Shown here: in pieces, positions 1 to 64,000 of the stretch | Position numbering within the stretch: position 1 is the first letter of the stretch | Layout: every line of letters begins with the position of its first letter | Assembly: GCA_965224245.1 (NCBI GenBank) | Contig: OZ245046.1 | Coordinates: 2,976,001-3,040,000, forward strand | DNA length: 64,000 bases | Direction of reading: 5' to 3' | DNA from: Candidatus Eiseniibacteriota bacterium | GTDB taxonomy: Bacteria; Eisenbacteria; RBG-16-71-46; CAZAMP01 | Made by a program: the position numbers and the translations under genes | Notes under the pieces: generated by a model | The model's input: only the letters and a program-made list of their open reading frames with translations | The model's database searches: none | Told to the model about the DNA's origin: nothing

Positions 1-2452
1 CGGTCAACGAGTTGATGGCCCGCTCCATCTCCTCGGACGTGGGGGGATCGGTCACCACGCGGGTGAGCTCCGCGCGCAGCGCCTCGAGCGCACCGTCGAC
101 GAGATCGGGGCTCGTCCCCACGTAGGCGCCGAAGCTCCCGGCGCCGTCGAGCGACGAGTAGAAGCTCCCGGTGTAGTAGCAGAGGTGGCGCTCGTCGCGG
201 AGCACGGTGAACAGGCGTGCGCCCATGCCCGAGAGCACCGAGTTCAGCACCGCGTGCGCGAACCGGGTGGGCGAGTGCACGTCGGGGGCCGGCACGGCGA
301 GCACGAGGACGCTCTGCGCCTTGTCCTTCTCGATGCGGGTGAGCACGGGCTCGGCCGGCGGTGTGAACACCCACGGCGGCGCCGCCGCCATCTCGCCGCG
401 CGGCAGTCGTTCGAGCCGCTCGGAGAGCGTGGCCGCGAGCGCGGACCCGTCGACGTCGCCGACGGCAGCGAACGTGAGGTTCTCGGCCACGAAGAACCGC
501 CGGTGCCAGGCGATCAGATCGTCCCGGGTGATCGACGCCACCGTCTCGGGGGTGCCGAGCGGGTTCGCCCCGTATGGATGGTCTCCGTAGAGCTCGGCGC
601 GGAGCGCGTCCATCGTGATCGCCATCGTGTCGTCACGCTCCTGCTCGATGTCGATCAGGAGCATCCGGCGCTCGCGCTCGACCTCGTCCTCGGGGAACGA
701 CGCGTCAAGCAGGATGTCGGCGAACAGATCGAGCGCCTGATCCAGGCGATCGGTGAGCGCCTCCAGGTAGAAGCCGATGGTGTCGCGATCGGTGAACGGA
801 TAGAGCGTGATGCCGTGACGGTCGATCTCCTCGGCCAGCGCAGCGTAAGAGTGCCGGGTGGTCCCCTTCACCAGCGTGCGGCTGGTCAGGATGCCCACGC
901 CCCGTCGGTCGCGAGGCTCGAAGCGGATTCCGGCCCGACCGTAAGCCGCCAGCGCCACCATCGGTGTCTTGCGGTTCTCGCGGAACACGAAGCGGCTGCC
1001 ACCGGCGAGCTTGGTCTCGGAGACGGCGCCGGGCCGTTCCGCGCGCCCGTTGGCGCGCACGCGGGGGATCGAGAGCTTCTTCGAGGCGTGCTTCGGGGCG
1101 GTCGCGGCCGCGTCCGACGCCGCGGCGGTCACGTCGGCGAGCCGGGCCTCGAGGCGGGCCGCGTACGCGGCCTCTCCCGACCGATCCGGCCCGGTCTTGG
1201 GGCCGGGCAGGTACGTCATCACGGTGCTGCCGTCGAACGTCAGGTACTCTCGCGCCACGCGAAGGACGTCGGCGGCGGTGACGTGCCGCATGCGCTCGAC
1301 GTGCTCCTCGGCGAGATGGTAGCCGCCCAGGTGCTCGAATCGCCCCATGACGTTGGTCTGGCCCTGCACGGTCTCGAGCGCCGAGACGAAGTCGACGATG
1401 ACGTTCGTGACCGCCTTCTCGAGCTCGCGGTCGGTGACCGGCTCCAGGCTGAAGCGTCCGATCTCCTCGTAGACGGCGGCGATGGCGGCCTCGACGTTCT
1501 CGGGCTTGCTCACCGCGTCCACCAGCAAGATCCCCGGATCCCGCCCGGACTCGGCCGAGACGCTGATCTGCGACACGAGCGCCTTCTCCTCGAGGACCCG
1601 CTGCTGCAGGCGCGAGGAGCGCCCGACGCCGAGAAGATGGGCCAGCACGCCCAGCGGCGCCGAATCGGCGTGAAGCTCGGCCGGTACGTGAAAGCCGATC
1701 TTGAAGTATCCGAGCTCGACGTCGCCGGTGATGGCCACGTGCCGGAACCGGTCCTGCGCGGGCTCGGGCTCCGAGCGTGGCAGGTCGACCGGTCGCTCGG
1801 GAATCCGACCCACGGTGCGGGTCAGCGCGGCGATGGCCTCCTGGGTGTCGACGGCCCCGGCGACCGTGTAGATGATGTTGCCCGGCGCGTAGCCGCGATG
1901 GAAGTAGTCGACGATCCGATCGCGTGGCGTCTCCCGCAGCGTGTCCTCGGTGCCGATGATGGACCGGCCGTACCGGTGCCGCGTGAACGCGACGCTCATC
2001 AGGATGTCCCAGGTGAACCCGAAGCCCTCGGGCACGTCCTGGTACATCTGGAGCTCCTCGATGATGACGTTGCGCTCGGCATCGAGAGCGTCGGGGTCGA
2101 AGCGGGAGTTCATCAACGCGTCGGCGTGGATGTCGAGTGCCTGCTCGAAGCCCTCGACCGGCAGGCACACGTAGTAGTGGGTGCTCTCGTAGCCCGTGGC
2201 GGCGTTCAGCTCGCCGCCCAGCCGCTTCACCTCGCGGGCGATGTCACCGACGCCGCGCCGTTTCGTGCCCTTGAAGAGCATGTGCTCGATTCCGTGTGAC
2301 CACCCCCACACGTCGTCCGTCTCGGTGTTCGAACCGACCCCGACGTAGAAGTTGCAGCAGACCACCGGGCACGAGAAATCTTCCTTGATCAGGACCGTCA
2401 TTCCATTGGGGAGGGTCGTCTTGGTCACGTCGGAGAACAAACCGGAGGCCAT
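1..2452 (-). CDS. M16 family (pitrilysin/insulinase-like) zinc peptidase, two-half fusion; 3' end runs off the window
   Basis: Not in the ORF track because it is open-ended. Manual translation from ATG 2452: MASGLFSDVTKTTLPNGMTVLIKED...GWSHGIEHMLFKGT (HxxEH motif); ...LNAATGYESTHYY; the second half ends ...LRDERHLCYYTGS. Confidence 0.9.
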   Translation of the reverse strand, partial: MASGLFSDVTKTTLPNGMTVLIKEDFSCPVVCCNFYVGVGSNTETDDVWGWSHGIEHMLFKGTKRRGVGDIAREVKRLGGELNAATGYESTHYYVCLPVEGFEQALDIHADALMNSRFDPDALDAERNVIIEELQMYQDVPEGFGFTWDILMSVAFTRHRYGRSIIGTEDTLRETPRDRIVDYFHRGYAPGNIIYTVAGAVDTQEAIAALTRTVGRIPERPVDLPRSEPEPAQDRFRHVAITGDVELGYFKIGFHVPAELHADSAPLGVLAHLLGVGRSSRLQQRVLEEKALVSQISVSAESGRDPGILLVDAVSKPENVEAAIAAVYEEIGRFSLEPVTDRELEKAVTNVIVDFVSALETVQGQTNVMGRFEHLGGYHLAEEHVERMRHVTAADVLRVAREYLTFDGSTVMTYLPGPKTGPDRSGEAAYAARLEARLADVTAAASDAAATAPKHASKKLSIPRVRANGRAERPGAVSETKLAGGSRFVFRENRKTPMVALAAYGRAGIRFEPRDRRGVGILTSRTLVKGTTRHSYAALAEEIDRHGITLYPFTDRDTIGFYLEALTDRLDQALDLFADILLDASFPEDEVERERRMLLIDIEQERDDTMAITMDALRAELYGDHPYGANPLGTPETVASITRDDLIAWHRRFFVAENLTFAAVGDVDGSALAATLSERLERLPRGEMAAAPPWVFTPPAEPVLTRIEKDKAQSVLVLAVPAPDVHSPTRFAHAVLNSVLSGMGARLFTVLRDERHLCYYTGSFYSSLDGAGSFGAYVGTSPDLVDGALEALRAELTRVVTDPPTSEEMERAINSLT

Positions 2453-2552
2453 GTCGGCTCCTCGTGGGGCATTGTTGGGAAGAACGGTGACTCGCCGCCC
2501 GGCCGCCCGTCGCGGTCGCTCGCGGCATTCGCATGGGTCCCGAGGGCGGGTC

Positions 2553-2581
2553 ATTCTAGGCGGAGCCGGGGCCGGCCTCAA
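2553..2581 (-). promoter_or_regulatory. sigma70-type promoter of the M16 peptidase gene
   Basis: TTGAGG-N17-TAGAAT on the minus strand. Confidence 0.5.
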
Positions 2582-2585
2582 GTGC

Positions 2586-5500
2586 TCACGCGCGACGCCC
2601 CCCGGCCCGGAGGCGCGCGAACCGGGCCTCGTCCAGGCGGCCGGCCAGGAGGTCCGCCACGCGCTGCCTCCGCTGCGCGGCGCTCGTGGCCGGCGGAAGG
2701 CCGACGCGGTCCCGCCGGGCATCCGCGGCGCCGAGAAACCGGGCGGCCAGCCGCGGATGGGAGTCCGCGAGGAGCTCCGCCACCGCCTCCAGCGTATCGG
2801 CCTCCCCGACCGTGTCCCCGATGTCGCGCCGCTGGCGGAGGCTCTCGAAGAGATGCGCGCGGGCGGCGTCTCGGTCGCCACGGGCGAACGCGATCGCCCC
2901 CAGGTTGTGATGGGTCTCCGCGGTGCCGCGGCGGTCGTCGAGCGTGCGCCGTACCGACAGCGCCTCCTCGTGGTACTGCCACGCCCGATCCAGGTCACCC
3001 AGGCGCTCGGCCACCGTGCCCAGGTTGTTCAACGAGTTGGCCTCCGCGACCCGGTCGCCGAGGTGCCTGCGCAGCTCGAGGCTCTCGAGATAGTGTCGCT
3101 CGGCGGTCGCGTAGTCGCGCTCGCGCTCGGCGACGACGCCGAGGTTCAGGAGCGACGTCGCGACCTCGCCGTCGCGTCCGGCCTCGCGATGCATCGCGAG
3201 CGTCGTCTCGAACGCGCGCCGAGCCTCGTCGTGGCGGCCCGCGAAGATGTGCACGACGCCGAGGTTCCCCATCGCCCGGGCCACCAGGAGCTCGTCGTCC
3301 AGCCGGCGTCCACGTGCGATGCACGCCCGATAGCGCGCGGCGGCCGCGTCGACGTCGCCCTGATCCAGCGCCAGGTTGCCCTCCCAGTTGAGGGCGTTCC
3401 CCAGGACCGTGGGCGCCGCGTCGTCGGGAACGGCCGCGATGGCCTCGCTGAGACGGCGACGTCCCTCGGACCAGAGGCCGCGGACGTGCCAGTACTGGCC
3501 CATCCACGTGGCCACGCGCAGCGCGACGACCGGATCGTCGGCGAGCGCCCGCTCCATCGCGACCACCACGTCGGGAAGCGCCTCGTCGATCCGGCTCAGC
3601 CAGGCCGCCTGCTCGGGGCCACGCACCCCGTCGGCCGCCCGCGAGACGAGATCCACGACGACCGCACGGTGCCGCTCCACGAGCGCGGCGTCGGGGGTCG
3701 ACGTGCGGACGGCGTCCGCGACGCGCGCGACCACGCGATAACGGAGACCCGACGCATCGGGTGAGGGCTCGTTCCGCCCGCTGGCCGGAACCGCGTCGAC
3801 CAGCGCCATGTCGCAGAGCTCGAGGAGCGCCGGCATCAGCCGCTCGGGCGGCAGCGCGTCGTCGGCGCAGACGCGGACCAGGGCGTCGGCCCCCGCCGGG
3901 GACGCGAAGATCGGCATGCGCGACACCAGGCATCGTGCGCCGGCCGACAGACGGTCGAGGCTCCAGGCGATGGCGCGGGTCACGGCGTCCTCGGCGTCCG
4001 GCGGTGCGAGGGTGTGGAGCGCGGCCTGCACGCGCGACCGTGCCGCCGCCGCCAGCTCGATCGCGAGCGGGAACCCACCCACGCGGCGGCAGACCTCGGC
4101 CACCTCGGCCAGCTCGACGGGATCGGCCGGATCGAGGACGCTTCCGTCGTCGGGGGACCGCGCCGGCTCGGCTCCACTCGCGTCGCGCGATGCCACGTCG
4201 AGAAACAGCGCGATCGCGGGCGAGCGCGCGAGCGTGGCCGCATCCCCGCCCGGGGGCGGCACCGGCAGCGCGCGCACACGCACCGTGGTCGCCGAATCGA
4301 GCGGCGCGCGCGACGTGACGAGAAGACGGGCCCGGGGACCATCCGCGAGATCGGTGACGAGTCGGGCGACATCCTCGAGGAGCGCATCGGCCTGGTCGAG
4401 GACGACGAGCCGGCCGGTGGCCTCGATCGCATCGCGCACGGCGCCCTCGAGCGAGCGATCGCGCCCCTCGCCCACGGCGAGAGCGCGGGCCACCCGCAGC
4501 AGCACATCCGACCGGTCCCGTGCGCCGGCGAGATCGACGACCACCGACCCGCCGGGCGCGACCGACCGGTCCCCGTGCACGGCGCGGGCCACCTCTAGGG
4601 CCACGCGCGTCTTGCCGACCCCGCCGGGCCCGACCAGCGCGACGCACCGATGCGTCACCAGAAGCGCGGATACCATCGCGATCTCGTGCGCCCGCCCCCG
4701 CGTCGGCGTGCGAGCGCCGTCCACCGCGGGATCCATCGGCGGCACACCCGCGTCCGCGCCGGTCCCCGGCGGCTGCCGCGCCAGGGCGAGCGCCTCCGAG
4801 AGGATCCGGCGGCACGCGTCGGCGCTTCGGGGGCGGTTCGACGGATCCTCGTCCAGCGCTCGATCGATCATGTCCGTGACGGCCGGGACCCCGTCGAGGG
4901 ACGCCGGCCAGGGCGGGCGCGCGGGGCCTTGCCCCGTCACGTCGGCCCAGCGGGATCCGGTCAGGCACTCGAAGAGCACGACCCCGAGCGACCACACGTC
5001 GGCGCGGGTGTCGATCTCGTCGCCGCGGCGCGCCTCGGGGCTCACGTACCCGGGCGTGCCCACCGGCAGCGCCGACTCGCCGCCGAGCTGCGCGATCCCG
5101 AAGTCGAGGACCTTCGCGGTGCCGGCCGGTGTGACCACCACGTTGGACGGCTTCAGATCGCGGTGCACGAGCCCCCGGGCGTGGGCTTCGGCCAGCGCGA
5201 GCGCGACGTCGTGTCCGACGGCGAGCGCCCGCTCGAGCGACATCAGCCCCGCGTCCAGGACCGCGCGGAGCGTGCGCCCCTCCACGTACTCCACGACGAG
5301 CCGGGGCTCGGGGTCGGACACCTCGAGCGCCAGCACGCGCGCGATCGCCGGATGGTCGAGCGACGCCAGCACTCGGGCCTCGCGGGCCAGTCGGCGCCGG
5401 GCCGACCGGGCACGCGGCTCGTCGAGGAACTTCAGCGCAACGCGGCGACCGGACTCGTGCCCGGTTGCCAGCCACACTTCTCCGGCGCCGCCCGCGCCGA

Positions 5501-6158
5501 GACGTTCGACGAGCACGTAGCTGCCCGAGCGCGCGCCCGGGATCCGCCCCCGCGAGGGGGTCGGCTCCCCGGCGGCCTCGTCGTCTCGGTCACCTTCGGT
5601 CGGCTCACCCAGACGCTCGCTCAGGAACTCCCGCGCACGCGCCCAGTCGCGCTCGATCGTGCGCGAGGTGACACCCAGGAGCTCGGCGGCGTCCGCCGCA
5701 CGGAGCCCGCCCAGACCGATCAGCTCCACGACGCGCGCCTGGCGCGGGGACAGCCGCCCGAGCTCGGCGAGCGCGTCCTCCAGCGCGATCGCGTCGCACA
5801 CGTCGCCCGGCGGCGTGCCCCCGATCGACGACAGCGACACGTGCGTGACGTTGCCGCCCCGCTTGCGCCGTCCCTTGCCGCGCGCGTGATCCACCAGCAG
5901 CCGTCGCATCGCCTTCGCGCTGAGCGCCAGGAACTGCCGCCGCGACCGGGCCGACACGTCCGCGCCGGCGCTGACCCGGATGAACAGCTCGTTCACGAGG
6001 CCCGCGGGATCGAGCGTATGATCGCGGCGTTCGCCGATCATCTGTCGCCGCGCGATGGACAGCAGCTCGTCGTAGGCCGCGGCGAACGCATCGGACAGGA
6101 CCGACCGGGCCGGGGCGTCGGTGTCGAGACGCGCGAGCAGGCGTGTGATCTCGGTCAT
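2586..6158 (-). CDS. Fusion protein: ECF sigma factor + Ser/Thr protein kinase + P-loop (STAND/NB-ARC-like) ATPase + TPR repeats
   Basis: N-terminal YDELLSIARR..HTLDPAGLVNE..RKRGG..RTIERDWARAR (kinase-associated ECF type); kinase motifs GAGGAGEVW, VALK, HRDLKPSN, DFG, GTPGYVSPE; Walker A GPGGVGKT; GGFPLAIELAAA; C-terminal TPRs (ANSLNNLG). Confidence 0.88.
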   Translation of the reverse strand: MTEITRLLARLDTDAPARSVLSDAFAAAYDELLSIARRQMIGERRDHTLDPAGLVNELFIRVSAGADVSARSRRQFLALSAKAMRRLLVDHARGKGRRKRGGNVTHVSLSSIGGTPPGDVCDAIALEDALAELGRLSPRQARVVELIGLGGLRAADAAELLGVTSRTIERDWARAREFLSERLGEPTEGDRDDEAAGEPTPSRGRIPGARSGSYVLVERLGAGGAGEVWLATGHESGRRVALKFLDEPRARSARRRLAREARVLASLDHPAIARVLALEVSDPEPRLVVEYVEGRTLRAVLDAGLMSLERALAVGHDVALALAEAHARGLVHRDLKPSNVVVTPAGTAKVLDFGIAQLGGESALPVGTPGYVSPEARRGDEIDTRADVWSLGVVLFECLTGSRWADVTGQGPARPPWPASLDGVPAVTDMIDRALDEDPSNRPRSADACRRILSEALALARQPPGTGADAGVPPMDPAVDGARTPTRGRAHEIAMVSALLVTHRCVALVGPGGVGKTRVALEVARAVHGDRSVAPGGSVVVDLAGARDRSDVLLRVARALAVGEGRDRSLEGAVRDAIEATGRLVVLDQADALLEDVARLVTDLADGPRARLLVTSRAPLDSATTVRVRALPVPPPGGDAATLARSPAIALFLDVASRDASGAEPARSPDDGSVLDPADPVELAEVAEVCRRVGGFPLAIELAAAARSRVQAALHTLAPPDAEDAVTRAIAWSLDRLSAGARCLVSRMPIFASPAGADALVRVCADDALPPERLMPALLELCDMALVDAVPASGRNEPSPDASGLRYRVVARVADAVRTSTPDAALVERHRAVVVDLVSRAADGVRGPEQAAWLSRIDEALPDVVVAMERALADDPVVALRVATWMGQYWHVRGLWSEGRRRLSEAIAAVPDDAAPTVLGNALNWEGNLALDQGDVDAAAARYRACIARGRRLDDELLVARAMGNLGVVHIFAGRHDEARRAFETTLAMHREAGRDGEVATSLLNLGVVAERERDYATAERHYLESLELRRHLGDRVAEANSLNNLGTVAERLGDLDRAWQYHEEALSVRRTLDDRRGTAETHHNLGAIAFARGDRDAARAHLFESLRQRRDIGDTVGEADTLEAVAELLADSHPRLAARFLGAADARRDRVGLPPATSAAQRRQRVADLLAGRLDEARFARLRAGGRRA

Positions 6159-6216
6159 GCGCCAGTGTACTGCGCGTCCCCGGGCGACCGCGCGCGAGAT
6201 CTTCCGCCCACGGCGG

Positions 6217-6744
6217 TCAGAGGATGCGGGTCAGTGAGACACCCGAGATGGTCGCGCCGATCAGGAGCTTGATCCAGACCGCACCGAGCTTGCCCACGAA
6301 GGCACCCCAGCCGGCACGCGCGCTCTCCCCGAGCCCGCCGGTGTCCCGGCGGCGGCGAGCCCACTCCAACGCGAAGGCCCCCAGAAACGCCCCGGCGAAC
6401 GACCCCAGGAGCGTGCCCACGATCGGGACCACACCGCTCCCGAGCGTGGCCCCGGCGATGCCGCCCACGAACGCGCCGGCGATCCCCCAGCGTCCCGCGC
6501 CGTACCGGCCCGCCATCGCGGCCCCCAGGATCGACTCCAGGATCTCGCCGATCACGACGAGCCCGGCGAAGATGCCGAGCCAGACCCACCCGACCACGTC
6601 GAACCCGTGGATCCAGTCGTAGAGCACGGTCGCGCCGAGGATGATGAACGTGCCGCCGAGCCCCAGGGGAATGGCCACGAGCCCGACGACGTAGACGGCG
6701 ATCAGCACGACCGTCGCCAGGACGGCACCAATGGATTCCCACAC
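6217..6744 (-). CDS. DUF456-family membrane protein
   Basis: Hydrophobic Gly-rich helices; RYGAGRWGIAGAFVGG and GAFLGAFALE patterns. Confidence 0.75.
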   Translation of the reverse strand: MWESIGAVLATVVLIAVYVVGLVAIPLGLGGTFIILGATVLYDWIHGFDVVGWVWLGIFAGLVVIGEILESILGAAMAGRYGAGRWGIAGAFVGGIAGATLGSGVVPIVGTLLGSFAGAFLGAFALEWARRRRDTGGLGESARAGWGAFVGKLGAVWIKLLIGATISGVSLTRIL

Positions 6745-6745
6745 G

Positions 6746-8095
6746 TCAGGTCACCAGCGGCAGGATCAGCTCGGCCAGGGACAGGTAGACCAGGATCCCG
6801 AGCACGTCGTTCGCGGTGGTCACGAACGGACCGGCGGCCAGCGCCGGATCCACGTTCATGCGATCCAGCAGCACCGGGACCAGCGAGCCGACGGTGGTGG
6901 AGAGCAGGATCACCGAGAACAGCGCGACCCCGACCAGGAACGCCAGCCAGAACCCGTGTAGCCACAGCCCGACCACGACCGCGATCAGGGTCCCGCACAC
7001 GAGCCCGTTGAGGACGCTGACCAGGAACTCCTTCCAGACCCGGCGCCCCAGAGCCCGGTAGGCGCCGGGGCCGGTCGCGAGGCCCCGCACGGCGATGGAT
7101 GCGGACTGCATCGCGACGTTTCCTCCCATCGCGTTGATCACGGGCACGAAGAACGCGAGGCTGACGATCTGGGTCAGGCTCAGCTCGAAGCGACTGAGCA
7201 CCCGGGCCGCCAGGAGACCCCCGGCCAGTCCCACGAGAAGCCACGGGAGGCGGCGCCCGGTGGCATGCAGCACCGTGTCCGCCGGATCCTCGTCGCCGGT
7301 CCCCGCGAAGCGACCGATGTCCTCCTCGGCTTCCTCCTCGAGCACGTCGACGACGTCGTCGACGGTGATCACCCCGAGCATGCGACCGGACGCATCCACG
7401 ACCGGCGCCTCGAGCACGTCGTACTGCCGGAACCGCCGCGCGACCTCCTCCTGGTCCAGATCGGGCTGAACCACGAGAACGGGATCGGTGGCGATCGTGG
7501 ACAGCGGGGTCCCCGCCGCCGAGACGAGGAGCTGACGGAGCGTGACCAGACCGGTCAGCGGCCCATCGGGCTCGGACACGTACACGACGTGCGGATCGGG
7601 GATGTCGTCGGCGGAGGCCCGGATCTCGTCGATCGCATCCTCGACGGTGGCCCGTGGCGAGAGCTCGAGGTACTCCGAGGCCATGATGCCGCCGGCGGTG
7701 TCCTCGGGGTACTCGAGGAGCAGTCGCAGCTCGGCCGCGTCCTCGGCGTCGAGACGTCCGAGCACCTGCTCCTGCACCGGCTCGTCGAGCGTTCCCACCA
7801 GATCGGCGGCGTCGTCGGAGTCGAGGTGCTCGACGAGCTCGGAGATCTCGCCGGGCTCCATCTCCTCGACGAGCTCGTCGCGGTGGCGCTCGTGGACCTC
7901 GAGGAGCACGTCCGAGCGCTGCTCGTTGCCGAGCAGCTCGAACACGAAGGCGCGATCGTCGGCGTCGAGGAGATCCAGCACGTCGGCGATGTCGGCCGAG
8001 TGCATGTTCGGAAAGAGATTGCGGAGCCATGCGGAAGCCCGCTGCTCGACGAGTCCGAGCACGTCCTCGAGAGCGTCCGGGGAGAGTTCGGCCAT
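6746..8095 (-). CDS. mgtE: Magnesium transporter MgtE
   Basis: MHSADIAD, DSDDAADL, YPEDTAGGIM, CBS pair, RRLPWLL, MGGNVAMQ, DPALAAGPFVTTAND; start may be 8131 instead. Confidence 0.93.
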   Translation of the reverse strand: MAELSPDALEDVLGLVEQRASAWLRNLFPNMHSADIADVLDLLDADDRAFVFELLGNEQRSDVLLEVHERHRDELVEEMEPGEISELVEHLDSDDAADLVGTLDEPVQEQVLGRLDAEDAAELRLLLEYPEDTAGGIMASEYLELSPRATVEDAIDEIRASADDIPDPHVVYVSEPDGPLTGLVTLRQLLVSAAGTPLSTIATDPVLVVQPDLDQEEVARRFRQYDVLEAPVVDASGRMLGVITVDDVVDVLEEEAEEDIGRFAGTGDEDPADTVLHATGRRLPWLLVGLAGGLLAARVLSRFELSLTQIVSLAFFVPVINAMGGNVAMQSASIAVRGLATGPGAYRALGRRVWKEFLVSVLNGLVCGTLIAVVVGLWLHGFWLAFLVGVALFSVILLSTTVGSLVPVLLDRMNVDPALAAGPFVTTANDVLGILVYLSLAELILPLVT

Positions 8096-8225
8096 GATCG
8101 CTCGTGTCCTGACGTCGGCGGGAACGAACACGCGTCGGTGAACCGTCCGGCATGATGCGGGGAGAGGACCGAGCGGATCAACCGTTCAATGGCCTCGCGT
8201 GGGCTCCGGCGACCGCGCGCGACCG

Positions 8226-8906
8226 CTACGCCACGTGGGCGAGCGGTCGCTTGGTCGCCGGTGCGAGCTTCCCGTCGTCGGTCACGCGCCGATCGAAGTA
8301 CAGCGCCAGCTCCTTGCGGAGAAACAGCCGCGCCCGGTGCAGCCGGCTCTTGACCGCCGGCAGCGACAGACCGAGGAGCTCACCGATGTCCTTGTTCGGC
8401 AAGCCCTCGACGTCGGCCAGCACCAGGACGGGGCGGAACTTCTCTGGCAGCTTCTGGATCGCTCGGCGGATGACCCCGTGTCCCTCCTCGGAGAGAAATA
8501 CCGCATCCGGCACCTTCGACCAGTCGGGCGCGACGTGCGCGACGTGACCGTCGTCGGTGTCGGCGCCGGTGACGTCGAGGTCCTGGTGCTGGTGCTTCTT
8601 CGAGCCACGGACCAGCATCAGCGCCGAGTTGACGGCCACCCGGTAGATCCACGTCTTCAGGGCCGAGCGGCCCTGGAACCGATCCAGCTTGCGCGCCAGG
8701 TTCAGGAACGCATCCTGTGTCGCGTCCTCGGCATCTTCTCGATTGCCGGTGATCTTGTATGCGAGGTTGTAGACCATGCTCCGATAGCGGTGCAGGATCT
8801 CCAGAAACGCACGATCCTCACCGGCGACGTATCGCTCGACGAGCTCGGCGTCGGTCGCCGTCTCGAACGACGTGCGCACGTGCGCGAGCTGAGATGAGGA
8901 AGTCAT
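8226..8906 (-). CDS. ECF RNA polymerase sigma factor (RpoE/SigW-like)
   Basis: DAEDATQDAF, LKTWIYRVAVN, region 4 AVKSRLHRAR. Confidence 0.9.
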   Translation of the reverse strand: MTSSSQLAHVRTSFETATDAELVERYVAGEDRAFLEILHRYRSMVYNLAYKITGNREDAEDATQDAFLNLARKLDRFQGRSALKTWIYRVAVNSALMLVRGSKKHQHQDLDVTGADTDDGHVAHVAPDWSKVPDAVFLSEEGHGVIRRAIQKLPEKFRPVLVLADVEGLPNKDIGELLGLSLPAVKSRLHRARLFLRKELALYFDRRVTDDGKLAPATKRPLAHVA

Positions 8907-9219
8907 GGAAAGAAGTCACCTTTCGTCCGATTTGTCGGGGCCCAGCCTTGGAACGACGGCCCCGGCCGGCTGCACTGGCGCTCCCGTGCGTCGGTCCCCG
9001 GATCCACCCCTACCCGCGGGTGGGATCCAGCAGCCGGCCTGTCGCTCCGGGACATCGATGAGTGACGCGAGCGGCGCGTTCATTACACGCCGCCGCGAGA
9101 TCCGCGGCCACGCGGGCCCCACCGCGCCCGGCCGGTCGAGACGGGGCCCCGGCGTCGGGCTCGAGGACGCCGGACCGAACTCCAAGGGAATCAAATACAA
9201 CGTCTTACGACGTCGATCG

Positions 9220-10608
9220 GTGGACACCGTCGTCGGCCTCACGTGGCTCCTGGGCCTGGCCTGTGCGTCGCCCCACCTCCCGACCCACCGAGAATCCGAA
9301 CGCACGTTCGAGGTCAGCGAGATCGACAACCCCGTCGAGTGGGTGTGGTCGGGGGCGCTGACCCCCCGATCGATCCGGGTTCGGGCGCGGGTCTCGCGTC
9401 CCTCGGCGAGCGTCCGGCTGATCCTCACCCCGACGACGACCGATGGCGCCCCGGGGGTACCTGTGCGCGCGGTCAGCGCGGTGGCCGACGACGCCTCGCT
9501 CCGGGTGGCCACCTTCGACGTGGACGCGCTCACACCGGATACGCGGTACACGTACGCCGTGGAGGTGGACGGACAGATCGACGCCGCCCGGATGGGCGGG
9601 TTCCGCACGCCGGCAGCCGGTGCGTTCGACTTCACGGTCGCGTTCTCGGCCTGCGCCCGCACCGGCAGCAACGGCGCCGTCTTCGACGAGATCGCCTCGC
9701 ACGATCCGATCCTCTACATCGCCACCGGCGATCTCTTCTACGGCGACTTCACCGTCAATCGACCCGAGTGGTTTCGCGACGCGTACACCGAGGTCCTCAC
9801 CGCGCCGGCGCAGGCGTCCCTGTACCGTCACGTCCCGATCGCCTACGTGTTCGACGATCACGACTTCGGCCCCAACAACGCGTCCGGGAGATCCCCGTCG
9901 GCCCCGGCGGCGCAGGAGACGTTTCGCGCCTTCGTGCCGCACGCCCCCCTCGTCGAGGAGAGGGGGCCCATCCACCGGGCGTTCACGATCGGGCGGGTCA
10001 CGTTCGTCGTGACCGATCTCCGCTCGCGGCGCGATGCGCCCGACCGCGCGGTCATGCGCCCGCCGCGCTCGACGATGGGAGAGGCTCAGCGCGAGTGGTT
10101 CCTGGGAACCGTGCGCGAGGCGAGCCGCACCGCGGCGCTGGTGGTGTGGGTGAACACCTCGCCGTGGATCGCCGACGGTGGCCTCTTTCAGGATCACTGG
10201 GGGAAGTACGCCGAGGAGCGTCGGCTGATCGCCGACGCGTTCGAGAACGACGGTGTCCGGAACCTGGTCATGCTCTGCGGCGACGCGCACATGCTGGCCA
10301 TCGACGACGGATCGCACAATCGCTATGCGTCATCGGGTCGACCGGGCTGCCCGGTCTTCAACGCCGCCCCGCTGGATCGCGAGGGCTCGTTCAAGGGGAA
10401 CGGCACGTACACGTGGGGACCGGAGCTCGAAGGCGGGCAGTACGGCCTGATGACGATCCGAGACGACGGCGGCGAGTCGATCGGCGTCACCTGGCAGGGC
10501 TTTCGCGTGGACGCCGGGGAGCGCATGCGGCTCGACATGGAGGTGTCCCGCGCCGGCGGTATCCGGATCGTCTCCAACCCGACGACGCCCGGCGGATCGC
10601 CCCCTTAG
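9220..10608 (+). CDS. PhoD-like alkaline phosphatase D family metallophosphoesterase, probably exported or a lipoprotein; start uncertain (9058-9220)
   Basis: FSAC, TGDLFYGD, DDHDFGPNN, TDLRSRR, LCGDAH motifs; N-terminal hydrophobic stretch ending LGLAC. Confidence 0.85.
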   Translation: MDTVVGLTWLLGLACASPHLPTHRESERTFEVSEIDNPVEWVWSGALTPRSIRVRARVSRPSASVRLILTPTTTDGAPGVPVRAVSAVADDASLRVATFDVDALTPDTRYTYAVEVDGQIDAARMGGFRTPAAGAFDFTVAFSACARTGSNGAVFDEIASHDPILYIATGDLFYGDFTVNRPEWFRDAYTEVLTAPAQASLYRHVPIAYVFDDHDFGPNNASGRSPSAPAAQETFRAFVPHAPLVEERGPIHRAFTIGRVTFVVTDLRSRRDAPDRAVMRPPRSTMGEAQREWFLGTVREASRTAALVVWVNTSPWIADGGLFQDHWGKYAEERRLIADAFENDGVRNLVMLCGDAHMLAIDDGSHNRYASSGRPGCPVFNAAPLDREGSFKGNGTYTWGPELEGGQYGLMTIRDDGGESIGVTWQGFRVDAGERMRLDMEVSRAGGIRIVSNPTTPGGSPP

Positions 10609-10666
10609 CCACGCCGAACGCAAGACGGCCGCGCCCCATGGGCGGGGACACGGCCGTTCGGGGTGG
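10609..10666. terminator. GC-rich hairpin between convergent genes
   Basis: ccacgccgaacg...cgttcggggtgg and acggccg/cggccgt arms; no U-tract. Confidence 0.4.
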
Positions 10667-10673
10667 AGTCGAT

Positions 10674-12035
10674 CTACCAGTGGCGGATCATCTCCATGTA
10701 TGTCTTCGCATCGAAGTCGGGCGAGTTCGCCTGATCGTGGCAGCTCGTGCAGGTGTTGGCGGTGAGCAGCGTCTTGTCGCCCGGATGGAGCGTCCCCATC
10801 TGGTGACACGCCTCGCACTGCACGGCGGTGAGATCGGGCTTCATCGTGGCGCTCTGGAAGCCGGTCTTGGCGCCCTTGCCGGTGACGTGACAGGACACGC
10901 AGTCGTCGTTGGACTCCATGCCCATGTCGACCAGCGTGGCCCAGGCCCTCGCGTGCGGTCCCTGCTGCCACTTCTCGAACTCGGTCTGGTGGCACCGCGC
11001 GCACGTGTCGGCCCCGAGGAACCGATCGACCTCCTGCTGGTTCTGGAACTCGGCCTGCTTCGCCAGGCGCTCTTCCTTCTGAATCCGCTTGATCTCGGCG
11101 TCCATCTCGTTGACGAGCGTCTGGACGTGCGGATCCTTGCGCGCGGCCTTCTCGTCGAGCTGCTGCGAGCGTCCGTCGTACTGCACGACGGTGCCGGTCT
11201 CATCGACCTCCATCTCCAGCCACGCGATGTACTGCCCTCGCGTACCCGGCCGCACGATGATCGTGCTGCCGACGGTCGTGTGCGTGGCGCGCAGCCCGCC
11301 CCGGTGACCGAGCACGGCCACGTCGATGTCGGGTTGACGGCGCACGACCGAGTCGGTGAACGCCAGCTCCATCTGCGAGAGCAGCACGAGCACGTCGCAG
11401 CCCGCGTCCTTGAGGTCGCTCACGATGCGGTCGGCGCTGGTGAACACGTCGTCGGCGACCAGGGGCTGAGGCGCCTGGACCGCGCGTTCGACGACGTCGC
11501 TGTGCATCAGGCTGAAGATCCCGACCTTGTGGCCGTCCATCTCACGAATCGTGTACGGCTCGGACACGGGGGCCCGCACGCCGTTCCTCTCCGTGTAGAC
11601 GTTGCTCAGGAGCACCGCCGGCTGCCCCTCGGCCAGCTCCGCGAAGTGTTGCACGTCGCGGCGGAGCTCGCGCTCGCCGGGAGACACGGCGTCGTAGCCG
11701 ATGCGCTTCATCGTCTTGAAGATGAAGTCGGACTTGAGCTCGCCCCACGTGGGGTTCAGATCACCCCAGTTCCCCGCATCCACGACGAGGGTGTTCTCGG
11801 TGATCGCGCGAATCGAATCGACGAAGGTAGCCCGCCGGGCCAACCCACCTTTCTGGTTCTTCTTTCACCCGCACTCTTCGATCTCGCCGTTGTTCGAGGC
11901 CGTGGCGAGAACGTACATCTTGGTGACCTTGCCGGTGGGCTGTGCCGCCTGGGCGAAGTGAGGGCCGATCGCGAGCGTTCCGATCGCGAGGCCGCCGAGC
12001 GCGATCGCACTCAGCAGCGCGTGTGGCTTCTGCAC
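10674..12035 (-). CDS. Secreted UshA-like (5'-nucleotidase fold) selenoprotein with C-terminal tetraheme cytochrome c (c554-like) domain; Sec encoded by TGA at 11865-11867
   Basis: RBS GAAGGAG, GTG start 12035, signal peptide ...HFAQA; frame reads NNGEIEECG-TGA-KKNQKGGLARRATF directly into ORF 10674..11843; 4 CxxCH motifs (CARCH, CVSCH, CEACH, CTSCH); the neighbouring paralog has ECGC at the same position. Confidence 0.88.
11823..11864 (-). promoter_or_regulatory. Candidate bacterial SECIS element
   Basis: 3' of the UGA: AAGAAGAACCAGA-AAGGUGG-GUUGG-CCC-GGC-GGG-CUACCUU hairpin with a G-containing apical loop about 28 nt after the UGA. Confidence 0.65.
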
Positions 12036-12255
12036 GAGTTGAGCTCCTTCGTGAGAGACGAACGATCCGGATCATCTTCCCGGGTGGTTCGAAGCGTGCG
12101 ATACCCTATCAGAGCGCGGGCGTGCGAGTCGAGCGCCACCACCCGGTGGTGCGCCGACATCCGCCGCCGACGCCGACGCCGAACGTTAACAATCCAGATC
12201 GGCTCCTGGATCGCCCGCTCGGGCGTATTTACATGGCCTTTACGACGACCGCGGG

Positions 12256-13689
12256 TCACTCGGACCGGACCGGCTCGTCTCCGCCGGCCGGTCGGTGCAG
12301 GATCCTCGTCCAGTACGACGCCGGGTCGAACGCCGGGGAGTTCTCCGCGTCGTGACACCGCCGGCATCGCGACGGCTCCACCGGCGGAACGGCGCCCCGA
12401 TCCGGATGACCATCCGGCACGGCGTGACACGCCGCACACGCGACGCCTCGCGCCCGCGAGCGTCGCTCCGAGGCGCTGGCACCGTCCGGCTCATCGGTCA
12501 CCTCGCCCGCGCCGGCGTGATCCGGTGGCCCGGGCGAGGTATCGTGACAGCTCACACAGGCCGCCTCGTCGGGGAATCCTGCGTCCACGAGCGTCTCGAA
12601 TGCGCGGGCATGCCGCGTGGTGCGCCAGTGGGCGTGCTCCGTCTCGTGGCACGACGCACAGGCCGCGTCCCCGGACCCGGCGGGCGACCGCTCGGAACCG
12701 GCTCCCCGGGCGCGCGCCGCCGCTTCGAGCAGCTCCCGTCGGTGGGCGGCGGCCCGCCGGGCCTCGATCTCGCGTACCCAGCGGTACACGGCCACATCCT
12801 GGGGAAAGCTCTCCAGGAGACCGTGCGTCCGCCCCGCGACCTCGGCCAGGCCGGCGGCGTCCATGCGCAGGACCACCTCGGCCAGGTAGCGACCGCGATC
12901 GCCCGGATGAACGTACACGGTGCCGTCCGCGACCCCATGCGTCGGATCGGCGGGGGGCGAGTGGCTCGACACCACCACGTCGAATCCGGCACGGCGGCCG
13001 AGCGGTCGCACGTCGCGGTGCGGCACGTGGGCGAACAGGACGAGCGCATCCGCGCCCGCGGCGCGCATGTCGGTCGCCACGGCCCGAGCGGCCTCGGCCG
13101 GATCCCGGACCAGGAACCCACCGACCGGCGGCGGGAGCTCGTCGACGAGCCGGGGGGCGATCACCGACGAGACCCCGACCACGAGGTCCCCCATGGGAAC
13201 CAGCACGTACGGACGGAAGGCCGCCCGGACGCTGTCGCCGGACTCCCGGAACAGGTTCGCGTTCACGAAGGGAGGTCCGGCCGGGTCCTCGGCGGCGCCG
13301 CGGGCGAGCTCGAGCGGGCCCACGCCGGCTGCCCGGTAGCCTTCGCGGGCCAGGTACACCCGGATGGAATCGGAGACACCGATCGCATCGTCCCCGCGCA
13401 CGCTGAAGTCGCCGGCGTCGAGCAGGACGAGCTCGCCCCGGAGTCGCAGCGAGTCCACGAGCGCCGAGCGCCGCGCGAGCCCGCCCTGCGGGCCGGACCG
13501 GCACCCGCACTCGGCGATCTCGCCCGCGACGGCCGCCGTGACCGCGAAACGCGCCTCGCGATATCGACCGGCACCCGGCGGCGTGCGGGCGGCACACGCG
13601 AGCCACGAGCACGCGACCACGACCGCCGTGATCCTCGCCAGGCGGGCCGTTGCGGGCGCGCCGGCGCGCGACTCAGCCCTCCTGCTCAT
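12256..13689 (-). CDS. UshA-like CGC-motif protein with tetraheme cytochrome c domain (Cys paralog), probable lipoprotein
   Basis: GEIAECGCRSGPQGGLARR, LLDAGD, HPGDRGRY; CASCH, CVSCH, CAACH, CRRCH; N-terminal hydrophobic stretch with WLAC. Confidence 0.85.
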   Translation of the reverse strand: MSRRAESRAGAPATARLARITAVVVACSWLACAARTPPGAGRYREARFAVTAAVAGEIAECGCRSGPQGGLARRSALVDSLRLRGELVLLDAGDFSVRGDDAIGVSDSIRVYLAREGYRAAGVGPLELARGAAEDPAGPPFVNANLFRESGDSVRAAFRPYVLVPMGDLVVGVSSVIAPRLVDELPPPVGGFLVRDPAEAARAVATDMRAAGADALVLFAHVPHRDVRPLGRRAGFDVVVSSHSPPADPTHGVADGTVYVHPGDRGRYLAEVVLRMDAAGLAEVAGRTHGLLESFPQDVAVYRWVREIEARRAAAHRRELLEAAARARGAGSERSPAGSGDAACASCHETEHAHWRTTRHARAFETLVDAGFPDEAACVSCHDTSPGPPDHAGAGEVTDEPDGASASERRSRARGVACAACHAVPDGHPDRGAVPPVEPSRCRRCHDAENSPAFDPASYWTRILHRPAGGDEPVRSE

Positions 13690-16600
13690 AGAAGATCTCC
13701 GGCAGCGCCTTGACACCGATCCAGAACTGGTAGCTCACCGCCGACCCCAGGAGCTGTCGCGAGAAGCGCGCCTCCCAGCAGTGGAGATCGCGCACGATCG
13801 ACAGCGTCGAGCTCGTGACCTCCGTCTCTCGCAGATCGGCCGACAGGTTGTAGCGCACGCTCCACTTCGGGGTGACGGGAACGGTGAAGCTCCCGTTGGC
13901 CGTGCTCGTGTAGTTGCTGGGATCGGCGCCTCGCCGGTACGTGGCGCGGAGCGTGGCCGCCCAGGGCAGTCCGGGCTGCGCGCGTTCGCGATCGCCGAGG
14001 AGATCGCGACGGCGCTCCGGCACGTCCGACACGTCCTCGGCCAGGAAGTCCGATCCGGCGGGGAGCGCACCCGCGGTCTTGCCGCTGAGGCTCAGGTTGC
14101 CCGAGATCGACAGGCTGGTGAGTCCTTCGCCGTAGACACCCTGGGTCCCCGAGAAGTCGAGGTTGAACAGCCGGTGTGGCCGCAGACGTCCGCTGGCCGT
14201 GATCGGGGACCAGGGCTGCTCGTCGTCCTCGAAGTCGTAGCCCGAGGACAGGTTGATCGACATGAAGTCCTTCACCGTCCGGGGCTCGTCCTCGCCGGAG
14301 GCGAGCCTCGCATCGAAGCTGTTGTTCAGCGTCAGCGAGAGCCGGCGCGACAGTGACGAGCCGCCGAACGAGATGCCGCCCACGGACGGGAACCGGCTCC
14401 GGCGGATTCCGTCGTCGTCGACGTAGGAGCCGGCGGTGTTCTCGGGCGTGTACGTGAACGTGGCGGCCGGCTGCATCACGTGACGAAGCGCCACGATGGG
14501 CCCCACTCGGCGGTTGAACGTGCCGTAGACGGTCGTGCTGGTGCGCGCGCCCGCGGACCAGCGTCCGGCGCGTTGCCACTTCTCGCCCCGGTTGTCCTCA
14601 TCGAACAGGAACTCCGAGTAGCTGAAGCGAGGCGACACCGCGAGCGGTCCCAGGCTGCGGTTGTCGGAGACGTCGACGTTGTGACGGGCGGCGAACGCCG
14701 CGGAGGCGGGGCCCTCCTCGATCTCCTGCTCGATGCGCGACGCCCGGAACGCGTATCCCCAGCGCATCGTGCTCAGCAGCGGCAGGAAGCCGCCGTCGCG
14801 TCCCGAAGCCTCGCGCCCGATCGGACGCTGGCTGAGGCTGAACGACACCGTCGGGAGCGTGTTCGTGACCGCGACGCGGCCGGAGTCGGCCTCGAGGTCC
14901 TGCGTGCGCGACAGGTTCAGCCCCAGCGACGCACCGGTCCACCGGCGTGAATAGGCGAGGTTGGACGTGAGCACGCGATCCACCTGCTGCTCGATGTTCT
15001 CGCCGAGGCCCTGGTCCAGAAGAAACCGGCTGCTGCTGACGAAGTTCGCGTCCACGGTCAGCGTTTGATCCGGTCCGAGATCCTGCGCGTGCCGGGCGCG
15101 GAACTCCCAGTCCCGGCTGCGCGGCTCGGCGTCGGTGTAGAACCGCTCGCGCGGGGGGCCCTCGGCCGACAGCGAGGTGTACACGGCGCCTTCGAAGGCG
15201 TGCGTGAGCTTGTAGCGCGTGTCCAGGTACCCGATCCAGCGGGGGCCCTGGGCGCGGGAGCCCGAGAAGCCGGGCGCCTCGAAGTCGACCCACGCACTGA
15301 GATCCGCGTAGTCGCTGAACGCCCAGTAGTAGCCGACGTTCCGGAGATAGCGACGCCGGTCGTCGATGCCGATCTCGTAGCCGAAGCGCAGCCAGCCCGA
15401 GCGCCGTCCGCGCTCGATCGGAAACAGGAAGTACGGAACGGCGAGAATGGGAATGTCGGCGACGTGCAGCACCACCGGCCGTCCCACGACCTTGTCCTTC
15501 AGCCGGATGCGCACCTGGGGGATCAGGAAGTGGAAGTGCGGGTCGTCACGATCGCAGGTGGAGTACTTGCAGCTCTCGACGTAGAGTGTCTCGTCGTCGA
15601 TCTTCTTGATGCGACGTCCCTGGAAGTAGCCGCCGTCGAGCTCCGTCTTGCCGTGATGCACCACCCCCTGCTTGGCCTCGACGTCGTAGTCCATGGCGAC
15701 GCCGGTGACCACGCCGCCGGGATCCTCGAGCGACGGCTCCTCCGAGGCGACGATGGTCTGGTTCCGGGTGTCGAAGACGACGCGGCCGGCGCGCAGCCAC
15801 GCGTCCTGGTACTGCACGGACGCGGCGTCGCTCAGCATCAGGTCGCGAGTGGTCATGTCGTAGGTGACCTCCTCGGCCGCGTACGTGACCTCGTCCATGC
15901 CCCCGGGAAACAACGAGTCGGGCGGGACGACCGACTCGAGGGGCGCGATGCGGGCCGCCCAGGCCACCGAGTCCGAGACCGCGGAATCGGGCGTGGCGAC
16001 GACCGGCTCCGGCTTCGCCGCGAAGACGTCGCCGAGTCGCAGCACGCTCACCGAGTCCGCTCCGGCGCTCTGGCGGCCGGGCTCCAACGCATCTCCGATC
16101 GAGACCGAATCGGGCGCAGCTCCCGGGCCGGACGCCTCCCGGCCCAGCGGCGGGCCGGCGTCGCCCGGCGGGGCGGCGCCGGACCCGGCGTCGGCCGTCT
16201 CGCCGGCATCCGTGCCGGACATTGCGCCGGCGTCCGTGCCGGGCATTGCGCCGGTGTCGGCATCGGGCGGCGTGCCGGCGTCGGTGTCGGGCGTCGCGCC
16301 GGCGTCGGTGTCGGGCGGCGGCGTGTCGCGCTGCTCGTCCGTCGCCGGAGATCCTTCCTCCTCGCCGGGCTCGATCCCATCCGCGGCGCCGCGATCCCGC
16401 GCGCGATCCCGCGCGCGATCGCGCGCGGGTTCTGCCGTCGCCGCCGTGTCGGGTACCGCCGGGGCCGTGCCGTTCTCCGCCGCGAACCAGTAGCGGCCGG
16501 TCGCGTTCCCCTCCAGGATCACCGTCGACACCTGCCCCTCGTGGAACAGGAGCCGGATGCGATCGGCGTCCGCGTGATTGGCGCCCGTGCCGAGGGCCAG

Positions 16601-17719
16601 GTCGAACGGGGACGGCGTGTAGTCGCTCGTCGCGTTCCCCTCGAGCTGGAGGCTGTCCATCACGCCCTCCGAGAAGTGCGCGACGGCGTCGTCACCGTAG
16701 GCGATCGTGCGCTCGCCGCGCTTCTGCCCGGTCTTGGGCTCCTGACGGACGATCACGCGTCCGTGCGCCTCGAGGCGCTCGATCTCCTGATTCCGGTGGA
16801 ACACGACGAGCGTGTCGGCGCGGATGTTCGCCACGGGGTCCCAGGCCTCGGGCGATCCGGTGAGCCGGACGTAGCCGGCGTCCTCGTCGAGGAGCGCGTG
16901 GTCGGCCCGCGCCTGCACGTCGCCCTGCCAGATCCGGACGGTGCGGAGCGCCTCGGCCCGGGCCGCCTGACGGGCCAGCCGGAGCTCCTCGGCCCGCACG
17001 CGGAGCGGCCGGGTGGTGCCGTCGCTCGTGGTCTGGAGGATGGGGTCGCCGGTGACGATGGTCAGGTCGGTGTCGGCGTTGTAGACCATGCGCTCGCCGG
17101 TCACGCGGGAGCCGGACTCGACGTCCCGGGCCACGACGTCCACGCGCGCCACCGCCACCCCCGACGCTCGGTCGTAGTCCAGGCGACGCGCCGTGATCGT
17201 GCCCACCGTGTCGGCCACCGTCACGTGCCCCCACATCCTGACACGCTCCTCGTCGCGCCACACGTGGGCGGTGTCGGCCTCCGCCCGGAAGAGGCCGTCG
17301 TGAGCGCGCACGTCGCCGACCAGCACCGCGAACGCGTTCCGGCGGTGGTAGACGAGGCTGTCGCAGCGGACGGTCGAGGAGCCCTCGACCAGGAGGACGT
17401 GCCCCACGAGCGTGGCGATCTCGCGCCGGTTGTCCCAGCGCCCGCGATCGGCGGTGACGGTGAGGGAGTCGTGCGTGATCCGGACGTCGACGAGCTCGCC
17501 GACGTCCGCAGCGCCGCGGGAGCCCCTGAACGTGTCGGCCTCGATCGTCCAGGATCGTTCCGAGCGCTGGGCGGCGAACACATCGCCGATCGCGCCGATC
17601 CAGAGCGCCGCCACCACGCCGAGGAGCGTCGCGCGCGCGCGACGCCTCGCACACGCGGCCCTCCGGGCACGGTCGCGCTCGGGGTGGCGGCGGTCGGTCG
17701 AACGAAGACGCTGGATCAT
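13673..17719 (-). CDS. lptD: LptD-like LPS assembly outer-membrane protein with an extended N-terminal OstA/LptA-like beta-jellyroll region
   Basis: Repeated ADT/ADR-type beta-jellyroll segments; YSTCDRDDPHFHF, PVVLHVADIPILAVPYFLFP, RSGW, C-terminal RDLHCWE; start at ATG 17719 inferred. Confidence 0.8.
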   Translation of the reverse strand: MIQRLRSTDRRHPERDRARRAACARRRARATLLGVVAALWIGAIGDVFAAQRSERSWTIEADTFRGSRGAADVGELVDVRITHDSLTVTADRGRWDNRREIATLVGHVLLVEGSSTVRCDSLVYHRRNAFAVLVGDVRAHDGLFRAEADTAHVWRDEERVRMWGHVTVADTVGTITARRLDYDRASGVAVARVDVVARDVESGSRVTGERMVYNADTDLTIVTGDPILQTTSDGTTRPLRVRAEELRLARQAARAEALRTVRIWQGDVQARADHALLDEDAGYVRLTGSPEAWDPVANIRADTLVVFHRNQEIERLEAHGRVIVRQEPKTGQKRGERTIAYGDDAVAHFSEGVMDSLQLEGNATSDYTPSPFDLALGTGANHADADRIRLLFHEGQVSTVILEGNATGRYWFAAENGTAPAVPDTAATAEPARDRARDRARDRGAADGIEPGEEEGSPATDEQRDTPPPDTDAGATPDTDAGTPPDADTGAMPGTDAGAMSGTDAGETADAGSGAAPPGDAGPPLGREASGPGAAPDSVSIGDALEPGRQSAGADSVSVLRLGDVFAAKPEPVVATPDSAVSDSVAWAARIAPLESVVPPDSLFPGGMDEVTYAAEEVTYDMTTRDLMLSDAASVQYQDAWLRAGRVVFDTRNQTIVASEEPSLEDPGGVVTGVAMDYDVEAKQGVVHHGKTELDGGYFQGRRIKKIDDETLYVESCKYSTCDRDDPHFHFLIPQVRIRLKDKVVGRPVVLHVADIPILAVPYFLFPIERGRRSGWLRFGYEIGIDDRRRYLRNVGYYWAFSDYADLSAWVDFEAPGFSGSRAQGPRWIGYLDTRYKLTHAFEGAVYTSLSAEGPPRERFYTDAEPRSRDWEFRARHAQDLGPDQTLTVDANFVSSSRFLLDQGLGENIEQQVDRVLTSNLAYSRRWTGASLGLNLSRTQDLEADSGRVAVTNTLPTVSFSLSQRPIGREASGRDGGFLPLLSTMRWGYAFRASRIEQEIEEGPASAAFAARHNVDVSDNRSLGPLAVSPRFSYSEFLFDEDNRGEKWQRAGRWSAGARTSTTVYGTFNRRVGPIVALRHVMQPAATFTYTPENTAGSYVDDDGIRRSRFPSVGGISFGGSSLSRRLSLTLNNSFDARLASGEDEPRTVKDFMSINLSSGYDFEDDEQPWSPITASGRLRPHRLFNLDFSGTQGVYGEGLTSLSISGNLSLSGKTAGALPAGSDFLAEDVSDVPERRRDLLGDRERAQPGLPWAATLRATYRRGADPSNYTSTANGSFTVPVTPKWSVRYNLSADLRETEVTSSTLSIVRDLHCWEARFSRQLLGSAVSYQFWIGVKALPEIFYEQEG
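16201..16322 (-). repeat. Degenerate 24-bp tandem repeat (about 5 copies) inside the lptD linker
   Basis: Encodes PDTDAGAT-PDTDAGTP-PDADTGAM-PGTDAGAM-SGTDAGET; nearby 12-bp gcgatcccgcgc repeats (16391-16426) encode RDRA x3. Confidence 0.8.
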
Positions 17720-17912
17720 GCGGCCATCTACGCTTCGAGGTGTCGGTCGATCGAGACGCGGGGGTCCGCGCCGTCGGACGGAGCGCGAGCGCTGGGACGA
17801 TACCCGGCCGGGGCCCAGAGCGCGACCCTCCTCGACACCGCACCGGTGAGACGCGTCGATCCCGCTGCCGGTTCCGCACCGTCGAAGGCGCGGCCCGCTC
17901 CGCCGGGCCGCC

Positions 17913-18857
17913 TCAGCGGACCGCGAACTCGTTCGCGTACATCGCCGCGCCGATCGCGCCGGCCTCGGCTCCGAACGCGGACGGCACCACACGCGGCTTC
18001 TGATCGGTGGGCGCCATCGTGTGCGCGTGCACCGCCTCGGCGACCGGCCCGAGCAGCACGTCCCCCGCGCGGGCCACACCCCCACCGATCACCACGCGAT
18101 CGACGCTCAGGAGATTGCAGACCCCGGCGAGCGCGATGCCGAGGATGCGCCCGGTCTCGTCGAACGCCCTCCGCGCGGCCCAGTCGCCGCCGGCGGCGGC
18201 CTCGGCGATGCGCTTGGGGGTCAGCGCGTCGATCTCCGACCCGAGAATGCTCTCGGCGCCGCTCTCGACGAGACGCCGCGCCCGCTCCACGATCCGCGCG
18301 TTGCCCACGAACATCTCGAGACACCCCCGTCCACCGCACGGGCAGCGCGGCCCGTCCACGTCGACGCACATGTGACCGATCTCGCCCGCGGTGCCGAACG
18401 CACCCCCGAAGAGTCGACCGCCGGCCACGATGGCGCCGCCGACGCCGGTGCCGAGCGTGACGTACAGCCCGCACCGCGCGCCGTGCCCGGCGCCCAGCGC
18501 GGCCTCGCCGAACGCGAACGCGTCGGCGTCGTTGATCAGGGTGACCGGCAGGCCGGCGGCCTCGGCCAGGAGATCGCGCAGCGGCACGTCGCGCCAGCTC
18601 GGGAGATTCGGGGAGAGGCCGACGATGCCGCGCTCGACGTCGATGAGCCCGGCGCACCCGACCCCGATCGCGGTGGCCTCGGAGCCGGCGAGCTCGGCGA
18701 CCTCGGCCACGGCGGCGGCCAGCTCGGCGATCAGCCGGTCGACGTCCTCGCCGGAGCCGGTGGGCACGCTACGGGTCAGCCGGACCCCGTCCGCCGGCGC
18801 CATGGCGACCAGCTTCACGTGCGTGCCGCCGACGTCCATGCCGACGACGAGGCTCAC
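17913..18857 (-). CDS. ROK family sugar kinase (glucokinase-like)
   Basis: GMDVGGT, NDADA, TLGTGVGG, GEIGHM, CPCGGRGCLE; GTGA overlap with the folC stop. Confidence 0.9.
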   Translation of the reverse strand: MSLVVGMDVGGTHVKLVAMAPADGVRLTRSVPTGSGEDVDRLIAELAAAVAEVAELAGSEATAIGVGCAGLIDVERGIVGLSPNLPSWRDVPLRDLLAEAAGLPVTLINDADAFAFGEAALGAGHGARCGLYVTLGTGVGGAIVAGGRLFGGAFGTAGEIGHMCVDVDGPRCPCGGRGCLEMFVGNARIVERARRLVESGAESILGSEIDALTPKRIAEAAAGGDWAARRAFDETGRILGIALAGVCNLLSVDRVVIGGGVARAGDVLLGPVAEAVHAHTMAPTDQKPRVVPSAFGAEAGAIGAAMYANEFAVR

Positions 18858-20173
18858 GACGCGGCCCCCGACGGCGTCCGGCGAGCGCCCGCGGCGATCG
18901 GCGTCGCCCGCGGGATGATCGGCGCGATGCCCAGATCCGACATCGCCTGCCCGACCGTGAACAGCGATCCCGTCACGAGCACCGGCATCGTCGTCGGCGA
19001 CTCCGCGATCGCCGTCCGGACCGCTCGGCCCGGCACGGGCTCGACGAGACAGCGAAACCCGCGCGCCCGGCAGAGCTCGGCCATGTCCGCGGCCTCGAGA
19101 CGGCGCTCGGGGTGCCCGGGCGTGGTGACCACGAGGAGCTCGGCCCAGCCCGAGAGCACGTCCAGGACGGGATCGTGCGGCTTGTCGGCGAGCATGCCGA
19201 ACACCATCACCGGACGGAGGTCGCCGTACCGGGCCCTCCACAGCCGCTGGATGGCCGCAATGCCCGCCGCGTTGTGCGCGACGTCGAAGATGACGTCGCG
19301 GCCGTCGACCGGGCGCCGGTCGAACCGGCCGGGCCAGCGCGCGGTGGCCAGCCCGATCCGACGGGCCTCGTCGGGTACCTCGAACGCGGTGTCGCCGAGG
19401 CGATCGATCAGCGAGAGAGCCAGCGCGGCGTTCTCGGCCTGGTGGTCGCCGGGGAGCGAGAGCGCGTACCGGCGCCGATCGGGACCGAAGACGAGGCCGG
19501 TGTCGGTGGGCTCGAAGTCCGATCCGCGATCCACGAACGTAAGATCGGCGCCCCGTGCCAGCGCGATCGCCTGCAGGACCGCCCGCGCCGCGGGCTGCGT
19601 GGCGGTGGACACGACCGGCGCCCGCTTGATGATGCCGCCCTTCTCGCGCGCGATGTCCGCGATCGTGTCCCCGAGGATGCGCGTGTGCTCGAGACCCAGC
19701 GAGGCGATGGCCGAGCCGATCGGCTCGATCACGTTGGTGGCGTCGAGGCGCCCCCCGAGTCCGACCTCGAAGACCGCCACGTCGACGCCGGTCCGCGCGA
19801 ACGCCTCGAACGCCAGCATCGTCGTGGCCTCGAAGAACGAGGCGTCGACGCTCTCCAGCGCGGGGCGGATCTCGTCGAGGACGACGGCCAGCATTCCCTC
19901 GTCCGCCGGATCGCCGTTCACGCGAACGCGCTCGGCGAACGACACCAGGTGCGGCGACGTGTTGAGGCCGACGCGAAAGCCCGCCGCCTCGAGCATGGCC
20001 GCCAGGAACGCGGCGGTGGAGCCCTTGCCGTTGGTCCCGGCCACGTGGAGGCTCGCGTAGCGTCGCTCGGGATGGCCGAGCCGGTCGCAGAGCGCCACCA
20101 TGCGCTCGAGGTCGTACTTGATTCCCTGGCGGCGCAGCGACGTGATCGCGCGCTCGAACTCGGTGAGACTCAT
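18854..20173 (-). CDS. folC: Folylpolyglutamate synthase/dihydrofolate synthase
   Basis: HVAGTNGKGST, TSPHL, EVGLGGRLDATNV, EKGGI, WPGR, DVAHN, TGSLF; ATGA overlap with accD. Confidence 0.95.
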   Translation of the reverse strand: MSLTEFERAITSLRRQGIKYDLERMVALCDRLGHPERRYASLHVAGTNGKGSTAAFLAAMLEAAGFRVGLNTSPHLVSFAERVRVNGDPADEGMLAVVLDEIRPALESVDASFFEATTMLAFEAFARTGVDVAVFEVGLGGRLDATNVIEPIGSAIASLGLEHTRILGDTIADIAREKGGIIKRAPVVSTATQPAARAVLQAIALARGADLTFVDRGSDFEPTDTGLVFGPDRRRYALSLPGDHQAENAALALSLIDRLGDTAFEVPDEARRIGLATARWPGRFDRRPVDGRDVIFDVAHNAAGIAAIQRLWRARYGDLRPVMVFGMLADKPHDPVLDVLSGWAELLVVTTPGHPERRLEAADMAELCRARGFRCLVEPVPGRAVRTAIAESPTTMPVLVTGSLFTVGQAMSDLGIAPIIPRATPIAAGARRTPSGAAS

Positions 20174-21036
20174 CCCTCGACCGTGGCTCCACCGCCCCCG
20201 GTCGTCGGGTTCGCTCGCTCGCGCGCGGACGCGAAGAACCCGAGCAGTCGCGCGAGGTTGTCGTGCATCTGACGCCGGTCGACGATCTGATCCACGTGTC
20301 CGTGCTCCAGGAGGAACTCCGAGCGCTGGAATCCCTCGGGCAGCTCCTGGTTGATCGTCTCGCGGATCACGCGCGGCCCCGCGAAGCCGACGAGCGCCCG
20401 CGGCTCGGCCAGGATCACGTCCCCGAGCGTGGCGTAGCTCGCGGTGACCCCACCGGTGGTCGGGTGCGTCAGGACCGAGATGTACGGAAGGCCTACGTCG
20501 CGCAGACGTCCGAGCATCGCGGAGGTCTTGGCCATCTGCATCAGCGAGAGGACGCCCTCCTGCATCCTGGCACCACCCGACGCCGACACGATGACGATCG
20601 GGCATCGCTCGGTCAGCGCGTCGTCGATGGCCCGCGCGATGCGCTCGCCGACGACCGACCCCATCGATCCGCCCATGAAGCTGAAGTCCATCACGGCCAT
20701 CGCCGTGCGGTGACCGCCGATGGTCGCCATCCCGGTGACCACGGCATCGGTGGCCGGTGACTTTTCGAGGGCCAGCTTCAGCCGTTCGGAGTACTTCTTG
20801 GAGTCCTTGAACTTGAGCGGGTCGGTGGAGCGCAGCTCGTCGTGGCGCGGCTCGAAGGAGTCGGGGTCGGTGAGGATCGCGACGAACTCGGTCGATCCGA
20901 TGCGGAAGTGATGCGCGCAGACCGGACACACCCACGACTGGCGCGCCAGCTCCTTGCGATACTGGATCTCGCCGCACCCGTCGCACTTGACCCAGGCGTC
21001 GCTGGTCGCATCGCTGCCGTTTCGGCTCGGTACCAC
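20170..21036 (-). CDS. accD: Acetyl-CoA carboxylase carboxyltransferase beta subunit
   Basis: WVKCDGC..CPVC zinc finger, GGSMGSVVGE, SGGARMQEG, PTTGGVTAS, GFAGPRVI; RBS GGAGGT before GTG 21036. Confidence 0.95.
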   Translation of the reverse strand: MVPSRNGSDATSDAWVKCDGCGEIQYRKELARQSWVCPVCAHHFRIGSTEFVAILTDPDSFEPRHDELRSTDPLKFKDSKKYSERLKLALEKSPATDAVVTGMATIGGHRTAMAVMDFSFMGGSMGSVVGERIARAIDDALTERCPIVIVSASGGARMQEGVLSLMQMAKTSAMLGRLRDVGLPYISVLTHPTTGGVTASYATLGDVILAEPRALVGFAGPRVIRETINQELPEGFQRSEFLLEHGHVDQIVDRRQMHDNLARLLGFFASARERANPTTGGGGATVEG

Positions 21037-21158
21037 GCTGACCTCCGCGGTTGCGCGCGCCGCGCGCGCCCCCCATCCCGACGCGGCGCATCTTACTAGA
21101 GCGGCCGCCGCCGTGTGTGGAAATTCCGGCCGCGCGGCCCGCGCGCCGCCGACGAGGC

Positions 21159-21635
21159 TCAGCCGTCTCCCAGCAGGAGATCGAACAGCAGCGCGTCCTC
21201 GCGGGACGGCTCGGTGTAGTAGCCTCGCCGCACCCCGACCTCGACGAATCCGAACGCCCGGTAGAGCGCGACCGCGGCCACGTTGGAGCGTCGCACCTCG
21301 AGCGTGACCCGGCGCTGACCCCGTGTCCGTGCCGTCGAGACGATCGCGGCGACCAGGTGCCGGCCGATTCCCGCCCGGCGACGGGCGTCGGCCACGGCCA
21401 CCTTGGCGAGCTGGGTCTCGTCCAGGACGTGCCAGGCGATGGCGTATCCGGCCACACCATCGGCGTCGGCGGCGACCAGACAGGAGGCCGTGGACGGGGG
21501 CTTCAGCGCCTCGCTGCGGAGTGCGGCCAGGCTCCACGGCGACCTGAACACGGCGGACTCGATGGCCGCCACCTCGGGCAGGTCACTCTCGCGCATCGTG
21601 CGAACCCGGACGCCGGATGCCGGGAACGGCGTCAC
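21159..21635 (-). CDS. rimI: Ribosomal protein S18 alanine N-acetyltransferase RimI
   Basis: IESAVFRSPWS, RRRAGIG, LEVRRSNVAAVALY, GFVEVGVRRGYY, EDA. Confidence 0.9.
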   Translation of the reverse strand: MTPFPASGVRVRTMRESDLPEVAAIESAVFRSPWSLAALRSEALKPPSTASCLVAADADGVAGYAIAWHVLDETQLAKVAVADARRRAGIGRHLVAAIVSTARTRGQRRVTLEVRRSNVAAVALYRAFGFVEVGVRRGYYTEPSREDALLFDLLLGDG

Positions 21636-23185
21636 CGCGGCGTGAGCACGCTGATCGGCAGCACCATCTCCTCCAGCGACACCCCACCGTGCTGGAACGT
21701 GTCGCGGAACTGCCGCTCGTAGCGGTTGAAGTTGTTCGGATAAACGAAGAAGTTGCTGTTCTTGGCCAGGATGTAGTGCTTGGTCGGCGAGTCGTCCGGA
21801 AGCATGTAGTCGCCGGGCCGGCGCACGTGTATCGCTCCCTTGGCGTCCACCTTCAGGTTGGATCCGTACTTGTACCGGAGGTTCGACGAGGCCTCGCGTC
21901 CGGCGTTCACCAGCGACCCCTTGTTCACGAGGATCGCGCCGTGATCGGTCGTGACGACGACCTTCGCGCCGACCGACGCGATCGTGCGCAGGGTGTCGTA
22001 GAGCGCCGAGTGCTCCAGCCAGGTCACCAGCATCTTGCGGAAGGCGGTCTCGTCGGGCGCCAGCTCCTGGAGGATGTCGGACTCCGAGCGCCCGTGCGCC
22101 ATGATGTCGAAGAAGTTGTACACGAGCGCCACGAAGTCCAGCGACCCGAAGGACGCGGCCTGCCGGCGCACCAGCGCGGACTCCTCCTGCGAGAACGCCC
22201 GCTGGTACTTCCACGATCCGAGCGACACGCCCTGCCGCCCCATGTTGGCCTCGAGGAGCTCTCGCTCGTGCCGATTGCGACTGCCCTCGGTGTGCGGATC
22301 CTCCACCCAGTAGTCGGGGTGATGGGCCACGATGTCGCGCGGGAACAGCCCCGCGAAGATCGAGTTGCGGGAGTACGGGGTCGCCGTGGGCAGGATGGAG
22401 TAGTACAGGCGCTCGTCGATCGTGAAGTGCCGCTCGATCAGGGGCCTCATGGCCAGCCAGTGATCGAGCCGCATGCAATCGATCAGGACGAACACCACGC
22501 GCTCGCCGTCTCGCAGCATGGGGAACACGACCTCGCTCATCAGGTCGGGACTCATCAGCGGACGCTCGTGCGACTGCACCCAGCCCGCGTAGTGCTCCTC
22601 GACGTAGCGGCAGAACAGGTCGTTGGCCTCGCGCTTCTGATCGAGGTGGCTGTCGCGCAGACCGGCGTCGGCGATGCGTGTCATCTCCAGATCCCAGGCG
22701 GCCAGGCGGGCGCCGATGGTGAGCCACGCCTCGGGCGTGTGCGCGTCCGCGATCGCGGACGAGACGTCGGCCAGGTGCCGCACGAAGTCGCGCGTGAGCG
22801 TGTCGCGCCGGATCCCCTCGCCCTCGAAGATGCGCTTGAGCGCCAGCAGGATCTGGCTGGGATTGACCGGCTTGATCAGGTAGTCGCGGATCTGCTGCCC
22901 GATCGCCTCGTCCATGATCTGCTCTTCCTCGCTCTTGGTGATCATGATGACGGGCAGCGTGGGGTTGGACTCCTTGATGACCGAGAGCGTCTCCAGCCCG
23001 TCCTTGCCGGGCATCATCTCGTCCAGGAGCACCGCATCGAATTCCTGAGCCTCGACGGACGAGATCGCGTCGTCGCCGTTGGAGACCGGCGTGACCTCGT
23101 AGCCCTTGCCCTCCAGGAACAGGATGTGGGGCCGGAGGAGATCGATCTCGTCGTCGGCCCAGAGGATCTTTTTTACAGGTTTCAT
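21632..23185 (-). CDS. PorX-like response regulator with C-terminal PglZ/alkaline-phosphatase-superfamily domain
   Basis: ILWADDEIDLLRPHILFL, LLDEMMPG, MITKSEEE; IDCMRLD, SILPTATPYSRNSIF, TTDHG, TFQHGGVSLEEM. Confidence 0.9.
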   Translation of the reverse strand: MKPVKKILWADDEIDLLRPHILFLEGKGYEVTPVSNGDDAISSVEAQEFDAVLLDEMMPGKDGLETLSVIKESNPTLPVIMITKSEEEQIMDEAIGQQIRDYLIKPVNPSQILLALKRIFEGEGIRRDTLTRDFVRHLADVSSAIADAHTPEAWLTIGARLAAWDLEMTRIADAGLRDSHLDQKREANDLFCRYVEEHYAGWVQSHERPLMSPDLMSEVVFPMLRDGERVVFVLIDCMRLDHWLAMRPLIERHFTIDERLYYSILPTATPYSRNSIFAGLFPRDIVAHHPDYWVEDPHTEGSRNRHERELLEANMGRQGVSLGSWKYQRAFSQEESALVRRQAASFGSLDFVALVYNFFDIMAHGRSESDILQELAPDETAFRKMLVTWLEHSALYDTLRTIASVGAKVVVTTDHGAILVNKGSLVNAGREASSNLRYKYGSNLKVDAKGAIHVRRPGDYMLPDDSPTKHYILAKNSNFFVYPNNFNRYERQFRDTFQHGGVSLEEMVLPISVLTPR

Positions 23186-23261
23186 ACCACCGCCGGGCTT
23201 CGCCCGCGCCGGTGGAACTGACCGGGGCGCGCGGGGTTACTGATGTCTGGTCGCGGGCGCC

Positions 23262-23290
23262 AGAGTAGGGAGACCGGGTTCGGCGGTCAA
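23262..23290 (-). promoter_or_regulatory. sigma70-type promoter of the porX-like operon
   Basis: TTGACC-N17-TACTCT. Confidence 0.6.
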
Positions 23291-23415
23291 CCGAAACCCG
23301 GATTTGGGGCGCTCGGTCACGATGCGTATACTTCGACCCGCGCGAGTTTGCTCCAGGCATCGACCGGAGCCTCGCGCGGCACTTTCCATCGGATTCTTCC
23401 CATCGGGGGTGTAGC

Positions 23416-24219
23416 GTGTTTCGTACGTGGGCAACCGTGAGCGTGATCTCCGTCGTGGCCTGGACCACGACGACCGAGGCCGACGCCGCCACCACCTGGC
23501 GCGAGTTCGGCGGACTCAAGATCATCGTCGGCGACAGCGTCGACACCGAGGGGCAGGTCTACGTGGCGCGTGGGCACTTCCTCGCGGCACCCAGCGGGTC
23601 GGAGCACGTCTACGTCCTCGCGCCCAAGGAGTACACGGTCCACCGTGTCCCGCGCTCCGCCCTCGAGACCACCGAGAAGGGCCCCGCACTGGACATCGAC
23701 GACAAGAGCGGGTTCACCTCGGTCGGCGTGCTCGAGAAGGACGCGGATGCCATGAAGTGGAGCGACGGCGAGCAGCGCTACTCGCTGTCGGCCAAGCCGC
23801 CGCTGATCGGTCGCGTCACGCTCGAGGAGCTCCTCGCTCACACCAAGAAGTACGACTTCGACATCGAGACGTACGAGCCACGCGCGGCAGCACTATCGGC
23901 GCTGGCCGGCGTCGAGACGCCGGTCGACATCGCCGTGGCCTTCGGCACGTGGTGCTCGGTTTGCGCACACTGGTTGCCCCACTTCATCAAGACCGTCCAG
24001 AGTGCGGACAATCCCAACCTGCGCGTGACCTACGTGTCGGTCAACGAGGATCTCGACCAGCCGGCCGATCTGATGAAGACGTACGCATTCGACGGCGTCC
24101 CCATCTTCTCGGTTCGCCGCGACGGCCAGGAGATCGGTCGCGTGACGGGCGAGGACCTCGAGGAGGATCCGGACGCGGTGCTGGAGCAGAGCCTTGCCGA
24201 CATCATCACCGGCAGCTGA
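23416..24219 (+). CDS. Exported thioredoxin-family protein
   Basis: Signal-like N-terminus; FGTWCSVC (CxxC); GVPIF cis-Pro motif; EIGR. Confidence 0.75.
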   Translation: MFRTWATVSVISVVAWTTTTEADAATTWREFGGLKIIVGDSVDTEGQVYVARGHFLAAPSGSEHVYVLAPKEYTVHRVPRSALETTEKGPALDIDDKSGFTSVGVLEKDADAMKWSDGEQRYSLSAKPPLIGRVTLEELLAHTKKYDFDIETYEPRAAALSALAGVETPVDIAVAFGTWCSVCAHWLPHFIKTVQSADNPNLRVTYVSVNEDLDQPADLMKTYAFDGVPIFSVRRDGQEIGRVTGEDLEEDPDAVLEQSLADIITGS

Positions 24220-24241
24220 CCCGACGAGCACGACGCCGTCG

Positions 24242-25162
24242 ATGACCGGTGTCGCCGTCGTGTGGATCGGGCATCTGGCCCGCCTCGCGCTGGCCCTCGT
24301 GTACCTGGCCGCCGTCGCCACCAAGTCCGTCGACGTCTCGTACTTCGCCGAGCAGATCGCCGAGTACGGTGTCACCCCGGCCGCGTGGGCGGTCTGGCAG
24401 GCGCCGTTGCTGCTGGCGCTGGAGCTCGTCATCGGCGTCGCGCTCGTGGTGAACTTCCGGCCGCGCCTGACGGTTCCGGCGGCCGCCGCGCTGATGCTCG
24501 TCTTCATCGGCGCGATCTCCATCGCCTGGTCCCGGGGCTACACCGGAGGCTGCGGCTGCTTCGGTGGCGCGGTGTACCGGACCCCCGCCGCGACGTTGCT
24601 CGAGGACGTGCTGTTCCTCGGGCTCGCCGGCCTCGCCTACCTCGGGGCCATCCGGCGTGAACGCGGCTCGACGCGGCACGGTGGCCACCGGTGGCAGGCG
24701 GTCGCGGTCCTTCTCGCCGTGGTGCTCGGACTCTCGGCACCGCGAGTGGCGCCGGCCATCGCGCCTCCGGGCTGGGCGACCGCCGGCGTAACCGGGGGAC
24801 GGTTCGATCACGTGGTGGTGGAGGAGGTCGACGCCAGGATCGATCACGGGGATCTGGTGCTTGCTCTTCTCGATCCGGCCGGCGACGAGTCGATCGCGGC
24901 GCTCGGCCCGGTCGGCGATCTCGTCGGCCTGGACGGCGTGCCGCCGGTGGTGGGGGTGTTCCAGGGCACGAACGAGGACATGGTGGGTGTGCTGTTCGAG
25001 CACGCGCCCGCGTTCGATCACATGGGACACGCGTCACGATCACAGCTCCGACGCTTCTACCGCGAGCTTCCGGTCGTGCTCGCGCTTCGCGACGGTGAGA
25101 TTCTCGCCGCCTGGCACGACACGATCCCGTCGGCCGAGGACATCGCGTCCGCGTACCGCTAG
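24242..25162 (+). CDS. MauE/DoxX-family membrane redox protein with degenerate thioredoxin-like C-terminus
   Basis: TM helices, LELVIGVAL, GCGCFGG motif. Confidence 0.75.
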   Translation: MTGVAVVWIGHLARLALALVYLAAVATKSVDVSYFAEQIAEYGVTPAAWAVWQAPLLLALELVIGVALVVNFRPRLTVPAAAALMLVFIGAISIAWSRGYTGGCGCFGGAVYRTPAATLLEDVLFLGLAGLAYLGAIRRERGSTRHGGHRWQAVAVLLAVVLGLSAPRVAPAIAPPGWATAGVTGGRFDHVVVEEVDARIDHGDLVLALLDPAGDESIAALGPVGDLVGLDGVPPVVGVFQGTNEDMVGVLFEHAPAFDHMGHASRSQLRRFYRELPVVLALRDGEILAAWHDTIPSAEDIASAYR

Positions 25163-25214
25163 CCGCCGCCCGGAGCGCGGATGGCACCCGCTTCGTCGTA
25201 CCCGCCGCCGGATG

Positions 25215-26492
25215 TCACACGGGGAACTGCACCACGAACGTCGTGCCCTCGCCCGGGGCCGACCGCTCCAGGAGGAGCCGGCCGCCGTGGTACTCCTCGA
25301 CGATGCGCCGGCTCAGCGACAGCCCCAACCCCCATCCGCGTCGCTTGGTCGAGTATCCCGGCTCGAACACGCGCCGCTGCTCGGCCGCGGTCATCCCGCG
25401 CCCGTTGTCGGTGATGCGGATGTCGACGGTCTCGGTGTGGGGCTCACGCTTCACCTCGACGTGGATGTGACCGTCCTCGCGGTCGACCGAATCCAGCGCG
25501 TTCTTGAGCAGGTTCTCCATCACCCACTCCATGAGCTCGCGGTTGATGTTGACCGGCGGAACCTCTTCCAGGTGCTCGGTGATCTCGACCGACGACTTCA
25601 TGTGCGGGAGACGGCGCATGAGATAGTGCGTGGCCTCCCCGACCACGGGAACGATGTCCTGTTGCAGGAGTCGCGGCGCCGACCCGACGTTGGAGAACCG
25701 GGCGGCGATCTTCTCCAGCCGTGCCGCGTCGTTGTCCATCTCCGACAGCACGTCGTCGAGGAACGTCCGGTCCAGGGCGACCGCCGCCGGTGACTGCTGC
25801 CCCTCCTCGGCCGACCGGACCTGCTCGCGCAGCACCTCCAGCCAGCCCATCAGCGACGAGATCGGGGTCCCGAGCTGGTGCGCGGTCTCCTTGGCCATGC
25901 CGACCCACACGCTGCGTTGCTCGTTCTCCTTGATCGAGCGGTAGCCGAGCACAGCCAGCAGCATGAAGATCGAGACCATCGAGAGCTCGATCAGCGGGAA
26001 GAACCGGAGCTGCCGGAGCAGCGGCGAGGTGCCGTAGTGCACGTGGCCGAAGTCGTTGAGATCGCCGGGCCGCTGGATCGGAATCGGATCGTTCTGCGCG
26101 TCCAGATCGGCGAGCTTGTCCAGCACGACGCGCAGCGCGCCCGTCTCGGGAGGGTTCTCGGGGTCGAGCGCGGAGATCTCGAAGTCGGTGACCTCGTCCA
26201 TCTCGACCCCGACGTGGCGCCACACGCGCGGCGTGCCGCTGCGATCGGTCAGGATCAACGGGAAGTCGATCTGCGAGATCACGTCCCGGTACGTCTGCTG
26301 GACCTTGGGGTCGGTCTCGCCGCTTCCCGTGGTCGACGCGGTGTTCGCGGCGAACTGCGCGAAGATGAACGAGACCGCCCGCGACTCCTCCTCGAGACGA
26401 CGCACGATGCGATCGGTGACGATCAGGAGTCCGGCGATGAGGACGATCCCGCCGATGAAGAGATAGTTGCGGAGCAGCTGTGACTTCTGCAT
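25215..26492 (-). CDS. Membrane sensor histidine kinase
   Basis: Two TM segments; H-box KETAHQLGTPISSL; N-box ENLLKNALD; DNGRGM; GYSTKRRGWGLGL. Confidence 0.93.
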   Translation of the reverse strand: MQKSQLLRNYLFIGGIVLIAGLLIVTDRIVRRLEEESRAVSFIFAQFAANTASTTGSGETDPKVQQTYRDVISQIDFPLILTDRSGTPRVWRHVGVEMDEVTDFEISALDPENPPETGALRVVLDKLADLDAQNDPIPIQRPGDLNDFGHVHYGTSPLLRQLRFFPLIELSMVSIFMLLAVLGYRSIKENEQRSVWVGMAKETAHQLGTPISSLMGWLEVLREQVRSAEEGQQSPAAVALDRTFLDDVLSEMDNDAARLEKIAARFSNVGSAPRLLQQDIVPVVGEATHYLMRRLPHMKSSVEITEHLEEVPPVNINRELMEWVMENLLKNALDSVDREDGHIHVEVKREPHTETVDIRITDNGRGMTAAEQRRVFEPGYSTKRRGWGLGLSLSRRIVEEYHGGRLLLERSAPGEGTTFVVQFPV

Positions 26493-26505
26493 GACACCCC
26501 GCGAC

Positions 26506-27372
26506 CTACTGCTCGACGAGCGCGGCCTTTCGCTGAGCCAGAAGCTCTTCCGCGAGCGAGCGGGCCAGCATCAGCGACTCGTCGCGCGGGCCGTCGATCG
26601 CGTGATGGAAGCGGCGTCGCCCGCCGAAGTCGACGACGGTCGCCTCCAGGTGGAGGGTCTCTCCCTGCTGCGTCATCAGCGCGGCGGCCAGCGTGGGACG
26701 TCCCTCTTTGAGCATGCGCACACACAGGCGCTCGGCCTCGACCTCGCGCCGGGCCAGTCGATCGTCGAGCTTGTGGGCCAGCGCCTTCAAGTTGTCGTCT
26801 CCCTCCCGCCCGACCAGCGACAGGGTTCCCTGGCCCGCGACCGGCATCATCAGGTCACTCGGGAGAATCTCGCTGACGCGATCCTGGATGCCCAGCCACT
26901 CGGCGTATGAGGCCGGCATGATGAGCGCGTCGATCTCCTCGTTCTCGAGCACCTCGAGACGATCCCGAACCGCCCCCGAGACGGTGACGACGCGAAGGTC
27001 GGGCCGGTAGAACAGGATCTGTGCGGCCTGGAGCGGGCCGTCGACACCGATGACCGCCCCCGCGCCGAACTCGTCCAGGAGGATCGCGTCGTCGGCCACG
27101 ACGGCCGAGAGCGGCGTGCGGCGCGGCGCGACCGCGAAGAGCGCCACGCCCTCGGGGAGCGTGAGTGGAAGATGGCGCGTCGGCATCACGACGCCGTCGT
27201 GGCTGCCGCGCACCAGTCGATCCAGCAGGACCTCGCTGTGGTCCATGGTGTTCGGGCGACCGAGGACCTCGGTCTCCACGTCGATCGGCGCGATACGCTC
27301 GGCCAGGAACCGCCACTGCTCGATCCCGAGGTCACCGGTGCCGATGCCGAGACGGATTCGGGCTGATGTCAT
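26506..27372 (-). CDS. HemC (hydroxymethylbilane synthase)-fold protein lacking catalytic residues
   Basis: Full-length similarity to HemC (RPDL, PVAGQG, AER, LAEELL), but HSMKD->MPTRH, GTSSLRR->GVDGPLQ, RGN->SGA, GGC->EGR. Confidence 0.75.
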   Translation of the reverse strand: MTSARIRLGIGTGDLGIEQWRFLAERIAPIDVETEVLGRPNTMDHSEVLLDRLVRGSHDGVVMPTRHLPLTLPEGVALFAVAPRRTPLSAVVADDAILLDEFGAGAVIGVDGPLQAAQILFYRPDLRVVTVSGAVRDRLEVLENEEIDALIMPASYAEWLGIQDRVSEILPSDLMMPVAGQGTLSLVGREGDDNLKALAHKLDDRLARREVEAERLCVRMLKEGRPTLAAALMTQQGETLHLEATVVDFGGRRRFHHAIDGPRDESLMLARSLAEELLAQRKAALVEQ

Positions 27373-27448
27373 GGATCGAGATGCTCCAGAGCCGCCGGAG
27401 GCGGCGCAGTGGGTGGCCTAAAACTCCGCAAGACTTCGTGTTACCGCG

Positions 27449-27478
27449 AAGCTAGCACAGCCCTCCGAGAGAGGTCAA
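27449..27478 (-). promoter_or_regulatory. sigma70-type promoter of the hemC-like/histidine kinase pair
   Basis: TTGACC-N18-TAGCTT with TG extension. Confidence 0.5.
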
Positions 27479-27516
27479 TTCGCCGCTTCGACGGCGTTGC
27501 GGCGCTCGCCGCCGCG

Positions 27517-28572
27517 CTATCCCGGCGTCGGCCAGCGAGCCATCCGCCGCCCCAGCTCGAGCCCGGCGATCACGAGCACGCACAGCGCGGCCGCGGCGGC
27601 CGGACCGGTCAAGACCAGTCCCGTCACCGCGAGCACGATCCCCACGACCCAGAACGTCACGAACGTCGCGGTGACCGAGCCCTGCCTGGCGAACAGGCGA
27701 TGCGTCGTGTGGTCGCGCCCCCCCTGGGCCGGACTCCGGCCGGACGCGAGGCGCGTGACGACGACGAACGTGATGTCGGCGACCGGAACGAGGACCACCA
27801 CTGCGATCGCGCATGCATCCCAGAGCCCACCGGACAGCGCGATCGCACCCAGAGAGAAGTACCCGACGGCCTGCCCCAGCATCAGGGAGCCGGCGTCTCC
27901 CAGAAAGAGCTTGGCCCTGGACGTGACGTTGTACGGCAGGAATCCGATCGTGCCCAGCGCGAGCGCACCCGCCACGGCCGCGGCGGGATCGCCGGCCCAG
28001 AAGAGAGACAGTCCGGCCAGCGCGATCGCGGCGGTCCCGGGCGAGACGCCGTCGATGTTGTCGAGGAAGTTCACGGCGTTCTGAAACGCCGCGATCCAGA
28101 TCGTGCCGAGCGCGATGACGAGCGGGGCCGGTAGCCGGGATCCGAGCCCCACGGGCGCGCCCGGTGCCCCCGGGCCGCCGCCGGTCTCCAGCCACCCGGT
28201 GCCGGCGACCACGGCACACGCACCCAGTGCGGACGCGATCAGCTGACCGACGAACTTCTGCCGGGGGGAGAGCGGTGTTCGGTCGTCCACGAAGCCGACG
28301 ATGAACGCGACCGCGAGGCCGAGGACGGCCAGCCACGCGGTGACCCCCTGCGTGGCGGCGACCACGGCGGGAAGCGATGCCACGGCGATGGCGACGCCCC
28401 CCATCTTGGGCGTGACGACGCGATGGAAGCGATCGGGACGTGGCCGGTCGACGAGACCGAGCGTCGGGGCGAGGCGTCGGACGAGGGGAGTCAGGACCAG
28501 GGCCAGAGCGAGCGACGACCACACGACGAGCGATCCGAACGGACCGGGAAACGCGCGAGCGGCGTCGCTCAC
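27517..28572 (-). CDS. MraY/WecA-family undecaprenyl-phosphate GlcNAc-1-phosphate transferase
   Basis: PKMGGVAI, GFVDD, NAVNFLDNIDG, FLGDAGS, GRDHTTHRL. Confidence 0.88.
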   Translation of the reverse strand: MSDAARAFPGPFGSLVVWSSLALALVLTPLVRRLAPTLGLVDRPRPDRFHRVVTPKMGGVAIAVASLPAVVAATQGVTAWLAVLGLAVAFIVGFVDDRTPLSPRQKFVGQLIASALGACAVVAGTGWLETGGGPGAPGAPVGLGSRLPAPLVIALGTIWIAAFQNAVNFLDNIDGVSPGTAAIALAGLSLFWAGDPAAAVAGALALGTIGFLPYNVTSRAKLFLGDAGSLMLGQAVGYFSLGAIALSGGLWDACAIAVVVLVPVADITFVVVTRLASGRSPAQGGRDHTTHRLFARQGSVTATFVTFWVVGIVLAVTGLVLTGPAAAAALCVLVIAGLELGRRMARWPTPG

Positions 28573-28588
28573 GACGGTCGCCGGCAGG

Positions 28589-29689
28589 TCAGTCGCGGAC
28601 GCTGGCCGATGCCGCCTGCGCGGCGTACGCAGATGGATCGGCGATCGACGGATCGGTCGCGCGCTGGGAGTCGATGTCCATGTCCGTGCTCAGCGACGTG
28701 AGCAGCGTGTGCGACGTGTCGCCGTTCTCCAGGAGAACGTGCTCGACGGTGCGCCGCAGCAGCGTGTCCAGATCGACCCGGGGGCGATACCCGACCATGC
28801 GGTTGATCTTGGTGAGGTCGGGTACCCGGCGCCGCACATCCTCGAAAGGCTGGTCGTAGACGGCGTCGAGCGGCATCCGCTCGATGATGGAATCGGACTG
28901 GACGATGTCGCGGATGCGCTCGGCCAACCCGACGATCGTGACCTCTTGGTCGGTGCCGATGTTGAAGACCTCGCCCACGGCCTCGTCGCAGTCGGCCAGC
29001 ATCTGCACGCCCCGCACGACGTCGCCGACGTACGAGAAGCAGCGAGACTGCCCGCCGTCACCGAACACCGTGATGGACTCGCCCGAGAGCGCCTGCTTCA
29101 CGAAGCGCGGGATGACCATGCCGTACTGCCCCACCTGCCGGGGACCGCACGTGTTGAAGCACCGGACCACGACGACCGGGAGGCTCTTTTCGCGGTAGTA
29201 GGCCATGGCCAGGAACTCGTCGACGGCCTTGCCCGCGGCGTACGCCCACCGCGACACGCTGGATGCACCGAGCACCGAGTCGTCGGACTCGCGAAGCGGC
29301 CGATCCGACCCCTTGCCGTACACCTCGGAGCTCGAGAACAAGACGACCTTCCGGACACCGGCCTCCGAGCACGCCCGAAGGACGATCTCGGCCCCCGAGA
29401 CGTTGTTGAGCAGGGATTCCAGGGATCTCTCGACGATGCGCTTGACCCCGACGGCCGCCGCCAGGTGAAACACGCGATCCATCGACGCGACGACCTCGTC
29501 GACGAGCGGGGCATCGAGGACGCTGCCTTCGATGAATCGAACGCTGTTCGCGTCTAGCAGGTGCTGGATGTTCGAGAGGCGGCCGGTGGAGAGGTCGTCC
29601 AGGATGGTCACGTCGTGCCCCAGGTTGACCAGATCATCGACCAGGTGGGATCCGATGAAGCCGGCGCCCCCAGTGACGAGTACCTTCAT
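28589..29689 (-). CDS. NAD-dependent nucleotide-sugar epimerase/dehydratase
   Basis: MKVLVTGGAGFIGSHL, HLAAAVG, SSSEVYG, YAAGK (YxxxK), FNTCGPRQ. Confidence 0.92.
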   Translation of the reverse strand: MKVLVTGGAGFIGSHLVDDLVNLGHDVTILDDLSTGRLSNIQHLLDANSVRFIEGSVLDAPLVDEVVASMDRVFHLAAAVGVKRIVERSLESLLNNVSGAEIVLRACSEAGVRKVVLFSSSEVYGKGSDRPLRESDDSVLGASSVSRWAYAAGKAVDEFLAMAYYREKSLPVVVVRCFNTCGPRQVGQYGMVIPRFVKQALSGESITVFGDGGQSRCFSYVGDVVRGVQMLADCDEAVGEVFNIGTDQEVTIVGLAERIRDIVQSDSIIERMPLDAVYDQPFEDVRRRVPDLTKINRMVGYRPRVDLDTLLRRTVEHVLLENGDTSHTLLTSLSTDMDIDSQRATDPSIADPSAYAAQAASASVRD

Positions 29690-29780
29690 CTTAGGTTTCT
29701 CCCGCGCAATTCCGGCGGAGGCAGGTCCAACCGAGGTAAAGCGCCGAAAGCTCGTCCAGGTTCGGCGAATCAACCCCGGG

Positions 29781-29809
29781 AACCTATGTAACCCGGAGTC
29801 GAGTGTCAA
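29781..29809 (-). promoter_or_regulatory. Internal sigma70 promoter upstream of the epimerase gene
   Basis: Perfect TTGACA-N17-TAGGTT in a relatively AT-rich intergenic region. Confidence 0.65.
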
Positions 29810-29871
29810 GTTTCCAATCAATCGCGTGAAACCTACGAAGTTACAGTCACATGCGTCGACACGAGCCTCTT

Positions 29872-30996
29872 TTAGCCGACGCGGGAGACGTTCGCAACAT
29901 ATCTTTCGCGCAAATGCCCGGCGATGCGTGACGAGGCCTTCCCATCCCACAACCGGGGCATCGGGGTTTCGACGCCGGGATGAACCACTGCCCGCTCGAT
30001 CCCCTGCCGGATGCGAGACGGGTCGGTCCCCACGAGCTGATTGGTCCCTTCGTATATGGTGATCGGCCGTTCGGTGCTTTCCCTGACCGTTACGCACGGA
30101 ACCCGGAGATACGTGGTCTCCTCCTGGATGCCGCCGGAGTCGGTGATCACCAGTCGTGCGTCACGGGTGAGCCTGAGAAAGCTGTGATAGCCCTCCGGCT
30201 CCACCACCCGGAGGTCGCCGGCGGCCTCGATCAGGTCGTCGAACGGCGCGAGGCGCGCGCGCGTCCGCGGGTGCACCGGCAGCAGCACCGGAAGCTCGGC
30301 GGACAGCCGCGCGAGCTCTCCCAGGATTCCGGCCAGCACGTCCGGATCGTCCACGTTCGACGGTCGATGGAGCGTGCAGAGCGCGTAGCGTCCGGCCTCG
30401 AGGCCCAGACGCGTCAGCACGTCGTCCGCCTCGGCGGCCGGGAGGTGCCGGATCAGGGAGTCGATCATGACGTTGCCCACGAACGCGATCCGCGCGGCGT
30501 CGATGCCCTCGGCCAGGAGGTTCGGGGCCGCGTCCTCGCAGGACGTGTAGAGCCAGTCCGAGATCTGGTCGGTCAGGACGCGGTTGATCTCCTCGGGCAT
30601 CGAGCGGTCGCCGCTGCGGAGCCCGGCCTCGACGTGAACGACGTCGATTCCGGCGCGCTGGGCGACCAGTGCGCACGCGAGGGTCGAGTTGACGTCCCCG
30701 ACCACCAGCACGACGTCGGGGGCGAAACGGGTCAGAGCGGATTCGAACGCGACCATGATCGCCGCCGTCTGCCGCGCGTGCGTGTCGGATCCGACCTCGA
30801 GGTTCAGGTCGGGCTCTGGCAGGCCCAGCTGGTCCAGGAACACCTGGGACATCCGGCGATCGTAGTGCTGACCGGTATGCACGACGATGGGCTGGACTCG
30901 GTCCAGGCGCGAGAGCTCGGCATGGATGGGCGCGATCTTCATGAAGTTCGGTCGCGCGCCGGCGACGAGCACGATGCGGACGTTGTGATCGGACAC
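29872..30996 (-). CDS. wecB: UDP-N-acetylglucosamine 2-epimerase (non-hydrolysing)
   Basis: GARPNFMKIAP, HTGQHYD, HVEAGLRS, MPEEINR, TDSGGIQEET, TERP. Confidence 0.94.
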   Translation of the reverse strand: MSDHNVRIVLVAGARPNFMKIAPIHAELSRLDRVQPIVVHTGQHYDRRMSQVFLDQLGLPEPDLNLEVGSDTHARQTAAIMVAFESALTRFAPDVVLVVGDVNSTLACALVAQRAGIDVVHVEAGLRSGDRSMPEEINRVLTDQISDWLYTSCEDAAPNLLAEGIDAARIAFVGNVMIDSLIRHLPAAEADDVLTRLGLEAGRYALCTLHRPSNVDDPDVLAGILGELARLSAELPVLLPVHPRTRARLAPFDDLIEAAGDLRVVEPEGYHSFLRLTRDARLVITDSGGIQEETTYLRVPCVTVRESTERPITIYEGTNQLVGTDPSRIRQGIERAVVHPGVETPMPRLWDGKASSRIAGHLRERYVANVSRVG

Positions 30997-31000
30997 GACC

Positions 31001-31456
31001 CTATCCCTCACGCAGTGACCAGTCGTAGGGGACCTCGTCGGACCTCGGCGCCACCCGGAACTCGTCGGGCTCGTCGTAGTTGTAGGGCTCGGTCGGGATG
31101 TTGATCAGGTACGCCGGCTCGGCCGAGATGCCCTTCATGCCATGCAGCACGAGAGGAGGGATCGTGACCAGCGTCGGGTTCTGCTCGCCGAGAAAGAACT
31201 CGGCGACGTCCCCGTGCGTCGGGGAGTCGGGGCGGCGATCGTACAGCACCACCTTGGCCATTCCCTTGACGATCACGAAGTGATCGGTCTGGATCGTGTG
31301 ATAGTGCCACCCCTTGACGACCCCGGGGTTGACGACGCTCAGGTATACCTGCCCGAACTTCTGGAAGAACGGATCGTCGCAGCGCAGCATCTCCATCAGG
31401 AACCCCCGCTCGTCGGGGATCACCTTGAGTCGTTTCGTATTGACGCCGTCAATCAC
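31001..31456 (-). CDS. dTDP-4-dehydrorhamnose 3,5-epimerase family (RmlC-like cupin)
   Basis: DERGFLMEM, GVVKGWHYH, IPPLVLHG. Confidence 0.85.
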   Translation of the reverse strand: MIDGVNTKRLKVIPDERGFLMEMLRCDDPFFQKFGQVYLSVVNPGVVKGWHYHTIQTDHFVIVKGMAKVVLYDRRPDSPTHGDVAEFFLGEQNPTLVTIPPLVLHGMKGISAEPAYLINIPTEPYNYDEPDEFRVAPRSDEVPYDWSLREG

Positions 31457-32771
31457 CGCGCGGCACTCCGCGTCCGATGCCGATGTGCGTGAAGCCGAGC
31501 TCGGCCATCACCGAGGGCTCGTAGATGTTCTTGCAGTCGACGAGAATGGGCGTTCTCATGATGCGGTGGATCGCCTGAAGGTCGAGGTGGCGGAACTCGT
31601 TCCACTCGGTGGCGATCACCAGCGCATCGGCGCCCACGGCCACGTCCTCGGCCCGGCGACACGCGGAGAAGATGGAGCCGAGCTCGAGCGCCGCGTTCTC
31701 GGTGGCCACCGGATCGAACGCCTTCACCTCGGCGCCGTCCGCGTGCATGGCCCGGATCACGTCCAGCGCGACCGACTCGCGCACGTCGTCGGTGCCCGGC
31801 TTGAACGACAGTCCCAGGACGCCGACCACCTTGCCCTTCGCCGCGCCGAGCGCCTCCTTGAGCCGCGCGATGACCCGCCGCCGCTGCTCCACGTTGACCC
31901 GGATGGTGGCCTCGACCAGCTCCATCGGGTAGCCGTACTGGCGGCTGAAGAAGGCGAGCGCCCGGGTGTCCTTGGGAAAGCACGAACCGCCGTAGCCGGC
32001 GCCGGCGTGCAGGAACTTGTTGCCGATGCGCCGATCCAGGCCCATCCCACGCTCGACGACCTTGATGTCGGCGCCCACCACGTCGCAGAGGTTGGCGATG
32101 CTGTTGATGAACGAGATCTTCGTGGCGAGAAACGCGTTGGCCGCGTACTTGATCAGCTCGGCGCTCTGCACGGTGGTGCGGATCATCGGGGTCTCGTTCA
32201 GGAACAGCGGCCGGTACAGGTCCGAGAGCCGCTCCTCGGCCCGCGGGCTCCACGTTCCGATGACCACCCGATCGGGGCGCATGAAGTTCTCGACCGCCGA
32301 CCCCTCGCGCAGGAACTCCGGATTGGAGGCGACGTCGAACGGGACCGGCGAGGGCAGATTCTCCTCGATGATCTTCTTCACGCGCTGCCCGGTGCCGACG
32401 GGCACCGTGCTCTTCTGAACGACGACCTTGTACCGCGTGATGTTCCTGGCCACCTGGGCGGCGACTCCGAGGACCTGAGAGAGATCGGCCTCGCCGGAGT
32501 CGGTCATCGGCGTACCCACCGTGATGAACACGATGTCGTTGTCACGAACGGCCTGGTCCAGCTCGTTCGTGAAGTGTAGCCGTCCCTCGGCCAGCCCCTT
32601 TCGCAGCAACCCTTCGAGGCCGAACTCGTAGAACGGGACCTTGCCGGCGCGCAGGACCTCGAGCTTGTCCACGTCGTTGTCGACGCACGTCACCTGGTTT
32701 CCGAAGTCAGCCAGGCAAGCCCCCGTCACGAGTCCCACATACCCCGTGCCGACTACACAGACTTTTTGCAT
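31449..32771 (-). CDS. ugd: UDP-glucose/GDP-mannose 6-dehydrogenase
   Basis: GTGYVGL, KSTVPVGT, SNPEFLREG, GYGGSCFPKD, FKPGTDDVRES. Confidence 0.93.
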   Translation of the reverse strand: MQKVCVVGTGYVGLVTGACLADFGNQVTCVDNDVDKLEVLRAGKVPFYEFGLEGLLRKGLAEGRLHFTNELDQAVRDNDIVFITVGTPMTDSGEADLSQVLGVAAQVARNITRYKVVVQKSTVPVGTGQRVKKIIEENLPSPVPFDVASNPEFLREGSAVENFMRPDRVVIGTWSPRAEERLSDLYRPLFLNETPMIRTTVQSAELIKYAANAFLATKISFINSIANLCDVVGADIKVVERGMGLDRRIGNKFLHAGAGYGGSCFPKDTRALAFFSRQYGYPMELVEATIRVNVEQRRRVIARLKEALGAAKGKVVGVLGLSFKPGTDDVRESVALDVIRAMHADGAEVKAFDPVATENAALELGSIFSACRRAEDVAVGADALVIATEWNEFRHLDLQAIHRIMRTPILVDCKNIYEPSVMAELGFTHIGIGRGVPRGD

Positions 32772-32831
32772 GGCGCTGGAGCTCCACTTTGTCCCGCCGC
32801 GCGGGATTGCGCGGAGGAAACGAACCCGGGG

Positions 32832-32861
32832 ACTTTACTTCCCCGGGCTCGGGGCGGTCAA
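32832..32861 (-). promoter_or_regulatory. sigma70-type promoter of the ugd operon
   Basis: TTGACC-N18-TAAAGT. Confidence 0.5.
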
Positions 32862-33007
32862 AACTTCCCCGGCGCCGGACGGTGCGCGCGCGTGCCCTTT
32901 TCTGTCATCGGCGCACCGCGAGGTGATCCAAACCCCTCGATCGGGCTTCGGTCCCGCCGGCGGCGGCGTGGGAGCCGGCCCCGAGACGCCGGGCGTCGGG
33001 TCCGGCC

Positions 33008-34693
33008 TCAGTCGTCCACCCGAACGGGGGTCGACTGGACGCCGGCGGAGTCCCGTGCGGCGCGCGCCCTCAGGAACGCCTGGATCGCATCCGGATCGCG
33101 AGGATCGGGCACCCGTGGCACGACGCCGGCGCTGTCGCTCCGTCCGGGTACGGTGGCCCGGGCTCCCGCGGTCTCGCGCGCCGCGTCGTCCACCGGAGAC
33201 CCCGTGGCCCCGGCCGGTCCATCGGCTCCTTCGGTCGGGTCGCCGGGGTCGGAGGCGTCCGGCACGGGCTCGATCAGGTCCATGGCCCCCTCGGGGATCC
33301 GGTCCGCGAGCCCCTGCGCGATCAGGTACTCGCCGGCCTGCACGGCCTGCTCGGTGCCGGGATACACGTGGAGGATGCGCTCGAAGGACGCCACGATCGA
33401 GTCGGGCGCCGCGTCCCGGGCGCGATGGATCCACGCGCGCGCGAACGCGGCACGCGCCGCCACATCCGAGCCGGCGAACAGGCTCTCGACGCGCGCGTAC
33501 TGCTGAAGCGACCGCAGCGTGTCGGCGTCCTGGAAGAGAAACTGCTCGGCCAGCAGGAACGCGCCCTCTGCATCCACGTCGACGCCGCCCTGGGCGTCCC
33601 GGGTCGTGATGCCGGCCGACACGAGCGGTCGGAGGCGAGCCACGCGCGACTCCGCCTGCTCCGCGAAGACCGATCGCGCCCCGCGCAGGGCCAGCATCTC
33701 GTCGTAGGTGGCCAGCGCCGTCTCGTACTCGCCGTAGCGCATCTCCTGGATGAAGCCGATGCGGAAGAGCGCCTCGCCCGCGTACACGGTGCCCGCGTAG
33801 GTCTCCGCGATCACCCGGTAGTCCGCGATCGCCGCCTCGTGATCACCGAGCTCGCTCCGACACTCGGCGATCTTGAGCTCGATCGGCGCCCGCTTCTCCC
33901 GCGAGAGATCCCGCCCCACGTCGAGCGCCGTGCGATAGGTCTCGAGCCCATCGGCGATCCGGCCGGCTCGGAACAGCGCGTCCCCGGACAGCACGCGCGC
34001 GTCGAGACGGACCTCGAAGGCATCGGCCGTGCGCGTGACCTCGTCGAAGGCCACGTACGCGCTGTCGAACCGCTCGGCCTGCATGTAGAGCTCGCCGAGC
34101 TCCAGAAGCGTCTCCACCCGCTCGCGGTTGCCGGGGTGGCGCTCGATCAGACGCCGGTACGTGACGAGGGCCTCGTCGATCTGATCGGCATCCATGAAGG
34201 CCTTCGCCTCGACGCGAAGGATCTCGGCCTCGCGCGAGGGGGGAATGCCTTCGGCGCGGAGCTGCTGGAAGGTCCGCTTGCCCTCCTCGATGCGACCCAT
34301 GCGGTAGTACGTCACGCCCGCCCAGAACGTCGCCTCCTGTCGGAGGTTGGTGTCGGGATAGCGCTCGACGAGGGCGCGGAACTTGTCGAGCGCCTCGGGA
34401 TAGACGCGCTTGCCGAAGTACGCGCGTCCCATCAGGAGGATGGCGTCGTCCACCCACCGCGATCCGGCGTGACGCTGGATGACCTTGTTGCACTTCTCGA
34501 TCGTCAGGTCGTACTCGGTGACCGCGGAGCCGGCGACCGTCTCGTCGCCGGGGGGGCGCGACTCCTGGATGCGCTCGGCCTTGTCGAAGTGCGCCTGCGC
34601 GTTGTAGAACGTGTTGAAGTACGCGCAGCCGGACACGAGCGCGATCAGGCCGAGCGCTCCGACGACGAGATCAGACCATCGCGTGCTGCTCAC
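33008..34693 (-). CDS. TPR-repeat lipoprotein (BamD/SprE-like architecture)
   Basis: Lipobox VSGC followed by AYFNTFYNA; SRWVDDAILLMGRAYF; multiple TPRs. Confidence 0.8.
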   Translation of the reverse strand: MSSTRWSDLVVGALGLIALVSGCAYFNTFYNAQAHFDKAERIQESRPPGDETVAGSAVTEYDLTIEKCNKVIQRHAGSRWVDDAILLMGRAYFGKRVYPEALDKFRALVERYPDTNLRQEATFWAGVTYYRMGRIEEGKRTFQQLRAEGIPPSREAEILRVEAKAFMDADQIDEALVTYRRLIERHPGNRERVETLLELGELYMQAERFDSAYVAFDEVTRTADAFEVRLDARVLSGDALFRAGRIADGLETYRTALDVGRDLSREKRAPIELKIAECRSELGDHEAAIADYRVIAETYAGTVYAGEALFRIGFIQEMRYGEYETALATYDEMLALRGARSVFAEQAESRVARLRPLVSAGITTRDAQGGVDVDAEGAFLLAEQFLFQDADTLRSLQQYARVESLFAGSDVAARAAFARAWIHRARDAAPDSIVASFERILHVYPGTEQAVQAGEYLIAQGLADRIPEGAMDLIEPVPDASDPGDPTEGADGPAGATGSPVDDAARETAGARATVPGRSDSAGVVPRVPDPRDPDAIQAFLRARAARDSAGVQSTPVRVDD

Positions 34694-35984
34694 GTGCGAA
34701 CGTGACCTTTCCGTTGACGACCGTCAGGATGGCGCGGCCCCGGAGCGAGCGCCCGTAGAACGGCGTGTTCGAGGAGCGCGAGAACACGTCCTCGGGGGAC
34801 ACCACCCAGCCCAGCGTCGGGTTCCACACGGTCACCGAGCAGCTCTCGTCGATGGCCAGCCGGTCCCCACCCAGGCCCAGGATCCGGCGCGGGTGGATCG
34901 ACAGCTTTCGGACCACGTCGGCCTCGCTCAGCACGCCGCGCTCCATCAGCTCGGTGACCGTCAGCCCCAGGGCGGTCTCGAGACCCAGGATGCCGAACGG
35001 TGCCCGATCGAACTCCGCCTCCTTCTCCTCGGGGGTGTGCGGGGCGTGGTCGGTGGCGATCGCATCCAGCGTGCCGTCGGCGAGCCCCTCGATGACGGCG
35101 GCGACGTCGTCGGCCGTCCGGAGCGGAGGGTTCATCTTGGCGTCGGTCCGGTAGCCGATCACCGCGTCCTCGGTCAGCGTGAAGTGATGCGGCGTCGCCT
35201 CGGCGGTCACGCGCACCCCTCGGGTCTTCGCCCGCCGGATCGCCTCGACCGACCCGCGCGTCGAGACGTGGCAGATGTGGAGCGCGCATCCGGTCAGGCG
35301 CGAGACGAGGATGTCGCGCACCACGCCGAGCTCCTCGGCCTCGCCCGGCACGCCCTTCAGTCCCAGGCGCAGCGACAGTGCGCCCTCGTTCATGACGCCG
35401 CCGTCGGAGAGCGACAGATCCTCGGCGTGTGAGATGATCGGCCTGTCCAGCGATGCGGCGTACTCCATCGCGCGCCGGAGCAGGTTCGAGTCGCTGACCG
35501 GAAAGCCGTCGTCGGAGAAGCCGACGGCGCCGCCCTCGACCAGCTCGGCCATCTCCGAGAGCGCCTCGCCCTTCTGGCCCTTGGTGATCGCCGCGATCAC
35601 GTGCACGTCGGTGTGCGCGCGCTCGGCCAGCGTCAGGACGCGCTCCAGCCCCCCGATGGTGTCGATCGGTGGAACCGTGTTCGGCATGCACGCCACCGCG
35701 GTGAAGCCGCCCGACGCCGCGGCCAGCGTTCCGGTCTCGATCGTCTCCTTGTGCTCCTGGCCGGGCTCGCGCAGGTGCACGTGCATGTCGACGAACCCGG
35801 GACTGATGATGCACCCGGAGATGTCCAGCGTAGGTACGTCGGCGTTGATCGAGAGCGTCGGGGACGCCGCGCGCAGGCGTCCGTCCTCGACGTAGACGTC
35901 GCACGGGCCTTCACCCAGACCGAGGGGATCCACCACGCGACCGCCGCGCAGTACGAACGTCGTCCGGCCCTGCCATTCGTTCAT
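34671..35984 (-). CDS. pyrC: Dihydroorotase
   Basis: PGFVDMHVHLREPG, MPNT, SDDG, HICHVST, KMNPPLR, ATDHAPH. Confidence 0.95.
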   Translation of the reverse strand: MNEWQGRTTFVLRGGRVVDPLGLGEGPCDVYVEDGRLRAASPTLSINADVPTLDISGCIISPGFVDMHVHLREPGQEHKETIETGTLAAASGGFTAVACMPNTVPPIDTIGGLERVLTLAERAHTDVHVIAAITKGQKGEALSEMAELVEGGAVGFSDDGFPVSDSNLLRRAMEYAASLDRPIISHAEDLSLSDGGVMNEGALSLRLGLKGVPGEAEELGVVRDILVSRLTGCALHICHVSTRGSVEAIRRAKTRGVRVTAEATPHHFTLTEDAVIGYRTDAKMNPPLRTADDVAAVIEGLADGTLDAIATDHAPHTPEEKEAEFDRAPFGILGLETALGLTVTELMERGVLSEADVVRKLSIHPRRILGLGGDRLAIDESCSVTVWNPTLGWVVSPEDVFSRSSNTPFYGRSLRGRAILTVVNGKVTFAREQHAMV

Positions 35985-35998
35985 CGCTTCATGTCCTT

Positions 35999-36955
35999 TC
36001 ACGACGCCTCGACCTCGGCCACGACGCGCTTGGTTTCCTCGGCCTTCAGTCCGCTCAGGAGATACAGCACCGCCATCCGAACCGCCACGCCGTTTCGGAC
36101 CTGATCGAGAATGACCGAGTACGGACCGTCGGCCACCTCGGGCTCCAGCTCGACGCCGCGATTGATCGGGCCGGGATGCATGATGACCGGCGAGTGCGAG
36201 AGCTTGGCCAGACGGGCACGCGTGATCCCGTAGGAGCGCGCGTACTCCCGCACGGTCGGGACGTATCCGCCGTGCATGCGCTCGAACTGGATGCGGAGCG
36301 TCATGATGACGTCCGCCCCGGCGATCGCCGCGTCGAGGTCGGTGACCCGTTCCACGCCCATCGACTCGATCTCGCGGGGCAGGAGCGTGGCGGGACCGCA
36401 CACGGTGACGTTGGCCCCGAGCTTCGTGAGCCCCCAGATGTTCGAACGCGCGACCCGGCTGTGGAGGATGTCGCCGATGATCGTCACGTTCAACCCCTCG
36501 AACTCGCCGACGCGCTCCCCGATCGTGAACAGATCCAGCAGGCCCTGCGTGGGGTGCTCGTGCGTTCCGTCACCGGCGTTCACGACCGCCGATCGGAGAT
36601 GGCGCGCGAGGTAGTGCGGCGCGCCGCTCATTCCGTGGCGGATCACGACCATGTCGATCTCCATGGCCTCCAGGTTGCGCACGGTGTCGCGCAGCGTCTC
36701 GCCCTTGGAGACCGACGACATCGTGGAGCTGAAGTTCACGACGTCGGCCGACAGTCGCTTCTCGGCCAGCTCGAACGAGATCCGGGTGCGCGTGGAGGAC
36801 TCGTAGAAGAGGTTCACCACGGTGCGATTGCGCAGCGCGGGCACCTTCTTCACCGGACGATCCAGAACCTCTCGAAATGCTTGCGCGGAGTTGAGGATGC
36901 TCAGGATGTCCTCCCGAGTCAGATCCTCCAGCCCCAAGAGGTGCTTCTGCTCCAT
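35999..36955 (-). CDS. pyrB: Aspartate carbamoyltransferase catalytic subunit
   Basis: FYESSTRTRISF, HEHPTQGLLD, HSRVARS, MHPGPINRG. Confidence 0.97.
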   Translation of the reverse strand: MEQKHLLGLEDLTREDILSILNSAQAFREVLDRPVKKVPALRNRTVVNLFYESSTRTRISFELAEKRLSADVVNFSSTMSSVSKGETLRDTVRNLEAMEIDMVVIRHGMSGAPHYLARHLRSAVVNAGDGTHEHPTQGLLDLFTIGERVGEFEGLNVTIIGDILHSRVARSNIWGLTKLGANVTVCGPATLLPREIESMGVERVTDLDAAIAGADVIMTLRIQFERMHGGYVPTVREYARSYGITRARLAKLSHSPVIMHPGPINRGVELEPEVADGPYSVILDQVRNGVAVRMAVLYLLSGLKAEETKRVVAEVEAS

Positions 36956-36957
36956 GA

Positions 36958-37503
36958 CTAGTCCATCTCCCGGATGTAGACCGCGTCCTGTCCGTCGATC
37001 TCCTCGAGCTTGACCGAGATGACCTCGCGTCGCGCCGTCGGCACGTTCTTGCCCACGAAGTCGGCCTTGATCGGCAGCTCGCGATGGCCGCGGTCGACCA
37101 GGACCGCGAGCTGAATGGCCTGCGGACGGCCGTAGTCGATGATCGCGTCGAGCGCCGAACGCACCGTGCGCCCCGTGTACAGGACGTCGTCGACCAGGAC
37201 CACGACCATGTCCTCGAGATCGAACATGATGTCGGTGGTGCTCAGCACCGGCTGGTGCGCGATCTTCTCCAGGTCGTCGCGATAGAAGGTGATGTCGAGG
37301 CTTCCGATCGGAAGCTCGACGCCCTCGAACTTCGCGATCTGATCGCGAAGCCGCTCGGCCAGCGGAACACCGCGCCGCCGGATCCCGACGAGCGCGACCC
37401 GATCGGTGCCCTTGTTCCGCTCGACGATCTCGTGCGCGATGCGCACGGTCATGCGCGCCATCTCCTTGGCGTCGATGATCAGGGCCTTCTCTTTCAGGTG
37501 CAC
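36958..37503 (-). CDS. pyrR: Bifunctional pyr operon regulator/uracil phosphoribosyltransferase PyrR
   Basis: [38 protein letters not shown]. Confidence 0.97.
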
Positions 37504-37604
37504 GTGGGGTCTCCGTCCTCGGACCGGTGGGATGCCAGAGGACGCGCGGGGCCGAGCCGGGTCCCGCGCCGGCGCGGCGGGGATCTCCCGTCGGCGCCGA
37601 CGTG

Positions 37605-37640
37605 CGTCCTTTCCGACCTCACCGGATCGGGTTAAAGGAC
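37605..37640 (-). promoter_or_regulatory. PyrR-binding RNA stem-loop in the pyr leader
   Basis: GUCCUUUAA-CCCGAUCCGGUGAGGUCGG-AAAGGAC matches the CUUUAA..UCCNGNGAGG..AAAG binding-loop consensus; directly upstream of pyrR. Confidence 0.85.
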
Positions 37641-37965
37641 CGTCGTTCGATGACGCGACGACTCTATCACAGTCGCGCGCCGTCCCGGCGATCCGTTTTC
37701 GTCACCGTGTGGCCAGCGACGGGGGGTTCCGTCACCCACGGACCGGACTGTCGCGATGTTCCGACACACAGCTGGGACCGAGGCGCCACCGGTCGGTGGA
37801 TACGAGGTTCCCACCCGTAATCGATTTCGACAGCACCACATACGACGATCGGCGGGGGTGGCGGGTACGCGTGTATCCCCTCGTCCGGCGAGGGCGCCCG
37901 GATGCGTGAATACGGTCGACCGGCTATGACGTGCCCCGCGAGCAAGTTACCGGCGGCGACGAATC

Positions 37966-37980
37966 TGGCACACGCATTGC
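37966..37980 (+). promoter_or_regulatory. sigma54 (-24/-12) promoter
   Basis: TGGCAC-ACGCA-TTGC, matching TGGCAC-N5-TTGC; predicted TSS about 37992. Confidence 0.75.
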
Positions 37981-37991
37981 GTTATGACAGG

Positions 37992-38406
37992 CGCGTGTGG
38001 ATGGGTGGTGTGGATGTGTTAGGCAAAGCCCCGGAATGGACGCGGATGGAGCGCCGGGCGCGAGTGGGAGAAAAGAGCACGGGTCGAGGGAGTTCCGCGC
38101 TCGATGTTCCAGTCGTTTCCATTCCGGTGGCGGCGCCTTCTCTGACGGATGTGCGGAAAGCTCTCGCACGGCGACTACGACACCCGACGAGTGGCTGCCC
38201 GGTTCTGTGAGGCTCCCCCGACTGCTGGATGGTGCCCAGTCCGACTCCGCCTGGTTGCCGGGATGTCACTCTCGCTCGACACGTCGATCTCGCGACCAGG
38301 CGTCCGCGAACGCGAGAGCTTTCCCTTTCGAGTTGAAGGTGGGGCCGACCTCTCGGGCTGATGTTTTGGGAGGGGCGGTCTTGGGGGCCGGCCTTCACCT
38401 TCTTTT
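37992..38406 (+). ncRNA. Candidate structured non-coding RNA (about 415 nt), family unknown
   Basis: Bounded by a sigma54 promoter and a hairpin with U-tract; perfect 10-bp (38031-40/38118-27) and 13-bp (38155-67/38312-24) inverted repeats with nested stems; no convincing ORF. Confidence 0.55.
38335..38406 (+). terminator. Hairpin with U-tract (plus-strand terminator)
   Basis: GAAGGTGGGGCCG...CGGCCTTCACCTTC followed by TTTT. Confidence 0.6.
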
Positions 38407-38486
38407 CCCCGAACTCACCACCGACGCCGTCCGACTCTCGCCGCCATCACCGCCACCACCGCGCGTCACGCCGACTCTCACGCACG

Positions 38487-39278
38487 TCACGAGCCCGGCC
38501 TCGCCGCGGGCGCCGCCATCGTCCGTCCCAGTGTCTTCAAGGACTTGAGGCCCCGATACCGCTCCACGTGGTGGGCAATGAAACGCTCCAGAACGCCGGC
38601 CACCTCCGTGGCTGCCGGACGCATCTCGGCCGAGTACGCCCGGGCCACCTCGAGGGCGCGAGCACGCAGGAGAAACCGGAACACGCCGGCGGCCTCGGAC
38701 GACATCGCGTCGGCGGGCGTTCCACTGGACACGCAGGCCGCGCACACGAAGCCGCCGGCGGCGGCCGAGAACAGGCGCGCGGCGCCGGCATCGCCCTCGC
38801 ACACGGCACAGCTCTCGAGCTCGGGCAGGATCCCGAAGCGCGCGCATGCACGCGCCTGAAACCCGCGAAACGTCACCGCGGCGCGCGCTCCGGTGGTCGC
38901 GGCCAGCACCGACAGCGTCTCGGCGAGATCGGCGTAGACGGCGGGCTCGGCATCGTCCTCGGCCAGGAGCAGGTCACACAGCTCGAGCGCGGCGGACGCG
39001 TAGAAGTAGCGCGTGAGATCGCTCTCGAGGCCGTCGTGGTAGTGCAGCACGTCGGCGTGCGCGGCGAGCTGGAGCTCGCGATCGGGGCGATGGTAGTAAA
39101 TCAGCTCGATCTCGCGAAACGGCTCCAGCGCACCCGTGCACGGGTTCCTCGGGGTGCGATAGCCCTTCGAGATGACCCTGAGCTTGCCGACGTCCTCGCC
39201 GAAGAGCACCGCGATTCGGCTCGTGTCGCCGAACGGGATCCGCTTCAGGAGATAGGCTCTCGTCCGGCGTAGCGCCAT
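38487..39278 (-). CDS. recO: DNA repair protein RecO
   Basis: FGDTSRIAVLF, GKLRVISKG, LEPF, CAVC..CAAC zinc motif, LKSL. Confidence 0.9.
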   Translation of the reverse strand: MALRRTRAYLLKRIPFGDTSRIAVLFGEDVGKLRVISKGYRTPRNPCTGALEPFREIELIYYHRPDRELQLAAHADVLHYHDGLESDLTRYFYASAALELCDLLLAEDDAEPAVYADLAETLSVLAATTGARAAVTFRGFQARACARFGILPELESCAVCEGDAGAARLFSAAAGGFVCAACVSSGTPADAMSSEAAGVFRFLLRARALEVARAYSAEMRPAATEVAGVLERFIAHHVERYRGLKSLKTLGRTMAAPAARPGS

Positions 39279-39318
39279 CGTGGGAATCCGGGGTTTCGGA
39301 CCATCGACCGCGAGCGGG

Positions 39319-40536
39319 TCAGGCCCCGAACTTCGCCAGGCGCCCCGCCGAGGCGAGCAGCACCGGCATCAGGTACCGGCTCGGCATCGTGCCGAGAAGA
39401 CCGGAGACCGCGTTCCGCTCGGTGAACCGCGCCAGACCGTCGCCGCCGGCACGCTCGGCGTGGACGAGCACCGGCACCGGCTGCCACCCGTGCGCCGCGT
39501 ACGCGACGGGGGTCGAGTGGTCGCCCGTGATCGCCAGCACCCCCGGCGCGGTGTCGAGGAGAGCCGGCAGGGCCGCATCGACCTCCTCGATCGCGGCCGT
39601 CTTGGCGTCGAAGTTGCCGTCCTCGCCGTACATGTCCGTGGCCTTGATGTGGATGAACGCGAAGTCGTAGCGCGTTCGCACCGACGCGTAGGTCGCGAAC
39701 TCGGCCTCGGGTCCGTTCTCGGTCCGGAGCGTGGTCATGCCGACCAGCTGCGCGAGACCCCGGTACATCGGATACGCGGCGATCGCGACCGGCGTCAGAC
39801 CGAATCGCGCCGGGAACGAGTCGAGCTCCGGCAGTCCGCCGATGCCCCGCATCAGCATCCCGTTCGCGGGCTCGTGACCGGCGAGGCGGGCACCCGCCTC
39901 GGCGAGGAAGCGCGTGACGATCGACGCGGTGTGGCGCGTCGCGGGCGAGTCGGACACGGGCTGCACCGGCCTGGGCTCGACCCCCTCGCGCCCGGGATCG
40001 GAGTCGCAGAGCGGTCCCTCGAGCCCCGGACCCCGGAAACGCACCACGAACCGGTGCCCCTTGCCCGGACGAACCGTCACCCCCACCCCCTCGATCTCCC
40101 GGATGTCGGCCAGCAGCTCGCACCGCGCCACGTTCTCGGCGTCCGAGATCCGGCCCGCCCGTCGATCCACCACGCGCCCGTCGGCGTCGAGGGTGGCGAA
40201 GTTGGCCCGCGCGGCGACGTCCCCCGGTGCCACGTCGAGGTCCACGCCCAGCGCCTCGATGACACCGCGCCCGACCTCGACCTCGAGCGGATCGTAGCCG
40301 AACAGCCCGAGGTGCCCGGGGCCGCTCCCCGGCGTGATCGCGGGCGCCACCGGGATGAGCCGCCCCAGGGAAGATTCGGGTGCGAGCCGGTCCAGGTTCG
40401 GTGTTCGCGCCGCCTCCAGCGGTGTGCGATACGATGTGCTCGCCGCCGGGACGTCCGCCAGACCGTCCAGGACGAGGAGCACGATCGACGGGCCGTCCGG
40501 GTCGCGAAGCGATCGGATCACGTCGACGTAGGACAT
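39319..40536 (-). CDS. apgM: 2,3-bisphosphoglycerate-independent phosphoglycerate mutase (ApgM type)
   Basis: LVLDGLAD, TPLEAARTPNLD, PGSGPGHLGLFGYDP, HIKATDMYGEDG, TGDHSTP. Confidence 0.9.
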   Translation of the reverse strand: MSYVDVIRSLRDPDGPSIVLLVLDGLADVPAASTSYRTPLEAARTPNLDRLAPESSLGRLIPVAPAITPGSGPGHLGLFGYDPLEVEVGRGVIEALGVDLDVAPGDVAARANFATLDADGRVVDRRAGRISDAENVARCELLADIREIEGVGVTVRPGKGHRFVVRFRGPGLEGPLCDSDPGREGVEPRPVQPVSDSPATRHTASIVTRFLAEAGARLAGHEPANGMLMRGIGGLPELDSFPARFGLTPVAIAAYPMYRGLAQLVGMTTLRTENGPEAEFATYASVRTRYDFAFIHIKATDMYGEDGNFDAKTAAIEEVDAALPALLDTAPGVLAITGDHSTPVAYAAHGWQPVPVLVHAERAGGDGLARFTERNAVSGLLGTMPSRYLMPVLLASAGRLAKFGA

Positions 40537-40620
40537 CGTGAGCTTCTCCTCGATGGGGTTCGCGCCCGGTGACAGTATCAAATCGCCGGGGCCCGGTGCG
40601 CGGGACGGTGGGGACATCGC

Positions 40621-40649
40621 TTGACGCCGATCGGTCCCGCTGCTAGCCT
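40621..40649 (+). promoter_or_regulatory. sigma70-type promoter of the acyl-CoA dehydrogenase gene
   Basis: TTGACG-N17-TAGCCT with TG extension. Confidence 0.55.
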
Positions 40650-40744
40650 CAACGGGTTATCTCTTTCTGTAACAATGATTTCCACGCTCGCGGATCCGTA
40701 ACGACGGAGCCCGAGCCGGCGTTCCGAACCGAGAGGAGTGCGTC

Positions 40745-41959
40745 GTGGGGCTTCTCACCGAGCAGAACCGGATGTGGCGCGACAAAGCCCGCTCGATCGC
40801 CGAGGAGGTCGTGCGTCCGCTCGCACGCAAGTACGACGAGGCCCAGGAGTATCCGTGGGAGATCAAAGATGCGCTCCAGGGGGCGGGGCTCCTGGGTGTG
40901 TGGATTCCCGAGGAGTACGGCGGTGCCGGTGGCACGGTGCTCGACCTCTGCCTGTGCGTCGAGGAGCTCTCGCGCGCCTGCGGCGGCGTCGGGGTCATGT
41001 ACTGCGTGAACGCGCTCGGCTCGTTCCCGATTCTCGTCGCCGGCACCGAGGAACAGAAGAAGGCGTACCTGCCCCGCATCGCATCGGGCGAGAAGCTGAT
41101 CGCGTTCTGCCTGTCCGAGAAGTTCGCGGGCTCCGACGCGGCGAGCCTCCGCACGCCGGCGGTTCGTGACGGCGACCACTACGTCATCACCGGCGAGAAG
41201 AAATGGACCACGAACGGCGGCGCGGCCGACCTCTACACGGTCTTCGCGGTGACCGATCCCTCGTCGCGGAGCCGGCGCATCTCGGCGTTCATCGTCGAGA
41301 AGGGGGCACCGGGGTTCTCGATCGGCAAGGTCGAGGACAAGATGGGCATTCGCTGCGTCCCGGTCGTCGAGACCTGCTTCGAGGGCGTGCGGGTCGGGGC
41401 CGACGCGCTCCTCGGTGGACAGCCCGGATACGGCTTCAAGCACGCGATGGCCACCCTCGACAAGGCGCGTCCCGGCGTCGCGGCGCAGGCCCTGGGCCTC
41501 GCGCAGGGTGCGCTCGACTACGCACTGGTGTACACGAACCGTCGCCGGCAGTTCGGACAGTCCATCTCCAGCTTTCAGATGATCCAGGGCATGCTGGCGG
41601 AGATGGCGTGCAAGGTGGAGGCCGCGCGCGCTCTCGTCTACACGGCCGCGACCGCGATCGACGAGGGCGACCCGGCGTCGAACCGCCTGGCCGCGCAGTG
41701 CAAGTACGTGGCCACCGAGGTGGCGATGGAGGTCACCACGAAGGCCGTGCAGCTGTTCGGCGGCTACGGCTACATGCGCGACTACCCGATCGAGAAGTAC
41801 ATGCGCGACGCCAAGATCACGCAGATCTACGAGGGAACCAACCAAGTGCAACTGATGGTGGTGGCGCGAAACCTGATCAAGTCGGTCGGCGAGCTGAAGC
41901 ACCTGGCCGCCTACCTCCCGACCGAGGTGCAACGCGGCGTGAGCGAGGACGACGTCTGA
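40745..41959 (+). CDS. Acyl-CoA dehydrogenase
   Basis: IPEEYGG, FCLSEKFAGSD, KMGIR, QLFGGYGY, RDAKITQIYEGTNQ. Confidence 0.95.
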   Translation: MGLLTEQNRMWRDKARSIAEEVVRPLARKYDEAQEYPWEIKDALQGAGLLGVWIPEEYGGAGGTVLDLCLCVEELSRACGGVGVMYCVNALGSFPILVAGTEEQKKAYLPRIASGEKLIAFCLSEKFAGSDAASLRTPAVRDGDHYVITGEKKWTTNGGAADLYTVFAVTDPSSRSRRISAFIVEKGAPGFSIGKVEDKMGIRCVPVVETCFEGVRVGADALLGGQPGYGFKHAMATLDKARPGVAAQALGLAQGALDYALVYTNRRRQFGQSISSFQMIQGMLAEMACKVEAARALVYTAATAIDEGDPASNRLAAQCKYVATEVAMEVTTKAVQLFGGYGYMRDYPIEKYMRDAKITQIYEGTNQVQLMVVARNLIKSVGELKHLAAYLPTEVQRGVSEDDV

Positions 41960-41986
41960 GGCCGGGCGTCGGAGGCGTCGGCCCGG

Positions 41987-42637
41987 TCAGCCGGGGCGAC
42001 GCTCCGAGGCCGGCTCTTCGCCCGGCGGTGCCATCCGTACCGGTCGGGCCGGCCCCTCCGGCACCACCGACCCGGCCGAGATCACCATCTTCAGGCCGTC
42101 CTCGACCGAGATGCTCAGCTCGATGATGTCCGACTCGGGCACGAGGAGCAGGTATCCGGACGTGGGATTGGGCGTCGTGGGCAGGAAGACCGAGACGAGA
42201 TCCTCGCCGACCCGCTGGCACATCTCCTCCGCCGCGCGCTCGGTGCGAAACGCGAGCACATGGCATCCCCGCCTCGGAAACTCGATCAGGACCACCTTGC
42301 GGAACTTGTGTGTGTCGCTGGCGAAGACCGCCTCGGCGATCTGCTTGGTGCCGATGAACACCCGGTTCAGGATGGGGATCCGGGCCAGCACGCGCTCGTA
42401 GAGCTCGACCGCCTTGCGACCCAGCGTCTTCGACGCCAGCATCCCCACGAGGAGGATGATCAGGAGCAGGCTCACGAGCCCCAGACCGGGCACGCCGCCG
42501 GGGCGAATCCACTCGCCGCGGAACACGCCGCCCAGGATGCCGTCGAGCTGGTCGCCGATCACGTACAGCACGTAGAACGTGACCACCGGCGGCACCACGA
42601 CCACGAGCCCCGCCAGGAAGTAACGTCTGAAGTTCAT
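41987..42637 (-). CDS. DUF502 family membrane protein
   Basis: FLAGLVVVVP, VVLIEFPR, VFLPTTPNPTSG. Confidence 0.88.
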   Translation of the reverse strand: MNFRRYFLAGLVVVVPPVVTFYVLYVIGDQLDGILGGVFRGEWIRPGGVPGLGLVSLLLIILLVGMLASKTLGRKAVELYERVLARIPILNRVFIGTKQIAEAVFASDTHKFRKVVLIEFPRRGCHVLAFRTERAAEEMCQRVGEDLVSVFLPTTPNPTSGYLLLVPESDIIELSISVEDGLKMVISAGSVVPEGPARPVRMAPPGEEPASERRPG

Positions 42638-43728
42638 CGCACGACCTTTCGGTTCACGACGATCTGCACCGATTCGATCCGCCGTCGAGAGGCGGTCAAC
42701 ACCTCGAACTCGGCACCGTCCCAGGCCACCCGATCTCCCCGCGTGGGAATGCGCCCGAACTCCTCCAGGAGGAACCCGGCCAGCGTCTCGTAGTCTCCCT
42801 CGGGGAGCGTGAGCCCGATCCGCTCCGAGAGCTCGTCCAGCGGGATCGTCGCGTCGGACACGTACACGTCTCGCCCGATGCGGCGCACACGTACCGCCTC
42901 GCGCTCGTGCTCGTCCCAGATCTCGCCGATCATCTCCTCGACCAGGTCCTCGGTGGTGACCACCCCCGACGTACCGCCGTACTCGTCCACGACGACGGCG
43001 AACTCGTGTCCCCCCTCGACCATCTCGGTCAGGAGCTCCGGACCCTGCTTGCCTTCCGGCACCATCAGGACCGGACGGACGTGGGCGGCGAAGCTCCGCT
43101 CGTCGTCGTCGAGGGCCAGGAGATCGAACACGCTCACGTATCCCGTGATCCGATCCTCGTCCCCCACGTAGACCGGATAGCGCGAGTGACGATGCTCCTC
43201 GACGATCGCGAGAAGCTCGTCGAGATCCGCGTCGCGACTGATGGCGACCATGTCCGAGCGTGGCACCATGATCTCGGTGATCTCGGTCTCACCGAAGCGC
43301 AGCATCCGGTCGGCCAGGACCCGCTCGTCCAGGGGGTCCACCGTCTCCCGGCGCGGCGTGGCGGCGGCGGTCCCGACCGGCGTGTGTGCGCGTCGTCCCA
43401 GCAGGCGCCCGAGCATGCGGACGCCGACCGGGGCGCGCCCGGGGGTGTCCCGGGGCAACGGCACCGGCAGCACCAGCGTCAACGTCAGGACCAGCGCTCC
43501 CAGCGTGATCCACAGCACGACGCCCCCCGTTCCCATGGCCAGCGCGAGCGTCGCGAACGCCGACAACAACAGCAGCTCGGACACCACGAACGCGGGGCGG
43601 GCATGCTCGGCCTCGATCAGGAGCCCGCCCTCGGCATCGGGGTCCACGACCAGCATGCGCGCGGCCGCCTGTCGTCGCACGATCGTCAGGACCACGATCC
43701 CGAGCGTGGTGAGCACCCAGAGCGTCAT
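42634..43728 (-). CDS. CBS/CorC-HlyC domain protein (hemolysin family transporter-associated)
   Basis: EIMVPR, HSRYPVY, VVDEYGGTSGVVTTEDLVEEMIGEI, YETLAGF. Confidence 0.85.
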   Translation of the reverse strand: MTLWVLTTLGIVVLTIVRRQAAARMLVVDPDAEGGLLIEAEHARPAFVVSELLLLSAFATLALAMGTGGVVLWITLGALVLTLTLVLPVPLPRDTPGRAPVGVRMLGRLLGRRAHTPVGTAAATPRRETVDPLDERVLADRMLRFGETEITEIMVPRSDMVAISRDADLDELLAIVEEHRHSRYPVYVGDEDRITGYVSVFDLLALDDDERSFAAHVRPVLMVPEGKQGPELLTEMVEGGHEFAVVVDEYGGTSGVVTTEDLVEEMIGEIWDEHEREAVRVRRIGRDVYVSDATIPLDELSERIGLTLPEGDYETLAGFLLEEFGRIPTRGDRVAWDGAEFEVLTASRRRIESVQIVVNRKVVR

Positions 43729-44660
43729 GAGTCGGTCTCCGAGAGCGCGCGACGCAGGAGATCGTCCATCGTGATCAGCCCGGCGCTCCGGCCGTACTCG
43801 TCGAGTACCACCGCGACGTGCAGCCGCTGGCTCTGGAACTGATGAAGCAGCCTGTCGAGCCGCTGGTTGGCCGGTATGTACAGGACGTCCCGCATCACGC
43901 TCTTCACGAACACACCGCTCTGGCGGGACCGCATCAAGAGCAGCAGGTCCTTCGTGTGCACGAGCCCCACGACGTCGCCGGTGCGTCCCACGACCGGGAT
44001 TCGCGCATATGCCTGCCGCGCGATCGCCGAGACTGCCCGGCTGACCGACCAGTCCTCGCGCACGGCGCAGAGCTCCTTGCGGGGCACCATTGCCCGGCCC
44101 GCCGTCAATCGCTTCAGGGCCAAGAGCCCGCGCATGTAGCGCTTCAGCTCGGGATCGAACAGCTCGTGTCCATCCACGCTGGTGACGATGGTCTCCTCGA
44201 ACCCGTCGGCGTCCTCGTCGGGCACGTCGCCGGACGCACCGCCGATGCGGGCGGCGCCCCGGGCCACGGCCCGGAGCACCTCGGCGTCGACGCGCGACAT
44301 GCGCGGAGACTGCCGCGAGGTCAGTCGCGTGAAGATCTCGGGCAGCGCCAGCACGGCGAGCGTGCCGACTCCCACGATCGGCCAGGCGAGGTGGGCCGAC
44401 GTCGCGTCGGCGGCCAGGACCAGCACCATCGTCAGCACGATCCGGATCACCGTGCCCAGCAGCGCGAGCGCGAAGTAGGACAGCCTCGGCGTGGTCAAGA
44501 CGGGCCTCAGGTCGACACCCGACGGCAGGTCCAGCTGCGAAGGCACCAGAGGCGCCTCGTTCAGGAGGAGGCGGACGTTGGCGGTGAGCCGGGCATGAAG
44601 GACCAGCGAGATCACCAGCGCGACCGCGAGCATGGCGTACACGGCGATCAGGACGTTCAT
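43725..44660 (-). CDS. Membrane CBS-domain protein (CNNM/HlyC-like, lacking a CorC C-terminal domain)
   Basis: N-terminal TM helices; MVPR, YARIPV, VLDEYGRSAGLITMDDLL. Confidence 0.8.
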   Translation of the reverse strand: MNVLIAVYAMLAVALVISLVLHARLTANVRLLLNEAPLVPSQLDLPSGVDLRPVLTTPRLSYFALALLGTVIRIVLTMVLVLAADATSAHLAWPIVGVGTLAVLALPEIFTRLTSRQSPRMSRVDAEVLRAVARGAARIGGASGDVPDEDADGFEETIVTSVDGHELFDPELKRYMRGLLALKRLTAGRAMVPRKELCAVREDWSVSRAVSAIARQAYARIPVVGRTGDVVGLVHTKDLLLLMRSRQSGVFVKSVMRDVLYIPANQRLDRLLHQFQSQRLHVAVVLDEYGRSAGLITMDDLLRRALSETDS

Positions 44661-45157
44661 GTGATCTCCGTCAGGCGCCCGCGCAGACGCTCGATCCAGG
44701 CCCGAAGGCGCTCGACGTGCGCACGCTCGGCCAGTCGCATCCTCCGGCGTCCCGCCGACGTGTCGTGCTCGTAGCCGAGAAGGTGCAGGAGGCCGTGCAC
44801 GAGAAGCCGCGTCAGCTCGTCGGCCACGTCGTGGCGATAGCGCGGCGCCTGGGCGATGGCGCGGTCGGTGCTGATGATCACCTCACCGATGTGGCGATGC
44901 GGGCCGAGCGAGTCGCTCGGGAACGCCAGCACGTCCGTGGGGCGCGGCTTTCCGCGATACATCTCGTTCAAGGATGCGAGCAGCGCATCGTCTCCGAGCA
45001 CGACACTCACCTCGTCGACGTCGGGCGCCTCGGCAACCACGATGCGCCGCGTCATCGCACCGACGATGCGGCCCGATCGGGGCAGGCGTTTCTGGCGATC
45101 AGCGACCGAGACGTCCACGGGCGGCTCCCCGAGTCCTGGTCGCCGAGCGCCGGGCAT
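44657..45157 (-). CDS. ybeY: rRNA maturation endoribonuclease YbeY (start may be 45118)
   Basis: PTDVLAFP, IGEVIIS, HGLLHLLGYEH. Confidence 0.92.
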   Translation of the reverse strand: MPGARRPGLGEPPVDVSVADRQKRLPRSGRIVGAMTRRIVVAEAPDVDEVSVVLGDDALLASLNEMYRGKPRPTDVLAFPSDSLGPHRHIGEVIISTDRAIAQAPRYRHDVADELTRLLVHGLLHLLGYEHDTSAGRRRMRLAERAHVERLRAWIERLRGRLTEIT

Positions 45158-47513
45158 CGGCCCCGTCGCCGTCGCCGCCGACCACCTCGAGATCCGACGT
45201 CCGCGGGGGCCGGGCCGCCAGCGTGTCCACGTCCGATCCGCTGCGCACGTCCACCGGCTCGGCGTTGGCCAGCGCCGCGTCGGGCGAGATCGCGTCACGA
45301 TCCAGCGTCTCGACCTCCGGCGGCGAGGTCCCGCCGTCGGAATCGGTCGGGTAGCGGACGCGACCGTGGAACATCCCCGTCAGGACCAGTACGAACGCCT
45401 CCCGGATCCGGGCGAGGTCGGCCAGCGTGAGACCGCACTCCTCGAGCTCGCCGGCCTCGACACGCGACTCGATGATCCGCGTCACGAGCCCGCGAATGCG
45501 CGACGGCTTGGGATCGGTCAGCACGCGGCTGGCCGCCTCCACGCCGTCGGCCAGCATCACGGTCGCGGTCTCCTTGCTTCGGGGACGTGGCCCGGGGTAA
45601 CGGAAGTCGTCGCGATCCACGTTCGGATCGGCGGCCTTGGCCTTCTGGTAGAAGAACGCCATCTCCGAGGTGCCGTGATGCTCGCGAATCGCGTCGATCA
45701 GAACCTCGGGGAGCTTGTGCTCCTTGGCGAGCTGTACGCCCTCGCGCACGTGGCTCTCGAGAATGAGACAGCTCATCGACGGCGTGAGCCGATCGTGCGG
45801 GTTTCTGGCCCTCGGGTTCATCGCGATGTTCTCGATGAAGTACTCCGGCTTCTGCACCTTGCCGATGTCGTGGTAGTAGCACATGACCCGTCCGAGCAAC
45901 GAGTTCGCGCCCACCTGCTCGCATCCGGCCTCGACGAGCGTCCCCATGACCATGCTGTGGTGGTACGTCCCCGGCGCCTCCAGCATCAGTCGCTTCAAGA
46001 GGGGTCGATTGAGATCGGAGAGCTCCAGCAGCCGGAGATCGGTGGTGACGCCGCACACGACCTCCAGGATCGGCATCAGCGTGATGGCGATCACGGTCGA
46101 GAGCGCGGCGTTCACGAGCGCCCAGCCGCTGTCGGTGACCATGTCGAGACCCAGATCCCCGCGCATCATGGCCAGGGCGGACACCGTGAACACGTACGCC
46201 ATCGACACCAGGAGGAGCGCCCGGAACACCTCGGAGCGATGACGGACCCGCTGAACCGCGTACACGCCGGTGAACCCGCCGACCAGGGAGCCGGCCACGA
46301 AGTCGAGCCCGAGCCCCGCGTTGAGCGCGAGCATCACGACCGACACGAGGGTGAAGAACACTCCCAGCTGAGCGTCGATCAGAAGGCTCACCACCATCGA
46401 CCCCGCGGCAACCGGGATCAGGAGCCACGGTAGCTGGATCGCGTTCAGCACCACCGCCGCGCTGCCGAACACCACCAGCGCCGTGATCGCCAGGAGCATC
46501 AGCTTGCCGGTGTCGGCGTACACGCGCGGGCGGTGCAGTCGGATGTAGACGATGCAGAACACCAGAATGGCGGCACTCAGGAGCACCCGGCCGGCGACGG
46601 CGATCCCGGACTTCCAGCGCGCGTCCATCCCACGCCGGGACTCGAGCTCGGCCTGGAGCGCTCCGAGCATCTGTACGACGTCGGGCGTGATGCGATGTCC
46701 ACCCTCGACGATGTTCTCGTTGGGCAGCACGCGGCGCGCGACCGGAGACACCGACGCGATCTCGGTGGCCTCGGCCCGCTCGGTCGTGACCCGGTCGTAG
46801 ACCAGATTGGGCTCCAGGAACGCGGTCACCAGCGCGCGGAAGGCGGCGCCGGCGAGATCGTCGTCCCGGAACTCCAGGCGCGCGAGCGCCTGGGCATCGC
46901 GCGCGATGCGGCTGTCGTTGTAGATCTCGCCGCGCAGGTTCACCAGTGAGTAGCGTCCCTCGGACCACAGCATGTGACGCATCGAGGTGCGGACCTTCTG
47001 CGCGGCCACCTCGTCGGCGTAGCCGGCACGGAGCACGTCGTCGATGAAGCTCCGGGCCACGCGCATGACCTCGGCGCGGCGCTCGTCGTCGAGTAGCGCG
47101 CGGCGGGAGCGGTCCGGCAGATCCACGCCGGCCTCGCCCAGGTGGATCAGCGCGGTGAGCGTGTCCGACCTCGACTCGGTCGCGATCGCGTCCGCGCGCG
47201 CGCGATAGTCGTCGAACCTGGCCAGGACGCGCGCCTTCACCGGCTCCGAGCGCTGGAAGTAGGCGGGGACGTCTTCCAGGGCGCGCTTGCGTTCGGCGGC
47301 CAGCTGGGCGTCGCTCTTGGGGACGTCGAACTCGAAGGGCGCCACGATCGTCTCGGGCGCGATGCCACCCTCGTGAAACCCCTCGAAGTGAGAGACCTCG
47401 GTCTGATCGGGAAACAGGAAGATGGCCGCGGCCAGAACCACCACCGCCAGCGCGAACCGGCGCAGCTGGAGCCAGCGCGACCGGAGCCCCTTGCCGCCGG
47501 TGCCCGACCTCAT
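45099..47513 (-). CDS. 7TM-HD phosphohydrolase (PgpH-like cyclic-di-AMP phosphodiesterase)
   Basis: Extracytoplasmic domain, 7 TM segments, EAPGTYHHS, YYHDIGK, EHHGT, FRYPGPRP, LADGVEAA; ATGA overlap with phoH. Confidence 0.9.
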   Translation of the reverse strand: MRSGTGGKGLRSRWLQLRRFALAVVVLAAAIFLFPDQTEVSHFEGFHEGGIAPETIVAPFEFDVPKSDAQLAAERKRALEDVPAYFQRSEPVKARVLARFDDYRARADAIATESRSDTLTALIHLGEAGVDLPDRSRRALLDDERRAEVMRVARSFIDDVLRAGYADEVAAQKVRTSMRHMLWSEGRYSLVNLRGEIYNDSRIARDAQALARLEFRDDDLAGAAFRALVTAFLEPNLVYDRVTTERAEATEIASVSPVARRVLPNENIVEGGHRITPDVVQMLGALQAELESRRGMDARWKSGIAVAGRVLLSAAILVFCIVYIRLHRPRVYADTGKLMLLAITALVVFGSAAVVLNAIQLPWLLIPVAAGSMVVSLLIDAQLGVFFTLVSVVMLALNAGLGLDFVAGSLVGGFTGVYAVQRVRHRSEVFRALLLVSMAYVFTVSALAMMRGDLGLDMVTDSGWALVNAALSTVIAITLMPILEVVCGVTTDLRLLELSDLNRPLLKRLMLEAPGTYHHSMVMGTLVEAGCEQVGANSLLGRVMCYYHDIGKVQKPEYFIENIAMNPRARNPHDRLTPSMSCLILESHVREGVQLAKEHKLPEVLIDAIREHHGTSEMAFFYQKAKAADPNVDRDDFRYPGPRPRSKETATVMLADGVEAASRVLTDPKPSRIRGLVTRIIESRVEAGELEECGLTLADLARIREAFVLVLTGMFHGRVRYPTDSDGGTSPPEVETLDRDAISPDAALANAEPVDVRSGSDVDTLAARPPRTSDLEVVGGDGDGADARRSATRTRGAARGRLGR

Positions 47514-48493
47514 GGCTCGTCGCCCGCGACGCCGTCCGCCGCGGCCGTGTCGAACGCCCGGATGATGTCCTTGACCAGCTGGTGGCGCACCACGTCGACG
47601 TCGGTGAAGTGCACGAACGAGACACCGTCGACCTCGGACAGGATCGGCTCGATCTGGATCAGGCCCGAGTCCGACCGAACGGGGAGGTCCACCTGCGTCA
47701 CGTCGCCGGTGACGACCGCGCGCGATCCCAGCCCCAGCCGGGTCAGGAACATCTTCATCTGCCGGAGCGTGCTGTTCTGGGCCTCGTCGAGAATCACGAA
47801 CGAGCGCGCGAGCGTGCGGCCGCGCATGAAGGCCAGCGGCACGATCTCGATCACGTTCGTGGTCAGGAGCTTCTGCAGTCGTTCGTACGTGATCACGTCC
47901 TCGAGTGCGTCGTAGAGCGGACGCAGGTAAGGATCGATCTTCTCCTGGAGATCGCCCGGCAGGTACCCGAGCTTCTCTCCGGCCTCGACGGCGGGACGCG
48001 CCAGGACGAGGCGATCCACTTGACGAGCCTTGAGCGCCGAGACCGCCATCGCCACCGCGAGATAGGTCTTCCCGGTGCCGGCCGGCCCGATCCCGAACAC
48101 GATGTCGTTGGACGCGATCCGTCGCAGGTACTCCGCCTGCATCGAGGTGCGGGGCTTGACGACCTTGCGGTCGAAATGGAGGACGAGATCGTCGTCGGCG
48201 TCCGGCGCCCCACCGACGTCCCGGCGTCCGGTCAGGAAGTCCTGGAAGTCGGTCTCGGAGAGCGGGCGTCCGGATCGGACGCGCTCGAGCAGCCCGACGA
48301 TGAAGCGCTCGGCACGATCGAGCGAATCTCCGTGCCCGAACACCCGGAGCGTCCCGTTCCGGACGACGACGGAGACGTCGAAGGTCTTCTCGATGGCACG
48401 GAGATTCTGGTCGCGCTGGCCGAGCAGCGTCAGCGAGTCGGCGCCGTCCAGCGCGATCGTGCGCGAGGCGGGTTCCGATCGATCTTCGTGCAT
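47510..48493 (-). CDS. phoH: PhoH-like ATPase (YbeZ)
   Basis: GPAGTGKTYLA, RPAVEAGEKLGYLPGD, FMRGRTL, DEAQN, GDVTQVDL. Confidence 0.95.
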   Translation of the reverse strand: MHEDRSEPASRTIALDGADSLTLLGQRDQNLRAIEKTFDVSVVVRNGTLRVFGHGDSLDRAERFIVGLLERVRSGRPLSETDFQDFLTGRRDVGGAPDADDDLVLHFDRKVVKPRTSMQAEYLRRIASNDIVFGIGPAGTGKTYLAVAMAVSALKARQVDRLVLARPAVEAGEKLGYLPGDLQEKIDPYLRPLYDALEDVITYERLQKLLTTNVIEIVPLAFMRGRTLARSFVILDEAQNSTLRQMKMFLTRLGLGSRAVVTGDVTQVDLPVRSDSGLIQIEPILSEVDGVSFVHFTDVDVVRHQLVKDIIRAFDTAAADGVAGDEP

Positions 48494-50307
48494 CAGCTCC
48501 CCGAGTTGGGCGATCGGCTCGACGGGCCGTCGTCGAGCTCGATCCGGACGCGAAGCTCGTGGAGCTCCGCGGCGTCGACCGGCGCCGGCGATCCATCCAT
48601 CAGGGACGCCGCGCTCGTGGTCTTCGGGAACGCGACGGTGTCTCGAATGGACGTCGACCCGGATAGAATCATGATAATACGCTCGAGCCCCAGCGCAATA
48701 CCCCCGTGCGGCGGTGCGCCGTAGTCGAATGCTCTCAAGAGGAACCCGAAGCGGCGGTGGGCCTCCTCGATGTCCATGCCGATGAGCCCCAGGATCTTCT
48801 CCTGCAGCGTGCGCTCGTGGATCCGGATGCTACCCGAGCCCAGCTCGACACCATCCAGCACCAGATCGTAGAGCTGGGCGCGCACCGCGTCGGGCTCGGA
48901 GTCCAGCATCGCGATGTGGTCGGCCCTCGGCATCGTGAAGATGTGATGGCACGGCGCAAGCGCGCCGGTCACCGGATCCCGCTCCAGCAGCGGGAAATCG
49001 TTCACCCACAGGATCCGGTGATCGCCCGGCGCCGGTGGATGGAACGCGCGCCCGAGGTCCAGGCGCACCGCCCCCAGAGCCGTGCACGCGGTGGACCAGG
49101 CATCGGCCACGAACAGGAGCGTGTCCCCGTCGGAGGCCCCGCACGCGCCCAGGATCGCGCGCTGCTCGCTGAGCGAGAGGAACTTGGCGATGCCCGAGTC
49201 GAGCGTGTCGCCCGCGACCTTCGTCCGCGCGAGACCCTTGGCGCCGTAGCGCTTGGCGGTTGCCTCGAGCTCGTCGAGCGCCTTCCGGGACAGCGTGTGC
49301 TCGGCGGGCACGCGGAGCCCCTTGACGACTCCACCCGCCTCGATCGCGCCCGCGAACGCCCGGAACTCGGTGCCGCGAACCGCGTCGGTCACGTCCGCCA
49401 GGTGCAGCTCGAACCGGATGTCCGGCTTGTCGGATCCGTACGTGTTCATCGCATCGTGATAGCCGAGTCGCGGAAACGGCGTCTCGAGCTCGAGGCCGGC
49501 CGCCTCGGAGAAGATGGCCGCCATCAGTCCTTCGACCAGCGCGTAGACGTCCTCCTCCTGGACGAAGCTCATCTCGAGGTCGATCTGGCTGAACTCGGGC
49601 TGCCGGTCGGCCCGCAGGTCCTCGTCGCGCATGCACCGGGCGATCTGGTAGTAGCGATCGAAGCCCGCGACCATCAGGATCTGCTTGTAGAGCTGGGGCG
49701 ACTGCGGCAGCGCGTAGAACGATCCCGGCCTGATCCGGCTGGGCACGACGTAGTCCCGTGCCCCTTCCGGCGTCGGGCGGACGAGCATCGGCGTCTCGAT
49801 CTCGGCGAACGATTCGCGATTCAGGTAGCGTCGCGTGGCCTGGCAGACCTCGTGACGCCGCATGAGGATCGCCTGCAGCGCGGGCCGCCGGAGGTCGAGG
49901 TAGCGGTACTTGAGGCGCAGGTCCTCGGACGCGGAGTCGTGCTCGTCCAGTCCGAACGGCGGCACCTCGGAGGCGTTCAGGATCTCCAGCGCCTCGGCCC
50001 GCAGCTCGATCGCGCCGGTCGCCAGCTCGGCGTTCTGCATCTCGCCCGGCCGTGCCGCGACCACGCCCTCGACGGCCACCACGAACTCGCTCCGGAGCTT
50101 GGCGGCCGTCTGCATGACCGTCTCGGGCACCTCGGTCGCATCGAACGTGACCTGCGTCAACCCGTACCGGTCTCTGAGGTCCACGAACACGACGCCACCT
50201 TTGTCGCGATGACGATGCACCCAGCCGTTGAGGCGGACGCGCTGTCCCTCGTGCTCGCGGCGCAGCTCGCCGCACGTATGTGTTCGCGACCGAGTCCCCG
50301 TGCCCAT
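48493..50307 (-). CDS. aspS: Aspartate--tRNA ligase
   Basis: RTHTCGELR, RLKYRYLDLRR, PEGARDY, LPQSPQLYKQ, RDEDLRADRQPEF, GAPPHGG. Confidence 0.97.
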   Translation of the reverse strand: MGTGTRSRTHTCGELRREHEGQRVRLNGWVHRHRDKGGVVFVDLRDRYGLTQVTFDATEVPETVMQTAAKLRSEFVVAVEGVVAARPGEMQNAELATGAIELRAEALEILNASEVPPFGLDEHDSASEDLRLKYRYLDLRRPALQAILMRRHEVCQATRRYLNRESFAEIETPMLVRPTPEGARDYVVPSRIRPGSFYALPQSPQLYKQILMVAGFDRYYQIARCMRDEDLRADRQPEFSQIDLEMSFVQEEDVYALVEGLMAAIFSEAAGLELETPFPRLGYHDAMNTYGSDKPDIRFELHLADVTDAVRGTEFRAFAGAIEAGGVVKGLRVPAEHTLSRKALDELEATAKRYGAKGLARTKVAGDTLDSGIAKFLSLSEQRAILGACGASDGDTLLFVADAWSTACTALGAVRLDLGRAFHPPAPGDHRILWVNDFPLLERDPVTGALAPCHHIFTMPRADHIAMLDSEPDAVRAQLYDLVLDGVELGSGSIRIHERTLQEKILGLIGMDIEEAHRRFGFLLRAFDYGAPPHGGIALGLERIIMILSGSTSIRDTVAFPKTTSAASLMDGSPAPVDAAELHELRVRIELDDGPSSRSPNSGS

Positions 50308-50321
50308 CGAGTCCCTCTCCT

Positions 50322-50717
50322 TCAACCCGCGAAACGTCCCGGCCACCCGTGCGACCAGAACGACTTCCCGAAGACCACGCCCGAGACGACACCCACCGCA
50401 TCGGCGAGAAGGTCCCCGACCGATGCGTCCCGGCCCGGCACGTGGCTCTGTATCCATTCGTCGGTCAGGCCCACCGCGATCCCGATCGCGATCGCGATCG
50501 TCGCCGCCGTGATTCCCGTCCCCGTGCGCGGTCCGGATGCCCGCCACAGCAGAAGACCCAGGACGCCGTATGCGGTCGCATGAAGGACCTTGTCCAGCCC
50601 GTAGACGTCGGGGCCCGCCGCCGACGGCCGGGAGGAGGCGACCAGGAGGAGCGCCGCGTAGGCGATCGCCGGGCCTCGTCGGGAGAGCCACCCGGTGCGA
50701 CTCGCGCCCTCGGACAT
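50322..50717 (-). CDS. VanZ-family membrane protein
   Basis: DKVLHATAYGVL, DEWIQSHVPGR, DLLAD. Confidence 0.85.
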   Translation of the reverse strand: MSEGASRTGWLSRRGPAIAYAALLLVASSRPSAAGPDVYGLDKVLHATAYGVLGLLLWRASGPRTGTGITAATIAIAIGIAVGLTDEWIQSHVPGRDASVGDLLADAVGVVSGVVFGKSFWSHGWPGRFAG

Positions 50718-51190
50718 CACGCGCGTGACGCCTCTTCCTTTCGGGCGATCGCGGCAATCGCATCCTGGGGCGTCCGGACCGACAGCAGCCGGCTTTGCAA
50801 CTCGCCATCGTAGAGCAACTTCGAAACGCGGGCGAGCACCCGGACGAAGCCGCCCCGCTCTTCCGGACCCAGAATCATGAAGACCAGGTTGACCGGGCGG
50901 CCGTCCAGCGCCTCGAATTCGATCGGCGTCGAGGGTCGGACGAGCCCCACCGCGAGCCGCTTGACCGCCGAGCACTGGGCGTGCGGAATGGCCACGCCGC
51001 CGCCGATCCCGGTGGACATGACCCGCTCACGCTTCATCACCGCCTCCAGCGCGGCCGCGGCGTCGGTGGTCAGATCCGCCTCGCGAAAGAGCTCGATGGA
51101 GTCGTGGATGAGCGCTTCTTTCGTTCGAACGCTCGCCCCCAGGGACACGCAGCGCTCGTCGATGAGGTCCACGAGCTTGAGTGTGATCAC
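50717..51190 (-). CDS. PTS IIA-like (PtsN/fructose-type EIIA) protein
   Basis: RERVMSTGIGGGVAIPHA, FEALDGRPVNLVF. Confidence 0.88.
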   Translation of the reverse strand: MITLKLVDLIDERCVSLGASVRTKEALIHDSIELFREADLTTDAAAALEAVMKRERVMSTGIGGGVAIPHAQCSAVKRLAVGLVRPSTPIEFEALDGRPVNLVFMILGPEERGGFVRVLARVSKLLYDGELQSRLLSVRTPQDAIAAIARKEEASRA

Positions 51191-51266
51191 GTTGCAGTCC
51201 CCGTGCCCTCGTCGAGGCACTCGGCTAAGAGTCCATCCGGTGCGACGTTCGAAATCGAAGGCAGCG

Positions 51267-51295
51267 AATTTAGCACGCTCACGGGAGCGGTCCAA
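51267..51295 (-). promoter_or_regulatory. sigma70-type promoter of the EIIA-vanZ-aspS operon
   Basis: TTGGAC-N17-TAAATT with TG extension. Confidence 0.5.
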
Positions 51296-51329
51296 GCCGG
51301 ATTCCGGCCCCACATACGGCTTTTGACGG

Positions 51330-52061
51330 CTAATCGGGATCGAACACGACGCGGATCGACGTCCAGGCCGCATGTGGGCGACCGCCCCGACGGGCCGGCT
51401 CGAAGCGCGCGCGCGACGCCACGGCCAGTGCCGGGGCCCGGAACTCGTCCGGGACCGCGACCGCATCGTCGGGAATCTCGGCGTCGGAGACCCGGCCGTC
51501 GGCATCGACCCTCACGCGAACCTCGACCACGACCACGCCCCGCGACCGCGAGGCCTCGGGGTAGTGGGCCGCCGGAAGGGCGACGACGACCGGGCGCGTG
51601 GCGTCGCCCTGGCCGCCCGATTCGGTGACGGACGACAGGGCCGGGCGCGCCGCGGACGATCGTGTTCCGTCGAGCCGCTCCCACGCGGCGCGGGCGGCCG
51701 GCCCTTCGGACCGCTCGGACGGACCGGTCACCTCCGGAGGGGTCTGGAGCGGGGTGTCCGCCGGCTCGGGGCGGGGCTCGGGCGGAGGCTCGGCCACGTC
51801 CGGGAGATCCGGAGGGTGTGCGAGATCATCCGCCCCGGTGGGTGCGCCATCGGCGGACGGGATGGATTCGCGGGCGATCGCGACGACGTGAATGGGATCG
51901 TGCGAGGCGAACGACACCGATGCAGCGCCGATGGCGCCCCGATCGGTGTCGCCGAGCGAGCGGACGAGGTCGGCGGGAACGAGCCAGAGCACGGCACCGT
52001 GGATCACGCAGGCCGCCGCCGTCGATGCGATCCGGTGTCGACGAGGCGGTCGCCGGCGCAT
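51330..52061 (-). CDS. TonB-like protein
   Basis: N-terminal TM helix with His (VIHGAVLW), Pro-rich linker, TonB C-terminal domain (YPEA..VRVRVDADGRV..RFEPA). Confidence 0.7.
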   Translation of the reverse strand: MRRRPPRRHRIASTAAACVIHGAVLWLVPADLVRSLGDTDRGAIGAASVSFASHDPIHVVAIARESIPSADGAPTGADDLAHPPDLPDVAEPPPEPRPEPADTPLQTPPEVTGPSERSEGPAARAAWERLDGTRSSAARPALSSVTESGGQGDATRPVVVALPAAHYPEASRSRGVVVVEVRVRVDADGRVSDAEIPDDAVAVPDEFRAPALAVASRARFEPARRGGRPHAAWTSIRVVFDPD

Positions 52062-52068
52062 GATCGGG

Positions 52069-55000
52069 TCAGGCGCGGCGGTCCAACCCGTAGCGCGCGA
52101 TCTTGTTCTTGAGTCCCTTGCGACTGAGACCCAGCGCCACCGCGGCCCGGCTCTTGTTCCAGGCGTTGTCCTCGAGCGCACGCTGGACGATCTGGCGCTC
52201 GATGCCGTCGAGCTGCTCGCGGAGCGAGACTCCAGTGCGAGCCGGCGGCTCGGGGGCGAGCGTCACCTCGCTTTCCAGAAGACGCGACGGCAGCAGGTCG
52301 ATTCCGATGGTCTCGTTCTCGTCGGCGAGCGTCACCGCCCGACGCATGACCTTCTCCAGCTCGCGCACGTTTCCGGGCCAGTCGTACTCGACGAGCTTCT
52401 GCATGGCGATGCGGGAGATGCCCTTGATTGTCTTGTCCAGCTTCTGGGCGAAGACGTCCGAGAAGAACTCGGCCAGGAGCGGAATGTCGTCCTTGCGACG
52501 ACGCAGCGACGGGACGTGGATCGTGATGTCGTTCAGGCGGAAGTAGAGGTCCTTCAGGAACCGTCCCTCGGCCACCTCACGCCGGAGATCGGCGGACGTC
52601 GCGCAGACGATCCGGATGTCCAGGGGACGGTAGGCGTGGCCGCCCACGGCCCGGACCTCGCCCGAGTCGAGCAGGTGCAGGAAGCGCCGCTGGACCTCGA
52701 GCGTGGTCTTGTCGATCTCGTCGATGAACACCGTGCCGCCCTCGGCCTCCTCCAGGATGCCCTTGCGATCGTGTGTGGCGCCGGTGAACGCGCCCTTCAC
52801 GTGACCGAAGAGCTCGCTCTCGAGCACCGATTCCGACAGAGCCGCGCAGTCCACGGTCGTCAGCGCGGCGTCCGCGCGCGAGCTGCAGAGATGAAGCGCG
52901 CGCGCGATCAGCTTCTTGCCGGTCCCGGTCTCGCCCTGGAGCAGCACGCTGAGGTCGCTGTCGGCCACGCGGCTGACGAGGCCGAGGATCGAGCGCATCT
53001 CGGCGTTCTCGGTGACGATGTCCGCCAGCGCGATGGACCGGTCGATGCGATCGAGCTCCCGCAGGCCGCGACGGTTTCGAATGCTCGCTTCCTCCAGGAA
53101 CCCCGCCAGCTGCCGGGCCAGCGTCATGCAGTAGCTGACCTCGGCCTGATGGAACTCCGGATTGCCGGCGTCCAGCACGCGGTCGACGTAGAGCACGCTC
53201 CACACGCCGGCGCTCTCGCGCAGGGGTACCGCGATCGCGGACTCGACCTCACGCCCGCTGGCCAGGGGGCCCAGGCTGCGTCGCTTGTTCCCACTGGCCA
53301 TGCCCAGGAACACCGCCGGACGGTCGCTGGCCGGCCAGCCGGCCGTGAACGCCGACGGGCGGGCGAACGACCTGCCGATGGAGAGCGCCGGGATGCCGTG
53401 GGCGCCGATCACTCTCACGTCCGTGCTCGCCACGTCGAGCATGCTCGCACCGGCACACGGGATCGTGGCGGTGAGCACGCCGAGGAACTCGGAGATCTTG
53501 TCGTCGAAGGACCGATCGGACTTCAGCACGCGCTCCATCTTCTGGTGCGCGTCGAGGCTGTCCTTCGTCGACACGGCGTTCTCGACGAACGTGCACTCCA
53601 GACGCTGCTGCACCTCGCTCAGCTGATCGTCGAGCGCTCGGGCCCCGTCGAGCGTGCCCAGGAGCTCACGTGCCCGTCCGAGACGCTCGGCCGCGCGATC
53701 GACGGCGCGGTGCCGGATGTCCTCGTCGGCGATCGCCAGGAGGGTGCGGAACTCGGCCCGCGGGTGACGCAGCGCGCGGTACCCGTCGAGCGCGTCCTGG
53801 AGGTGCTGGACGCCGCTGATGCGGGTGCGGTCGTCGGTGGACTCGAGCTCCAGGCGTCCCCGGAACTCGATGACGCGGGTGAGCCAGAACGACTCGCCGG
53901 CGCGGCGCAGGATCTCGACCGCCTGGCGAGCGGCCTCATCGGCCCGCGCGTGATCTCCGGCTCCGGCGTGCAGCTCACCGATCGTCAGGAGGAGGCGCGC
54001 TTCCAGAAGCCGGTTGCTGGTGGTCCTGGCGGACTCGAGCCCGCGGGACGCCACCGTGAACGCCTCGCCCTCGCGTCCCTCCAGCGCCCTGACCCGTGCG
54101 ATGACGCGGTCCAGCTCGCCCTCGAGACGGTTGCGCCCCAGGCGCGCCGAGATGTCGGCCGCCTTGGCCGCGAAACCGGCTGCGTCCGCCGCGTTGCCGG
54201 CGCCCAGCGCCGACTCGGTGAGACCGAGATACGCGGACAGCATGCCGTAGAGGTGCTGCTGCAGGGCGCTCAGCTCGAGCGCGCTCCAGAACAGCTCGCG
54301 CGCGCGATCGTATTCCTCGCGCATCAGATGAACGTCGGCCTTGCCCGCCAGCGCGAGCGCGGAGCTCGCCGCGTCGCCGATCTCGCGGGACTTGCGGTGC
54401 GATTGCTCGAAGTCGTCGAGGGCCTCGTCGAGCTGACCCAGCATGGTGTGCAGGATGCCCTGGGTCTGGAGCACGGCCGGCAGCCCGGAGTAGTCCCCCT
54501 CGATCGACATGAGGTTCTGGGAGACCTGGCAACACTCGAGCGCGCGGCTCCAGTTGCACGCGCGGCGGTGAAGCATGCCGATGTTTCGGTAGATGCGCGC
54601 GACGTTGGACAGGCTCCCGAGATCCTTGAAGACGGTCAGGGCGTCCTGGTACATGCGCATGGCCGTGTCGACGTCGTCGCCGCGGTGGGCGATGCTGCCA
54701 CGCAGCTGGAGTGCCTGGCCCAGCTCGAGGCACGGCTCGGTGTCGACGAGGAGGTGCATGGCCGCGTCGACGTTCCGGGTCGCCTCGCCCAGCTGGCCGC
54801 GGCGGGTGCGAACCCGCGCGAGCTGAAGCTCGATCCGCACGCGCTCGATCAGCGGCGTGGCCTCGGTCATCGCGTGAGCGGCCTCGAGCGCCGTCGACTG
54901 CGCGTCGACGGCCTCTCCCAGACGAAGCTGGCAGTCGCTGATGCGACGCAGCACGGACGCGCGCAGCCGGGCGCCGTCACCGTTCAACGTCGCGAGTGCT

Positions 55001-55167
55001 TCGCGATAGTGCTGGACGGCGCCGGCGAAGTCGGCGCTCTCTGCGGAGAGGTCGCCGAGCTCGATCAGCCGCGCGCCGGTCGGTCGCGATCGGTCGGTGT
55101 CGTTGGGATCGCCGGCGGACGGCGCCTGGGCGGTCCGGTCGACGTTTCGAGCCTCATGCGTAGCCAT
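52069..55167 (-). CDS. sigma54-dependent enhancer-binding protein with N-terminal TPR array and GAF-like domain
   Basis: About 500 aa of TPR-like helices; GETGTGK, ESELFGHVKGAFTGA, FIDEI, WPGNVREL; Fis-type HTH (NKSRAAVALGLSR). Confidence 0.92.
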   Translation of the reverse strand: MATHEARNVDRTAQAPSAGDPNDTDRSRPTGARLIELGDLSAESADFAGAVQHYREALATLNGDGARLRASVLRRISDCQLRLGEAVDAQSTALEAAHAMTEATPLIERVRIELQLARVRTRRGQLGEATRNVDAAMHLLVDTEPCLELGQALQLRGSIAHRGDDVDTAMRMYQDALTVFKDLGSLSNVARIYRNIGMLHRRACNWSRALECCQVSQNLMSIEGDYSGLPAVLQTQGILHTMLGQLDEALDDFEQSHRKSREIGDAASSALALAGKADVHLMREEYDRARELFWSALELSALQQHLYGMLSAYLGLTESALGAGNAADAAGFAAKAADISARLGRNRLEGELDRVIARVRALEGREGEAFTVASRGLESARTTSNRLLEARLLLTIGELHAGAGDHARADEAARQAVEILRRAGESFWLTRVIEFRGRLELESTDDRTRISGVQHLQDALDGYRALRHPRAEFRTLLAIADEDIRHRAVDRAAERLGRARELLGTLDGARALDDQLSEVQQRLECTFVENAVSTKDSLDAHQKMERVLKSDRSFDDKISEFLGVLTATIPCAGASMLDVASTDVRVIGAHGIPALSIGRSFARPSAFTAGWPASDRPAVFLGMASGNKRRSLGPLASGREVESAIAVPLRESAGVWSVLYVDRVLDAGNPEFHQAEVSYCMTLARQLAGFLEEASIRNRRGLRELDRIDRSIALADIVTENAEMRSILGLVSRVADSDLSVLLQGETGTGKKLIARALHLCSSRADAALTTVDCAALSESVLESELFGHVKGAFTGATHDRKGILEEAEGGTVFIDEIDKTTLEVQRRFLHLLDSGEVRAVGGHAYRPLDIRIVCATSADLRREVAEGRFLKDLYFRLNDITIHVPSLRRRKDDIPLLAEFFSDVFAQKLDKTIKGISRIAMQKLVEYDWPGNVRELEKVMRRAVTLADENETIGIDLLPSRLLESEVTLAPEPPARTGVSLREQLDGIERQIVQRALEDNAWNKSRAAVALGLSRKGLKNKIARYGLDRRA

Positions 55168-55213
55168 TTCGACAAGTCCCCCCGGGACGCACGAGAATCG
55201 GACGACTAGCCTT

Positions 55214-55516
55214 CTACGGGGCCGTCCAACGCAAGACGCTGAGCGTGATCAATGCGACGAGTCTCGAGAGCGACAGCGACCGCTGCCGGACCGGAGTGGA
55301 CTCGTCCTCGAGCACCGTGAACTGACCGACACGATCGAACGGCTCGTCGGGCTCTCCCTGGCAGTTGAGCTCCGGCTCGGGATCGCCGGGCCCCATGTAC
55401 GTCCCGCCGCCGTCGTTCGGCTTCACCTGCTCCCACTCGGCGTGCGCGCTGGGCACGGCAAGCAATGTCGCTCCGAGGAGCGCCATGACGAGCCCGACCT
55501 TACACACCTTCCACAT
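55214..55516 (-). CDS. Small secreted protein/peptide precursor (100 aa)
   Basis: RBS GGAGGT; MWKVCKVGLVMALLGATLLAVPSAHA signal peptide (AHA cleavage site); acidic GDPEPE/GEPDEP core; hydrophobic C-terminal tail. Confidence 0.75.
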   Translation of the reverse strand: MWKVCKVGLVMALLGATLLAVPSAHAEWEQVKPNDGGGTYMGPGDPEPELNCQGEPDEPFDRVGQFTVLEDESTPVRQRSLSLSRLVALITLSVLRWTAP

Positions 55517-55614
55517 CGCACCTACCTCCAGGATCGTCGCCATTCACAGCGGGCCGCCAGGTGTGGCGGGCTGGGCTGCGGCGACACGTGAGCATCACAC
55601 GTCCCCATTGCATA

Positions 55615-55629
55615 ACAAGTTCCGGGCCA
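55615..55629 (-). promoter_or_regulatory. Candidate sigma54 promoter of the peptide-bEBP-tonB operon
   Basis: TGGCCC-GGAAC-TTGT: correct -24/-12 spacing, but GT instead of GC at -12. Confidence 0.55.
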
Positions 55630-55724
55630 ACGGCGGCCGTTCCGGACGCGATCGTGGAAGTGGGAGCGAACGTGACGTTTGGCGATCTGGCTCCCACGTC
55701 GTCACCGGGACCGCGACGGGCAAC

Positions 55725-55816
55725 CGGGGTGGTTACTTCCTAACCACTCTCGCAGTGTAGCCGAGAACATCATTCATTCCAAAGGTTTTGCAGATGTATC
55801 CACGGTAACCACCCCG
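55725..55816. promoter_or_regulatory. Inverted repeats, candidate upstream activator sites
   Basis: CGGGGTGGTTAC (55725-36) / GTAACCACCCCG (55805-16) perfect 12-bp IR, plus GTGGTTA-N5-TAACCAC (55729-47). Confidence 0.45.
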
Positions 55817-55922
55817 AATCTCGCGAGGTGAGTCCAAGGTACCCACCGGAACACGCGCGCCACCGGCCCCGGCTGTGTGATAAACTCCCATCCAGTCATC
55901 ACTTCCGGCAACAGCCCGCGAT

Positions 55923-57284
55923 ATGGATCGACCCAGCATGAGTCGTCAGCGCATCGATTATCGCCGCCTGCTTGCCGAGGTGATCCCGCGCGGTCCCCTG
56001 CCGGACGACGTTCGGGTGGCCGTGGATACGGCGCTGGCGTCCCCGACCGAGCCGGCGTGCGAGCGTGTCGCCCGGCTGGCCATCGACTCCCTGGTCGCGG
56101 TGGGGCGCCTCGAACGTCTCGACGACCCCGACCCGCAGCGCGCGGTCGAGCGCTACGTCGATACGGCGACCGGTGACACGATCACCGTCCAGTGGACGGT
56201 GGCCACCCGGGCCGAGCGGATCGTGCGCGTGGCGATCCCCCCCGACGCCGGACGCCACGCGCTCGATCTGGAATCGGTCCGCGAGATACTCGACATCGAT
56301 CAGCACCTGTTCCAGGCCGACGGCCGGTCCCCGAACCCGTACGGCGAGATCGTCCGGGCCGCGCTGGCGCGGGTCACTCAGCTCACGGGAGCGGACTTCG
56401 TCACGTTCGTGCCCGCAGAGCGCCTCTCACACCCGGGGACGCCGGACTTCGGCCTCCCCGAGACCCCGCCGGAACGCGTTGCGCCGCTCAGGCGACTGGC
56501 CCCCCCGGCCGAACGGTCGGCGGTATACGTCCCGGACGTCGCGTACGACGATGATCTCGTCGCGATCGCGCCGGCGGCGGACTTCGCCTCGGTCGCGTTC
56601 GCCGGGGTCGGACGCGATGCGACCTCCATCGATGGGTACCTGGAGGCGTGGAGCCGCTCGCGCGACTTCCTGGATGCCGACGGGCTGACGGCGTTCGCGC
56701 TGTTCGCCGATCGCCTCTCGGCCACGCTGCGCAAGGCCTCGGTGCTCGAGCTGCTCGTGTACCACGACGCGCTGACCGGGCTCCACAATCGCAGCTACTT
56801 CAACCAGCAGATCGCCAAGGAGGTCGCACGCGCGCGCCGTGCGGGCCAGAGCTTCGCGCTCGCGATCGCCGACATCGACGACTTCAAGGGGATCAACACC
56901 CGGTACGGGTACCACGGCGGGAACGACGTTCTCGAGCAGGTGGGGCGCCTCGTCCGCGCGTCGGTGCGGCCGTTCGACGTGGCCGCACGCTGGGGCGGCG
57001 AGGAGTTCGCCCTGGTCCTGACCGCCCCCATCGACGAGCAGGGCGCGATCGCGGTCAGCAACCGGATCCGCGAGTCGGTCAAGGCCACGTCGTTCGCCGT
57101 GACCGACCTGGAGCAGACTACCCACGTCGTGCCGATCACGATCTCGGTGGGCGTCTCGGTGTTTCCATCCGACGCGAGCGCGCCCGAGGAGCTCTGGGCC
57201 ACGGCCAACGCGGCGCTCGGACAGGCCAAGCGCCGGGGCAAGAACCGGGTCGTCGCCGCCTCCTCGCGGGGTGAGGTCGCCTGA
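55923..57284 (+). CDS. Diguanylate cyclase (GAF-like + GGDEF)
   Basis: DALTGLHNR, DIDDFKGIN, RPFD I-site, RWGGEEF, AKRRGKNRV. Confidence 0.92.
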   Translation: MDRPSMSRQRIDYRRLLAEVIPRGPLPDDVRVAVDTALASPTEPACERVARLAIDSLVAVGRLERLDDPDPQRAVERYVDTATGDTITVQWTVATRAERIVRVAIPPDAGRHALDLESVREILDIDQHLFQADGRSPNPYGEIVRAALARVTQLTGADFVTFVPAERLSHPGTPDFGLPETPPERVAPLRRLAPPAERSAVYVPDVAYDDDLVAIAPAADFASVAFAGVGRDATSIDGYLEAWSRSRDFLDADGLTAFALFADRLSATLRKASVLELLVYHDALTGLHNRSYFNQQIAKEVARARRAGQSFALAIADIDDFKGINTRYGYHGGNDVLEQVGRLVRASVRPFDVAARWGGEEFALVLTAPIDEQGAIAVSNRIRESVKATSFAVTDLEQTTHVVPITISVGVSVFPSDASAPEELWATANAALGQAKRRGKNRVVAASSRGEVA

Positions 57285-57313
57285 GGGCGGCCGGGGCGAG
57301 CGGGCCGGACAGA

Positions 57314-57350
57314 CGAGAGCCCCTCTCGCCATCGGCGCGAGGGGCCCTCG
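57314..57350. terminator. Hairpin between convergent DGC and HU genes
   Basis: cgag-a-gcccctc-t-cgcc-atc-ggcg-c-gaggggc-c-ctcg. Confidence 0.5.
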
Positions 57351-57369
57351 AGAACCGACTCGACCGGCT

Positions 57370-57636
57370 CTACAGGCTCTCTTTGAACGCCTTGCCCGGA
57401 CGGAAGCGGACGGTCTTCGAGGCCTTGATCTTGATCGCCTCGCCCGTCTGGGGATTACGACCGGTGCGGGCCTTGCGCTTGCTGACCTGCCACGAGCCGA
57501 AGCCCACGATGTTGACGCCACCCTTCTTCGTGTGACGGCGGATGAGGTCGAACGTGGTGTCGATGGCCGTCGACGCATCCTTCTTGGTCATCTGGCACTT
57601 GTCGGCAACGGCGTCGATGAGCTCTGCCTTGTTCAC
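57370..57636 (-). CDS. hup: DNA-binding protein HU
   Basis: MNKAELIDAVA, GFGSW, ARTGRNPQTGE, FRPGK. Confidence 0.95.
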   Translation of the reverse strand: MNKAELIDAVADKCQMTKKDASTAIDTTFDLIRRHTKKGGVNIVGFGSWQVSKRKARTGRNPQTGEAIKIKASKTVRFRPGKAFKESL

Positions 57637-57690
57637 GGAAACCTCCTGGTGAGTGTGTCACTCGGACACGTGAGAGAACTGCCGCGTTGG

Positions 57691-57719
57691 GAGTTACCAC
57701 TGCCACGAGAGGTCGTCAA
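57691..57719 (-). promoter_or_regulatory. sigma70-type promoter of hup
   Basis: TTGACG-N17-TAACTC with TG extension. Confidence 0.55.
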
Positions 57720-57796
57720 GGCGAAAAGGGCGGAGAGACCGGAAAACAGGGCGTTTCACGGAACGTGATCGGCGAAACCCGTCCCGGTGGCGGCTG

Positions 57797-59818
57797 TCAG
57801 CGGATGGTGATTCCGAGAATCCGGTCGCCGACGTCCAGGCCGTCCACCACGGCCATCCCGCCCTCGACGCGGGCGAACACGGGATATCGGCCGTCCAGCG
57901 CGGAGACCGACCGGAGCGTGATCAGGAAAGCCCCGCCCGGCCCGGCGGCGGTGGGATCCAGCGCGAGCACGCTGCCCCGGGCCGTCCGCGTGACGCTCGT
58001 GTCGTCGACGTGCGCGGGAGCGAGCGGCTCGACGCCTCCCCCGCCGATCACGACGGAATCGAGGAAGGCGCCCACGAACGGGGTACCGTCCAGATCACCC
58101 GCCGCGACCCGGGACGCGAAGCCGGCGACCGTGTGGGGCGCGTCGGCCCCCAGCAGGCGAAGCTGAACGTCGCCGTGCGTCGTGTGGATGCTGGCGACCC
58201 GCGGGAGTTGATCGGTGGCCGGCATCGTGCGCGTACGGCGTAGCCGCACGCCGTCGAGCGACACGCGATCGGGCACCTCGCACCCCAGTGGGCCGCGTGT
58301 CCCCGCGAGGTCTCGAGCATGCCACAGCCGCGCGAACGCGAGCCGGCGCACGGCGAGGCTCTCGTGATCCAGAAAACGCGGCAGCTCGCACAGCCCATCC
58401 GCCCGGTCGGCGAGCGCGCGGACGAGCGCCGCGGCGACCCGGGGCTCCAGCCGATCTCGATAGAGGGTCGCGAGAACCTCGCTCGCCGGGCCGGATCCCT
58501 GTGCGCGTCCCAACGCCTCGATCGTGGCCACGACGACACGACCGTCCGCATCCCGAAGACGATCGATCAGCGCCTCCACGAGCGCCGGGTCGCCGTCGGG
58601 GCCCTCGAACCGGAGTCGGGTCACGCAGAGGGGGAGCGCAGCGGGATCGTCGGCCGCGAGCCGCTCCACCAGATCGGCGCTCGGCGCCTCGTCCACGAGG
58701 ACCTCCGCACGAACGATCGCCGCGGAGTCCGCGCGCATCTCGCCCAGACGGGCCCGAGCGCCGGCCGACCCCGCACGCCGGAGCGCGGGGACGACCGCGG
58801 CCCGCACGACCCCCCGGGGATCGTGGGAGAGGCTCAGGAGATCGTCCAGCGGGACGACGACGCCGTCGTGCGCCGCGACGGTGGCGAGCGCCAGGCGGAC
58901 GGCGGGGGACGGGGAGTGGACGTACGGCAGCAGCGAGCCCGACGCGGCGGCGCCTGCCGCGCGCCCGGCCGCGAGGATCGCGGGAACCAGCACCGAGGGC
59001 TCCCACTCGGCCCCTCCGATACGATCGGTGAGCGCGCGCAACGCAGCGGGGTCCGGCGACGCGCCCAGCGCGCGGCACGCCTCCGCACGCACCCGGGGAT
59101 CGGGGTCGGAGAGGGCCGGGACCAGATCCGACGAGGACCCTCCGTGGGCACCGAGCGTCTCGACGGCGTGGGCCCGGACGATCGGATCGGGATCCCCGAG
59201 CCGCGCCAGCACGGCTTCACGCGACGCGTCGTCCCAGTGTCGGACGAGTCCGAGGACGGCCTCGGCGCGAACCCCCGCGTCTCGGTCCGAGAGCGCGGCC
59301 GTCAGGTGGGCGACGATCCGACTCTCGAGGCCGTCTCCGGCGGGCCCCACGTCCGGGGAGGCCGCGAGCGCGCGGAGCACGGCGGCACGCGCCGCCCCGT
59401 AGATCACAGCGGCCCCGGGTGAGCCGTCACCGAACGGGCGATCCAGGCGATCGGCCAGCACGAGCCCGATCTGGCGCCGCCGACGCGGCTCGCGCGTCCC
59501 GATGCGCTCGAGCGCGTAGGCAGCCGCCGCGGCGACCTCGGGATCTCGGTCGCCCACGAGCGCGATCATGGCATCCAGGGCGTCCTCGCCCCCCATGCGG
59601 GCGGCGGCACGGCACGCGCGCACGCGAACACCACCGGACGGATGGTCGACGAACGCGGCGAGGCCGGCATCGTGTCCCCATCCCGATCGCTCGATCCTGG
59701 CGATTCGCTCGAGGTCCGACGGCGCCTGGCAGGCACAGACCAGGGCGACGACGAGCCCGAGACCTGCTCGCGTCGCGCGGGCGAGCACCGGGGGAGCATC
59801 GCGGCACGTGCGGTCCAT
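57797..59818 (-). CDS. HEAT-repeat lipoprotein with C-terminal cyclophilin-like domain
   Basis: LVCAC lipobox; repeated D(P/R)DP.VRA HEAT units; TTHGDVQLRL..APHTV..LDGRYPVFARVEGGM cyclophilin fold; start at ATG 59818 inferred. Confidence 0.75.
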   Translation of the reverse strand: MDRTCRDAPPVLARATRAGLGLVVALVCACQAPSDLERIARIERSGWGHDAGLAAFVDHPSGGVRVRACRAAARMGGEDALDAMIALVGDRDPEVAAAAAYALERIGTREPRRRRQIGLVLADRLDRPFGDGSPGAAVIYGAARAAVLRALAASPDVGPAGDGLESRIVAHLTAALSDRDAGVRAEAVLGLVRHWDDASREAVLARLGDPDPIVRAHAVETLGAHGGSSSDLVPALSDPDPRVRAEACRALGASPDPAALRALTDRIGGAEWEPSVLVPAILAAGRAAGAAASGSLLPYVHSPSPAVRLALATVAAHDGVVVPLDDLLSLSHDPRGVVRAAVVPALRRAGSAGARARLGEMRADSAAIVRAEVLVDEAPSADLVERLAADDPAALPLCVTRLRFEGPDGDPALVEALIDRLRDADGRVVVATIEALGRAQGSGPASEVLATLYRDRLEPRVAAALVRALADRADGLCELPRFLDHESLAVRRLAFARLWHARDLAGTRGPLGCEVPDRVSLDGVRLRRTRTMPATDQLPRVASIHTTHGDVQLRLLGADAPHTVAGFASRVAAGDLDGTPFVGAFLDSVVIGGGGVEPLAPAHVDDTSVTRTARGSVLALDPTAAGPGGAFLITLRSVSALDGRYPVFARVEGGMAVVDGLDVGDRILGITIR

Positions 59819-59871
59819 CAGCAACGGGGCTCCTCCGGGGAGCGGCGCGTCGAGCCGCCCCCCGGGAGAGG

Positions 59872-62800
59872 TCAGTTCGACTCCGCCACGCGGGCGATCT
59901 TGCCTTGCTCGACGACCCGGGCGCCGTCGGGCTTCACGATCTCCAACCGATAGAAGTAGACGCCGCTCGCCACCAGATCGCCGTCCTCGTCCCGACCATC
60001 CCACGCGATGCGGTTCAGGTCCACAACGGGATCGGGTTGCTCGAGACGGCGGATCAGGCGCCCCGACAGCGTGTAGATCTTGACCGACGCGGACCGCGCC
60101 GCGCGCGTCACCCGGTAGAACACGTCGGTGTGGCGATCGAACGGATTCGGGAAGACGAAGTACCGCTCGAGCGAGAACGCGCCGACACTCTGCACCTCGA
60201 TCGACTCGGCGCGTTCCGAGGAGCCGGTCGACCAGCGGAGCCCGATCGCGTTGCTGCCGTGGTTGAGGACCTCGGACCCCAGGCCGGCCTCGACGACCCA
60301 GCCGAAGCTGGCCGCGCCCGCGACGATCCCGTCGTCCGCGGGGAGCTTGATCGCGTCCATCGGGTCGCCGTTCAGCGTCAGGTCGACCTCGTCGGCGCCC
60401 AGCCCCACCGGGCTGTCCAGCCGGGCGCGAATGACGGCCGTGGGCTCGATGAAGGACCCGGGCACGATCTCGCGCTCGTTGCCGTCGACGACCTCGTAGA
60501 AGCGAACGTCGACCACGGACGAGAGCGTCACCTCGCGAGGGCGACCGTAGAAGTCGGACACCTCGAACACGAGCTCGTAGTCGTCGGCCCGGAGCGGGGC
60601 GTCGTAGGCGAACGTCCACTCGCGCACGAGCCCCGAGAGCGGATCGACGCCGCTCTCGCGCCGCGTCACCGTGTACTCGCTCGGATCGAGCCAGTCGACG
60701 ACTCCGCCGGCACGCTCCCCGACGCGCACGTCCGCGGAGTCGATCGGCGCCTCGTCGAACACGTGGGCCGCGAAGTGCCGGAGCCGTGTGTCGGCGTCGG
60801 GACCGACCAGCTCGCTCCCGCTGGTGACCGGGTCGGGCGCACCGAGGTCGTCCCACGGCGCATCCCCGGCGTCCTGCCAGACGCGCAGCCGCGGCGGCGC
60901 GAAGTCGATGCGCGTGGCCGGATCACCGAGCGTCACGTACGACTCGACCATGCCGTCCAGCGTGCCCTCGCCTTCGGCCGCCAGGAGGTTCTTGGTCCCC
61001 AGCATGATCTCCCCGATAGTCAGGCCCGGATACCCGGTGTATTCGTCGGCCAGATACGGACGCGAGAACCACGACGAGAACACGGCCCGTTCGATGGGTG
61101 GGTTCGACGAGAGCCACTCGAACCCGCTGCTGGCCACGCTGGCCACGCCTCCGACCTCCGGCTTGGTCAGTAGCTGCTCGGCGATGCAGTCGCCGTCGCC
61201 GTTCTGTCCTTCCAGGCGGCTTCCGAACTCCGCCAGGTGACAGGCGAAGAAGAACCACACCGGGAGCCTGGCGTAGTTCTGGAGACGGTTCACGTCCTGG
61301 GCGAACCCGTCTCCTCCGCTCACGAACTGATTGACGATCAGCACCCACTCGTGGGCGGTCACCTTCCGGTTCCCGTGGCCGGAGAACGCAACGAACAGGT
61401 GCCCGCGGTTGACCGTATCCACGAACAGGCTGTCGAGGTTGAAGTCGTTGCGGAGGTGGCGGCGCGTGCAGGCCCAGTCGCAGCCGGGAGTCACGCAGTT
61501 CTCGGGATAGCCCGGCGTCCCGAATCCGCTGGTGTCGCGACCCAGTGCCGGTAGCCGGTCGATCAGGTCGGTCAGATAGAAGCGCTCGATGCCGAAGTCG
61601 GTGAACCCGGCGGCGCGAATCGTGTCGATCGCGGCCTCGTGGGTGCGGACAAACTCGAGCTCGCTCCGCTTGCAAGTGTAGCCGTCGGTGCCGCCGGTGC
61701 CGCCCAGTCCGCCCGAGTAGAAGTCGTCGGCGAAGAAGAGCCCCCGGTTACGCCACTCCTGGCTCTCGGGTGACGCCTGGAGATCGGTCTCGTAGCGGAT
61801 GATCTTCTCGGACATGGTCTCGGCCTCGGCCAACGATCCCGCCGGGAGCCGCCCCACCATCATCGAGTTGAACGTGTCGTCGTCCTCGACCCCGTCGGGA
61901 TCCTGGATGAACCAGTTGTCCGACTGGATGAAGGGCTTGGAGATGCCCGTGTCCGACACGTTGCCGAGCACGCTGAAGCTCGGGACGTAGTTGGGCTCGG
62001 CGGTGAAGGCGCCGGTCCCCGCGATGCGCGAGACCCCGTAGTAGTCCTCCGACGCGTCGCCGACCAGGAGGAGGTACTGGGGCGCCACGCCCCCCACGGC
62101 GGGCCGCATTCGATAGGCGAACCGCACGTACTCCCGGATCGCCTCGGGCGTGAAGAGCCCGCCCGCGAACTCGTCGTAGACGTCGCTGACGTTGGCCACC
62201 TCGCACCGGTGTCCCAGGCTCTGGCGATGCTGAACCAGGTCGTCGATCCCCGGAGCGAACGCGTCGTGGACCACGACGAGGTAGTCGGCATCGAGTGCGC
62301 CCGAGACCAGATCGGAGAGCGACGACGGCGTGTCCAGCTCGAGCGCCTCGTCGTCGATCTCGGGGATCCCCGCCACGGGCTGGACGACGTAGTCGCGCCG
62401 TCCGCCGACACTGGGGTCGTCGAACACGAGCGTGTTCCCCGCGCCCGCCTCGATGTCGAACCCGAAGAGGGACACCGGCAGATCGGGGTTGGTCGTGTCC
62501 AGGAGCACGACGTCGGCCGGGTTCGTCGTCGGCACGTTGCCGATCTGAAAGCGCACGTGGCCGGTGGCGATGTCGTTCGTGAAGTCGAGGTACCCGTCGT
62601 GCATGCGATAGAGCCGGCGATAGCCGGTCTCGAACCAGTTCACGGACATGTTCATGTTGGCCGGATCGGTGAGCGTCATGACCAGCTGATGGCGTCCGCT
62701 GCCGATGAACTCCGGTCTCAGCGTGAGCCCGCCGCTGTCGTACGTCTGCCGCGTGTCGCCCAGGAACGAGCGCGGCGTGGGGTCGAGGGGCCGGCCCATG

Positions 62801-64000
62801 TCGGTCGGGCTGTCTCCGATGACGATGAACGTCTGATACGTCTTGGCGTTCTGAAACAACCCGCGGTACTCGGCGCGGAATCCGAAGAGCGTGCCCGGCT
62901 CGGGATCGTGGACGTCGAACGGGAGGCGCAGTCCGTACTCGTCGGCGTCGATGAAGACCAGGTTCCAGTAGCTCATCAGCACGTGATCGACGCGCTGGCG
63001 CAGCCGGATGAGGTCGTCGTCGCGGAACGAGTACCAGTAGTAGTGTTCGTTCTCCTCGTGGTGCGTCCAGTGCGCGAACGACGTGGGCTCGGCGTCCGGG
63101 GTGCCGCTGGGCGCGACCGACCGGCTGGGCATGACCGACCCCTCGCCGGGGGCCACCGTGAGCCAGTAGACGTTCTCCGTGCCGTAGCGCGCCTCCGCCT
63201 CGGTGAAGTTCCGCTGCGTGGACGCGTCGCGACCGTAGAACACGAGGAAATCGTCGGCATCGAACATCCCGTCGGAGTCGACGTCGGTCACGCGGATCCC
63301 GATGGGTTCCCTCAGGAACGGGTTTCCGTCCACCTCGTCCAGCTCGGCGGGGTCGTAGGACCGGGAGGTCATCTGGAGATCGGAGAGCGCCGGCGTCTCG
63401 GTCCAGCCGATCGCGCGGAGCGACGCGTGGGATACCCGGACCAGCGCGTTGTCGTCGATGCGGATCTTCACCTCGGGGGCGCTCCCGAGCCGCCCGTGCC
63501 GCCGGAGCGCCGGAGACACCACCTGCGCGCGGCGGTGACGCCAGTGCCTGGCGTCCTCGTCGTTCAGGATGCGACCCCGATAGAACCGCTCGTCACCCCC
63601 TCCGGACGGAACCGAGGTGACCGCGACGCGGCGCGTGGGATCGGGCTCGAACCGCACCTCGAACACCACGCGACGCGTCACCACGAGAGCGGGATTCGCC
63701 CCGCCTCTCGTCCGGAACGGCGTCACCCGGACGCTCGCCACCGCTTGGTTGCGGATGTTGCCCGCCTCGCCGAGCATGGCCACCGAGGCCGGGTAGAGAT
63801 CGGACCGGTCGTACGTGGCGAGATCGGGATCGAAGGACTGCACGGGGGTCGGCATGCCGGCCGGATCGTCGGCCGGCAGGAAGCGTTCGGACGGAAACGG
63901 CGTCACCCGGACGCCGTCGATCTCCGCGAGGTCGGTCTCGAGCACGCGGACGCGGGCGAGCGTGTTGGCCGGAAGCCCGATCACGGTGGTGAAGACCGGG
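59872..64000 (-). CDS. C25 (gingipain/PorU-like) cysteine peptidase with C-terminal FlgD-Ig/T9SS-type domain; 5' end outside the window
   Basis: VYDEF, YLLLVGD, SDNWF, VGRLP, catalytic SGHG and FACH, LGDPA; C-terminal VFPNPF..KIYTLSGRLIR..WDGRDEDG..SGVYFY. Confidence 0.88.
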   Translation of the reverse strand, partial: PVFTTVIGLPANTLARVRVLETDLAEIDGVRVTPFPSERFLPADDPAGMPTPVQSFDPDLATYDRSDLYPASVAMLGEAGNIRNQAVASVRVTPFRTRGGANPALVVTRRVVFEVRFEPDPTRRVAVTSVPSGGGDERFYRGRILNDEDARHWRHRRAQVVSPALRRHGRLGSAPEVKIRIDDNALVRVSHASLRAIGWTETPALSDLQMTSRSYDPAELDEVDGNPFLREPIGIRVTDVDSDGMFDADDFLVFYGRDASTQRNFTEAEARYGTENVYWLTVAPGEGSVMPSRSVAPSGTPDAEPTSFAHWTHHEENEHYYWYSFRDDDLIRLRQRVDHVLMSYWNLVFIDADEYGLRLPFDVHDPEPGTLFGFRAEYRGLFQNAKTYQTFIVIGDSPTDMGRPLDPTPRSFLGDTRQTYDSGGLTLRPEFIGSGRHQLVMTLTDPANMNMSVNWFETGYRRLYRMHDGYLDFTNDIATGHVRFQIGNVPTTNPADVVLLDTTNPDLPVSLFGFDIEAGAGNTLVFDDPSVGGRRDYVVQPVAGIPEIDDEALELDTPSSLSDLVSGALDADYLVVVHDAFAPGIDDLVQHRQSLGHRCEVANVSDVYDEFAGGLFTPEAIREYVRFAYRMRPAVGGVAPQYLLLVGDASEDYYGVSRIAGTGAFTAEPNYVPSFSVLGNVSDTGISKPFIQSDNWFIQDPDGVEDDDTFNSMMVGRLPAGSLAEAETMSEKIIRYETDLQASPESQEWRNRGLFFADDFYSGGLGGTGGTDGYTCKRSELEFVRTHEAAIDTIRAAGFTDFGIERFYLTDLIDRLPALGRDTSGFGTPGYPENCVTPGCDWACTRRHLRNDFNLDSLFVDTVNRGHLFVAFSGHGNRKVTAHEWVLIVNQFVSGGDGFAQDVNRLQNYARLPVWFFFACHLAEFGSRLEGQNGDGDCIAEQLLTKPEVGGVASVASSGFEWLSSNPPIERAVFSSWFSRPYLADEYTGYPGLTIGEIMLGTKNLLAAEGEGTLDGMVESYVTLGDPATRIDFAPPRLRVWQDAGDAPWDDLGAPDPVTSGSELVGPDADTRLRHFAAHVFDEAPIDSADVRVGERAGGVVDWLDPSEYTVTRRESGVDPLSGLVREWTFAYDAPLRADDYELVFEVSDFYGRPREVTLSSVVDVRFYEVVDGNEREIVPGSFIEPTAVIRARLDSPVGLGADEVDLTLNGDPMDAIKLPADDGIVAGAASFGWVVEAGLGSEVLNHGSNAIGLRWSTGSSERAESIEVQSVGAFSLERYFVFPNPFDRHTDVFYRVTRAARSASVKIYTLSGRLIRRLEQPDPVVDLNRIAWDGRDEDGDLVASGVYFYRLEIVKPDGARVVEQGKIARVAESN

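Follow-up and report, generated by a model that had tools for sequence, protein, structure and literature searches.

The minus strand of the window (the whole 64,000-nucleotide stretch of DNA analyzed here) very probably carries, between positions 12035 and 10674, one intact gene for an exported, UshA-like Cys-x-Sec selenoprotein in which a SECIS element directs the decoding of UGA codon 57, and whose product we infer to be a heme-coupled redox enzyme. The reading frame opens at a GTG start codon (12035-12033) with a Shine-Dalgarno-like GAAGGAG (12044-12050) lying 8 nt to its 5' side, passes through a single UGA, and closes at a TAG stop (10676-10674), giving a coding sequence of 453 amino acids. 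The UGA (11865-11867) is the only in-frame TGA, and comparison with homologs assigns it to the Sec of an E-C-G-U motif; the read-through translation contains ...NNGEIEECG-U-KKNQKGGLARR... together with four CxxCH motifs. Approximately residues 1-30 (11946-12035, ending in HFAQA before AQ) form a putative signal peptide, recognized by eye from a hydrophobic stretch and an AxA motif. Each element of the read-through frame proposed in the initial annotation, namely the upstream extension of the called ORF, the lone TGA, the GTG, the GAAGGAG and the signal peptide (the last read by eye), is present in the sequence.

Automated calling presents a shorter gene. In the mechanical ORF list the gene starts only at TTG 11843 and is 389 residues long, and the public gene call in the window is the identical truncated protein (P0003), which bears out the prediction that automatic annotation would cut the gene short. 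Strand 1 and the Sec motif are lost from this public call, as is the signal peptide. Because c-type cytochromes require export and the signal peptide is found only in the read-through form and not in the 389-residue ORF, the read-through form is favored. Alignment with homologs spans approximately residues 36 to 453 of the read-through protein; the AF2 model has a pLDDT below 50 at residues 1-27, and the N-termini of homologs are comparable. A sequencing error at the TGA, the other concern attached to the initial annotation, is contradicted by the contigs of four public runs (two samples from one study), which show 0 differences in the codon 57 region, although three of these runs may be the source of the assembly itself. 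The public runs listed as carrying the gene include no RNA dataset. An Rfam search of positions 9000-15000 (E ≤ 1) returned no match, and a scan of positions 10400-13900 gave no promoter-like site and a single terminator-like site that is intragenic, on the wrong strand and not above shuffled sequences.

The mature protein is built from two domains joined by a long helix. Residues ~36-300 (11136-11930) form a 5'-nucleotidase/UshA-fold, metallophosphoesterase-like domain with a degenerate metal site, as seen in profiles, the AF2 model (pLDDT 88.8), Foldseek and alignment. Foldseek matches this region to CD73, the Thermus 5'-nucleotidase and UshA (E values of 1e-18 to 3.5e-22 over ~300-335 columns); the best match, to CD73/5'-nucleotidases at 3.5e-22, covers ~315 columns and the N-terminal domain only. 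The UshA fold originally ascribed to the protein thus holds for its N-terminal domain and not for the remainder. Residues 302-334 (11034-11132) form the linker helix, assigned by DSSP on the AF2 model, and residues 339-453 (10677-11021) form a cytochrome c554-like tetraheme domain, identified by Pfam (PF13435, 52.8 bits against a gathering threshold of 20.8) and by a match to cytochrome c554 in PDB 1bvb (E 2.1e-08 over residues 339-420). Its four heme-binding motifs, CARCH 345-349 (10989-11003), CVSCH 379-383 (10887-10901), CEACH 407-411 (10803-10817) and CTSCH 429-433 (10737-10751), are invariant in all 30 aligned sequences.

Alignment to the Thermus enzyme 2z1a shows how far the N-terminal domain has departed from a 5'-nucleotidase. 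The ligand motifs have changed from D-x-H to S-x-N, GD to GN, GNHE to GERE, H to Q, and GHxH to GHRG, which means that other residues stand in for the catalytic His and for five of the six metal ligands; the degenerate DAGN, GERE and LSQ motifs pointed out earlier are the aligned counterparts of GD, GNHE and H, respectively. These former ligand positions vary across the family (30 aligned sequences), and Pfam detects neither a metallophosphatase domain nor a 5'-nucleotidase C-terminal domain. The SoxB model TIGR04486 scores 62.2 bits against a cut-off of 550, a match that reflects general family resemblance only. The C-G-U motif sits in the loop immediately after strand 1, at the site that the DxH metal motif occupies in nucleotidases, and the tetraheme domain takes the place of their nucleotide-binding domain.

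Several observations point to selenocysteine at codon 57. The genome holds selA (515.8 bits), selB (324 bits, or 353.4 counting a C-terminal piece), selD (378.4 bits, with an in-frame TGA of its own) and a tRNA-SeC with anticodon tca, so that the proposed search for Sec genes recovered every component. All 30 loci fetched from relatives carry C-G-TGA at this same column, where the C-x-TGA was scored by pattern in 28 and by eye in 2. A match exists in 40 class genomes, and in 38 of them the best one contains a single TGA. The nearest full-length database homologs (P0004, P0006 and P0009, 54-55% identity) carry QCGC instead, while the remaining nearest matches are mostly truncations of 369-392 residues. 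The alternation of Cys and TGA also extends to paralogs within the genome itself, which has three TGA forms (ECG, PCG and PCP, each followed by TGA) and three Cys forms (ECGC, TCGC and QCGC). One paralog lies immediately upstream on the minus strand (12256-13716, exact start uncertain), is a Cys form with four CxxCH motifs, and matches the selenoprotein at 33% identity (E 7e-51), with EIAECGCRSGPQGGLARR in the aligned position, in agreement with the ECGC first noted there. Since this neighbor is itself terminated by TGA (12258-12256), the triplet does not act as a sense codon in general here. Across 30 aligned sequences C55, G56, U/C57, G63, G64, R67 and R68 are invariant. The presence of Sec genes, the conserved TGA column, Cys in orthologs and paralogs, and a hairpin specific to TGA forms together strongly support the prediction that the SelA, SelB, SelD and tRNA-Sec of this genome decode UGA-57 as selenocysteine, and with no differences in the contigs that cover the codon the Sec reading advanced at the outset is supported.

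The putative SECIS hairpin (11824-11846, minus strand) was recognized by comparison with relatives. Its core is a 6-bp stem (UGGCCC/GGGCUA) closed by a GGC triloop, and, counted in alignment columns, each arm of the longer stem reaches 10, with a single mismatch. The hairpin lies ~28 nt past the UGA, with the loop beginning 31 nt after the U of the UGA; the spacing rule of bSECISearch is reportedly 16-37 nt. All 35 TGA forms examined have a stem of 5-11 bp (mean 7.4) located 28-34 nt from the UGA, with triloops of GGC, GGA or GUC, whereas the 12 Cys forms that share the GG[LV]AR peptide can pair only 1-4 bp at this position, so that a stem of at least 5 bp is found in 35 of 35 TGA forms and in 0 of 12 Cys forms. 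In 33 aligned sequences 89.4% of stem cells are paired, a value reached by none of 500 shuffles. Compensatory changes are present in the stem of TGA forms: column pair 27-39 is GC in 17 sequences, CG in 9, GU in 5, AU in 1 and UG in 1, with none unpaired, and column pair 30-36 is CG in 31 and UA in 2. As the hairpin is encoded by the codons for G-L-A-R-R-A-T-F and overlaps a conserved peptide, its sequence conservation is partly protein-level. By folding energy alone the hairpin does not stand out from shuffled sequence (z of -0.35 and +0.54 for stretches of 81 nt and 60 nt that follow the UGA), and mean energies of -16.1 (Sec) and -14.6 (Cys) kcal/mol do not separate Sec from Cys forms, which only the position-specific stem count tells apart; the thermodynamic test is uninformative because the sequence is GC-rich, and the case for a SECIS is therefore comparative. 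On that comparative basis, a role for this intra-CDS hairpin as the SECIS is strongly supported.

The gene belongs to a selenoprotein family catalogued since 2008. A "COG0737, UshA-like, CxU" family was listed by Zhang & Gladyshev 2008 (PMC2398784) and again in two reviews (PMC9312934, PMC13188914), which confirms that such proteins had been predicted bioinformatically. Three marks of this family are found here: a C-x-U aligned to Cys, a hairpin at SECIS spacing and Sec genes in the genome. The heme domain is likewise already part of the NCBIfam equivalog NF041198, "UshA_like_PCGU", whose 519 positions include the heme half and whose curated cut-off is 275 bits. Our protein scores 235.5 bits (E 1e-69), under this cut-off, with positions 12-284 and ~361-517 of the profile both matched, so that the two-part architecture is present; its nearest relative (L022, 235.3 bits) and its own paralog (194.3 bits) also fall short. 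Seven of 10 tested relatives, drawn from the same class and other phyla, score 281-369 bits, above the cut-off, and of the 30 class members aligned, just 10 come up to roughly that level. The sub-threshold score makes the present protein a divergent member, truncated by pipelines and left unnamed by the NCBI rule. It shares the architecture, C-G-U column and SECIS position of the NF041198 family, but has ECGU rather than PCGU and 453 residues against a 519-position profile. Since the family, heme domain included, is already modelled and listed, novelty is low.

Comparison with characterized proteins places the two halves in different company. E. coli UshA, human CD73 and Thermus 2z1a have in common with our protein the alpha/beta sandwich of the N-terminal domain and the long linker helix, and the 5'-nucleotidase motifs GG-x-AR and DAG(D/N) also occur here; in contrast to those enzymes, our protein has lost its metal ligands, bears a tetraheme C-terminal domain and has Cys-Gly-Sec inserted after strand 1. 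Nitrosomonas europaea cytochrome c554 (1bvb) has four CxxCH motifs whose order and spacing follow the same pattern, whereas here the corresponding domain is C-terminal and fused to a Sec-bearing domain; we know of no tie between this protein and hydroxylamine oxidation. Multiheme selenoproteins catalogued alongside the UshA-like family include ExtKL (NF040886), the GSU2204 family and a tetrathionate-reductase-family octaheme cytochrome (PMC13188914). Like our protein these are periplasmic c-type heme proteins with Sec that were predicted by comparative genomics, but the folds around their Sec are unrelated to the one described here. The GSU2203 decaheme model gives a weak match (29.4 bits against a cut-off of 325). 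A literature search found no paper on selenocysteine in Eisenbacteria and none joining selenocysteine, multiheme and nucleotidase, and the literature found holds no experimental demonstration of Sec insertion, heme attachment or activity.

The neighborhood was surveyed over 81 loci, comprising 80 relatives and the window. In the window the gene is accompanied by LptD-like, ROK, PhoD-like and ECF sigma factor genes; across the survey only ROK, LptD-like and HU (upstream) recur, with Cys/Met-PLP, CBS-type PALP and RNase T genes in 13-14 loci each, and no conserved neighbor in the 81 loci points to a substrate. The family gene follows an LptD-like outer-membrane gene in 36 of the 63 loci with enough flank. 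This arrangement is absent from loci labelled Deltaproteobacteria, Acidobacteria and Poribacteria, and, given its limitation to related lineages, we read it as lineage synteny rather than an operon clue. The family itself is present in 148 of 151 sampled genomes, mostly in its Sec form.

Our best reading of the protein is a heme-coupled Cys-Sec redox enzyme, inferred from the replacement of the metal ligands and catalytic His and from the exchange of the nucleotide-binding domain for a c554-like domain. Such an enzyme would work in the periplasm, where Cys55 and Sec57 may alternate between a selenol/thiol and a selenenylsulfide while the four hemes would conduct electrons between the protein and the cytochrome c pool, in one direction or the other; a peroxide, protein thiols, or a compound of sulfur or selenium are the candidate substrates.

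One objection, that the TGA is a true stop, which would make the locus a pseudogene or else split it into a short ORF upstream and a 389-residue cytochrome from TTG 11843, agrees with default ORF calling, with the public call and with the TGA that ends the neighboring paralog. We consider it very improbable, as the same TGA column recurs in every fetched relative, the best match in nearly all matching class genomes holds a lone TGA, orthologs and paralogs have Cys at the column, the 56 upstream codons align with homologs and provide the signal peptide required of a c-type cytochrome, and a hairpin specific to TGA forms accompanies complete Sec machinery. An equally remote prospect is that the protein is still a phosphoesterase/nucleotidase or SoxB-like hydrolase in which Sec is accessory: its N-terminal fold and sequence do resemble 5'-nucleotidases, CpdB and SoxB, but the replaced ligands and catalytic His, the variability of these positions, the missing Pfam domains and the low SoxB score all argue against hydrolysis.

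A less easily dismissed, though still unlikely, explanation accepts the selenocysteine but casts Cys55 and Sec57 as ligands, either both of a new metal center in the remodelled dimetal pocket or one of them as the sixth ligand of a heme, rather than as a free selenenylsulfide couple. SoxAX and TsdA contain His/Cys hemes, and here only three invariant or near-invariant His residues lie outside the CxxCH motifs (H361, H417 and H452) for four hemes, which leaves one heme without a conserved distal His; in addition, E123 and D86, which lie close to the former metal site, hardly vary, and C-G-U occupies the position of the DxH metal ligands. Yet cytochrome c554 also has one five-coordinate heme, so an absent distal His demands no extra ligand. 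Short paralogs without any heme domain keep C-x-U or C-x-C, which indicates that the motif functions without hemes in cis, and no conserved set of His or Asp hints at a new metal site. The heme-coupled Cys-Sec couple remains the preferred reading.

The family's presence in nearly all sampled genomes, its prevalent Sec form, its frequent LptD-like neighbor and the scarcity of Dsb and VKOR proteins (DsbB in 0, VKOR in 3 and DsbA in 7 of 21 genomes searched, with none of the three found in the window's own genome) leave room for a broader, distinctly speculative and probably incorrect proposal, that the family is a core periplasmic redox hub of the phylum in which a selenenylsulfide enzyme connects to the pool of cytochrome c. 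Such a hub could take over from DsbA-DsbB the oxidation of thiols in envelope proteins, or could act as a heme-fed seleno-peroxidase. Dsb proteins are missing from many anaerobes anyway.

The practical outcome is an annotation fix for a truncated gene, and the curated model that might rescue such genes, NF041198, misses this branch and about two thirds of the aligned class members. The UshA-like CxU family is among the most widespread predicted selenoproteins, and one further member leaves existing knowledge unchanged. Within the phylum the gene looks near-universal, with several Sec and Cys paralogs per genome, and the phylum is thus well suited to comparative work on the biochemistry.

As read on the reverse strand, the selenoprotein gene opens with a GTG (12035-12033) preceded at a distance of 8 nt by a Shine-Dalgarno-like GAAGGAG (12050-12044), passes through its sole in-frame TGA at codon 57 (11867-11865), and ends with a TAG (10676-10674), giving a read-through product of 453 residues. 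This product has a hydrophobic N-terminus ending in HFAQA/AQ, the Sec context NNGEIEECG-U-KKNQKGGLARR, and four CxxCH motifs at residues 345, 379, 407, and 429. Every detail of the frame described in the initial annotation is present, as is the predicted truncation: a mechanical ORF list takes TTG 11843 as the start of a 389-aa protein, and the public gene call, P0003, is the same 389 aa (100% identity, 86% of query). The adjacent upstream paralogue (13716-12256, minus strand; 33% identity, E 7e-51) carries ECGC at the aligned position, also as proposed, and its terminal TGA works as a stop, so TGA is not a general sense codon in this organism.

The selenocysteine reading is backed by Sec machinery, by Cys and TGA occurring at the same column, and by a hairpin specific to TGA forms. 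The organism's own genome (6.94 Mb, 27 contigs, 97.4% complete) holds selA (515.8 bits), selB (324 bits, or 353.4 including a C-terminal piece), selD (378.4 bits, with one in-frame TGA), and a 98-nt tRNA-SeC with anticodon tca. Six of its non-nucleotidase paralogues align at the motif, three with TGA (written U: the gene under study, ECG-U-K; C1:2360077, PCG-U-K; C1:5175300, PCP-U-R) and three with Cys (the adjacent gene, ECGC; C1:5532994, TCGC; C1:5243423, QCGC); a seventh relative, C1:3750507, retains an intact NDIHG and is an ordinary nucleotidase. Among 41 same-class genomes, this one included, 40 have a homologue at E <= 1e-20, and the best match contains exactly one TGA in 38 of these, the exceptions being G016, without a TGA, and G019, a contig-end match with two TGA and one TAA. 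All 30 fetched loci have the TGA at the same C-G-TGA column (28 recognised by pattern, L036 and L044 on inspection by eye). QCGC stands there in P0004, P0006, and P0009 (54-55% identity), the nearest full-length proteins in the database, and the majority of other close matches are 369-392 aa long, as proteins cut short at the TGA would be. A wider set of 80 loci from many phyla comprises 55 with a TGA form, 6 with a Cys form only, and 19 without a pattern match. As for a sequencing error, separately assembled contigs of four public runs (two samples of one study, three runs being possibly the assembly's own source) span the codon with zero differences.

Other selenoprotein candidates lie elsewhere in this genome. 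The in-frame TGA of selD (C1:4218184-4219107, plus strand) makes the selenophosphate synthetase itself a selenoprotein here. Two further family members look unannotated, one with PCG-U and four hemes (C1:2359996-2361309, plus strand) and a short one with PCP-U and no heme domain (C1:5175207-5176127, plus strand), and both have the same 6-bp SECIS hairpin. The TCGC member (C1:5532991-5534241, plus strand) lies within an open frame of 907-927 aa and may be part of a longer fusion.

Just 3' of the UGA, the codons for G-L-A-R-R-A-T-F can form a hairpin (11846-11824, minus strand) with a 6-bp core stem, UGGCCC/GGGCUA, and a GGC triloop whose first base lies 31 nt past the U of UGA; bSECISearch rules reportedly specify a spacing of 16-37 nt and a G in the loop. 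Folding energy alone is uninformative in such GC-rich DNA (z of -0.35 and +0.54 for the hairpin region), and the case is carried by comparison. In all 35 TGA forms examined (33 at loci L021-L050 and two paralogues in the organism's own genome), an unbroken stem of 5-11 bp, averaging 7.4 bp, closes a G-first triloop (GGC, GGA, or GUC) at 28-34 nt from the UGA. The 12 Cys forms matching the same peptide pattern, one of which, a 122-aa ORF in L026, is probably a chance match, have stems of merely 1-4 bp at this spot and retain the GG[LV]AR peptide with different codons; 8 of 16 extra Cys-form regions lacked a pattern match and were excluded (L052, L053, L055, L057, L059, L063, L065, and L066). 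Across an alignment of 33 sequences, 89.4% of cells pair, a level reached in 0 of 500 shuffles and compared with 33-58% in slid controls; column pair 27-39 is GC in 17, CG in 9, GU in 5, AU in 1, and UG in 1, with none unpaired, and pair 30-36 is CG in 31 and UA in 2. These features match expectation for a SelB-binding element embedded in conserved coding sequence.

The expected UshA-like fold, confined to the N-terminal domain, and degenerate metallophosphatase ligands were both recovered. The sole Pfam match of the selenoprotein is the cytochrome c554 family, at 52.8 bits; Pfam detects no metallophosphatase domain and no nucleotidase C-domain. The C-terminal part resembles Nitrosomonas cytochrome c554 (1bvb) in sequence (E 2.1e-08). 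An AF2 model built from a 30-sequence alignment (pLDDT 88.8, pTM 0.72, residues 1-27 disordered) matches CD73, Thermus 5'-nucleotidase 2z1a, and E. coli UshA over about 300-335 columns (Foldseek E 3.5e-22 to 4e-18). In the 2z1a alignment, the nucleotidase D-x-H becomes S-x-N, GD becomes GN, GNHE becomes GERE, H becomes Q, and GHxH becomes GHRG, and C-G-U occupies the loop after strand 1, directly behind the lost DxH. Among 30 family members the former metal-ligand positions vary, whereas C55, G56, U/C57, G63, G64, R67, R68, G88, N145, and D238 are invariant, as are the four CxxCH motifs, H361, and H417 of the heme domain (H452 is at 90%). Nucleotidases and the selenoprotein share a long linker helix (residues 302-334 here), which leads to a nucleotide-binding domain in the former and to the tetraheme domain in the latter.

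The gene product is exported and carries four heme-attachment motifs, and its coding sequence contains a Sec codon and a SECIS element. In the mechanism we propose, the cleft of the former active site would house a redox-active selenenylsulfide made by Cys55 and Sec57, and the heme domain, placed where the nucleotidase C-domain closes over the cleft, may shuttle electrons between the selenenylsulfide and the cytochrome pool of the periplasm. For its four hemes the protein has only three conserved distal histidines, so one heme would be five-coordinate, as one is in cytochrome c554, or have another ligand; this mismatch keeps alive an alternative, which we regard as unlikely, in which the Cys or Sec is a ligand of a heme or of a new metal. 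Short paralogues without hemes, in Sec and Cys versions, often adjoin a long-form gene and keep the motif, which marks the motif as the constant functional element. DsbB was found in 0, VKOR in 3, and DsbA in 7 of 21 searched genomes, and none of the three in the window's own genome, which would be compatible with an envelope thiol-redox role but is no proof of one. Two DsbA-family (PF01323) matches in relatives, G007:C4:547667-548242 and G020:C22:306730-307305, have one in-frame TGA each and are probably DsbA-like selenoproteins.

Neighbouring genes, in the window and in relatives' loci, gave no pointer to a substrate. Directly upstream lies a 1470-aa LptD_2/LptD_N protein gene (13673-18085, minus strand), followed by a ROK kinase (17913-20192, minus strand), and downstream a convergent PhoD-like phosphatase. 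Of 63 loci whose upstream flank exceeds 3 kb, 36 share the order ROK, LptD-like, (HU), UshA-like, all of them in Eisenbacteria-, Krumholzibacteriota-, or Fibrobacteraceae-labelled records. The order was not found at Deltaproteobacteria-, Acidobacteria-, or Poribacteria-labelled loci, and we accordingly take it to be inherited. Some Eisenbacteria-labelled loci, unlike the window, have genes for a Cys/Met-metabolism PLP enzyme and a PALP+CBS (cystathionine beta-synthase-like) protein behind the family gene (13 loci each; for example L073:6625-8406 and L089:6732-8747). Elsewhere in the window, a 1190-aa ORF (2586-6158, minus strand) joins an ECF sigma factor domain, a Ser/Thr protein kinase domain, an AAA domain, and TPR repeats in one frame.

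That UshA-like CxU selenoproteins had been predicted bioinformatically is borne out by Zhang & Gladyshev 2008 (PMC2398784), whose selenoprotein table prints the family as 'COG0737, UshA-like, CxU' with 76 selenoprotein sequences and whose discussion remarks that no classical redox motif is assigned to it. Reviews tie the family to the NCBIfam model NF041198 (PMC9312934, PMC13188914); our literature search found no reports on its function. NF041198, 'UshA_like_PCGU, UshA-like (seleno)protein', is by far the best NCBIfam match of the gene under study (E 1e-69; profile positions 12-284 and about 361-517), which at 235.5 bits formally misses the equivalog cut-off of 275, as do its nearest relative L022 (235.3), the own-genome PCG-U paralogue (194.3), and L137 (263.1), whereas seven other Eisenbacteria-, Fibrobacteraceae-, and delta-proteobacteria-labelled relatives score 281-369. 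Of the 30 class members aligned, just 10 score at about the cut-off level or above (E <= 1e-81). Such scores mark the gene as a divergent member of a known family, on a branch beyond the curated model's reach. Among the labels of relatives, Candidatus Eisenbacteria predominates, followed by Krumholzibacteriota, Fibrobacteraceae, Acidobacteriota, delta-proteobacterial groups, and others; the window's genome itself probably belongs to Eisenbacteria. In the phylum, 148 of 151 sampled genomes (117 of 118 high-quality ones), a tally including the window's own genome G000 and one flagged unpublished, G044, have a family match at E <= 1e-20; by hand count among the matches listed, 26 have no stop and all others exactly one TGA. 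The finding is correct, its initial interpretation is supported, and it is a routine case of UGA truncation in a known kind of selenoprotein; what it contributes is a corrected annotation and evidence that the curated NF041198 model under-reaches in this phylum.

Follow-up and report, generated by a model that had tools for sequence, protein, structure and literature searches.

A putative sigma-54-dependent RNA gene between pyrR and recO in two genomes of one Eisenbacteria family

The window, the whole stretch of 64,000 nucleotides that was analysed, belongs to a Candidatus Eiseniibacteriota genome of 6.9 Mb with 68.6% GC (G000 below), and it carries pyrR and recO separated by a gap of 983 nt. 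Both genes were confirmed by Pfam on the minus strand, as stated in a preliminary description of this DNA that had placed an unannotated structured RNA on the plus strand between them; all the plus-strand sequences and coordinates quoted there proved exact on re-reading. In this genome, recO is convergent with the RNA unit and no same-strand gene lies downstream. The unit is single-copy, has no paralogs and is not a repeat. The features of the gap and its borders are listed below, where G001 is the related genome used for comparison.

36958-37503, minus strand: pyrR (Pfam)
37606-37640, minus strand: PyrR binding site, the pyrR leader (RF00515 model, sub-threshold at 28.5 bits, gathering score 54)
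37966-37980, plus strand: sigma-54-type promoter, TGGCAC-N5-TTGC, -24/-12 boxes (sequence; boxes conserved in G001)
37992-38027, plus strand: predicted transcript start and G/U-rich 5' segment with GG tracts (sigma-54 geometry; loose alignment with G001)
38028-38131, plus strand: domain 1, a long irregular hairpin (folding; closed by a 10-bp stem)
38071-38097, plus strand: invariant 27-mer at the tip of domain 1 (27/27 identical in G001)
38155-38324, plus strand: domain 2, 170 nt, multi-branched (perfect 13-bp closing stem; lineage-specific)
38335-38402, plus strand: 3' hairpin, probable terminator stem (folding; conserved in G001)
38403-38410, plus strand: U-rich tail (CTTCTTTTCC region), putative 3' end (sequence and terminator scan)
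38487-39278, minus strand: recO (Pfam)

The PyrR site adjoins pyrR and is separate from the RNA unit, at least 330 nt away from it.

The near-consensus sigma-54 promoter reported earlier for the plus strand is present and is made up of TGGCAC (37966-71), the spacer ACGCA and TTGC (37977-80). By the usual sigma-54 geometry, we take the transcript to start about 12 nt past the GC of the -12 box, that is, at 37992. Throughout the 6.9 Mb of G000 there are 22 TGGCAY-N5-TTGC sites, and by our own arithmetic about 20 are expected from base composition, so the promoter call is based on conservation in G001 and not on the match alone. G001 is a MAG of a sister genus and the sole other genome of the same family (the two genomes are each 97% complete). 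Its promoter reads TGGCAT-GGTGG-TTGC (L002, 1624-1610, minus strand) and is divergent from pyrR. The -24 and -12 boxes are common to both genomes, while the spacer and the flanks are unrelated, and the distance from TTGC to the invariant 27-mer is 90 nt in G000 and 82 nt in G001. The probability of a chance site within 20 nt on either side of the equivalent position in G001 was below 1e-4 (own arithmetic).

The sigma-54 system is heavily used by the host genome. G000 encodes rpoN (Sigma54_DBD, 220 bits), and PF00158 activator domains were matched 42 times in G000 and 33 times in G001. Downstream of 19 of the 22 genomic sites, at a distance of 20-330 nt, we found the start of a high-GC3 ORF, a count whose method can also catch internal starts; one strict site lies upstream of a flgN-fliW-csrA operon. 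The three sites with no high-GC3 ORF within 500 nt are one before a low-GC3 gene, one inside an opposite-strand gene and the present site. When the upstream regions of G000 and G001 were compared, no activator-site motif common to both was found. A perfect 10-bp inverted repeat is present about 135-160 bp upstream of the promoter in G001 alone.

The locus in G001 has the same order of parts: pyrR, divergent sigma-54 boxes, a long hairpin, a shorter middle part and a 3' hairpin. When the two gaps were compared pairwise with a sensitive method, conservation was confined to three blocks, the PyrR site (29/31), the 27-mer (27/27; E = 4.5e-8) and the 3' hairpin (73% identity over 56 columns), and the G-rich 5' segment could be aligned loosely. 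The neighbouring proteins that were compared are overall 50-75% identical between the two genomes, with 72% for PyrR, 60% for RecO, 64% for a phosphoglycerate mutase-family protein and 75% for an acyl-CoA dehydrogenase. Given such divergence, a run of 27 identical bases would not be expected in DNA free of constraint, and visible constraint in the RNA body appears limited to this 27-nt tip and the 3' hairpin. The flanking gene order is kept on both sides, as far as a TPR-containing sigma-54 activator at a distance of 14-16 kb. The sole difference in gene order is a class I/II aminotransferase gene that lies between the RNA and recO in G001, co-directional with the RNA, and starts about 200 nt past the 3' hairpin, after a weak terminator; no close ortholog was found in the G000 genome, whose best hit had 35% identity. 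The promoter, tip and hairpin have all been retained in G000 even though no gene comes after them, which points to independence from a downstream gene.

Folding was examined domain by domain in both genomes. Domain 1 (38028-38131) had a minimum free energy of -55.4 kcal/mol, a stability that none of 200 shuffles attained (z = -4.27); for its counterpart in G001, whose stems differ in sequence, z was -4.29, and again no shuffle out of 200 was as stable. The promoter strand of this domain was more stable than the opposite strand by 7.8 kcal/mol in G000 and 6.4 kcal/mol in G001. The 10-bp stem claimed earlier to close domain 1, in which CCGGAATGGA at 38031-40 pairs with TCCATTCCGG at 38118-27, was recovered, but the inner CGCGGA/TCCGCG pairing described with it was missing from the minimum-energy fold. 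In both genomes domain 1 carries at its tip the 27-mer, in which an A-rich run is followed by a small hairpin with GAGGGAG in its loop, and the 10-nt loop of this small hairpin reads UCGAGGGAGU. The stems of domain 1 could not be aligned position by position, the MAFFT alignment being out of register with the pairing.

The 13-bp stem closing domain 2, between GGAAAGCTCTCGC (38155-67) and GCGAGAGCTTTCC (38312-24), was likewise present as described, but it has no counterpart in G001, where this position holds only about 80 nt with no detectable similarity. The longest perfect stems of the RNA are of 13 and 10 bp; among 100 dinucleotide shuffles, none reached 13 bp and seven reached 10 bp. The stability of domain 2 had no strand asymmetry, and we interpret this domain as a variable spacer that has expanded specifically in this lineage. 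The label "highly structured" did not hold for the RNA as a whole, since the folding energy of the entire 426 nt is unremarkable (z = -0.16) and was equalled by 40 of 100 shuffles.

The hairpin with a U-tract that had been placed at 38335-38406 was borne out as a hairpin followed by CTTCTTTTCC, of which a terminator scan detected the inner part, 38382-38397, and it is conserved in G001. The U-rich tail is weak in G000 and weaker in G001 (AGTTTCC). The hairpin had z = -3.01 in G000 (2 of 200 shuffles as stable) and z = -3.71 in G001. On the promoter strand it reached -36.6 kcal/mol in G000 and -37.1 kcal/mol in G001, against -23.7 and -23.8 kcal/mol on the opposite strand, a gap of about 13 kcal/mol that arises because the promoter-strand fold contains 9 and 8 G-U pairs, respectively. 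This predicted asymmetry, found in both genomes, argues for selection on the promoter-strand RNA. In or near the loop of the hairpin lies GGGAGGGG. RNAalifold predicted 20 pairs for the 3' element, 3 of which were changed on both sides, in an alignment of two sequences, which are too few for a covariation statistic. Its consensus pairs the 3' GGGAGG with CCUCYC instead of exposing it in the loop; the models thus offer two alternative folds of the 3' element.

Known RNA families were searched with Rfam 15. No match reached the gathering level in the 64-kb window; at E of 10 or below, the RNA strand gave only chance sub-threshold matches, and the other strand gave the PyrR site. The check for a known family, proposed with the preliminary description, thus yielded none, and its statement that the RNA is not tmRNA, RNase P or SRP RNA agrees with the location of the housekeeping RNAs, which were found above threshold elsewhere in the genome (6S at C1:1389857, RNase P at C1:2219515, SRP at C1:465376 and tmRNA at C1:3196446). 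The element shares no sequence with any Rfam family and would make up a family of its own within a known class, the sigma-54-dependent stand-alone sRNA genes. A PyrR decoy was also considered and rejected, as no PyrR-model match was obtained on the RNA strand.

The distribution of the element was examined in the class, whose set of 206 genomes is the same as that of the phylum. With up to three mismatches, the 24-mer/23-mer motif was found in two of the 206 genomes, G000 and G001, and was not found in the 204 others; a reversed control pattern matched one genome. A DNA search of 61 relatives returned G001 and two short GC-rich matches only (G045 and G053), and the 3-kb loci around these two matches had no sigma-54 motif. 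G053, which is counted in the tallies, is an unpublished genome, and no claim here depends on it. The exact 20-mer occurred once in the contigs of species-representative genomes, on the G001 contig, and not at all in metagenome contigs. A pattern joining the promoter with a 12-mer picked out two loci in metagenome contigs; apart from the pattern itself, these looked like ordinary sequence and did not resemble the element. A covariance model covering the promoter to the tip (R1) gave six weak non-family matches of 15.4-20.6 bits in 151 class genomes; none of the six had promoter and motif together, and two of the three inspected lay inside long high-GC3 ORFs.

No TGGCA-type site was found at the 28 other pyrR loci of the class. 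A weaker match, GGCAT-N5-TTGC, occurs in L024, 1.5 kb from pyrR. In 2 of these 28 loci recO stands beside pyrR, separated from it by about 160 nt in one case and by no more than about 720 nt in the other, and neither locus has a sigma-54 site. It seems that the RNA either arose newly, within the widened gap between pyrR and recO of one family, or was lost everywhere else. As judged from sequence comparison, the element is real, new as a family, ordinary in kind and very narrow in distribution (two genomes), and the find is modest in scope, being a known kind of element in two genomes.

On balance, we consider that the locus probably holds a stand-alone, lineage-restricted gene for a noncoding regulatory RNA that would be transcribed in a sigma-54-dependent manner. 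The preliminary description had named a novel regulatory sRNA; the RNA gene is supported by the boxes in G001, the hairpins, the 27-nt tip and the strand specificity, whereas its regulatory role is something that we infer. Other readings of the same locus have to be weighed against it. A short plus-strand frame, for example 37902/37997..38210, could encode a peptide and make the transcript a small-protein mRNA. Open frames do exist in both genomes (102 aa and 183 aa in G000, 40 aa and 67 aa in G001), but their lengths and ends differ between the two. When the conservation of the frames was checked, similarity to G001 did not extend past the 9-10 residues that the identical 27-mer specifies, in two frames at once, and there was no synonymous variation within these residues. 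The GC3 of all three plus-strand frames was flat at 0.53-0.76, compared with 0.80-0.93 in picked neighbouring ORFs. These results agree with the earlier observation that no recognisable protein ORF is present, and we regard a small-protein mRNA as highly improbable. The conserved blocks might instead act as DNA, either as protein-binding sites upstream of pyrR or as remnants of a shared insertion, with a silent sigma-54 match and no RNA gene. Such an explanation would fit the genomic rate of promoter-like sites, which is about that expected from composition, the presence of the element in two genomes only and the unexceptional fold of the whole stretch. However, it does not account for the -24 and -12 boxes being both conserved at a matching distance from the 27-mer, and the asymmetry of the 3' hairpin, which depends on G-U pairs in both genomes, is a signature at the RNA level. 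The unit is also single-copy rather than a repeat, and it lies at least 330 nt from the PyrR leader site, so that we find a purely DNA-level role unlikely. To a similarly small degree, the RNA may be a cis-acting element, namely the sigma-54-driven 5' leader of the aminotransferase gene of G001, which would have been lost from G000 to leave an orphan that is maybe non-functional. The position of that gene, about 200 nt past the 3' hairpin on the same strand, and the weak U-tail of G001 are in favour of a leader, and a gain of the RNA and the gene followed by loss of the gene would take as many events as the alternative. Nevertheless, G000 has no close aminotransferase ortholog and yet keeps the boxes, the 27-mer and the strand-specific hairpin intact, and it has even gained the 170-nt domain 2; furthermore, no riboswitch or leader family was matched. 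The short pyrR-recO gaps in 2 of the 28 other class loci are too small for an aminotransferase gene, and therefore an insertion of this gene in G001 is favoured.

The remaining explanation that we weighed concerns CsrA. The RNA might be a decoy that titrates the CsrA repressor through GGA hairpin loops, linked to the sigma-54-driven flgN-fliW-csrA operon. CsrA is encoded in both genomes (82.5 bits in G000 and 84.9 bits in G001), and a strict sigma-54 site precedes its operon. Both conserved accessible loops hold GGA in an A/G-GGGAG context, with unpaired probabilities of 0.63 (G000) and 0.72 (G001) in the loop of the 27-mer and of 0.60 (G000) and 0.97 (G001) in the loop of the 3' hairpin, and one CsrA dimer could be accommodated by two accessible GGA loops. 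GGAUG occurs six times in G000 against 0.8 expected, a count reached in 0 of 500 shuffles; however, it is absent from G001. GGA itself is not enriched: G000 has 13 occurrences where 12.3 are expected, and G001 has 10 where 9.5 are expected. Its mean unpaired probability (0.34 and 0.33) equals that of all nucleotides, and only 4 of the 13 GGA sites in G000 and 2 of the 10 in G001 were unpaired with a probability above 0.5. The RNAalifold consensus, by pairing the 3' GGGAGG, would hide the GGA of that loop. Moreover, the CsrA encoded here is of the FliW-partnered type, with fliW immediately upstream of its gene, and according to the available text of one study this type is antagonised by the protein FliW in B. 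subtilis (PMC13443453). Taking both sides together, we doubt that the RNA is a CsrA decoy. The more specific version, a sigma-54-induced decoy that captures FliW-partnered CsrA through two invariant GGGAG hairpin loops, seems slightly less likely again; if true, the decoy would be an RNA antagonist of an ancestral, flagellum-linked CsrA in an uncultured phylum, and would wire the Csr system to a sigma-54 signal. Two related candidates were rejected: a CsrB-like multi-site CsrA sponge, in view of GGA counts and accessibility at background, and mimicry of a flagellin leader, in view of a csrA-flagellin spacer that has no similar hairpin.

If the locus is a stand-alone RNA gene, as we favour, the RNA would be about 415 nt long in G000 and about 280 nt in G001, would be transcribed from the sigma-54 promoter and would end at the conserved hairpin. 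Its layout would comprise a G-rich 5' segment, the hairpin of domain 1, a variable middle spacer domain and the conserved 3' hairpin. Since the promoter is of the sigma-54 type, one of the many enhancer-binding activators of the genome would be needed, and the unit would stay silent until one such activator was triggered. The RNA would most likely act in trans as a signal-induced riboregulator, with the invariant 27-nt tip of domain 1 as its effector surface, possibly helped by the loop of the 3' hairpin. In the predicted fold, a purine-rich GGGAG similar to a ribosome-binding site is exposed in the tip as well as in the 3' loop. As to the mode of action, we consider it most likely that the RNA would base-pair with C/U-rich segments of its target mRNAs independently of Hfq, and next most likely that it would capture one RNA-binding protein. 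As Hfq (PF17209) was found in neither of the two genomes, the RNA is unlikely to be an Hfq sponge like CrcZ or to pair with targets in an Hfq-dependent way. A search of the G000 genome found no extended complementary target, the best complementary or identical runs being of 13-19 nt with E of at least 0.12, and the five such matches that were inspected all lay inside long high-GC3 ORFs. Pairing of the motif with rRNA was rejected, as 30 of 30 shuffled motifs paired at least as well. A purine-rich loop resembling a ribosome-binding site would be unusual as a base-pairing seed.

A literature search on small RNAs of Eisenbacteria led to a paper on CsrA variation, which contains no description of such an RNA. 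If transcribed as predicted, it would be a first candidate riboregulator in Eisenbacteria and would extend sigma-54-dependent RNAs beyond the examples from Pseudomonas, Vibrio and Myxococcus, in a host with dozens of enhancer-binding activators. The invariant 27-mer provides a concrete handle for pull-down, gel-shift and target-search experiments.

Several known regulatory RNAs resemble the element in part. CsrB and RsmZ are structured CsrA sponges with GGA in hairpin loops that resemble ribosome-binding sites, and the present RNA is likewise predicted to be structured with GGA hairpin loops, in genomes that both encode CsrA; unlike in those sponges, GGA is here neither enriched nor preferentially exposed, only two GGA loops are conserved, and CsrA is FliW-partnered. 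CrcZ, at about 400 nt similar in size and alike in promoter class, titrates Hfq/Crc through repeated A-rich motifs, whereas the present RNA has one A-rich run, no repeated motif and no detected Hfq in either genome. The Qrr sRNAs are about 100 nt long, Hfq-dependent and often multi-copy, and a long block that is invariant between species serves them as a multi-target pairing region. The present RNA shares with them the sigma-54 promoter class and a long interspecies-invariant block, but it is single-copy, about four times longer and found in a host with no detected Hfq. In the accessible parts of the respective sources, CrcZ, CrcY and CrcX of Pseudomonas are described as RpoN-dependent, CbrB-activated noncoding RNAs that sequester a protein (PMC8657755), and the promoters of the Vibrio Qrr sRNAs as dependent on sigma-54 and the activator LuxO (PMC10162802).

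Pxr of Myxococcus appears to be the closest analogue in kind, to the extent that its published description allows the comparison: in both cases a stand-alone intergenic gene with an apparent sigma-54 promoter is confined to one lineage of a high-GC bacterium. Myxococcus has a large number of sigma-54 activators, and G000 is similarly rich in them, with its 42 PF00158 matches. In the portion of the source available, Pxr of Myxococcus xanthus and its relatives is presented as an intergenic, stand-alone and lineage-restricted sRNA, apparently transcribed by sigma-54, of 108 nt with multiple stem-loops, the conserved first of which matter for function (PMC5568312). The present RNA is longer, at about 415 nt (G000) or about 280 nt (G001), and by eye it contains no counterpart of the Pxr probe sequence given there. 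The pxr gene lies next to nla19, its putative activator gene, whereas the RNA of G000 has no adjacent activator gene and the nearest one lies 14 kb away.

Sigma-54 activator domains (PF00158) were very numerous in both members of the family, with 42 matches in the source genome and 33 in G001, the only other genome, a MAG (E<=0.001, whole genomes). One such activator was encoded in the window:

window 50717-55167, minus strand: sigma-54 activator of 1032 aa with an N-terminal TPR region, beside a PTS EIIA-2 (PtsN-like) gene

This activator was syntenic in G001 at 50% identity, and 14-16 kb separated it from the RNA in each genome; no support was found for it as the driver of the RNA. Upstream of the G001 promoter, about 135-160 bp away, a perfect inverted repeat was present, which is a candidate activator site; a counterpart was absent in the source genome.

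G001, pyrR-side locus L002, 1758-1783: perfect inverted repeat AGCTATTGCA-N6-TGCAATAGCT

Inspection by eye of the RNA 5ʹ ends revealed at least four closely spaced GG tracts in each genome, resembling the pattern of a two-layer G-quadruplex:

window 37998-38017, plus strand: GG tracts, GGAUGGGUGGUGUGG
G001, L002 about 1590-1570, minus strand: GG tracts, GGUGGGGAGGUGG

The whole 64 kb (window 1-64000) gave no Rfam match at gathering level, indicating that the window is without a tRNA, riboswitch or other catalogued RNA. Below that threshold, a match to the Rfam model of the PyrR binding hairpin was found in the pyrR leader, scoring 28.5 bits versus a gathering score of 54 bits:

window 37606-37640, minus strand: PyrR binding hairpin

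In the pairwise comparison of the gaps, 29 of the 31 hairpin positions were kept in G001. Read in the direction of pyrR, a conserved TATCACA was seen by eye about 25 nt upstream of the hairpin and is a possible -10 box for transcription of pyrR.

On the other side of the RNA, an aminotransferase gene was inserted before recO only in G001, not in the source genome, whose best homolog was 35% identical and located elsewhere:

G001, L002 3-1121 (minus strand) and further locus L053 17670-18455: class I/II aminotransferase gene

Searches of both whole genomes yielded no match to Hfq (PF17209). Two other loci of the source genome (contig C1) carried sites of the sigma-54 type:

C1:1316921-1319285 (L040): flgN-fliW-csrA cluster with a strict TGGCAC-N5-TTGCA site in front
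C1:1025770, minus strand: sigma-54-like site within a low-GC intergenic island

Behind the csrA cluster came an ORF of 263 aa that matched Flagellin_N weakly. The ORF downstream of the C1:1025770 site had low GC3 and a start resembling a signal peptide.

Follow-up and report, generated by a model that had tools for sequence, protein, structure and literature searches.

A small exported protein gene paired across a phylum with a TPR-containing sigma-54 activator gene: a possible signal and its sensor

Does the small exported protein encoded directly upstream of a sigma-54 activator provide the input of that activator and, if so, which neighbouring elements belong to the circuit? An earlier note on the window, i.e. 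the whole stretch of 64,000 nucleotides that was analysed, had described three co-oriented, closely spaced genes, including those for a 100-aa secreted protein and a 1032-aa bEBP with a GAFTGA motif. This layout was borne out by the ORF list of the window and by Pfam: the three genes (small ORF, activator and TonB_C protein, all on the minus strand) are real. The features referred to below are the following.

55214..55516, minus strand: small exported protein gene, 100 aa, TAG stop at 55214-55216
55439..55516, minus strand: signal peptide (residues 1-26), cleavage-type site Ala-His-Ala (translation)
55346..55357, minus strand: G-E-P-D motif, residues 54-57, within a Gly/Pro/Asp-rich stretch predicted to be unstructured
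55217..55282, minus strand: C-terminal 22 residues of the small protein, hydrophobic and basic, with W97 (alignment and composition)
52069..55167, minus strand: sigma-54 activator (bEBP) gene, 1032 aa (Pfam, AlphaFold2)
53653-55077, minus strand: TPR superhelix of the activator, residues 31-505 (AlphaFold2 model)
53068-53508, minus strand: GAF-like domain of the activator, residues 554-700 (fold and sub-threshold Pfam)
52516-53019, minus strand: AAA+ domain of the activator, residues 717-884 (Pfam)
52090-52203, minus strand: HTH_8 of the activator, residues 989-1026 (Pfam)
51330..52061, minus strand: TonB_C-domain protein gene, a lineage-specific neighbour (Pfam)
50717..51190, minus strand: PTS EIIA-2 (PtsN-like) gene, next after the TonB-like gene (Pfam PTS_EIIA_2)
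55591..55629, minus strand: three weak strings resembling -24/-12 elements, overlapping or adjacent (motif scoring)
55657..55700, no strand: inverted repeat (11-nt arms, 22-nt spacer) lying upstream of the candidate -24/-12 boxes
55923..57284, plus strand: divergent GGDEF diguanylate cyclase gene (Pfam E 3.1e-40)

The small ORF spans 55214..55543; its ATG at 55516, with a GGAGG 8 nt upstream, gives the 100-aa protein, and the longer version starting at 55543 is probably not used. Since open frames abound in high-GC DNA, the ORF might be a chance frame and no gene at all, but its GC content by codon position (.66/.47/.87, against.72/.47/.90 in the activator gene) is coding-like, with a coding-type third position and a strong ribosome site. 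Ninety related loci were then considered, two of which are cut by contig ends. In all 88 loci whose upstream DNA is available (73 distinct ones, from 14 of the 18 families of the phylum) an exported small ORF lies directly upstream of the activator gene on the same strand, as the earlier note had anticipated for bEBP homologs. The distinct loci comprise 30 window-type and 43 paralog-type loci, and three of the small ORFs were assigned by eye where the detector had chosen another ORF. All 73 distinct loci preserve the reading frame, the length (87-135 aa) and the architecture despite a mean column identity of only 14%, whereas in the control a signal-peptide-like upstream ORF was found at merely 117 of 1238 long-gene starts (9.5%). 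Moreover, the acidic motif and the tryptophan described below occur together in 49/73 loci, against 1 of the 1238 control starts. A chance frame is therefore extremely improbable. Because the small ORF is present in every homologous locus with upstream DNA, the pairing is, on this comparison of loci, real and phylum-wide, far above the control rate. The conserved unit consists of two genes only (small exported protein and activator), not three.

The N-terminus of the translated small protein has a hydrophobic core followed by an AHA-type cleavage site; residues 1-27 are its sole stretch with a 19-residue Kyte-Doolittle mean above 1.4, and an AXA-like cleavage site is found in 71/73 of the relatives. 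The protein is thus predicted to be exported by a Sec-type route, with a mature form of about 75-95 aa. AlphaFold2 predicts helices at residues 7-19 and 83-98 and an unstructured middle. In the alignment only M1, D57 and W97 are nearly invariant; around D57, G[DE][PNG]D occurs in 52/73 and [DE]P[DN] in 59/73 small proteins. The last 22 residues contain a Trp in 67/73 cases and carry a net charge of at least +2 in 55/73, are TM-like in just 2/73, and keep their character but not their sequence between families. The small protein falls into no Pfam or NCBIfam family; it seems to be fast-evolving and to behave as a carrier of short linear motifs.

Pfam identified Sigma54_activat (residues 717-884, E 7.5e-59), AAA_lid_14, HTH_8 and TPR_12 in the activator, which has a Walker A motif at residue 745 and GAFTGA at residues 792-797. 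No membrane segment was found in the activator (best 19-residue Kyte-Doolittle mean 1.52), which is predicted to be soluble and cytoplasmic. Its AlphaFold2 model (pLDDT 90.4) has 12 helix pairs at residues 31-505, followed by one long helix (510-549) and then an alpha/beta domain (554-700). Of the TPR/GAF composition proposed earlier, the TPR part stood, with TPR_12 and a 12-repeat superhelix, whereas GAF remained sub-threshold by sequence: it was absent from the whole-protein Pfam scan at E<=0.01, and the region scanned alone matched PF01590 with E 0.0072 and 17.3 bits, below the cut-off of 22.4. The modelled fold of residues 554-700 is compatible with GAF, hence "GAF-like". Among NCBIfam models NorR aligns best, from residue 539 onwards to the C-terminal end (305.9, against a cut-off of 476), and all NCBIfam scores are below the equivalog cut-offs.

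In the model, the TPR array is a superhelix of the peptide-binding type, whose best structural neighbours are superhelices with structures determined in complex with linear peptides: APPBP2-degron (Z 33.8), Rap-pheromones (27.5), LGN-partner peptides (26.7) and NprR-NprX (24.4). Rap, NprR and AimR are matched at Z 22-27.5 over about 350 residues, a likeness that the model comparison indicates to be generic, as LGN, MalT and APC/C score level with them. The top 50 Foldseek matches include no RRNPP protein; the top ones are LGN/Pins-type TPRs (E about 1e-9), and the repeats of the activator carry an NLG-type signature, with N195-L196-G197 and N235-L236-G237 nearly invariant. The TPR+GAF part was matched in 191 of 206 genomes, a tally that also counts the unpublished G083, and in 115 of 121 high-quality genomes, so by sequence matching this sensor is phylum-wide.

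The circuit could be larger than the pair at the window locus. That is, a processed peptide could be re-imported with energy from the TonB-like protein, bind the TPR array and lead the activator to switch on its own sigma-54 promoter. The three genes lie next to one another and are probably transcribed together, the TonB-like gene likely starting at the ATG at 52061, only 7 nt after the activator stop. The TonB-like ORF (51330..52181) matches TonB_C above the Pfam cut-off (E 1.7e-8) and encodes a protein that has a TM-like segment at its N-terminus and contains a Pro-rich linker, and such a gene also lies downstream of the activator in a same-family relative and in 3/5 loci of family f11. It is nevertheless lineage-specific, being found beside the pair in 5/30 window-type loci, with none in the remaining window-type families, and in 0/43 paralog-type loci, which speaks against its membership in the circuit. 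Furthermore, the protein ranks only 8th of the 10 TonB_C matches in the genome, and the locus contains no outer-membrane receptor or ExbBD.

The promoter part of this scheme fared no better. The string TGGCCC-N5-TTGT that had been put forward as a sigma-54 promoter is present at 55629..55615 (minus strand), about 112 nt upstream of the small-ORF ATG, and the same-family relative also has TTGG..C-N5-TTGT at a comparable distance. However, GT replaces the -12 GC, and its score of 16.5/21 is of a level expected 0.72 times per 300 nt, i.e. no better than chance. Two other strings, CGGAAC-N5-ATGCA (55624..55609, score 17.0) and GGGGAC-N5-ATGCT (55606..55591, score 17.5), keep both GG and GC, and about 0.11 matches of this kind are expected per 250 nt. 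None of the three reaches the scores of the canonical sigma-54 boxes that precede the small ORF in 15/73 loci, which belong to three other families, f7 (8/8), f11 (5/5) and f14 (2/2). Self-activation of the bEBP through a sigma-54 promoter is thus unsupported at the window locus, and in two further window-type families (f13 and f15) a sigma-70-type promoter (TTGACA-N17-TAnnnT) was seen by eye in 9/10 loci. The inverted repeat at 55657..55700 is a possible activator site, as a single instance; by eye, it was not seen conserved in the closest relative. The complete circuit is a narrower version of the signal-and-sensor reading set out below, within whose probability its own is contained, and we consider it improbable.

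Other neighbours are more widely conserved. The EIIA gene (PTS_EIIA_2, E 5.2e-29; below the NCBIfam PtsN cut-offs) lies downstream of the activator in 12/30 window-type loci, from families f1, f6, f13 and f15, and is therefore conserved downstream of window-type activators more widely than the TonB-like gene. The sigma-70 promoter that it had been thought to possess was not recovered: a consensus scan of the minus strand of 50300..56100 gave 0 sites. A GGDEF homolog is divergently upstream in 15/30 window-type loci.

A paralog of the activator in the same genome is likewise preceded by an exported small ORF, and each paralog is paired with its own, different small protein. In this paralogous cassette the region just downstream of the activator gene contains a canonical sigma-54 box and, after it, a conserved transcript without ORFs, and a downstream box with a hairpin was found in 41/42 paralog-type loci. 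The window locus has no downstream sigma-54 box or RNA of this kind. Since the boxes of the paralog lineage lie downstream and none (0/43) lies before the small ORF, the small protein would there be made alongside the regulator and is not evidently one of its targets.

These arrangements bear on the view that the small protein is a co-expressed envelope or secreted product without direct sensing, e.g. a membrane-active peptide whose pro-region is acidic and whose end is cationic and rich in Trp, or an envelope protectant of the ZraP/CpxP kind. The activator would then sense in another way, through its GAF-like domain, TPR partners or the neighbouring EIIA, whose conservation fits this view, as does the succession of signal peptide, acidic Gly/Pro/Asp-rich stretch and basic aromatic C-terminus. 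The canonical boxes of f7, f11 and f14 also make the small gene a sigma-54 target there, and would fit a plain target role. But none precedes the small ORF in 43/43 paralog-type loci or in the 15/15 window-type loci of f1, f5, f6, f13 and f15, so it is no evident target in most lineages. Moreover, the strict, phylum-wide one-to-one pairing, with no free-standing small-protein copies detected by an HMM search of low sensitivity, exceeds what an ordinary target would need, and the amphipathicity of the C-terminal segment is no greater than that of shuffled versions (mean z 0.17). We regard such a product as rather unlikely.

Alternatively, the small ORF may be an exported leader acting in cis, of the SecM/VemP/CutF kind, whose mature protein would have no job. 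Its C-terminus in the ribosome, perhaps together with the acidic motif beyond the membrane, would slow termination and so set how much activator the shared mRNA yields. The ORF is always upstream, close (mostly 6-110 nt) and on the same strand (73/73 distinct loci), and combines an export signal with a conserved segment at its extreme C-terminus. TAG stops are in excess (44/73, against 90/293 or 31% of the long ORFs of the same loci and 327/1125 in a genome sample), the last residue is Arg in 31/73, and the paralog-type loci of family f9 have a conserved hairpin between the two genes. The TAG excess and the invariable upstream position hint at a role in cis. On the other hand, a PP or RAPP-like motif in the last 15 residues was found in 0/73 and a Cys/His motif in just 4/73, and the C-terminal sequence varies between families, unlike motifs that fit a conserved ribosome tunnel. 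The junction RNA of the window folds no better than shuffles (z 0.62), with a predicted pairing fraction of 0.0 between the activator ribosome site and the ORF 3′ end, a fraction that exceeds 0.4 in only 11/65 loci. To our knowledge, monitoring substrates regulate Sec/YidC or metal genes and do not control transcription factors, which also counts against a leader. As a precedent, CutF, which controls the gene after it, is described in PMC9973294 as an exported sensor that has a binding motif in the periplasm and a stalling-like motif at its C-terminus, and PMC10987492 presents arrest peptides of diverse C-termini as widespread. On balance, a leader of this kind is unlikely.

The gene pair looks like a signal and its sensor; a literature search found no paper describing it. 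We tentatively favour, at somewhat less than an even chance, the small protein as the cognate input of the TPR sensor. The two genes would be co-transcribed, the small one directly first. Two conserved stretches of the small protein, the acidic G[DE]PD motif and the basic C-terminal segment with its Trp, would be read by the TPR groove, either in a fragment re-entering the cell or in the precursor awaiting export. This reading would set the capacity of the AAA+ domain to open sigma-54 promoters, with outputs differing by lineage: the cassette's own promoter in three families and, in the paralogous lineage, an RNA driven by sigma-54 together with an operon for envelope proteins immediately downstream. 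While the genes and their domains, the pairing in all loci, the motifs and the promoter positions are shown, we infer export, binding, the way in which information flows and each step of sensing. Across window-type and paralog-type lineages, no other conserved gene was found that could read the small-protein motifs. Against a cognate input, the small protein is marked for export by a cleavable signal, while the sensor is predicted to be cytoplasmic; in the related loci no importer gene is conserved next to the pair, and no processing enzyme was linked to it. Known RRNPP pheromones are far shorter than the mature small protein.

Among known systems, SecM-secA, VemP-secDF2 and CutF-cutO share a small export-signal ORF directly upstream of the regulated gene on the same strand and a conserved element at the extreme C-terminus, and the motif in the exported part recalls the CutF metal site as given in PMC9973294. 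They differ in that the downstream gene is here a transcription activator, PP/RAPP-type motifs are absent (0/73) and no ribosome-site-masking stem is predicted at the window locus. NorR, NifA and FhlA have the same order of GAF-like domain, AAA+ with GAFTGA and HTH_8, but the window activator adds a 500-residue TPR array in front and is paired with an exported small protein. As in LuxO-Qrr, CbrB-CrcZ and GlrR-GlmY, the activator adjoins a sigma-54-dependent ORF-free transcript in the paralogous cassette, whereas the window locus has no such box or RNA. The TPRs of LGN/Pins (bound by Inscuteable, NuMA and Frmpd peptides) share the NLG-type repeats and are the top Foldseek matches, though these are eukaryotic polarity proteins and the likeness is one of fold class only. 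LGN/Pins-type TPRs wrap long extended acidic peptides; Inscuteable has a Glu-Pro-Glu motif, which G[DE]PD would parallel.

The RRNPP systems of Bacillota (Rap-Phr, NprR-NprX, PlcR-PapR, AimR-AimP) differ in their output, which is an N-terminal HTH or phosphatase; here it is an AAA+ sigma-54 activator at the C-terminus, carrying a Fis-type HTH. Their small gene lies downstream, whereas the present one is upstream and encodes about 100 aa. The window activator has 12 repeats and a GAF-like domain, only generic TPR Pfam models match it, no link to Opp was seen, and the pair belongs to another, probably diderm, phylum. What they have in common with the present pair is that a cytoplasmic receptor with a TPR superhelix is encoded next to a small secreted protein, that there is one cognate pair per paralog, and that the fold is similar to that of Rap, NprR and AimR.

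As the earlier note had described, three co-oriented genes stand together in this part of the window: a small ORF, the gene for a 1032-aa sigma-54 activator with TPR and GAF-like parts, and a TonB_C gene. The features of the locus are the following.

55214 to 55543, - strand: small ORF; likely start ATG 55516, giving 100 aa, with GGAGG 8 nt upstream
52069 to 55167, - strand: sigma-54 activator gene, 1032 aa
51330 to 52181, - strand: TonB_C gene; start probably 52061, 7 nt past the activator stop
50717 to 51190, - strand: PTS EIIA-2 gene, encoding an EIIA-2 domain protein
last in order after the PTS EIIA-2 gene, - strand: VanZ-like gene, by ORF and domain reading
55923 to 57284, divergent, upstream of the small ORF: GGDEF gene, by domain match

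From ATG 55516 the small protein has a predicted N-terminal signal peptide of the classical kind, ending in Ala-His-Ala, and the GC content of its gene by codon position (.66/.47/.87) is the same as that of real genes of the region. That the small ORF is an artefact is very hard to credit, all the more so in view of its conservation. Of 41 related genomes, 39 have full-length relatives of the activator, as a rule two each, and its TPR+GAF part was matched in 191 of the 206 genomes of the phylum (a tally that counts the unpublished genome G083) and in 115 of the 121 high-quality ones, one family having matches in just 5 of 15. Ninety loci were examined; at two of them the contig ends at the activator gene. 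At all of the remaining 88 there lies immediately upstream, on the same strand, an ORF whose 87-135 aa begin with a signal-peptide-like sequence, so that the expected conservation of a secreted ORF in relatives was borne out; three of these ORFs were identified by eye, the detector having picked another ORF. Once doubly fetched places are removed, 73 distinct loci are left, representing 14 of the 18 families. The second cassette in the window's own genome (activator at G000:C1:2409080-2412145) likewise has its upstream small ORF. As a control, the detector was applied to the starts of 1238 long coding-like ORFs in the same genome and found such an ORF at 117 of them, compared with 73 of 73 activator genes; both family hallmarks were present besides at 1 of the 1238 control starts, compared with 49 of 73. 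Since the related genomes are not independent, no P value is given for this comparison. The pairing of small ORF and activator is not due to chance.

The activator belongs to the enhancer-binding protein family, with the intact GAFTGA motif noticed earlier (it stands at residue 792; Sigma54_activat, PF00158, E 7.5e-59), a Walker A motif (GETGTGK) at 745, a match to the AAA lid domain and a C-terminal Fis-type HTH_8 (PF02954 at 989-1026, E 9.5e-10). The genome also carries rpoN (TIGR02395, 454.5 bits, over the cut-off; G000:C1:2094703-2096073) and about 36 further activator paralogs. No membrane or TM segment was found in the activator sequence. Residues 1-704 were modelled with AlphaFold2 from 72 relatives (pLDDT 90.4). 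In the model, 12 TPR-like helix pairs (31-505) are joined by a long helix (510-549) to an alpha/beta domain (554-700). Only part of the proposed GAF assignment stood: there is a GAF match by sequence (E 0.0072), but it stays sub-threshold, at 17.3 bits against a cut-off of 22.4. The alignment of the NorR model to the activator begins at residue 539. VIA re-ranking of the structural neighbours of the TPR part gave APPBP2 with a degron peptide (Z 33.8), APC/C subunits, Rap with pheromones (up to 27.5), LGN with partner peptides (26.7), MalT (26.6), NprR (24.8) and AimR (22.5). RRNPP proteins were thus present in this re-ranking, yet absent from the best 50 Foldseek matches, an absence that does not count as evidence. 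As judged from the model, the likeness to Rap, NprR and AimR is generic rather than specific, unrelated TPR proteins being equally close. A word-based homolog search with residues 1-700 returned eight TPR-activator relatives, all with automatic names only.

The small proteins share a mean column identity of 14%, and their architecture is constant even so. That is, the signal peptide is followed by a Gly/Pro/Ser/Asp-rich stretch that is predicted to be unstructured, an acidic motif and a C-terminal segment. The acidic motif takes the form G[DE][PNG]D in 52 of the 73 proteins and [DE]P[DN] in 59, its Asp being nearly invariant in the alignment. Inscuteable may use a Glu-Pro-Glu motif, to which the acidic motif would be a parallel; our literature search found no paper on that motif. 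The C-terminal segment of about 20 residues is predicted to be helical, contains Trp in 67 of 73 proteins and has a net charge of at least +2 in 55. Several ideas about this segment were rejected: a membrane anchor (only 2 of 73 are TM-like by the usual hydropathy), an amphipathic helix (the helical moment is not above that of shuffles, mean z 0.17) and a PEP-CTERM or other C-terminal sorting signal, for which the 18 small proteins scanned gave no NCBIfam match and the acidic motif is about 30-50 residues away from the C-terminus. Single hits at E >0.1 apart, these 18 proteins had no family match in Pfam or NCBIfam. With the window's small protein, tblastn recovered none of the other family members, and a contig search with a single small protein yielded one relevant locus (L021, from a MAG). 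An HMM of the family, run against the genome's own ORFs, found the window copy only; it missed the known paralog and is therefore too insensitive to exclude free-standing copies. The best Protein Atlas matches were unnamed clusters at 0.88, which offer a lead only.

With a soluble activator on one side and an exported small protein on the other, information could take four possible routes: a fragment of the small protein would re-enter the cell, the protein would be bound ahead of export, the small ORF would act in cis during translation, or no information would pass between the two. The third route would make the small ORF an exported leader of the kind for which CutF, SecM and VemP are precedents (PMC9973294; PMC10987492). 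The trait shared with these leaders is an exported small ORF directly upstream of the regulated gene, here invariably so, and the family has a conserved element at the extreme C-terminus, Arg as last residue in 31 of 73 proteins and an excess of TAG stops. The share of TAG is 44 of 73 among the small ORFs (55214-55216 in the window), 90 of 293 among long ORFs of these loci and 327 of 1125 over 2 Mb of the genome, counts that are uncorrected for relatedness. On the other hand, neither the C-terminal stalling motif of SecM/VemP/CutF-like leaders nor, in the window, their stem masking the ribosome site was recognized. There is no Pro-rich or RAPP-like motif, and CutF-like membership was rejected, since PP within the last 15 residues, the filter used in PMC9973294, occurs in 0 of 73. 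In the window the junction RNA lacks structure (fold z 0.62) and the paired fraction of the activator's ribosome site, with the ribosome footprint, is 0.0; among the family loci this pairing exceeds 0.4 in 11 of 65. We therefore consider a cis-acting leader unlikely.

Neighbouring genes were compared after splitting the loci by similarity to the window's activator or to its in-genome paralog (30 window-type, 43 paralog-type; L115, a truncated locus of family f11, ties and was counted as window-type). The product of the TonB_C gene has the three traits expected of a TonB, namely the domain itself (PF03544, 35.2 bits against a cut-off of 24.6), an N-terminal anchor (a TM-like segment, KD19 maximum 1.82 at residues 55-73 of the long ORF) and a Pro-rich linker; it ranks 8th of 10 TonB_C matches in the genome. 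No ExbB/ExbD or outer-membrane receptor was seen among the ORFs of 49000..58500. The TonB-like gene cannot be maintained as a conserved member of the cassette: within the reach of the 1.5 kb flanks, which limit all these counts, it follows the activator at 5 of the 30 window-type loci, in f1 and f11 only, while the EIIA gene does so at 12 (f1, f6, f13 and f15) and a divergent GGDEF gene precedes 15. No importer or protease conserved beside the pair emerged from the comparison. The circuit proposed in the earlier note, in which the secreted peptide would be processed, re-imported with the TonB-like protein powering the import, and sensed by an activator driving its own sigma-54 operon, is in its full form improbable, and takes up a small share of what we grant to the small protein as a ligand. 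For the EIIA protein, identity as PtsN (EIIA-Ntr) was rejected, the NCBIfam equivalog cut-offs not being reached (TIGR01419, 71.6 against 138.7; NF008145, 63.8 against 221). The interval that separates the small ORF from the divergent GGDEF gene contains an inverted repeat of 11 nt with a spacer of 22 nt (55657-55700). Rfam gave no match in 50000-57500 at E<=1, nor over the whole window at gathering scores.

With respect to promoters, the proposed sigma-54 string TGGCCC-N5-TTGT is present before the small ORF (55629..55615), but GT replaces the GC of its -12 element. In a simple weighted -24/-12 score with a maximum of 21 it reaches 16.5, for which 0.72 occurrences are expected per 300 nt. In its neighbourhood, CGGAAC-N5-ATGCA (17.0) and GGGGAC-N5-ATGCT (17.5) keep both GG and GC (about 0.11 expected per 250 nt). 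Near the activator the window has weak boxes only, at chance level. The same-family relative L002 has TTGG..C-N5-TTGT at a similar distance, and some element may thus be conserved there; judged by its letters, it is not a canonical sigma-54 promoter. Canonical TGGCAY-N5-xTGC boxes do occur 65-130 nt before the small ORF in f7 (8/8), f11 (5/5) and f14 (2/2), or 15 of 73 loci overall, at a score for which 0.036 occurrences are expected per 250 nt, and at none of the 15 window-type loci of f1, f5, f6, f13 and f15. A TTGACA-N17-TAnnnT string of sigma-70 type was seen by eye 70-100 nt before the small ORF at 9 of the 10 f13/f15 loci (L012, L014, L154-L160). The promoter class of the cassette appears, from these strings, to have been swapped in evolution, the sigma-70-type string of f13/f15 standing at the position of the sigma-54 box in f7, f11 and f14. 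The boxes in three families, together with a pro-peptide-like charge layout, would also suit a small protein that is merely a co-expressed exported product and is not directly sensed; the boxes are absent before the small ORF in most lineages, however, and we find this reading rather doubtful.

A separate sigma-70 promoter for the EIIA gene, as claimed earlier, is unsupported, since no consensus site was found on the - strand of 50300..56100; no intrinsic terminator was found there either. GGGCAC-N5-CTGCA (51193-51208, - strand, 19 of 21) stops 3 nt short of the EIIA start codon, a GTG, and is thus too close for a normal leader or the usual promoter role. Elsewhere in the window, at 37966-38415 (+ strand), TGGCACACGCATTGCG scores 19.5 of 21, and the roughly 420 nt after it contain no convincing ORF. 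The candidate RNA after this box has a possible stem and a T-rich end near 38340-38410; its fold is no better than that of shuffles (z -0.16) and it has no Rfam match.

In the paralog lineage no box precedes the small ORF (0 of 43 loci). The boxes of this lineage belong to a downstream module, located as follows.

G000:C1:2405500-2414000, the own-genome paralog locus L170, outside the window: RNA module
L018-L020, L120-L153 and L163-L169, related loci: RNA module

Just 3' of the activator gene, a canonical box and a conserved GGAGG-purine run-CCTCC hairpin start an ORF-free conserved transcript at 41 of the 42 loci with downstream DNA present. A second box precedes an Fn3-lipoprotein operon at all 32 loci with that gene in view. 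The own-genome paralog has both boxes and a variant hairpin. The transcript measures about 150 nt in f8, with a T-run terminator at its end, and is longer in f9. It matches no Rfam family; six paralog-type loci gave one sub-threshold hit, taken as chance. Separately, a conserved hairpin lies between the small ORF and the activator at the f9 loci L130-L149, with differing stems that by eye still pair and a CGAACC loop complementary to GGTTCG at the activator's ribosome-binding region. Going by this complementarity, it may be a translational control element.

Weighing the evidence, we place first the reading that the small protein is a ligand or partner of the TPR sensor, before the co-expressed product, the cis-acting leader and, last, the artefact. 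TPR superhelices of the activator's type are peptide binders, just two short linear elements are kept by the small protein, each activator paralog has its own small partner, and no other conserved gene could read the two elements. Moreover, paralog-type loci co-produce the small protein with its regulator, while the sigma-54 targets lie elsewhere. A complex prediction of TPR+GAF (20-700) with the mature small protein (27-100), both as alignments, scored 0.00 and gave no verdict for or against. The ligand or partner reading is our tentative preference, at somewhat less than an even chance. A bolder version would have a probably diderm phylum with two orthogonal channels, each leading from an exported, diversifying ligand to a TPR/sigma-54 activator and one of them ending in a sigma-54 RNA; this we think unlikely.

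What usually switches a sigma-54 activator is phosphorylation, a small ligand or a partner protein produced in the cytoplasm; to our knowledge, no described mode of input has an exported small protein paired universally, one to one, with its activator. We found no paper joining secreted or RRNPP-type peptides with TPR sigma-54 activators in a literature search of openly accessible journals; related ORF classes could be among the supplementary lists of PMC9973294 and PMC10987492. If the small protein is a ligand, peptide-type signalling would extend beyond Bacillota, and communication within an uncultured phylum would become approachable; should it act in cis, exported nascent-chain sensors, with their precedents at secretion and metal genes, would come to include one for a master transcription factor. 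Under either reading the pair is compact and testable in a heterologous host through orthologs with a canonical sigma-54 promoter.

Among known systems, LuxO-Qrr, with its sigma-54-dependent small RNA output, can be likened to one channel of the two-channel reading. With RRNPP systems the cassette shares a cytoplasmic TPR-type receptor (12 helix pairs, no TM segment) and an adjacent small secreted gene, found at all 73 distinct loci, although here it lies upstream and encodes about 100 aa, whereas RRNPP pro-peptides are typically shorter. RRNPP effectors are an N-terminal HTH or a phosphatase/partner-binding 3-helix bundle; the N-terminus of the activator instead runs straight into the TPRs, and AAA+ and HTH_8 are C-terminal. 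This difference in effector domain and position means that the activator is not an RRNPP family member. By analogy, it may nevertheless work like an RRNPP receptor, whose ligand matures to a short peptide, enters through an oligopeptide permease and binds in the TPR groove. Should the two-channel reading be true, RRNPP logic would have been invented independently and wired to sigma-54.
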